A DNA stretch of 64,000 nucleotides from Camelus dromedarius (Eukaryota). Shown here in pieces: positions 1 to 64,000 of this stretch (position 1 is the stretch's first letter; every line of letters begins with the position of its first letter). The notes under the pieces were generated by a model. That model ran no database searches. It saw nothing but the letters and a program-made list of their open reading frames with translations, and was not told where the DNA came from. The DNA is taken from contig NC_087451.1 of NCBI RefSeq assembly GCF_036321535.1, positions 15,376,001 to 15,440,000 of the forward strand, in the 5' to 3' direction. The translations under genes were made by a program, and so were the position numbers.

Positions 1-321
1 AAATCATCCAACATTGTTTTCTTAGATTGATTTTGTTGAAAATTGGGCTTAAATGCCTGTAATGCACTGTTTTTGTCTAGACTTCTCATTGTGGAGCCAG
101 ATATTTTTGATGAATGTGTTTGTGTGAGTACTTTACTTTCTCTTTGGTGAGATAAGTTAGTTGATTCAGATACTCTTAATTGCTTCTGTTGTTGAGCTCC
201 CAAATTCACTGGATAAGAATTTATTCCATTATCTGCCATTTTATTTGTTCTTTTGCACTGAGGCTTAAAATCATTTCTATCCCAAGTTTTAAAACTGGTA
301 TTTGTGTTGCCATCTTTGTAG
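1..321 (-). CDS. SPATA22: SPATA22 exon 6 (partial, runs off the window)
   Basis: Acceptor ttgcag at 322-327; open frame YKDGNTNTSFKTWDRNDFKPQCKRTN...FQQNQSKKTMLDD. Confidence 0.93.
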
Positions 322-3300
322 CTGCAATAGTTTTTTAAAAAAAAAAATTAGTAATAGCGTTGTTTCTATATATTTTTCTTAATTAAAAGAAAATTATTAA
401 TGAAAATGTGCATTTATATGGTAATTTGTGGTTTATAAACAATTTTGTAACTACTGACTAGTTAGAAATTCCAAATATACCATCACAACAACCCTACAAT
501 ACATTATACTCTCTTTTCAAGTGAGGAAACTGAGCCTTAATGAGGAAGTAACTTGCCCAAGGTCATATAACTAGTTACTGACAATTCAAAACCCAGGGAA
601 TCCTAGTCTCCCAACTCAAAGTCCAGTGCCAGAGAGTATATTTTTAAACTGTACAAGCCTTCATATGACAGTGGTTGTCTCAGAGTAGTAAAATTTTGAA
701 AACTTTGCTTCCTTCTTCATACATTTATTTTTTTTTTCATTTTCTACAATGTAAAATTTTCAAAAGTTAAGCTATGGCTTGATATTATAATGTCAGTGAT
801 TTTAAGTCACAAGGAAAATACAGGCAAGGTAGATAGCTGTTTGATGAGGAATTCTGTACTTTTACTGTGTAGCTTAAAAGTCCTACTTAGGAGTAGTAGG
901 AAAGCAAATAACAGCTCCTTAAGTTGTAGTAAAATATAAAGAAGTCAGTCAAAAGTTGATATATAGATATTTTAGAACTTTTTAAAAAAATTCATACTGT
1001 AATCTTTTAAAATAACTATTGTTATAACATTCTGAAAATAATAAAAGTAACATGTCTAAAAATGGGGAAGACAGCAAATTGTCTGATAAACTCTATTACA
1101 GGAGGAGTGAGAATAGAAATGCCTTGGAAATTAGAAGAATGATCTTCTCTGGAAAAGCCAAAATCATCTAGAAAAAGGAAGATGCTGGCGTGGAAAAGCA
1201 CACTGATACAAAAGAAAAGACAACATGGTAATTATAAAAGAAAGAAACTAAAATTGCCTTCTCCTTCATCAAATGCCTGTGAGGACATGAAAGCCTCTGG
1301 TTTCAGAGCATGTAAGCTAACGTTGTCCAGCAATTACCAAGGAGCTTAAAGATCTTAATAGGGCAGAAGTACAACATTCAACTGTGGCCCAGAAGAACTG
1401 TAACAAGGATAGGAGTGTCAAGAGGGTGTTCCAGAGGCCAAGTATGAAAGAGAAGACTCCTCATATCTTTGGCCATCCTGAACAAGGTAAAGGGGATGTA
1501 AAAGATCCAAAATCTAGTTATATGAATATTGGAGGGGGGGTCCTGCCAGCTCCTTCTATGAATTACTGACTTAAATTATACATTATCTTACATTATTTAA
1601 TTTTTACAATAGATCCATATAAGAAGAATCGTTGAAAGACATTAGGCGCTGTAAGAGAACAATTATGAGTAAATAAGGGTATTAGGCATTCTAAGTACTA
1701 GGGTAAGACTGAGCATTCTATCTGGTTTTCAATTTCTAAATATATTCAATATTTAGATATACTTATTCCTGACTCTTTACCTATTATCAGTTAGATCATT
1801 AATGATCCACAGCAAAATCATAAATTCATGGTGATAAATATTGGCAGAAACTTCATTACAGCACAGAGTATTCTTTGAAAACATAATCACTGCCAAAATT
1901 ACCTACTTTTAGTTTTATATGGCATGTTCTCTTAACTTCTATAGAACATAGTAATATCACTATAGTTATAATTATAGAAATTTTCTAAACGCAATTCTGT
2001 CTAAGAAAAGAGAAGAGATTAGAGGAGGAGAGAAGGGAGTAAAGGAGGAGATGGGAAGGAAAAGGAATAGAATAAGAAGAAATCTTAAGTAGACTCACCT
2101 CCCACCACTCTTACTTCTTTCAGTATTTGATTGAATAGATTTCAACACAAACTCTTGACTTCTCAGGGGATGAGAAACTGAATATATTTGCCTTTCAAGG
2201 AAATATGTCTTATTAACTATTAATAATTTGTTCCCAAATTCATAAATATAAAATATAAAATATACATAGAAGAATAACATCAGTCAGTAACAGACATACA
2301 GATTCATTGGTATAAATTTTTCCACATACCCTGTGTTCATTGTTTTCGTTAAAGGAGGCAACTCTGGATTCATAGCTTCCCAGGCCCAATCTCAAAAGAT
2401 ATAAGTAACACAGGTAAGAGTAAGGTAGGTAGCATTTTTTGGAAATAATTCTTTCATATTTATTTAATTTGCAGGGGGGAGGCAGTTGAAAGCTTGAAGG
2501 TGAAAAGAACTTAAATATATGGACATGTTCTTCAACAGTACCTTGTTGTGGAATTTATCACAGCCTGCCTTATTACTTTTTTTGAATGTCTTCCCTGTTG
2601 TATTTTAAGCAAGGTAATAGTTTAATCTGTATCTCTTCCACAATCAATCCTGGTATAGCACCTTGTGTTTTTCATCAGTTCTTATTCTTACTATGTGTCA
2701 TACATTCTGATATTCTCTATTCTACTCTACTTTATTCTCTTTTATTTCCTTTTTTAAAAGACTGATTATTTCCCAACCTACTAATGGATCAAGACAAAAA
2801 TGTGGAAAACAGTGGCCTAGTCCTATTTCTTACCCAATATAAGAATCCTATTATATCTCTGACAGACAGTAATCCTGCTCAGAGCTTGAAGAGTTCAGTA
2901 CTTCAGGAGGACACACACTTCCCTAAGGAGCAACTCACATTGTTATTTTTCAAGATCATCCATCATTCATGCTACTTATAAAAAGTATTTTAAATAGTGG
3001 AGAGTTTTTTAAATGGCAAAAGATGATCAGATAAATGCCTAAATGCATATCCATGTGAATTTTTTATGTTCTCCATAAAAATGAGAATATGAAATTCATA
3101 CTTCCAATTCCTCAAGTGTGGAAGAAAACAAAATAATTATAGATTTGAAAGTAGGTTAAGGTCTATGGTTACACACTGGATAAAATTAACAATACAAGTA
3201 TTGACATATAAAGGGACTTTAAAATTCTAGTTCATAAATCCTATTAAAGCTTTTTTAAGTGTGCCCCCAAAGTGCAAATGTATACAACCAGCATGTACCA

Positions 3301-6025
3301 AGTATATTTCAGAATAGCTGCCTGTCCATGCCTTCTTCCAGAGAGAAGTAAAAAGTAAGCAAACATTAAGACCTCCCAGCACAAACCACCACAGCTAATT
3401 GTTTCAGAGATAAGAGGCCTACCCATAAAGCTAAATCAGGATTTCAATGATCTTACTTAAAAATATGAGCTGAAGCAGAGGCTGTCTCTAGAATTTGAAT
3501 CAAGAGAAACAGAGGGCAGCCAATGATGGGCTCTGAGAACTAGCACTAAAAGGTTATGTTAACAGCCAGCAAGGGCAATTTAGCTCATGTGCTAGTCGAA
3601 GCTATAAGGAAGTCAACTGGATGAAGGAGTAAAAAACCAAAAAAATGAAGAAAGGCAAAAATGACATTAGAGAAAAAAGACCACGGCCAAGCAGACAAAT
3701 TCCTGGCCAAGCAGACCCCTCCTAAGGTCTATTTCCTTCCACCTTTCCCATGTTCCCATTCACACTTATCCCTATTCCTGAAGTAATCTGAGTTTCTCCA
3801 TTCTTTACCACCAAATGTTTAAGTCACAATACCTACATGTTTTGAAAAAGAAAAAAATCTTTACAATATAGATTACTGCTTCATTAGAACAAAGACTCCA
3901 TATTTAAGATACTCCATTTAAATGCTGAGACATCCTTGTAGACAAGGAAACTCAAACTACTACACTAGTCTGCTCAGAAAGAGCAAAGTAATCCTTTTAA
4001 TTGGATAGTGGAAAGAAGAAAAATAATAAAGTTTCTACTTCCATTATAATAAAATAGAAATGGTAGTTTTCTAGAGTCTTATTTCTTATTTTCTGAAAAT
4101 TTTAACTTATTTTCTTACCTGTTGGTAGAGGAGGGAAATCATAACTGTCAGAAGCAATACTGATACCTGGATCATTTTTAAGTGGATTGGATGTTAATGG
4201 CTGTCTATTCCTCTTTTTCTGATTGAACAATGGTACAGGCAAACAGCCTAAATTATATATGTCAATAAATTAGTACATAATAGGCAAATAGTCAGATCTA
4301 GTTATAGAATAATTACTAGTATATAATAATACACAACTTGAATTTGTCTACTTCTATACATTAATTTTATATTTACTACAGATATATTTCTATATATTTG
4401 GATTTATTTTTACATTCTTAAGATCCCAAATAGGCCTCCTTGCCTCTACAAACTCCTTTCTTGTTTTGTGTTAACACTGCTTTAATTCCTCTTGAGTAAT
4501 TGCCATCTCCTCCCTCATCCCCCAAACTTTTCCAAATCTACTTTTTGTTTCTGTTACTTTCCTCCTGTGCTTGCTTATCACCGTATCAACTGGAGGGGAC
4601 CCTTCAAGTACACCAGAGGGAAGGGAGAACCAAAATCTGACCCATGCTTTCCAAAACCCTAACCACTCTCTGGACCATGGGAGCACACCCTTTAAGGCCA
4701 TGGTTCTCAAACTTTCGTTTGACCAAAATTTATCTGGAATTATGTTTAACATACCAGTTCCTAGACCCCACTCTCATAGATTTTATTTCCATAGATATGC
4801 TTTGAAAGCCAAATTGCTGCAGTTTCAACAAGAACTCCAGGTGTCTGTAATGCATATTTTCTGTGAATCATTTTGAGAATGACTTAGAGTAATAATAATG
4901 AGTTTAAATGAGAACAGATACTACTCCAAACCCTCCAGATGAAAGACCTGGGATCGCAAGTCTAGTCAAAAGTCAGAATTTATAAACACTAAAGCTAGAA
5001 GGGCTCTAAGTGGAAAAAGAGGTCCCACAAGTTTGCACATTGTACAGTGAAAGAACTTAGATAGGGCCCAAGCTTCCTAAGTCTCAGTTCAGAGCTATCT
5101 TGCCACTATACCATACTCTAGTTGGTCCATCCGCACTTTCACTACAGGAGAATATAGACTCTGTGATGGCTGTATGATGAAAGGCTGGGAAAACGATGTG
5201 GACTCTGGAGTCAAACTGTCTAGGCTTGAAATATAACTTCAAAGCAGGTCTAAATTACAATTTTAAAGTCCAAACGATGGCTATTTCCTTAAACTTATCG
5301 TGCCAATATGACATATACTGAGAGGCAGAATAGGATAGTGATCAAAAGAATGGGAGTCAAATTCAAATCCTGGTTCTTCTACTTCATAAATTATTTATTT
5401 ACCCTCTTTGTGCCTTTGTTTCTCATCTAGAAAGCAAGGATGACAAAAACTCTCTGAGTTAAATAAATGAATACATATCATTAAATGCCCAGAATACAGT
5501 ATATCCACCATAAATCATAGCTATTATTATCTTCATTCTGCATTATCTTCATTCCCCTGGTTCTCTTCATTCTTGCCCTCTGTCCTTATACTAACTAATA
5601 AGCAGGAAAAGCAGAAATGGCACGGGAAGCTGTTAGGAAGACAGAAGTAGCTCTGGAAATATTTTAAACAAGTCACAAATAAAAATTAAAGTATTATTAA
5701 TTTCTTTATTTTCAGCTTAAAAGCACAGAACAACTCGTGAAGCACATGGGGATTGTAGAAAGAACACAAGAGTAAATCCAGGAAAATCTGATTTTACTTC
5801 CACCTAAGCCACTAAGTGTTTTGTCTTGAGTAATTTATTTCCTTTGACCTAAAAAGTAGAGGCTAGACTATATGTTCACTCTTTTTAAAAGTTCCTTCCA
5901 AAATGTTGTATCTATATACTAGATAAGGTTTACATGGTATATACAAACTACAGAAAATTTTAAAATAAAAGTCAGTCAATACCTGCTGTACTTCGAGTTG
6001 AATTTTCATTTAGGTTTCTCTTCAT
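1..6025 (-). CDS. SPATA22: SPATA22 (meiotic recombination protein, MEIOB partner); 5' part of the CDS, continuing beyond the window start
   Basis: Join complement(5983-6025, 4119-4247, 2330-2390, 2099-2191, <1-321) reads MKRNLNENSTRSTAGCLPVPLFNQKKRNRQPLTSNPLKND...DWAWEAMNPELPPL...YKDGNTNTSFKTWDRNDFKPQCK. All splice sites are GT-AG and phases are consistent; matches the recalled SPATA22 N-terminus. Confidence 0.95.
2099..2191 (-). CDS. SPATA22: SPATA22 exon 5 (93 nt)
   Basis: QIYSVSHPLRSQEFVLKSIQSNTERSKSGG; ag/gtgagt boundaries; one codon shorter than the recalled human exon. Confidence 0.93.
2330..2390 (-). CDS. SPATA22: SPATA22 exon 4 (61 nt)
   Basis: DWAWEAMNPELPPLTKTMNTG; ag/gtatgt. Confidence 0.93.
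4119..4247 (-). CDS. SPATA22: SPATA22 exon 3 (129 nt)
   Basis: CLPVPLFNQKKRNRQPLTSNPLKNDPGISIASDSYDFPPLPT; ag/gtaag. Confidence 0.95.
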
Positions 6026-6098
6026 CTCCTTCAATATCAAAGTCGATAACTCTTTCTTTAGCACTTCAACCTTACAACATGAAGTTATTCGACTAAAC
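5983..6098 (-). CDS. SPATA22: SPATA22 exon 2 (5'UTR plus start; ATG at 6025-6023)
   Basis: MKRNLNENSTRSTA followed by a gtattg donor; polypyrimidine acceptor tttctctccttgaag ends at 6099. Confidence 0.88.
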
Positions 6099-7029
6099 CT
6101 TCAAGGAGAGAAATTTGTAACTCATGTGCTATCAACGAGAAAACCAAATTCTCAGCCTGGAAATTCCTGAAATTATGGTTGAAAACTATGGTTTCAGACT
6201 TAATAGTGTAAACACGCTATAGTCTCTTGCTTTCTGAATAAGAATTTACAACATAACCCATTTTCCCAAATCTGTTGGAAATAAGACCAGTGTGGCTATA
6301 ACTTGCCTCCTAAACATACGTGGATTTTCACAGAGTCTACGGAATTTATTTCAGAATCAAGGACCCACAATGAGAACAATTCTGGAAAATGGACTACAAA
6401 TTGGCAAACAAACAAGGCCAGGGAGGAAACACATACAGTTGAAAGCCAATTAAGAATGTGTTCTGTGTCTCACTGTAAAACACTGTGCAGATCATCTGCT
6501 TTGGCCATTAGTTTGAGATCCCAGGATTATACAATACCAAAGCCTAAGGCCACACTTAATATGCAGAATAATTGTAATGATAAGTTTCCACAGCTTCTGT
6601 AACTTTAACAAGTGAAACAAGATTTTTTCTGTTTTTCCTTTCCTTTTACCACAGAATTTCTGCTGTAATTTTCTCCATGTTTAGTCTCTTATAGTCTAAC
6701 TCCAGTTAAATTCAGCACTTACCCGTTGTGTGAAAAGCTAAGATCACTTCTGCTCCCAGGTTCACTGCCCCATGAGACAAACACACATGACCACCACTGA
6801 GTAATAATGCAAATCATACTGAGGTAAATATCAATTTCTAAATATTGTTTCTAGAAATAAAACTTGGGAATCATGAGGTCAGGGATTTCCTCTGTTTTGT
6901 TTCCACGTCTTGGCCTTGATGGATACAGCAGTCTCTTTAGAAAATATTCTTGATGCCATTCTAGGAACCAAAGCAGAGGTCGGGCCACCTTTTCTTAGCC
7001 CAGAAACACCAACGCAACTCACATCCTGA

Positions 7030-8280
7030 ACCTAGAGGCGGCTGAGAAGTGTTAGTACGTTTTTGAGTCTCAGGCAAATAAAAATGCCGCATCCTCCCCT
7101 GGACCCCTGACCCTGGTGGGGCGGGGACCCTGAGCTGCCCTCTCCGCTTCGGCTTCTGACTGGATCCTAATCGCATTAACACCGGTGGCGGCGTCAGTGT
7201 GCAGAAAGTTTGCTCACTGCAAGTTTCTCGAAATAAATCTGACTCTGCCATTCAGCTGTCTCTGATCCTTCCTTTCTCTCCGATTCTAACAAATACACAC
7301 ACACACACACACAGCCCCCCCCCCCCCCCAAGACCGTTGCCTCAGATGGAGGCCACGGGGCCTACTTCAGCCCCTTGTGGGAAAACCTCCAGTCAGGGCT
7401 CCTGTTCTCTTCCAAAGATTTCTCCTGACCCCAGGGCTCGAGGCAGGTTAGTAACTAAGGCCTACACAGATTCTTTCCCTTCTTGGCCCTCCTGCCAACC
7501 CGACACGCAACTTGAACCCTCAGGTTTCTCGTCTCCGTCAACCGTCGCTCCGTCAGGCCAACAGCAACTGACGCTACCTTCCCGCCTCCGAAAAAGCGCG
7601 GGAATCACACCGTACGCATGCGTGCTCCGCCCACGCCTCCGACTGCGCAGGCGCAGGGGCCGCCGACCGGTGAACAGCGAGATGGCGTCGTACCTTCTGT
7701 GGACCGAGGGGAAGAGATGCCTGCCCCCTCTCCCTGGCACAGAAACGTGAACGCGCCCATGCGTTCTCACACTGTGAAGTACGGGGCGCAGGGATGGCGC
7801 TACCTCTTTGGAGTTTTGCCCAGAGAGGGACAAGCCTGTTCTCGTCACCTGCGGGGCCCTCCCAGACTCCACCCCAGCTTCGTCCGAAAATTGGGCCCAG
7901 GGCTAGTCCTCCAACCCCGTTCCCGCGCCCCAAGGTCATTTCTTAGGTTCTAGATATGCATTTGTAAGTGGCTGGTGGCAACCCGGAGTGTGCCTAGAAG
8001 AGAATGGCTCAAAGGCCACAGGCCTCAGAGCCAGGTCATGGGGGTCTTGCTTGGTTAGGCTGAGTTTCTGCGTGAGGTCAAGCAGGCGGGGCACTGGAGA
8101 CATCCGGAGGCCAGGAGAGCTGAGGCCTGGGTTTAGATGCCGGCCCCGCAAAGCCGAGCGCGGTCGGGAGGGCAGGGCCAGTGATGCCGGAGCTCAGGGG
8201 AGGGAAAGCACACGCCGCAGAGACCCAGGACCCCGGGGAGGGGAGCAGAGGGGCAGTGACTCTGGGCTCTGGCCCTCAGC
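7030..8280. promoter_or_regulatory. CpG island / SPATA22 promoter and non-coding exon 1 region
   Basis: Abrupt GC- and CpG-rich block in an AT-rich background about 1 kb upstream of exon 2. NRF1-type TGCGCAGGCGCA at 7644-7655; TTCCCGC motifs at 7579-7585 (+) and 7598-7604 (-). Confidence 0.8.
7295..7328. repeat. (CA)n microsatellite followed by a poly-C run
   Basis: About 9 AC units, then g and C14. Confidence 0.9.
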
Positions 8281-11200
8281 CGCTGGACTGACCCTCCATG
8301 ACCCTTTTACCTCTGGCAAGTTACTTACCCTCTCTAAACGTGCATTTCCTTCCACAGTAAAATAGTAACAATAAAATTGACTTAATCGCCCCAAAGGTAT
8401 TAAAAGAGAAAATGAACAGTTCTGACAAATAGTAAATGTTCAGTTAATGTTAGCCCTTATTTAATAATAGTAGTTGTCTGGATTCAAGGATCATATTTTG
8501 TTGTTACCCTGTCTTCTGACGGTTTGAAGAGGAATAGGAGGAGGGAAGAGGTGCAGAGGGACCCAGAGATGAAGGGAAGGTTGTTAGTAAAGGCCTGAGA
8601 CTATTAGACCATGAGACATACTGGTAGTTTTGTTGAAGATTAGGTCAAATAAAGGAGAATGTTAGGAGATAGATCAGAGGTGGATTGAGACCAGATAATA
8701 GGAGACCTTGAATGCCAAATTAAGGAGTAAGTTTGAAGGACTAAGGTTTTCATTTAATTTGGAAAACACAAAACTTCACACAATAAAATTCTGATAAGAT
8801 TTGTTAGTCTTCATGGTTCCAGAGAGATTTTTTTTAATGAGCAAAGCTCAGGGAAGCAGATTTTGACCTAATGTATATGTACATACATACATACACACGT
8901 ACACAATACCCATCTACCCTTCAAAGTAGATTTCTCATTGAAAGAGAAAAACTTTAAACCCACGATGAGCAACATCCTGTGCTAGATCTGTTAGGACTTC
9001 AGACATAAGCAGCACGGAGTCTTTGCTAGCAGGTTATAAACTTGTCTATTCAATCTGTATCTTGTTCCAGTTATCGTTTATGTATTTCCATCTGGAAAGT
9101 TGGTCAGGATGGATGACAGCAATAGAGGCACAGGAGAAGAAAAAAATGATTAGAGTAGTTTGATTACATGACTGCTGGACAACCCCATTATGTGTGAGAC
9201 ACCTTATGTTTAATATTGGAGAGAAGACATTCTTTATCCCCCAGTCAAACTAATTTGGAGACAACTCCACCTTAAATTTGTCTCCTACAAAATCTGCTGG
9301 ACAGCCATGACTATGAAAAATTTATTCTCCTTTTGTTTCAAACTACATTATTTTACTAATAAATGAGGCAGCACTCTCCCCAGAAAATATTTGAAGTGCT
9401 TAAGTTATTAGGCTTAATTTTTAAGTACTTCAAAACATTAAATATTCAACCTAAGAATGAGATAGTGACAACCAGAGAGGGTCCCACTTTGTATACTATC
9501 AGAACTCTCAAAAAAGAACTAGACTAATAAAAACTTGTAGTTTTTGTAGGGCTCAAAAATTTAGTGTGCTTTGGGAAACAGGGAGTTAAAAATCTTTTGG
9601 AAGTTAATGTGGTATAAGAGTATGAAAAGCCTCTGTTGCTCTAGTTCTAAGGAAATGCTCGCCTTTTTTTTTCTAATAAAGCTTTCCGCAGAAGACCAAC
9701 TCTGTACACAATAAACAAGGTAAGTTAGGACAGAATTACTACAATTCATTAACTCTCCAAAAAGTTATTCTTTTTGACGTGTAAGGGAAACTTTATTTAT
9801 GAATGTTAGATGTGCTTCAAAGTGCTGATGTGTTAACATTCCATAAAACAAGCCTAGAAATGCAAGTCATTTGTGCCAGCTACGAGGACATCGCTGAAGC
9901 AGCATTTCCAGCAAGACTAGGGCAAAGAGCAGAACTAACCACAAACTGGCAGAAAAGGGACAACACATAGTCAAGTGTTAATAATTCACCATAGTTACTG
10001 CTTTTAAAACCAAAGTAACTAAACAACTATCATCTGTTACATATTTATGCTTGTTTTTGCCATCTCTAAGACTGAAACGTTCAGTGTCTGTGGGTAGGAA
10101 AGCAAAGGCTACAGGGGCTTTTTCTGAAGTTAGAACAGTCATTTTAATGTATAAACTTTGATTTTATTATTTTGCTTCCTTTATCTCTGCATTATAATTA
10201 AAGGAAGAACATAGGTGTTGGTTTTTTAAATATTTTGAAGTATCCACATTTTATGTTTCCATCATGTGTTTTGTTTGTAAGCTCGTTTGTTTCCTGAGCA
10301 CACTGAAGTGACTGTTTTTTGTGAATTTGGAAAGAGCAAAATTAGAACTTTGGGGAAAGCCAAAAGTAACAGGGAGCACCCTACTGTTCTGTGAAAAACA
10401 CTGGACTTAGATTGAGAAAACCTGGATCCCAGGCCTGGTTTTCTTATGGAAGTTCAGAAACTTTGACTGAGTTACTTAAGCTCTTTTTCCTTTACCGCTG
10501 CAATGGGGATGTCAATACTTAACCCATCCTATCTTGTAGAGTGGATATATGAATAAGCTGAGATGACATCTGCAGAAAAACATTATAAATTAAACTTCTC
10601 TGCAGTTGTAATGAGTTACTCTTGTACCCATTTCAATCTCCCATTACTAGCACATAGTGTTTTCAGAACTTGAACATACTTGACTTTCTGGGTGGTTGAG
10701 CATGAAATCAAATTAGATTTGGCTCAGAGTCATTTCTCCAAAGGGATGTAATCATTTTAGTACAGTTTTCTGGATAGTTTCCCCTCATTAGACCCCATCT
10801 TGAGTAACACATTCCAGTGGAGAGTCTCTGCTGCCAGTAAATTAGACTGTATCCATATAAGCTCGTATGATCTGGTGAGTGTATGTAGCATGCCCCAAGA
10901 CATTTTCAGACATTACAAAGTCTTGAAAATTACTTAACAGTTGTTTTTGGTTTACTATTGACGCAAAAAGTGAGGAAGATCCCTAAGGAAGTCAGCACAG
11001 CGTTACCAGTAACTTCACGAGGAAGAAATTCAAGTATATTTCAAAGTAGCTTTTTAAGTCCCAGTGGTCATTGATTTGGTTCTTGTGTCTCTGACCATGA
11101 AAAAGCATTCTGAAAGAAAGGATGCTGATCCCAGAGGAGGTCTCTGAGAATCTGCCTTTGGCTGTTTATGGAGATGAAATTCAAATGCCCTCCGATGTTA

Positions 11201-11746
11201 AAAAGGGCCTGGACTCATTTCAGAGGAGAAATGGTTTAAATGCAAGTGGAAAAAAAATATTGAATAATAACACGCATACTGTGGGCCACTTCTTTATTTT
11301 CATATTTTTGAGCATAAGAAAAGTAAAATCTATTTTTATTACTTACAAAGAGTCCTGAAAGCACCATTAGATGATATTTTAGCTAAAGAGAAAACAGAAG
11401 TTTTGCATTAGTATGAGATGCTAATTTATGATTGCATTTAGATCTACCCACCATTTGAGGGAGTTAGAAGTTAAAGTAAACAGCTGTATCTCTAGTTGAT
11501 CTCTGCATATTTTAATCCAAATATGGTAAAGGGCAGGGCTACAGAAGGGAGTGTCCCTATAATAAACAGGGCTCAGAACTTGTAACAGAAAATCAAAATA
11601 CACTCCACTCAAGAGAACCCTGTGCTTTGCACTTTGGTTAAAGGTCTCATTTAGATTTAAATTCCTAAACTGCATAAGAAATTAGGTTTTCTTTGATCTT
11701 CTCCTTTTTGAGTTGCAGAATTCAGATAAAACTACTACTCGATAAA

Positions 11747-26996
<15,250 letters not shown>

Positions 26997-29900
26997 AAAT
27001 CACTTATAGCTCATTTGTTATAGAGTACCTAGAAAAGTTCTAGTTTGTAAGCTCTTGGAGACCAGATTGTGCCTTATTCAACATCGAATCCATAGCATCT
27101 AGCCCAGTGCCTTGCAGATGGTGGGCATTCAGGTAAATTTCTTGAATCTATGAATAAATCAATGAGTATCTTTTAAAGGTATTGTACTTTATGTATGCAA
27201 CTTATTCAAAGAAGTACACATCTTATTTCTATATAGCTTTTTGTACCTTATATTTTGATAGTTTAACATTATTAGTAAACAGCCTTTACATTCAAATTTT
27301 AACATTGAAATATATACTGTATACAAAAAGTTATTAACTTGAGCGTAGAACTGAATGTTGTATGTTTTCAAGTAATGTAAAAATGCTACTAGAAACTAAT
27401 TGTGCCGACTCGCTATTTTAAATTTTTTCAGATTTCAATTAATGATAAATTATTAAGGATCCAGTCTGTAAACTTTAGCAGTAGTTATGATACCTGTAGA
27501 TTTGCAGATGCTCTTTTGAAGGTGAAACGTGAACAGGAAATGAGGGCTGATTGTAAAGGTGACATTTTGAATAAATCCAGAAACTCTGAATGGTCCTTTG
27601 TCCACTGACAGGCAGGAACCCCAACAGAGCATCGCAGCGATGGCCACCCACTTGTGCTGCGCTAACCTTAGAGAGCAGAGAGCCTCCTACAGAGTCTCAC
27701 AGGCCCCCATCAGCGCTAACATTCCTTCCCAACTTGGGAGGCATATTCCTCCCAGCCCTCCCTTCTTGCTTTGAGAGAAGGAGCTTGCCTTTCTTCCCAA
27801 CCAGCATGTGAGGAAGTCTTTGGGCTCCAGCAGCATAGGTGGTAAAGACAGAAATAGCAGAGGGCAGTGGACACTAGTGGAAGTGTGACCTGAACCTATG
27901 TCTCTGTTTCACAAACACATTATTTTAAAGAATTCCCCTGTGTCCTAAAGGCCCAAATACCTCACTCCCATGATTCTTCTCCTCAGAGGTCCTCGGGCTA
28001 AAACGCTTTCTCTCTCCCTCTCCAGCCCCTGCAGGAGCCTCCCTCCCTCCTCTCTTAGGCCACAGCAGCCAAGTAAAGAACATTTTTACCCCATGATTTG
28101 GACCCCAAGGAACCCATGTTTATGGTTTCAAATATATTTACCAAAATCATACTAACATTATCTGTACCATATATGTAGACAGTTTCATTCTATCAAAGCA
28201 AATCCCACTGAGCCAATTTCATTCCATATTGTGTTCTATAGCACGCAAAGTGTTTCTAAATTTTCGACATTTATATTTGCACTTTCCCAAAATTATTTTC
28301 ACTAGAATAAACCCTCTTCCTTCTGAATTCTGTAGTAAAACTCCAATTTATCAATCAGTTCTTGTATATAACAAGTTTTACCAGGCTTCCTTCTCCAACT
28401 GTGTGTATTCCTTCCTTTGTGTTCTATGTCCAAGTTCAATTTTCCAGGGTCGATTTTTTCCAGATGTATATTTTGGCAAAAGTACTTTATTCTTCCCTCA
28501 AAATTTAGTTACAAAATTTACAATGTGCAATTTAGGCCACTGTGGTTTCAGATTTTATATTGATTATTTCTATCAAGTCTAATTCTCTCTGACTCTATAT
28601 TTATAGTCTTTAGAGTTTCTAAATAGATGTGATTTTAGAAAAAATCTGCAATGTGTTACTCCATTGCTGTGTGACTTTAGCCACTTTTTTTTGTTTCATT
28701 TTGATTATTTCGAACAGTCTAAAGACTCAGTTTTCTCATTTATAAAATGGGGATAATCATGATAATAGTGCCCCTCTCTTGAGATGATTGGGAGGATTAA
28801 GTGAGCTAATACATATAAGTGCATAGCACAGTGGCTAGCACAGAATAATAAATTATTCAAGTTCAAATTCCTCACACAAAAGGCCCTTTATGAACTGTGC
28901 CTCCCTTCCTCACAAGCTCTCTAGACTCATCTGCCTTCAAGTCCTCTCTGTGGAGTCGGCGTCATGTTGTTTTATTTCTACATGTCTTCACACAGACTGT
29001 CCCTTAAACCTAGAATTTTCTTCCTTCTCTTCCCTTCCTCCCCTACTTCACCCCTACTCAGACCTTACCCTAGCTAATTCCTGTTTTTTCTGCAAATTGC
29101 AACTCAACCCTCATTTCACCTGTAAAGCCTTTCTTGGCCTGCCCCTTGGCCCCTCTCTGCATCCATCCCATCTTGAGGGTATTGCCAGTGTCTTTTTCAG
29201 TATCTGCAATCTAAGTAGTTCCTGATAAAGTTCAGCTGAATAAATGAGTGTGCTCAGCCATTCCTCCTCTACGGAAATGGCTTCATATTCTGCCAATGTC
29301 CCTGCCTTCTCTTTGCCTTTTTTCCTTCTTTCCCAGTCACTTCCTGAGCATCCCCATCACTCCCAGGTGGAATTCACTCCATTTCACACTCTTCAGACTG
29401 TTACTATGTCCCAAATGATGGTGGGCAGAAAAATACACCGTTTTAAGCCAGGAACCCTATAGAAAAAGCAACAACAACAACAAAAAAGGAAATGTTCACA
29501 TTCAGTAATCTCCCTGTGTGAAACCTTTTAGTCATTTCCCCTAACCCTTGGTATGAAATCTCAAAGCCTCCCTACAGCTGGACAAGTCCTGTGTGCCTGG
29601 CCTCTGCCCACCTCTCCAGCCCCTGTTCCCAGCGATCTGGCCACACAGACCTCTCCATCCTCAAATGCACCGAGCTCCCTGCTACCTCGGGGTCTTTGCC
29701 AATGTGTTTCCCTCTTATTTAAACCCTGTCCTACCTCACACTACCCTTTACCTGGATGACGTGTAATCTTAAATGTGACCCAGGCTACGCTAAACCCCCC
29801 TTTTATACAAGCTCGTTGATGCGACTGGCCTAGCACTTAGCAGAACACTTCAGAGAACCTGGATCCTTGGCCCAGGAAAGAGCACTGTGACCTTTACCTG

Positions 29901-31012
29901 GCATTCCGTCTCTCTCCAAGTCTCAGTTTCCCCACCTATTAAGTGGAGATACAATAATCATCAAACCACCTATAAAATCATATATTAAGATAACCAGTAT
30001 GAATGAAAGAGCTTTATAAATAGGGAACTATACAATCTCAAAGGCTGGAAAAATTGCAAAATACCTTTGGAAGGTAATTTTTCACAGTATCAAAAGCCAT
30101 AAAGCTGCATCCTCATTGGCCTGGGCATCCCACTCACAGAATATATCCTGTGACAGGAGTTTCCACTCTTTTCCTATCAGTCCATCCAGAGTGTTTCCAT
30201 GGATGGAACATCCCTAGCTTATAGGCTGAAGCCTGTGTAAGATAGGATGTGGACTGTGTACCATTTCCATTTCTTTGCCACTCAAGGAGACACATCCCAG
30301 GGAAGGATGTTATTCTGGGAATCGTTTGGATTAGGTAAATAATTGACCAAATATAGCATATCACTTAGTAATAAGTTGTTTGCCAGTTCTGCAACCCCTC
30401 AAGACACCTCAGCATCTTGGCATTCAAGATGAGAACTGCCATCCTTTTGAAATAACTCAAAGAATGAAAAAGTGTATATACCTATATGTGGGGCAGCAAT
30501 GGCAGTAATAAATCAGCTCTTTCATATCCATTCTCTTATTGCCCTTCTTTAAGGTCCTGTGAGGTAGACAGGAGGGATTTATACTTCCTGTCTCCAGGTG
30601 GAGCCATGGTTTCACATCCATGCAAAGTAAGTTAAGAACCAACAAGCGTGATGGAAGGACTCCCTGCTTGGGGTCACGTGACTTGAACCTGTAACATTTT
30701 CAGGCTGTGATTCCTTGGGCGTGTGACTTCAAATCTCTGGGTGTCCTTTGACTCAAATTGCTTCCAGAGTTACTGAGTGGTTCAAATGGGGTACTGGCCA
30801 CGATGCACTTTAAGAAGTAAACAGTGCACAAAGGTGGCATGCCTTAGTGTGCTGACTCCCTGAGCTGGGACCGATAATAATGCTTTAGGTCCAAAAAGTG
30901 GCCTTCCCTTTATCCACATACGTTAAGCAACACCCTAGAATTTCTGGTCAGTCTTCATGGTGGCACATCTAAGGCAAGGAAAAAACATGATCATAACAAG
31001 GTAAAATAAATA

Positions 31013-31018
31013 TTTATT
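31013..31018 (-). terminator. Polyadenylation signal of the TRPV3 3'UTR
   Basis: AATAAA on the minus strand about 2.5 kb past the TRPV3 stop, in an AT-rich context. Confidence 0.6.
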
Positions 31019-33490
31019 AGAAATCATAAAAGAATGTCTTCAGTGGCACTATAATACTCCTGTTCCATTTATGACTTCTTTTTTGAACATAGAGTTTCAC
31101 ACAGACACAAATAAGAACAAGTATTTAAATTAGAATTTGCACAGATCAGGCACATTCGATGAGAACAAGGGGACAAGTCTGTGTTTGGGACTAAGATGAC
31201 AGTAAAAACATGTAAGTCAATGCAGAAATCAAGTGTGGCTTACAGGCCCAGATGACTGCCCACCGACCTGGGCCCCGCCCAGAGCAAAAGGCCTTCACCA
31301 GGCCTTGAGGAAGGAAAAGAAGATCAGTAACACTGGGCTCTCAGGCAGGAGCCCCTCTAACAGCTTAATGACTTCACAGTACAGCCTCAAACTCCTTCTC
31401 CCATAACCCAGGGAAGAAGGTAAGCACCATTTTTATTCCAAACAGGTATATCACATAATGTCTAGAATAATGGATTCTTCCTGAGGCAAAGTTTAGCTAA
31501 AGGGAAGGTCCCAGCCAAAACTGTTATCTGAGTAGGGGAGATTCCATCCCTGGAACATGCCTTCCCCTTTAAAGTACTGCTACATGTGTCATTTAAGATG
31601 TCCTGATACACCCGTGAATTCAGTGTAGCGTGGTGTGTGTGTGCACACACTTGAATTTTAAACCAATCGTAACGATCATAGGGACAATGTAGACTGTCAG
31701 CACGAGTTACCTGAGCAGAAAGCCCTAGCCCCCTGACATACGCCAATCACAAAGGCAGACTCAAACTTACTGAATAACTGTCCTAAAAAAAAAAAAAAAA
31801 AAACCACACAGGGGGACATCTGTGGTCCAGAATCAGAACCTCTGGCTTCAACAGCTCTGAGACAACCTCCTGCGTAACTCAGACAAGTCCACTTTCCTTT
31901 CAGGGCTTTAGTCTCCAGGTGTAAATAAGAGAACTGGTCCTTTGGAGCCAATGCCCTTTGACGCCTTGCTTCCCTTGGCAAACCTATCCAGGCTGAGACC
32001 ATCCAGGCTGAAAGCCTTTGGGGGATGCCACTACTAGGAAGAATATCCCAGTACGGAAAAGGGTCCTGCCAACAAATTCCATCCAGATCCTCAGACAGCA
32101 GTTCTTCATGTGTAAGAAGACAAAGACCCCGTTACTGATCTCTGTCTGTCTAACCTACCAGCTTTTGTTCAGGTGGGAAATGGAGAGCCATACGGCTTTA
32201 TCCATTCATATCTGAATCAGAACAGTTCTGAATTCCCAGCTCCATGGTGCCCTGGCTCCAAACAGCTGCCCTTCAAACCAGGGACACCTTTTCAGGATAA
32301 CTTCAAGTAGGTAACTCCAGATGCAGGATGCTGATTTCCAGGCCGAGAGGACCTTCAAGTTCATCCAGTTGTGATCTTTAACAACATCCCAGTAAGTGCT
32401 CAACCAGCTTCTGCAGCTTTTTCGTACGCCTTTTCCTCTGCTTCAAAATTCACAGTTAACAAAAATAGCTAATACCAGAGAAGTTCAGGTATTTTGTTAA
32501 ATTCTTCCAATGAGAAATACTGATGTACAGGAGTAACCTCTGAGATTCAAGACCACGTAAACAGAGCAGTTGCTGTTTCTGTTTCGGATAAAGCCACAAT
32601 CCCAGCGTGGAAGCACGCACTGTAGCAGGGCTGGGACAAGGCAAAGAGCCAAGATCTTTCACTCAGATTGCAGGCCCTGCCTGCTGTGTCTCATGTGGAC
32701 TTCTATGTGCATAATGAAAAGCTTTTTGTCCAGCTTGTTCTGGCCACCCCAAGGCCAAGTATATAACACTTACATCCAGCCCCAAATCCTAAAATCTATT
32801 TCTCAGCTTTTAATAATCACATACTTCATCTGAAGTAATTTTCATGCAAAACTGAAATGATCTTTCTCTATTGAAAAGAAAAACCCCATGTTAATTATTC
32901 TACTAAAAACATCTCTCAGTGTGAGACAGTTTGAGCCTTGAGTACCAAGGCTACTCATTTCAAGGTTGTATTCCTGCTCCCTGAAGGTTCCAGAAACTCA
33001 TTCCCCTCTGGCCCCTGGGGTGGGATTGAGAGTCCCTTAAATCCAGGAGACCCAGTCACAGTACAGGAAATGGTGGAATGTATTCACTGGGGTGGGAGAT
33101 GTCAAGATGTTGGCAGGAGGGAAGAGTCCTCTCCCTGCTCCTCCAGCCCCTGCCCTTTCCCTGCCAATCCTCTCTCCCAGCCACATCGACCTGAAGTTGG
33201 GGAACACACGGACTTCAATCAAAATTCGGGATTCCTGGGACTCCCGGGTCAGGACTGCTGGCCGTGCGTTTATACAAATTCTTTGCCGAGTGACAAAATC
33301 CAGGGTGTTTCCCGCTCAGGCAAACTGACAGCTGCCCCCGGGTTCAGCCACCTGCTCAGCATGAGGGTGCCTTCCTTGTCTCTGTTAGCAGAGCCAGGCT
33401 CCATCACCCTGCAAAGCCCTGAGCACCGAGTCGAGGACCCAGCCTGCAGCATCAGACAGCCCACTCGCACACGAGCTCTGGGTTCTGCTT

Positions 33491-33588
33491 CTACACTGAC
33501 GTTTCCGGAAATTCATCGATTTCATCAAATGCATTGAGGGTGGTTTTGCTGTTGCTCCTGGGAGAATCTTGGAGTTTGTTGAAATCTG
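33491..33588 (-). pseudogene. TRPV3: TRPV3 exon 18 coding part (intact)
   Basis: (A)[31 protein letters not shown]; tandem aag/cag NAGNAG acceptor. Confidence 0.95.
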
Positions 33589-33806
33589 CTTGAAAAGAAA
33601 ACCCCCACCATTTTACAAATACAGCACTGTGCAAGGTGTGCTTCCAGGTCTCAGTCCACCACCTGATTTTTAGAAATTATTCCAGATAGGTTATAAAACG
33701 ATAGTGCTGGAAGGGATTAATTCAGCCCTCCCACTTTACAGATGGGGGAAATCAGGGCCCTCCAACTTGGTTTGCCCAGGATCAGATGGTCAGACAGCAG
33801 TAGTAC

Positions 33807-33880
33807 CTGTCCTTCTCCCCGGCCCCAGGTCACTGAGGAAGACTTGAGTTTTCCATTCAGTCCAGTTCACCTCGTTGATC
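33807..33880 (-). pseudogene. TRPV3: TRPV3 exon 17 (74 nt; two in-frame 3-nt deletions)
   Basis: INEVNWTEWKTQV-FLS-DLGPGRRT vs recalled [26 protein letters not shown]. Confidence 0.9.
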
Positions 33881-34978
33881 CTGTGGGTGTGATAATCATT
33901 CTCACCACTCTCTAACTGCATCTCATTAAATGCAAACAAATAGCACAGAGTTTGCGGTGTCCTCGACAGCTCCCCTTCTGTCCATTCCAGGGATCGGGAG
34001 CACTCCTGCCTGCACCGCCACCCCCCAACCATGGTCATATCAGCATTGTTTGGGCTTGAAACCTGCCCACTTCCCCACTTTCCCAGTCCTCCAGGATCAG
34101 TCTCCTCCGAGGGTGTGGGACGCAGAAGCTCAGAGTATAAAGGGGACATTGTCAGCTAGCAGCAGCTGTGCCTGACAGAGAGGGGAAACAGTCCACGGGA
34201 AAGGAAGGGAGGGAGGGAGGAAAGAAGGGAGGGTGGAAGGGAGGGAGATGCTGGCCCAGGTGGAGAAGATGTGAGGGCATGAAGTCCAGCTACGGTGAAG
34301 GCTGCACTAAAAAGGTGGTTACGGTTCAAACCCCAAAAGAGTGGGCAATGTCTAAGGTGTTGGACTGTAACTGGAGATGATGGTTTGGCTGCAGTTCACA
34401 CTCAGAGAACATGTCTAGAGCGAGGGTGTGTAAATTAGAGAGATTTGTTAGGGTAACAATTATAGTGAAAATGATGGTTCCCGGGGCGGGGACTGGGGGT
34501 GGAATTTCAGTCAGAGAAGTAGGTTAAGGCACAGTTATACTCCAAGAAGACAGGCCACAGGGTCAGGCAGTCGGACAAGGGTAGGAAGAGGTAGAGCCAT
34601 CAGAAAAGCTGGCCATGGCACGTGCAAGTACTTTTTAAAAATCAAAAAGCTTGACATCTGCCAAAAGCAAATGTCTCGCTTTCCATTTGCCAGTAACAAA
34701 GTGCGCCTGTGGTCCCCTGGGTCGCAAAGAGTGTCAGGCTGGCAGATCTCTTCTAAGGAACCTCCAAAAAGTCAGAGTCTCCTCCCTTTTCCTTCAGAAA
34801 CTCAGGAAGCCTGTCCAGGTCCAGGGACCCCGGAAGAGCAGGTTCTGTCTTCTGAGGAGGCAGAACAGCCCTGTGGTTTGGCAAGCAATTGGCAGCCCCA
34901 TTTGTCTAACATCCACCAGCTCATCTTTCTTCACCCACCCAAGGAGCACCAAGCAAAGGGCCCTTCTCCCTCCGTTAC

Positions 34979-35109
<131 letters not shown>

Positions 35110-35747
35110 CTAAGCGCATCGCTGAGGAACCAGCCCAGGAGCACGGGGACCCGTGAGTGTGGATGGGCCCACGTGCACACAGACACGTACACGCACACAC
35201 ACCACCACACAGCCCACTCCACCCGCACTGAGGGCTGAACGCCTAGGCCCTGAGGATCTAACCTACAGAATTCAAAAATGAAAAGCCAGTGAGTTTGGGG
35301 AAGGTGTTCAGATTTTTGAACATCACATAAACAATGTTTTTGGAAGTCTGGAGCTTCCTAAGTGAAAACCTTAGGATCCTGGGAATCCCATGGTGAAGGG
35401 AGGTTCAGACACCATGCAGTCCTGTACAGAAAGGCTTCCCTGATTGCATCAGCTATGCACTCCCTGACCCTCATCTGGGGCCAGATTCGGGGGAAGAGGG
35501 GATTGTAAGCCCCGATCATACAGAAGCAGTAAGAGGAGTTGAGGAGGAACATGATGGAGAAGATCAACACCCTCACCTCCACCCTGCCCAGGAGACCCCC
35601 ACCACCAGGTCACCTGGGGTCAAGTGGCCCCAGCACCTGCCCCAGGCCCTGCCCACTGAGTCACAGGAATGGGGGCTGCAGGCATGTGCAGCTCATAGCA
35701 TGGGGTCTCACCCCCGCCACCTTCCCCAGCCCACCCGGGAGACCCAC

Positions 35748-35921
35748 ATCGATGTTGGTGTTGTAGACGATGATTTCCAGCACCGAGTTGTCCGTCGTGG
35801 TGTCCACTTTGAGCTCGTACATTGAGGACGACAGGGACCCTTAGGCCCAGTCGATGAACTTCCTGGACAGGCTCTGGAGCCGCTTCTCCTTAATCTCACG
35901 GCTGAGGATGCACTTCAGGAT
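35748..35921 (-). pseudogene. TRPV3: TRPV3 exon 9 with premature TAA and a 3-nt deletion
   Basis: [57 protein letters not shown]; TAA at 35843-35841 (human Y382). Confidence 0.95.
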
Positions 35922-37973
35922 CTGGGGTAAGAAGAGGAACGACTGTCAGCTGCAGAACAGGGCTTGGGGCCAACACAGCTGGGCCCGCCCAAGGCAGACG
36001 GGGCCGGGAAAGAGGCCCCACCAGGGGTGGACTGAGTCGGACCTCTGCTCGTGTCACCGTGGCCCTGGGCCCGGCTTTATCTGAGGAAAGGGTGCCAAGC
36101 TCGCTGATCTGCTATCACCAGGGATTGTGAGCACCAGAGACAAGAAGTGTGAAGGTCCTGCACAATCAGCTCACAAATCCTTGCACCAGTTGGGGAGTCC
36201 GTTCCCTGAAGATTCCAGGAAGTGACAATTTTTAGAACTAATTTGGCCTGGAATTGAGAAGAAGCCAGAAGTTTTTCCAGCTTCTCCATCCTACCCTCAG
36301 TCAAGACCCTGCCAGTTGAGGCTTACTGCTCTGGCCAGACAGGGGGTGATGCAAGACACCAGCCTTCCCTAGAGGCCCATGGGACCCACTCCCTAGGTCA
36401 GCAGTCCTCACTCTGCTGCAAATGAGGGTCTCTAGGGAACACTGAAAAATCCCACACCACCGACAGATTCATACAAATCTCTGCAGGGGGACCCAGGCAT
36501 CTGCATCTAGTAGAGCTTCCTGAGCGGTTCCATAGTGCAGGGAGGATGAAGAGCTCACTAGTTCCCGACAGCTGAGCCCGGGTGCCCTAGGACGGGGGCA
36601 GAACTTCCCGGGGCACCAACTCAAGGTCCAGGAAGAGGGTCCTGTCAGGAAGGACAGCGTCAGAGCCCTGAGCTCACGTGACCCTTGGAGTTCCCATCTC
36701 ATCTCACCTGGAGCCTTGTCTCTACAGCCCAGGCAGGGAGCTCCTGTGGAAAGGGTAGGTCTCCCCTTCCTGCACCCCCAGCCTAGAGGGCCCAGGGACA
36801 GGGTTTGTGTCTCAAGTATGGCTGCACCCTCCGCTCCCAGCACAGTGGCCAACTTGGGCAGCATCCAGAAAGGTTTCCAAAGAACACTGAGTGCAGGAGA
36901 GAAGGGGCCAGGAAGGGTGCAGGCAACTCCCCAAGCCTGGCCACGGGGAGGGGGTGGGGGACACGTTATTTCTCTAGAGAACCAGGGGGGCGTGGGGCCA
37001 TGCTCCATGCAGGAGGCTTCGCCCCGGGGCCCTCCCCAGGGAAAGCACACACCTCAGAGTCCTTGGAGAAAGCCCACTTGCAACCACAAATCTGACTTCT
37101 CAAACCCCCAGGAAACCGTGTCCTTGGGGTGGGCAGGGGATGGGGGGCACACAATTCCTCCTGTCAAAGGTGTGCTCCATCCCCTCCTCCTCCCACAAGA
37201 GAATGAAAGGGTCCCTTGTGGGCCCAGCCCTGAGCTCTGGGCCAGGACCCAAGGCCCTCAGGGCAGCGCCTCCGGCCCCCCACCCCCGCCAGCTGCCCTG
37301 AGGCTGGCACAGCTGCCATTGCTCAACAGTCCCCCACCGTCACCTCTCAGCGCCCTTCCAGCAGCCTCCCAGGAGCCACAGTCCTCTCCCAGAGTTTGTG
37401 ATATGGAGGCCAAGGACGGGCTTTGCTAAGCCGTGACTCCCGCCCCAACCTGAGTCTTGACCTTGAAATCGGACCAAGCTGTGGTCCCGGCCGCTTAGAG
37501 AGATGTGAGCCCACCCAGCTGAGGCTTCACCAAGGCTCCGGGTTAACTTGAGTTCCTCAGCCACGATGCAAGGGCACAAAGGGCCATGAGCAGCCGCACA
37601 CTCTGCTAGGGACCTGGCTCAAGGTTTCCACCTAACAGACAGGCTGGGGTCTCCCCAGAGTCAGGGAGCAGCAGCCCATTGGCTCTGGATCCAGAGCAGG
37701 CCTTCTGGGGCTCCTGTCCTCATGAGAGGCTCCTGTCCCTGAGGCTCAGACACTCAGCCTCCGTTTGGATGCCTTGCCACACAGGAATCCTCAGCCTTAA
37801 GGCTCCTCCACTGGGGCTCCGGCAAGGAGGTCCCAGGACAGGAGAGAAACAGTGTTAGGAACTGAAGTCAAGAAGATAGGTTCACATGCTGCTTCTCATG
37901 GCTCTGCGCAGTCAGCCACTCAGCAGGGCCCCTAGGGGAGCATGCCTACAACCCCCATCCCAGTCTTGTCCAC

Positions 37974-38254
37974 CTTGGCCTTGTCCATCTTGGCAGCCAG
38001 CTGCAGTGGCGTCAAGCCATCATTGTTCCACGTGGTCTCCAGCTCCCAGTTGCCACTCCTCCGCAGGATCATGTCGTACATGCGCTTGACGAAGTCATTC
38101 TGCGTCTTGAAGTCCTCGGCCACCGTCAGCAGCGCGTGGAGGATGTTGTTTCCCTGTGAATCCTGGGAGGTGATGTCCATCTGCTCGTTCTCCATCAGCA
38201 GCTGCATGATCTCGGACTGGTTGGTACAGGCTGCCAGGGCCAGGGGTGTCTCAC
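37974..38254 (-). pseudogene. TRPV3: TRPV3 exon 8 (281 nt), acceptor mutated AG>AC
   Basis: [42 protein letters not shown]...[14 protein letters not shown]; the intron ends cccctac. Confidence 0.95.
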
Positions 38255-39801
38255 GTAGGGGAGGGGGAGCACGGAGACTCGGTTCTTTCACGGACCAGAA
38301 CGGTGACCCCCAAGTCCTAGAACTGAGGCTTCTCCAGACCATTTCCACAGGGATGGGAGACTGGAGCTGCATCACTGCAATAAACTCCTAGATGGTCTCC
38401 CTGCTATCACCCTGGCCTCCAACATGATTCTTAGAACAACAGCCAGACTGATCCTGCTAACAAATAAGGCTCACCTTACCCAGAATAAAAGCTCAGATTC
38501 CAATAACAGCACACAAGGCCCAACATCTGACATCATCTACTCCTCTCCCCATCATTCACTCCCTCCAGCCACAATGGCCTCTTCGTTTTCCTCAAGCACA
38601 CACAAGCATTTTCATATCTCAGGGCCTTTGCACAGTCTGTTCCCACTGCCCGTAGTGCTGTTTCTTAGATACCTGCATCATTTACTCTCTCACCACCTTC
38701 AAGTCTTTGCTCAAATGTCACCTTTTCAATGAATCACCCTAAGTGTTCTATTTAAAGTTGAAACCCACCTCCTTCCTGCCCCAGAACTCCTGATTCCCCT
38801 TTCCTACTTTACTTTCTAGTTTTTGAATAGCATTTATTGTTTTTTTTAACATATTACAGAACATTCTTATTTATTATGTTTATTATTGATGGTCTCTCTC
38901 CCATGTAGAATGTAAGTTCCACAAGAGCAAACATCTCAGTTTTGTTCACAGATTTATTTCTAATACCTAGAACAAAACGTGGTGTATACAGTAAACAATA
39001 AAGGTTTGTTAAGAAAAGAGAAGACAGGTGACTCCCTCAGGGTCACACATGGTAGCCGTGGACGGACCCAGGCCTGGACAGCATGCCTTCTGCTGCTGCT
39101 CCCCAGTCTCCCCCGGTATCCTCTCTTCATCCCACCTGACAAATGTTCCCAACACAGGCTCCAACCAGGTCAGACGCCAGGCAATGGACTGGACAAGACC
39201 CTGTCCTCAAGGCCACTCAGACCCATCTAGCCCTGCTGACTAAAAACCACCCAGAAAACAGGTCAGTGATCGTCCATCAGGGGCTGGGCTGGGAAGAGGA
39301 ACTGACTACAAGGTTGTACCAGGAAATTTTTGAGTGTGATAAAGCTGTTCCCTGTCCTGATCACAGTGGTGGTTACATGACTGTATGCATTTGTGGAAAT
39401 GAACAGAATTGTCTATTAAAGTGGGTGAACTTCACTATATAGAAATCACACATTAAAAAAAATTTTTTTCCACCCAAAACGGCCTAACTCCAATTGCTTT
39501 TGGACTCCCTAAGGTGTCAGCCAGGGAATTCTCATCCTCACTTTTGACTACCTGTTGGCAGTTCTGAGAGGCACTGGACACGGAAAAGACGCCAGAGCTG
39601 GCCACCGGGATGCCTACATCAGCTGCTTACTACACTGGGGCAAGTCACATCCCTTCTCAGGACCTGTCGGCTGCTTTGTAAACTAGAGCTCTCCTTTGGT
39701 CTCCCTCCCAGGTCTCTGTTCCCTAAGGGCTGCTCAGCTGAAAGTCTGGGTGCCCACTAAGACCACCAGGTGACACTCCCAGAATGCCGGCTCCCCCATC
39801 A

Positions 39802-40245
<444 letters not shown>

Positions 40246-41179
40246 TCAGCGGCTGGGAGCCGGGGTGACACAACCTCTCTGGCCTTTTCCCCTCTCTGGC
40301 CTCCACACCCTCCACGGACCCACGGAGAAATACTAGCCGCCTGTCGGGTCTGTGTCGCCCAGCTACCAAGAGTCCCAGCTTCATTCTTTGCTTCAATCTT
40401 GCTGGGAAGCAAGGATTATTTAGGGAGCATCTGCTCTGTGCTAGGGTCCAGGCGCTGGGGATGCAGTGAGACACGGGATGCAGTTTTGATTCTTGTCCTC
40501 CAGAAGCTCACCATCTCACTGAGAATGAAGCACTATGATACCGGAGGTGCAGGGGCTGTGGTGCCCAGAGCAGGGGCTCTTAACATGGACGGGTTGGGGG
40601 GCTTCCCAGAAGGGGCCTCTAACCTGGGACCACGTAAGTTTACGGAGGGTGGATGGGGCCAACTCAAGGCCTCATAAGCCAGGTGAACAGATGAGAACGT
40701 TATCCTAAGGACCATGGGAAGGCACAGAAGGCACTGAAGGAGGGAAGTGACATGACCACAGTCTTGGGTTTTGTGTGTGTGTATTTTTGGATCACTCTGG
40801 CTGCAAAATTGGAGGATACACTAGGAGCCCAGAGTTGTGAGGAACTGTCCAGCCCGAGGACCCAAAGATCCTTAGGAGAGTCTTTAGGATGGCCTGTGGG
40901 GGTTGGGGGAGAAGGGGAGTCTCAGGTAAGATCCAGGTGTCTGGCCTGGGTGCTGGGTGGCTGGTGCCTTTGTGACTAAGAAACAAAATAGGCGAGAAGC
41001 ATTAGGGAGAGGGAGGAGGGACTTTAACCCTGTTGTTGGAGCCTACAGAACCTCCAGATGGAGGGGACTGGAAGGCTGGGGTGCGGGGTCTCAGAATGTC
41101 CCACCAGAAACAGCATTTTTCAAAGAGCTGCCACCATGCCACACACACAAAGAATAAAGTCCTGGTGGACTAAAAACTA

Positions 41180-42155
41180 AGCATTTTTAAAGTCTGGAAA
41201 ATTGTTTATAACTGACCTTCTGGCAGGGAAAACTTTCTGAAGCAAAATCCAAAATGCAGAAACCATAAAGAAAAAAATGGACAGATTGACAGTCTGCTTA
41301 CATAAAAATTAAAAGTTTCTCTATTTCAAAAGATATCTTAAAGGACAAGCAATAGGCTGGAGGAAATATCTGAGATGTATGAAAGAGGCAATGTGTGTTT
41401 CAAAGTCCACAGTAGATGAGGAGCTCCTACAAATCAATAAAAAAACAACCTAAAAGAGAACTGAGAGAAGATTAGCAAGAAGCACCTCACAGAGAAGAAG
41501 ACACACCCAGCCAATACAGAAAGTGCAAGGTGTTTGGAATCACTGGTGATCAGCAAGATGAAGATTTGAACCTGAGGAGTTAACACTTTTCACCTATTGG
41601 ATTGACGGTATGTATCTTGGCAATACAATACTGGCAAGGATGCATGCTTTTGTACTCTTGTGTGGGGGGAGAGTAAATTAGTACTTTTTGCAGGCAAACT
41701 TGGGGCAATAGCCATTGTAATTTTAAATATGCATGTCCTGAACCCAGAGAATCCAGTTCAAAGTGCTTTCCTAAAACATGTATGCACGGTGCAAGGGTTA
41801 CAGACAAGACTATGCACTGCAACGCTGTCATCGCAAAACACTGTGAAGCACGTGGATGTCTGCCATCGACAGGGGAATGTGAAATCACCCCCTTGCAGCC
41901 GTCTTCAGACTAAGCAGGTGAAAAGGAGGCAGACTTTTATATTCTGATATGAGAAGGCATTTAAAACATATATTTAATTCCCCCAAATCAAATTGTAGAA
42001 CAATACAAACAGCACAATACATAGGTAGATAAGTGAATAAATAAAACTGTTCCTATGTGCACATACACACTTATGTCGAAAGTCTAATATAGTCATCATC
42101 TCTGGAAGGGAGAGTGGGGAACAGGTGAAGGTTTTCTGGTTTTGTTTTTACTTAA
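41180..42155 (+). mobile_element. L1ME-type fragment in TRPV3 intron 6
   Basis: aaaaaaatggacagattgac...aaaattaaaagtttctct...aaatcaataaaaaaacaacc L1 ORF2/3'UTR pattern; ends abruptly at the SINE. Confidence 0.75.
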
Positions 42156-42159
42156 TATA

Positions 42160-42305
42160 GGGGAGAGGGTATAGCTCAAGATAGAGCACATGCTTAGCAT
42201 GCACGAGGTCCTGGGTTCAATCCCCAGTACCTCCACTGAAAAACCAAATCAACCTAATTACCTCCCCCCCTGCAAAAATAAATAAATAGTTTTAAAAAAA
42301 GAAAT
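42160..42305 (+). mobile_element. tRNA-derived SINE, camelid-type
   Basis: ggggagagggtatagctcaag...cttagcatgcacgaggtcctgggttcaatccccagtacctcc...aacctaattacctcccccc plus an A-rich tail. Pol III A and B boxes present; resembles the recalled camelid SINE consensus. Confidence 0.85.
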
Positions 42306-42309
42306 AAGT

Positions 42310-44370
42310 GTAAAAAAATTCCCCATCAGTGCAGATGCATGAAAACCACAGAGAGACCAAAGCTGATGCAAAACTCTAATGCACTTTTAGCCTGCTCACT
42401 TTATAGCACTTTAAGTTCTATACATGTCTGCTGACTTGGAGTTGTAAACTTTGAAACTCTCAGCATAGGTCCATGACAGTCTCTGAGTTTGGGATGTTGA
42501 ACTCATTTGTTTTTTACAGATGTGTGTTTGCAGTTTTTACTAGTCTGAAATTAGAAGCATCTCTACACTTCATGACTAATAGTTGTTAGCCTCATTTTGA
42601 GTGAGGACTTCTGGTCACCACATATTGTAAGGTACTGCTTATAATATTGGTTTCAAGGGCTTCTTTTAGTGTTTCAGATAGACCGAGACCAGCCTCTGGG
42701 GGGCATATGGAGAATGTATATAACAGCCTTAGGTTTTTTGCCTGGTATGTGAGTGTTTTTAAAAAGAATATATATTTATAGGTAGATTTTTAAAATTTGG
42801 TGCTTTTCTATAGAATACATTTATTTTAAATATATAGAAAGCTTGAGATGCCTCATATAGGGTGGCAACTCTATTTATGTGTGGGATGTTTCATTGAGAG
42901 ATTATTTTCAGTCCCCTTCTTTTGTGAGCTGTGCTGTGAACTACAAACCGTGCATGTGTATGAAAGGTTAAGAGCCCGGGTAGCTGGGTGGGGTGCCGTG
43001 CTGTTAGCAGACGACGAAGGCAGTGTTCCACACCGGGTGCACGCCGTCAGCTCTGTAGAAGATGCCATCTTCATGGAGTCAGCTCATGGTCCACTTTTTC
43101 TTGAAGCCAGGTAACAGTTCCCACAACCAGTGGGTTCGCCTTGTTGGAGTTTTTCCAACTAGAAAAACTAAAAACCTAAGTTCTTTTCTTCCCTAACTTT
43201 TTTTTTTTTAATGAAACATTGCCTGTTGGAAGAACTAACTTGCAAGGTAGAATGAACCTGTGTTATCACTTTGCTTTGTAAAATAATAATTATATAAGAA
43301 GTGACTTTTGTGTTTTTTTGGCTAGAAACTGGGGAGGATAAGAAATTAGAGTGAGTGCTGTGTGCCGTTTCACTATGGTGATAAGCATGGAGCACTCTGC
43401 TTATTTCTTAGGGGGGTACTGAGTGCCCCTTTTATGATAACTAATCTGATTGTCCACTCTGACTATTACTGAGACAAAGTAGTTTTGTACAGTTTATATT
43501 CCTGTACAGTTTATACTCTTTTGCATATGTCAGTGTCTTGGCCTTTTAATGATGCCTGACTCTTGCTTCAAATCTGTTTAATATAGTTGTAAGATAAACT
43601 AGACAGTCTCTCTAAGCTCTTAATTCTGCAAGTTTTCTACATCGCCTCAATTGTGCTCACTTAAGTAAAATGTCAGTGACACTTGAATAAAATGTTCCAA
43701 CCTTTGCTTTAAAGCTTTATCCTCTTCGTGATAAGCTGTCATACTTGGTACCCTTGAGGGTGCTTAGCAGAGTTATTAACTGCACATGCTCACAAACTCA
43801 GCTTGTGGTTCAGGCTGTCCCTGTTCTTGTCATGCATAGTATGGCTTCTTTTATGTCATTAACTTTTGGTCCATCGTGTTACATTATGTCCTTTAGTTGG
43901 TACCATCATCACTGCCTGTCTGACTAATACCAGGGTTTGTTTTGGTTTGGTTTGTTTGTTTTTTTCTTCTTCTTTCTTTAATCAGCAATAACCAAATTAA
44001 ATGCGAACTGGTAAACCTTCCCCAGTCCCCCTCTGGGATTTTTTGGGTAAATTTTTATGGGGCTGAATGTTTCCAAAGTTGATTTTAAGCAATGCTCTTA
44101 GAAAAGTATTGGCAGTTGTCACTTAACTGCTTACAAGATAGCTTTTGGTTTGTTCCCGGGGGCAGAAGTTGCACATCAAGTTCCATGAGATTGACTCTCA
44201 AAATTGTGAAGTCTCAGTCTTACCTCTCATTTTGAAAGACCATGGTGGCATTAAAAAGTGGCAGGTTGATTTGTCTAAGTTCTCCATTTTCCATGCGAAG
44301 AAAATGTCTAACATTTTACATGTTGCTTCCTCCCAAATGTAACAAATTGTAAAGACATTTGTCTTTATTA
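42310..44370 (+). other. Unidentified AT/U-rich, repeat-free block resembling a terminal exon / 3'UTR from another locus
   Basis: Strong acceptor tttgttttttacag at 42506-42519, U-rich tracts, AATAAA at 43686-43691 followed by GT-rich sequence; no long ORF. Confidence 0.4.
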
Positions 44371-44389
44371 ATGTCTATAGTATGCCTTT

Positions 44390-44960
44390 AAAAAATTTTT
44401 TTAATAGACTTTATTCTTTTAGAGCAGTTCACAACAGGATTGAGCAGAAAATACAGAGTTCACACATAGCCCTCCCCACCCACACATATATACTCCCCTT
44501 CCCTCAACCTCCCTCATCATGTGGCATATTTGGTTCAATCGATGAACCCACATGGGCACATTATTATCAACCAAAGTCCATAGTTTACATTAGGGTTCAC
44601 TCTTGATGTTGTGCATTCTATGGGCTTTGACAAATGTATAAGGACATGTAGCCACCACTATAGTATCATACAGAATAATTACATTGCCCTAGAAATCCCT
44701 TGTGCTCCATCTGTTCATTCCTCTCTTCCCCGCTCTCTCCAAACCCCTGGAAACTATGATCTTTTTATTGTTTCTGTAGCTGTGCCTTTTCCAGAATGTC
44801 GTTTGGTTGGAATCGTAGTTTGTAGCCTTTTCAGGCCGGCTTCTTTCATTTAGTAATATGTCTTTTAAGTTTCTTCTATGTCTTTCATGCTTGATAGATC
44901 TTTTTCTTTTTTTTTTTTTAACTGCACATATATTCTTTAATTTACATATATGTACTGTTC
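44390..44960 (-). mobile_element. L1MA/MB 3' end, antisense
   Basis: ttttttaatagactttattcttttagagcagtt...acattattatcaaccaaagtccatagtttacattagggttcactcttg. Confidence 0.8.
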
Positions 44961-45687
44961 ATTGCTTCTAAGAATGTTTAGAGCACTGAATTGCCCAGTA
45001 GCATGTGTCTGAGATTGGACCTTGTCGGTGGGACTCAAATTCTGGGAAAGGCTTCCAGGAGCTGGGGTTCTGGAGAGATGGTGGTCTCAGGGCCTGGTTG
45101 TCTGAGATCACTTGGGATCCTGCCCTGTCTGCAGGAAAGTGAGGTCCTGGAGTCTCTGAGGGAGCCTGGGGCCCCCAGAGAAACCTGTCTGACTGCTTCT
45201 CTGCCCCACCTGGTTTCCTGCCCAGCGCCTGGGGTGTAGCTGCCTCACCTCCGCAGCCTTCTCCAGGGGGCCCAGTGGATGGGGGTGGGTCTGTGAGACC
45301 CCAGAAGCTACTGGAGGCCCTGAGGGCCTTCTCCTGCTCTGGGGGTGGCGGGCAGGGGCAGCCAGAAAAGGGAGCCCAGGGCTGGGTTGGGGCATCTGTC
45401 CCTTTTCTGCCCCCCACCCCGGGTTCGCCCCACTCTGGGCTGGAGGTCAGAGATCCAAGCCCAGGACTCACACACAGGCATCCCATCCTGGGCAGTCCTT
45501 CCCTGGGATTGGTCCTTTCTGCCTCCCACCCCACCTCTTCCACAACCCACTGGGGCCCTTGGGGCTGTGGTGGCGTAGGGGGTGATGGACAGGGCAAGAG
45601 GAAAGAATGAAGATGGGGACTGGGCCAGGTGATGGGATGCTCCACCTGGGCCAGCTAATTTCCTGCCTCTCTTTTGTGTTCCCTCAG

Positions 45688-45891
45688 CCACCAATGACCT
45701 GATCGAGCAACCCATCAAGGTGACCGAGTGGCAACAGATGTACACCTATGACTTGGGCATCCACTCGGGGGCCAACACCTGCGTGCCCTCAGTCAGCAGC
45801 AAGGGCATCGTGGAGGAGGACAAGGCCTGTGGGCGCCAGTACACGCTCAAGAAGACCACCACCTGCACCCAGGCGGTGCCCCAGAGCCAAG
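45688..45891 (+). pseudogene. JUP: Junction plakoglobin exon 2 fragment with flanking intron sequence (genomic duplicate)
   Basis: LIEQPIKVTEWQQMYTYDLGIHSGANTCVPSVSSKGIVEEDKACGRQYTLKKTTTCTQAVPQSQG vs recalled JUP MEVMNLMEQPIKVTEWQQTYTYDSGIHSGANTCVPSVSSKG...; cag acceptor and gt donor kept, native start deleted. Confidence 0.95.
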
Positions 45892-46722
45892 GTCGGGGCT
45901 CCTGGGGACTCTTCTGTGGGAATATTCCAGCAGAAGTCCAGGCTGGGCCCTGGATGGAGTCAGCGTCAAAAGAGACAGACTTTAAGGGGCTCCCAGACTG
46001 AGCAGGGAGGCGCAGCTACTTCCAGGCGCCACCATCTGGGAGGGAGGCAGATTACACTTCCATGAATGTATTGTATGGAGAGGAGGCATAGACCCTCTCC
46101 TCCATGCGTGGAGTAAAGCAGGGGGAGTGATGGGTGACTGTGTTACAGAAGAGGAAGTCAAGGAAGGCCTCTCTGAGGAGGTGACACTGAGCAGTGCTGA
46201 ATGGAGTAAAGGACCTGGTCCCCCAAACATCTGGGGGAAGAGTATTCCAGGCAGAGGAAACAGCCTGTGTAAAGGCTTCATCCTACTCCATGGTAGAGAA
46301 ATCTCCCTTCTGCCCAGAATTTGTGCACATCTCTCTCACAGCACTCTCTCCTTTCATCTTGCTTTGTGGGCTTGTTAGGCACATATCTTCATTCTTATCC
46401 TATAGGTGCCTTGAAGGCAGCATCTGCATTTGGTCCAGCTCAGTGTCCCTCCCTGGGCTTTGCACAGTTTCTGGCACACACTAGGTGGTCGTTAAGGGCA
46501 GAAAGCATGGCTGGACAGATGGACGGATAGGCTGTTTTGCTGGTGGATGGATGAATGGACTGAAGGATGAGAGGAGAAGCTAATGGGTGTTTGTAGCCCG
46601 CAAGTCCCATCCAGACTCTCAGGCCTTGCTCCTTTCCTCTGATTCCTGGTTTCCCTTTCTCCTACATCTCCCTTCTCCCTCAGCTTAGTCCCCTCTAGAA
46701 ACCCCTTTCTCCCTGTTCTAAG

Positions 46723-49212
46723 GGCTGTGCCTGGCTTTTGTGGAAAGTGACTTCAACATAACAAAGGCAAATGAAAATACAGATGGCAGCTTTGACTATG
46801 GCATCTTCCAGATCAACAGCCATGACTGGTGCAGAAATTACCAGAGCCACACGGAAAACCCTTGTCACGTGGACTGTCAAGCTCTGGCCAGAGCCCCGGG
46901 ATGGGAGAGGTGAGAGAGGTGACAAGGCTCTATGCACAGGACTTCCCTTCCTACGCACAGCCTGGCAATGGCCCCTGGTGGGGTGGCTCAAGGAGTCAGG
47001 GAATCCCTTTACTGAGCAGAGGGTTTGACTAGTGTCCCTAATTGCGCATCCATAGCATTTGCCACAGTATTCCGCAGGCTCCAGATAGTCTCTGCACAGC
47101 CAGCTGCAGTAGAGCAGCAGCAGCAGCCAGCATTTTTCAAGAGTGGATTATGTCCTCAGCACTTTACATGCATAGCTCATCTCATCCAACCTGCCATGTA
47201 GTACAGACTAGTAAGATTCCCACTTTACAGATGAGCAAACTGAGGCTCATAGAACCAGTGCTGAATGCCAAACTGGTGGCCCTGAAAGCTCAGCTCTCAC
47301 CACCAAGTAGTCTAACCAAAGGCCAAGGATAAACTCCCCACTCAGAGTTGATCCAGGAGGCTCCACTGGTCCATTACTCTGTCCCTTATCTCCTCCTTTG
47401 TTCACCTGAAGAGCCTCCCTCCTAAGCATGACTTTACCTTGGTCTCTGTGCTTTCCCTAGAAACCTCCACACCTTGGGGTGAACCACCATCTACTCTGGC
47501 TAGGAAGTATGGTAGTAAACCAGCCCAAATCTCAGGCTTCCTGTCCCTCCTACCCCCACCCCCGGCCACCCCCCAACCTCCAGCAGCCATTGTATGGATG
47601 CCCCAGTGGGCCTCTAGGAGGGAGGCCCTGCCCCATCTGGAAGTACTCAGCCTCCGGGCGGCACACACCTGTGCGGGGAGAGCCAGTGACTGCCTCAGTC
47701 TTCGGGACTGTCCCCTGTGCTCTCATCAGTACTCTCCTTCTTCCTTTCAGGACTGCTGAGCCCCAACCTTCCCTCAATCATCAACTGTGCAAAAAAGCTT
47801 GTGTCTGGAGCAGGGGGCATGAAGAACTGGTGAGGAGGACCCTGTGGGACTAAGCTAGTGGGCAGGGTCTTAAGAAAGATGTGCTGACAGAGAAAGGGAC
47901 ACTAGGCCAGGCCTAGAAGTCTTCTACAGTCTAGAAAGATGTGGGCTAGTGGCAGGGCTTGGAACGCCGGGATCTGGCTCTTCCTCTGACTCTGTGTTAA
48001 ACCAAACTCTTTTGGTTGCAGTAACAGAACAGCCTGAGCTAGCTGAAGGAGATTTACTCTGAGAGGACAAGGGGTCTTACTGAGCTCACACAAGGGGTGC
48101 AGGTTGGGCCTCAGGAAGAGCATGGAAGCAGGGCTGGAAACTGTCAGCAAGCTTTCCTTGGCAGGTTTCTGCTTCTCTTGCTGTATTTGCTGTATGACTT
48201 CCTCTGCAGACCAGCTTTCTCTGCTCTACTGCCCACAGGACCATGTCTACCCTGAATCTATGGGCTAATGTTCCCAAGCAACCACACAGAGCCGGGCTAG
48301 GCTCAGTCCCAGTCCAAGTGCTTGAGGTAGAGAATCTGTTGGGTTCAGCTCAGATCCCGTGTCCCCTCTCGGTTCAGTCAGCCGTAGGCCTGGGAGCAGT
48401 GAAGCAATAAAAACCTGGCTGCCACAGGGCCCTCTCTCCATAACTGGCTGCAACATTTTCTAGAATAAGTGTGTTGTTCATCATCTGGGCAGACACCCCA
48501 GCTGTCGGTTTACCAGCGGTAGATGTTGGGATGGTTACTTAACTTCTCTGACCTTCAGACTAGATGTATAACTAATATTAGTGGCTGCCTCTATGGGAAA
48601 CTGGAAAACAGAAAGAGTTAAGTGCCTTGGATTCTCTAAAAACACAGGCAAAAGAAGGGACATTGATGATTATTATGGAAAGAAAGTCAATGGTTGCCTC
48701 TGGGTGTTTTGTTTGTTTGTTTTAGTAACTCTCAGGCCTGTAACACAGTCCTCTTCTCCTTCAGAGGGAGATAAGGATTTGAAAATGTGGAAGCAAATAA
48801 TAATAATAAATTTTTAAAAGCCTGTGGTTGGGGGTATAGAGCTCATGGTGGAGTGCATCCTTAGGATGCAGGAGGTCCTGTGTTCAATCCTCAGTACATC
48901 TATTAAAAAAGAAAAAAAAAAAGAAATATAGAAGCGAACTGAGTGGGGAAGAGGGCGAACAATATGGACAAGGGAATTTAAGGGAAGAATCAGAGGGGCC
49001 AGGGGAGGACAGATTAGACTGCTGGGAATGAAGGGGATGCTGGGCGTTGCTCTGCGTGGAAGCTTCACTAAGTTCTGGGTCATGTGGGCAGGGAAGCAGC
49101 TGGTCAGGTGGAAGCAAGAGCCAGTCTTCTTTCTCTCCACAGGGTAAAATGCAGGCTGCACTGTGCAGGCCGGCCACTCTCCTGCTGGAGGACAGGATGC
49201 CACGTGGGATGA
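46723..49212 (+). pseudogene. LYZL6: LYZL6 (sperm lysozyme-like 6), 5'-truncated copy: three coding exons, signal-peptide exon missing
   Basis: 46723-46881 LCLAFVESDFNITKANENTDGSFDYGIFQINSHDWCRNYQSHTENPCHVDCQ (donor CT, not GT); 47751-47829 LLSPNLPSIINCAKKLVSGAGGMKNW; 49143-49212 VKCRLHCAGRPLSCWRTGCHVG*; AATAAA at 49329-49334. Confidence 0.92.
48830..48923 (+). mobile_element. Older/degenerate copy of the tRNA-derived SINE
   Basis: gggggtatagagctcatggtggagtgcatccttaggatgcaggaggtcctgtgttcaatcctcagtacatc plus an A tail. Confidence 0.75.
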
Positions 49213-50984
49213 GGCAGGGGACAGGCCTGTGGTGGAGTCACTCCAGAATTCCTCTCCTCACTTCAGAATTCTTCATTTCTTCTTCCTCTTGCCTCCACTT
49301 CCTGTTATCTTCTTCCCTTCCATTTACAAATAAAACTGATCAGAGCCCCAGAAATCATTGGTGTTCTAGGACTTCCTCCTTGTTCCCATCCAGGCCCAGG
49401 CCCCTGGTTCCCTGACTGTCATTTGTAAACCAAGAAGACCCTAATGAAGAAGTTTCTGTATTTTTGGAATTATTAAGTCATTCCTTGTGCAAAGACTGTG
49501 TTAACTTATTCATTATTGATTCCACATGTATTTGCATACCTAATAGAGTAGGAGTGTGCTAGGGACTAGAAGGTAAAGCATAACTATTGTTCATGAGGCA
49601 TTCATAATCTAGCTGGGGAAGCAGAGACATACATGCATAATGGAGACAATGAATAGATATATACAATGAATACAGTAGTAATAAAATCTATAATTATTGG
49701 TTTGAAACAGTATCAGGATCTAAGTAATTCCTCCAAAGCCAACTATTTTTGAAGTAAAAGCTCAGAAGTAGGCCATGGGTGGGGCTAAGGGTCTGGTATG
49801 TTGAGGTGGAGAAGGGATGGGAGGGGAGAAATGGTGTCAGGTGCCAGGTTCCAGTGATTTGGGGGTACTTCGGGAGAATAGGCTAGAATCTAGATGATTA
49901 AAAAAGCTTCAGGATCTGCTTTGCTTGGAAGGTGCTGATGTGGATTAAAACCTGCTTAAGGACACTACAAAGACAGGAAAGGGACAGTTGGAGGAATGCC
50001 CTGCACAGAGCCACCATCAGTCCTGTCTGACTAAACTGGGGTTTTATCTTGAGCCACTTATAACCCTACTCTGAGCTTTAACTCCTTCAGCTATAAAATG
50101 AGTGATTTGACTACTCAATGATTCCCAGACTTTTGGATTTCACAGACCAGTAAAATGTAAAAGGAAAAAAAATTAAGACTGTGAAAGTTTCCAACTTTTT
50201 ATTTTAATGCCTAAGTATTAATCAAAACAGCTATCCTTTATTACTATCTTTTCACAAGATAATTTTTAGCATCAAATTGAAGGAAAGCCATACTTGTAGG
50301 ATAATACAAAGGAATAGATTTTGTTCTGTGGAAAAAATTAAACCTTGATTATATTGCTCTTTTCCCATTTTGCTGAGAACTGGTAAAAACTTCATCACAG
50401 CCCAGTATGGGTCTGAAGAGCATTGTTTGGAAACCTCAAGGGGTCTGTTTTATTTCCCCAGTAACATAGCCGACTTTTAGGATGCCTAGAGCAGCTTCTC
50501 GGGCACCAGAAGCTCCAGTGTTGGTGCCCTAATTGGACCAATTTCTTCCAAATTTATCTCTCCTCACCTTGCCTCCAACTTCCCACATCATCTGACCTCT
50601 ACCAGCTCACATACATAATTACCAAAATCACGAAGGAAAGTCAGGGAATTCTTTTTAAGGACTTCATGTTAGACAGTTGATAGCTTTAATGAGATATACC
50701 CTGATATATTTAAAACTCATGCAAACATTCTTAGGTCAAAGGATTTCATCTTTAGTGGTCACATTCCACAAAGAGTTGGGAAGTTTAAATTTTTAAAGTT
50801 CTGTGGGTAGCTAGTGGTAACTACCTAGTACTCTAGTCTTCTGTGGGAGTTTGAAAATGAAGCCAGCTGCTATAAAACATCGGCACCACTTGATCCTGTA
50901 AACTCACCCTTTGGACTGACTCTACCCTAAAAATACACTTGAATAGAAGCAGTAAATTCAAGGCTGTGGGGCTGCCTCAGGGAA

Positions 50985-51400
50985 ACTAAAGGCGGAGACC
51001 CGGCAGGAGTGGGAGGGGTGAAGGAGCGGTCAGAGCACCGCTGTCGCCCCACCTCCGCCAAGCTGGCCCAGCCCCTCTCACATCCGCCCCCCGGGTGGTG
51101 GGAGGCAAGCGGTGCTGTGCGCAGGCGCTACCGGCGGAGACCCGTCCCCACCGCGTGGGGCGTCCCGAAGGTTGGCGGGGCATGAGGCGACGGTCTCCAG
51201 CTTCCCCTCCTCCACCCAGCTGCGCCCGCTGAGGAGGCACGAGCCCCCGCCAGGCCCCCACACCCCAGCACCGCCGGACCATGTACTCAGCCCACAGGCC
51301 CCTGATGCCCCCGTCTGGCGCGGCCTCCCGTGGCCTGGGCATGTTCGGTCAGTAGTGCCTGGGCCCTGGGACTGCAGGGGTCAAGGGGTTGGGGCACTGA
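50985..51400. promoter_or_regulatory. Orphan CpG island with an NRF1-type motif
   Basis: CpG-dense block; TGCGCAGGCGC at 51117-51127; 12-bp direct repeat ggcggagacccg; no coding exon recognised. Confidence 0.65.
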
Positions 51401-51659
51401 GTGCGGAGTAATGGTGATGGGGCATGAGTAAGAGAATGGTGGAGGCAGAGTAAAGGGGAAAGTTACAGCGCTCCGCTGGGCCAAGTGGTTAGTGGTGGCA
51501 GGTGGGAGTGTAGCGGAGTGATGGGAGTGCAGAGTAGGGAGTGACTGGGGACAGCTGTGGTGTTTAGGTGTGGGGTGGAACAGGTCTGTTGCCATTGGAG
51601 GTGAGGGGTGCAAAGTAGCTGGCTTCATAGCATGAATTACAATAGGAGCAGGGTGAGAT

Positions 51660-52070
51660 TGTTGCAGAAAAGTGTGTGACAGCTCGGTGTTACAGCTCAG
51701 TTGTGACAGCAACCTGGATCCAGGCAGGAGACCGAGCAGCACTGGGAGAGTTGGAGAATTCAGATTTATTAAGCTAGCAGGTCCAGAGGAGTTAACACTC
51801 CAAGCTCTGGACCCCGTCTGTAGGTTTACACAGGCTTTCATAGGCTGCCAGTTTACATTTTGCAACATCGTATGCAAATAAGGTATAACAAAAGTTGATT
51901 AATTAGGAACAAGCTTTGTAGAAATGGACCAATCAGGAGGGAGAGAAATAACCAATCAGGAGTGAGCTCCATGCAAATGAAGTACTATAAATGGACCAGT
52001 CAGGAGTTAGCTCAGGGAACCAATAGAATTTTAGGGGTAAGTTCCAATTTCCTAGAAGTTAACCATTTCA
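51660..52070 (-). mobile_element. ERV solo LTR (U3 end uncertain)
   Basis: The minus strand ends ...cttttctgcaaca, with AATAAA (plus-strand tttatt at 51766-51771) and TATA-like tatgaaag upstream. U3 has two octamers and repeated ctcctgattgg boxes. Confidence 0.8.
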
Positions 52071-52200
52071 GAGGCAAAAAGTGAGATAAAGCCGCTGGGC
52101 CAGGGAACCTGATGGTGCTGGCAGGAGAGTAGTGTCCCTGCTTGGGGGTCCTGTAGGGTGTATTCCCTTCCTGCTGCCCTAACTCGTGCTCATTTTGTAG

Positions 52201-52300
52201 GTCAGCTACTTTTCTTGGAAGCAATGTGGCCAAGGGGAGGAAGAATGTCTCAGATTTCAGCTTTGAGGAGGAGGAGTTTAGATTGCCAGAACTGGACTAG
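52201..52300 (+). pseudogene. RDM1: RDM1 last exon remnant with a 2-nt frameshift
   Basis: VSYFSWKQCGQGEEECL/DFSFEEEEFRLPELD* vs recalled human ...WKQYGQEEEGYLSDFSLEEEEFRLPELD*. Branch point ctaac and ttttgtag acceptor intact; AATAAA at 52525-52530. Confidence 0.9.
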
Positions 52301-52561
52301 CACTTTTGCATTTCCCGGAAGGCCAGGCCCTGTGACTTCCTTGGGAAAGTCTGGAGAGTCTGGGGACATTCTGGTCTGCAGCCCAAATCCTGCCTTGTTG
52401 TGCTGGGGGCCAGGCCAGGGTTGGAGAGAGGGTCCGGTAGGAGGTAAGAGTCACCTTTGCTGGGGGAAGGATGGCTTGGGCCTTGGGAAAGAGCCTGACT
52501 GTGGTTGCATGTCCACCCTGACCTAATAAAGGTGGTGTCACTAAAGGTGTGTCATAAATAA

Positions 52562-61886
<9,325 letters not shown>

Positions 61887-62214
61887 GTAAGTTAATTAGT
61901 TAGTCATTTATTTATGAGTTCTTAGTTCTGTTATCTATAAAGTAGTTAAGGGGTTCAAGTTAGATAATCTCTACAATTTTTTCCAGCAATAAAATCCCAT
62001 CATTCTTTAAGTCTGTGTAGGGCCCCAGCCCATCTCTAGCATCAAATATCTCCTATTCATTTTTAATTTTTAAATTTGTATAGACAAAATATAGATAGAA
62101 AAACACCTTTAAGTTGTAGAGGAAAAGTGGTAATGAGGTCTGAGCAGTTACAGACACCCATATGAACCTTATTATGTAAGTGTTCATACACCATCATCCA
62201 CTTATATTTAGCTT

Positions 62215-62410
62215 ATGGCCCTTGGATCAAATCCAGCCTATGATTCATATTATACAGCACACAAGATAAGAATGATGTTTAAAGGGCTATAAGTGAAAAA
62301 AAAAAAGAGGAAAAAACAAAGGAAAACACACGACAGAGACTGTGTGTGGCCTGCACAGCCTCACGTACTCACTGTGTGGCCTTCACAGAAAAGGTGTGAA
62401 AAAGGTGGTT
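62215..62410. mobile_element. MER58-like DNA transposon fragment
   Basis: gacagagactgtgtgtggcctgcacagcct...ctgtgtggccttcacagaaaagg. Confidence 0.6.
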
Positions 62411-64000
62411 TAGTAGAATGAGAGGAATTAAAGTTAAGCTCAAATTATCACCTACAGGACAAGAAAATATAGAACACTCACATTAATATGAATGCCATTA
62501 ACTCATAATTTAAATTTAAACTAAATTAACATTTAAATATTAAATATTTAAGCAGATGAATTATGTAAACAATACTGTCCAGAACATATCAAGTTACCAA
62601 GAGAACAGACTGGTATTAAGGATTCAATGCAGGAATTGTGATACCAATGTTAAAAATGTTTAAGATGATGGTTAAGGTGGTATAGTTATAAATATTTACA
62701 TGAAATAAGCATATTAGAAATGCCCTTAACTTCACTAGTTACAAAATAAAAAATTCTTCAGCCTTGTTATACAAGGAAAGAAATGCTTGCATAATATTTT
62801 TGTTTATTTAGAGATAAGGAGATACTGTGTTCTCTGCTATAAAAGATCAGTTTTTATCTTTTGTCCGTGGCATCCAGAGCTGTGTATGTCATTAATCCTT
62901 ACTAAGCTAATAATGATGCTCTTTAGCAATGAGATTCTTCTTGCAAATATAGAAGGCTAAGGGAAGTGGGCATAAGGAGCCTCACATGACCCTAAAAATA
63001 GTCCTTTTAACTATCAAACCATCCAAACCTTAAGGGGCAACCACTTTTGTATTAGTCTTCTTGGGTCCCTCTGTCATCTGGGCTCCAAATCTTAGAAACA
63101 CAGTTTGGAGAAAATTAAATGAGATAATTGCTTAGTGGATTAGGCCATTAATTACTTCTACTATGAAATACTTTCTTAGCTGATTATTTCATGTTTGCAC
63201 AAGTTATTCTCACTCATTTTAAAAAATGCCAGTCAGTAAAAAAGATTAAGCTGAGCACTGTGCCTAGTGTTGTAAACACAAAGATGGGTAAGACAGAGTT
63301 CCTTCTAGCAACTCCTGATCTCACAGGGAAAATAAACGTAAGCTCAGACCATAATGAACAAGCACTGAGTGGCTGGCAAAGTGCTGTAGAGGCATAGAAA
63401 AGGGAGCTGTGAAGTAATAGACCTATGTTTCTTCTAAAACAGTCATTTTCCTCCTGTTCACTCCCCAGCTAATTGTTTATTTTTAAAACTATCTGACTTT
63501 GCTTTATGTCAATGCATTGGCTTTAAACATGATAGACAATGTGCATGAGCAGATCTAGTCCATACATTTAAGGAGTTTATACTCAGAGGAAATGGGCTGC
63601 GAGAATAGCTACATAAGAAAAAAAAGAGGAGGGGGCAATGAGAGCTCTAAGTTGGTTTTGGAGCTCAGAAGAGGAAAGAAAGGCTTCAAACTGGATCAGG
63701 GAAAATGATAGAGCAGTGCTGTTTGAACAGGACTTTAAAGGACCATTGTATGTTATCAGGCAGACATCTTGGGAAGAATGAATTTGCAAAAAGAAGGTAG
63801 GAGAGAGGCAAAACACAGGAAACATGCTTTGAGAACCTGCAGAGTACAAGTAGGAAGAGTAGGAGATTAGGACCAGATCATCTAGGGCTTTGAAGGCCAC
63901 GCTGAGGGTAACACGCCAGGCTGCCCCATTCCCACAGCAGTGCTGTCGGACAGACTCAAGCCTGCAGCAGAATCAGTCACTTGGAGGGCTTGTTAAGGCA

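What the first reader, a model, noticed from the sequence alone, without database searches (positions are those of the whole stretch)
42310..64000. Mosaic duplicon built around LRRC37: unknown UTR + JUP + LYZL6 + CpG island + LTR + RDM1 + LRRC37
Seen: within about 11 kb there are pieces of at least four genes, all with their own introns and splice sites and all on the plus strand. Most are incomplete or damaged; only LRRC37 is open. Established: LYZL6 and RDM1 are neighbours in human 17q12, LRRC37 is a core duplicon at primate chr17 rearrangement breakpoints, and JUP and TRPV3 lie far away on human chr17. Inference: an independent, non-primate LRRC37-seeded mosaic sits at an evolutionary breakpoint, suggesting reuse of the same core element in another mammalian order.
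Basis: partly seen in the sequence, partly recalled or inferred. Interest (0 to 1): 0.78.

Follow-up and report, generated by a model that had tools for sequence, protein, structure and literature searches.

The report
Camel copy of an LRRC37 duplication family
This camel region is one decayed copy of a gene block (LYZL6, RDM1, LRRC37) that multiplied along one chromosome in the camel family, independently of the well-known LRRC37 expansion in primates.

Summary
On the plus strand lie a JUP first-coding-exon copy, LYZL6 exons 2-4, the RDM1 promoter and last exon, and the start of an open but shortened LRRC37. Three Camelus assemblies carry the same 21 kb, so it is not a misassembly.

The interpretation needs one correction. 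LYZL6-RDM1-LRRC37 is not a mosaic. RDM1 ends about 0.4-0.6 kb upstream of LRRC37 in goat, dolphin, a bat and an anteater, so that order is ancestral.

The independent expansion is real:
- The dromedary has at least four more RDM1-LRRC37 copies on the same chromosome, each beside a different gene. One of them also carries LYZL6.
- All camelid copies form one clade against goat and dolphin.
- Copies are 86-91% identical, whereas camel-alpaca orthologs are 94-95%. The copying therefore predates the camel-alpaca split.

Alpaca has the ortholog of this short LRRC37, but its flank differs upstream of window position about 51,690, which marks a lineage-specific breakpoint. Alpaca also has the JUP-LYZL6 chimera, at an unknown position on that chromosome.

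Still open: the "UTR" block and the "LTR" are unidentified, expression is untested, and whether LRRC37 itself drives the copying is inference. Other first-stage notes on this genome had flagged the short exon 1 and a second block.

The parts
42150..42320 (+). tRNA-derived SINE at the right end of the TRPV3 remnant
   Evidence: Rfam tRNA match at 42165-42235, 49.4 bits. Many copies occur in all fetched camelid loci.
42321..44400 (.).
   Evidence: No long ORF on either strand. No Rfam match. No similarity to any fetched locus.
44960..46110 (+). JUP-derived genomic fragment: end of intron 1, first coding exon (45687-45893, ATG lost), start of intron 2
   Evidence: P0482 'junction plakoglobin', 86%. 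The same derived residues occur in alpaca P0495. Splice sites are retained.
46111..49212 (+). LYZL6 copy that starts inside intron 1: exons 2-4 only, exon 2 donor GT>CT
   Evidence: Homology to dromedary L007 begins at window 46111 = L007:4885, 345 bp after L007's LYZL6 exon 1. Pfam Lys. Exon 4 matches the Alpaca_Lyzl6B type.
50790..51658 (+). RDM1 promoter / CpG island and first-exon region
   Evidence: 85-89% identical to the region upstream of the RDM1 exons in L002, L005, L006 and L007. CpG observed/expected is 0.61.
51659..52150 (.). 0.49-kb insert that replaces about 5.3 kb holding the RDM1 middle exons; its left edge is the camel/alpaca breakpoint
   Evidence: Absent from the paralogs. 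Shared with the alpaca ortholog from 51694 onward. Holds CCAAT-like and TATAAA-like motifs. LTR identity is not verified.
52201..52297 (+). RDM1 last exon remnant with a 1-bp frameshift
   Evidence: The same two-frame pattern is seen in C. ferus and in alpaca L011.
52712..64000 (+). 5' part of the short LRRC37 gene: exon 1 (52712-52942, signal peptide joined to the LRR N-cap; about 3.25 kb of repeat region missing) and LRR exons 55273-55344 and 61816-61887. The gene runs off the window.
   Evidence: P0140 (554 aa) has LRR_8 and LRRC37AB_C but no PF15779.

Best explanation
The stretch is one old, decayed copy of a camelid-specific segmental-duplication family. The family's unit is the ancestral placental gene row LYZL6 > RDM1 > LRRC37. 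The part shared by all copies is the 3' end of RDM1 plus LRRC37; in most copies the unit runs about 35 kb, from the RDM1 promoter to the LRRC37 3' end.

Shown:
- RDM1 sits directly upstream of LRRC37 in goat, dolphin, a bat and an anteater.
- The dromedary has at least four more copies, each beside a different gene. One of them carries LYZL6 as well.
- All camelid copies form one clade.
- The copies are older than the camel-alpaca split.

History of this copy:
- It was joined in LYZL6 intron 1 to a captured genomic JUP piece. The phases allow an in-frame JUP-LYZL6 exon chimera.
- It lost the RDM1 middle exons, with a 0.49-kb filler in their place.
- It lost the exon-1 repeat region of LRRC37. 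A 554-aa reading frame remains in a database protein model; only its first three exons lie in the window.
- On its left it abuts a TRPV3 remnant next to ASPA.
- In alpaca the orthologous short LRRC37 has a different upstream flank.

Inferred:
- The copies spread by duplicative transposition, and the junctions were repaired by end joining or template switching that captured small fragments.
- Later rearrangements reused the copy edges.
For: - Ancestral order. In goat, a called RDM1 gene (DSRM_RDM1 domain) ends 476 bp before LRRC37. The RDM1 last exon lies 0.4-0.6 kb upstream of LRRC37 in goat, dolphin, tamandua and bat. Felid LRRC37 models carry the RRM_1 and DSRM_RDM1 domains. A published figure legend lists RDM1 and Lrrc37 among the neighbours of Lyzl6 (PMC3141428).
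- Copies. L005, L006 and L007 each hold RDM1 exons plus LRRC37. L007 also holds LYZL6 exons 1-4. L006 has a tandem second LRRC37.
- Clade and order. The tree gives 100/100 support for a camelid clade, with the window copy branching first at 97/97.
- Age. Paralogs are 86-91% identical. Orthologs are 94.4% (alpaca L002 vs dromedary L006) and 95.3% (alpaca L011 vs window).
- Not an artefact. The stretch is 99.7% colinear in CamDro3 and about 99% in C. ferus.
- JUP-LYZL6 chimera. An alpaca RefSeq model shares the derived residues of the window copy.
- Published precedent. Alpaca was reported to have four Lyzl6 genes (PMC3141428).
Against: - Only 10-kb flanks of five camelid paralogs were seen. No whole-genome self-alignment was possible, so the copy number and the 'shared by most blocks' criterion are incomplete.
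- The alpaca flank difference rests on one alpaca assembly.
- The origin of the 42321-44400 block is unknown.
- No reads were laid, so neither expression nor depth is shown.
- dN/dS between the camel and alpaca short LRRC37 is about 1.3 on 101 codons. The open frame may therefore not be under constraint.
Confidence: 0.8

Rival explanations
1. It is simply the ancestral single-copy LYZL6-RDM1-LRRC37 locus with decayed genes. No duplication is involved.
For: The gene order is ancestral. A 2013 paper reports one LRRC37 copy in cow and in dog (PMC3530683).
Against: Four further RDM1-LRRC37 copies lie on the same dromedary chromosome at 16.95, 52.1 and 57.1 Mb, including one tandem pair. They are 86-91% identical to the window copy. 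An intact LYZL6-RDM1-LRRC37 row exists at L007. The goat single-copy locus lies outside the camelid clade.
Confidence: 0.03
2. The adjacency is a misassembly of collapsed or chimeric paralogs.
For: The region is paralog-rich, and that kind of region is prone to assembly errors.
Against: The same order, the same junctions and the same lesions are found in the window's assembly, in CamDro3 and in a short-read C. ferus contig. The JUP-LYZL6 junction is also transcribed in silico in an alpaca RefSeq model.
Confidence: 0.03
3. The block did multiply in camelids, but LRRC37 is a passenger. The spread is driven by RDM1's CpG promoter, by flanking repeats or by a fragile site, and the resemblance to the primate core duplicon is coincidental.
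For: Every fetched copy carries at least the RDM1 last exon, and all but this copy and its alpaca ortholog carry most of RDM1. The left edge of three copies falls at the RDM1 CpG island. Alpaca models splice RDM1 exons onto LRRC37 exons (P0469).
Against: LRRC37 is the element common to the primate and camelid expansions. Annotation also shows many LRRC37 loci in jaguar and elephant. In humans RDM1 is no longer next to LRRC37, yet LRRC37 still expanded (PMC3530683).
Confidence: 0.14

Closest known systems
Primate LRRC37 core duplicon on human chromosome 17 (Giannuzzi et al. 2013, PMC3530683; Bekpen et al. 2012, PMC3371713)
   Same: - The same gene family.
- Many intrachromosomal copies on the chromosome-17 homolog.
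- Copies juxtaposed to unrelated genes, giving fusion gene models (RDM1-LRRC37 in alpaca, SMTNL2-LRRC37 in Bactrian camel).
- Copies with truncated structure.
- Copies at rearrangement junctions.
   Different: - A different order (Camelidae), with an independent origin shown by the tree.
- The unit carries RDM1 and sometimes LYZL6.
- The copies are old (9-14% diverged), not recent.
- Genome-wide 'core' status, expression and selection are not shown here.
Lyzl6 gene duplications in alpaca, dog and hyrax (Irwin et al. 2011, PMC3141428)
   Same: Alpaca was reported with four Lyzl6 genes. The window's LYZL6 remnant and the L007 copy are of the Alpaca_Lyzl6B type.
   Different: That paper treated Lyzl6 alone. 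It did not link the copies to RDM1-LRRC37 blocks or to chimeric exons.
Ancestral mammalian LRRC37 locus (cow chr19:45 Mb, dog chr9:10 Mb; PMC3530683)
   Same: Goat chr19:44.8 Mb shows RDM1 followed directly by LRRC37, the same layout as each camelid copy.
   Different: It is single copy there. The window copy is a displaced and internally deleted derivative.

Membership tests
LRRC37 gene family | LRR N-cap followed by 72-bp LRR exons homologous to LRRC37 proteins | tested here: met
   139 family hits; residues 24-77 align to LRRC37 proteins (named). LRR_8 on exon 3.
LRRC37 gene family | Large repetitive exon-1 domain (Pfam PF15779) | tested here: not met
   About 3.25 kb is missing relative to L007 and other paralogs. 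P0140 has no PF15779 match. This is a deletion variant, and it is shared with alpaca P0433.
LRRC37 gene family | C-terminal LRRC37AB_C domain and transmembrane segment | tested here: met
   P0140 matches at E 2e-58. This part lies outside the window and comes from a database model.
Core duplicon (segment shared by most intrachromosomal duplication blocks of a chromosome) | Several dispersed copies on one chromosome | tested here: met
   Window copy plus L005, L006 (with a tandem neighbour) and L007 on one dromedary chromosome.
Core duplicon (segment shared by most intrachromosomal duplication blocks of a chromosome) | The core is present in the majority of duplication blocks, flanked by younger, copy-specific duplicated segments | not testable with these tools
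   This needs a whole-genome self-alignment. Only the window copy shows added fragments (JUP, TRPV3 remnant).
Core duplicon (segment shared by most intrachromosomal duplication blocks of a chromosome) | Copies coincide with evolutionary rearrangement breakpoints | tested here: inconclusive
   The camel and alpaca orthologs differ upstream of window 51659-51693. The copies sit beside UNC45-like, WD40, leprecan-like and WAP genes. No genome-wide test was made.
LYZL6 (C-type lysozyme-like 6) | Four coding exons of a C-type lysozyme with conserved intron positions | tested here: not met
   Exons 2-4 are present (Pfam Lys). Exon 1 is absent and the exon 2 donor is mutated. It is a gene fragment.
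JUP (junction plakoglobin) | N-terminal exon plus armadillo repeats | tested here: not met
   Only the first coding exon is present, without its ATG. It is a fragment.
RDM1 | RRM and DSRM_RDM1 coding exons | tested here: not met
   Only the promoter region and a frameshifted last exon are present.
Processed pseudogene / retrocopy | Intronless copy with a poly(A) tail | tested here: not met
   Every piece keeps its introns and splice sites.

The most novel reading that the evidence does not exclude
The RDM1-LRRC37 segment may be a recurrently used duplication core across mammalian orders. Primates and camelids are shown or published. Jaguar and elephant are suggested by many annotated loci. In camelids its copies would mark the intrachromosomal rearrangement breakpoints of the chromosome-17 homolog and would spawn fusion genes (JUP-LYZL6, RDM1-LRRC37, SMTNL2-LRRC37).
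Probability: 0.4. Interest if true: 0.75.

Novelty: new member of a known kind. Interest (0 to 1): 0.6.

Why it matters
Core duplicons have been treated as a largely primate, and especially ape, phenomenon. An independent expansion of the same gene block on the same ancestral chromosome in camelids has a clear implication. It suggests the locus is intrinsically prone to copying, or that its testis-type genes are repeatedly favoured. That makes the question of why certain segments seed duplication testable by comparison across orders. It also bears on camelid genome annotation. Several models labelled 'LYZL6', 'LRRC37B' and 'smoothelin-like' are chimeras created by these copies.

Tried and rejected
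- The RNA run search found reproductive-tract RNA runs holding about 0.3 of the words of 52150-52950, which is about the share that exon 1 makes up. Without laying the reads this is only a hint of expression.
- Pfam gave nothing for the JUP exon, LYZL6 exons 3-4, or LRRC37 exons 1-2 taken alone.
- The protein Atlas search on the JUP exon returned only bacterial chance hits.
- Findings look-ups by sequence and by the word 'plakoglobin' were blank.
- Rfam found only the SINE's tRNA head and a sub-threshold U6-like match.
- Paper searches found no report of LRRC37 copies in camelids, nor of LYZL6 together with LRRC37.
- The look-up of P0004 failed because only the longest isoform is on record.
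- The joined, spliced models of the window genes were not searched. Exons were searched one by one by reference.
- I could not fetch the camel JUP, P3H4 or TRPV1 loci. The idea that the 'UTR' block comes from JUP intron 1, from the P3H4 3' UTR or from the TRPV1 3' UTR therefore stays untested.
Full report
**What is there**

- A JUP first-coding-exon copy at 45687-45893, flanked by AG and GT. Its start ATG is lost.
- LYZL6 exon 2 (about 46723-46881), exon 3 (about 47751-47830) and exon 4 (about 49143-49212, with a stop).
- A CpG-rich region at about 50790-51658, followed by a 0.49-kb insert.
- The last exon of RDM1 (about 52201-52297), with a 1-bp frameshift.
- LRRC37 exon 1 (52712-52942) and two 72-bp LRR exons (55273-55344 and 61816-61887).

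Tool support for each identity:
- LYZL6 exon 2 matches Pfam Lys at E 1e-12, and LRRC37 exon 3 matches LRR_8.
- The JUP piece is 86-89% identical to short proteins, one named 'junction plakoglobin' by its source. It also aligns to the beta-catenin N-terminus.
- LRRC37 exon 1 finds 139 family members. It is 100% identical to dromedary KAB1265017.1 'LRRC37B'.

Three lesions or gaps were confirmed:
- The LYZL6 exon 2 donor reads CT instead of GT.
- LYZL6 exon 1 is absent.
- The RDM1 middle exons are absent.

**Not an assembly artefact**

The dromedary assembly CamDro3 (CM016642.2, 11.416-11.439 Mb) is colinear with window 42711-64000 at 99.7%. An independent short-read Camelus ferus contig carries the same JUP exon, LYZL6 exons, frameshifted RDM1 exon and LRRC37 exon 1 at about 99%. 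The structure therefore predates the dromedary/Bactrian split.

**LYZL6, RDM1 and LRRC37 are ancestral neighbours**

- In goat (chr19, 44.78 Mb; a 2013 paper places the single-copy cow locus at chr19:45 Mb, PMC3530683), a called RDM1 gene with the DSRM_RDM1 domain ends 476 bp before LRRC37, on the same strand.
- The RDM1 last exon lies 0.4-0.6 kb upstream of the LRRC37 start in goat, dolphin, tamandua and a bat.
- Felid LRRC37 models include the RRM_1 and DSRM_RDM1 domains.
- Irwin et al. 2011 list RDM1 and Lrrc37 among the genes of the conserved Lyzl6 neighbourhood (PMC3141428).
- Dromedary L007 holds a full LYZL6 (exons 1-4), then RDM1, then LRRC37.

**The block did multiply in camelids**

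On one dromedary chromosome (CM070325.1) I fetched further copies:
- L005 at 52.1 Mb, next to an UNC45-like gene.
- L006 at 16.95 Mb, inside a WD40 gene and with a tandem second LRRC37.
- L007 at 57.1 Mb, inside a leprecan/P3H4-like gene model.

All of them carry RDM1 exons directly upstream of LRRC37. Annotation lists about ten LRRC37 gene loci in alpaca and several in the Bactrian camel. Some 'smoothelin-like 2' protein models of Bactrian and wild camel fall in the same 90%-identity clusters as LRRC37 proteins.

A maximum-likelihood tree on 3.3 kb (LRR N-cap, intron, LRR exon 2) puts all camelid copies in one clade against goat plus dolphin, with 100/100 support. The window copy branches first, with 97/97 support.

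Paralogs are 86-91% identical. Alpaca L002 and dromedary L006 are 94.4% identical over 49 kb, which is the ortholog level. The copying is therefore camelid-specific and roughly twice as old as the camel-alpaca split. Putting absolute dates on this would need the published split time, which I did not check here.

The shared unit runs from the RDM1 CpG island to the LRRC37 3' end, about 35 kb.

**History of this copy**

- Homology to L007 starts at window 46111, inside LYZL6 intron 1 and 345 bp past exon 1. To the left lies the JUP piece, so the JUP exon sits where LYZL6 exon 1 should be.
- Both introns are phase 1, which allows an in-frame chimera. CamDro3 annotates a 152-aa 'Lys' product starting in the JUP exon.
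- Alpaca RefSeq has a 100-aa 'lysozyme-like protein 6' that is the JUP exon spliced to LYZL6 exons 3-4, with the same derived residues as the window. This junction therefore predates the camel-alpaca split.
- About 5.3 kb of RDM1 is replaced by a 0.49-kb insert.
- About 3.25 kb of the LRRC37 exon-1 repeats is missing.
- A 554-aa database protein starts with exactly the window's three exons. It keeps the LRRs, LRRC37AB_C and a transmembrane segment, but has no PF15779.

**A breakpoint between camel and alpaca**

Alpaca L011 (6.36 Mb) is the ortholog of the short LRRC37. It is 95.3% identical over window 51694-64000, with the same short exon 1 and the same RDM1 frameshift. Upstream of L011:8981 lies a WAP-gene region. 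There is no CpG island, LYZL6 or JUP within 9 kb. The junction in the window is at 51659-51693, with a short duplicated motif. Which species is derived is unknown.

**Limits**

- The 42321-44400 block and the 'LTR' are unidentified.
- dN/dS between the camel and alpaca short LRRC37 is about 1.3 on 101 codons, so constraint is not shown.
- Whether LRRC37 rather than RDM1 or the locus itself drives the copying is inference.
- No paper in the held library describes LRRC37 copies in camelids.

Noticed in passing
L002 and alpaca protein P0469: An alpaca RefSeq model splices an RDM1 first exon and RDM1 middle exons directly onto LRRC37 LRR exons, skipping LRRC37 exon 1. This is an RDM1-promoter-driven fusion model. 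Felid LRRC37 models also carry RDM1 domains.
   Followed up: partly
cluster lists (Camelus bactrianus and C. ferus): Protein models named 'smoothelin-like protein 2' fall in the same 90%-identity clusters as LRRC37 proteins. One 2706-aa LRRC37 model also carries a CH domain. An LRRC37 copy therefore seems to be fused to, or to lie beside, SMTNL2.
   Followed up: no
L004:11091-11379 (Miniopterus natalensis): The LRR N-cap and the next two LRR exons lie head to tail without introns in this bat LRRC37 copy, although an RDM1 last exon lies upstream. It looks like intron loss or a partly processed copy.
   Followed up: no
window 56345-60671: A 4.3-kb stretch of LRRC37 intron is present in the window copy and in L005 but absent from L002, L006 and L007. 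It is an indel that may help order the copies.
   Followed up: no
window 51900-52000: The 0.49-kb insert holds three or four CCAAT-like boxes and a TATAAA about 720 bp upstream of the short LRRC37 ATG. It could serve as that gene's promoter.
   Followed up: no
L011:12523-12632 (alpaca): In the alpaca ortholog the donor of LRR exon 2 is changed, and the RefSeq model skips that exon. The short LRRC37 may be decaying in alpaca.
   Followed up: partly
hit lists: Jaguar has at least 14 annotated LRRC37-like loci, many on unplaced contigs. African elephant has several on one chromosome. LRRC37 expansion may be recurrent in mammals.
   Followed up: no
window 11678-24316 (+) and 37935-40245 (-): ASPA exons read open on the + strand. 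TRPV3 ankyrin-repeat exons lie on the - strand, converging on ASPA as in human.
   Followed up: partly
window 49447-49553 (-): A weak U6 snRNA-like match (22 bits, below the family threshold), probably a decayed U6 pseudogene.
   Followed up: no
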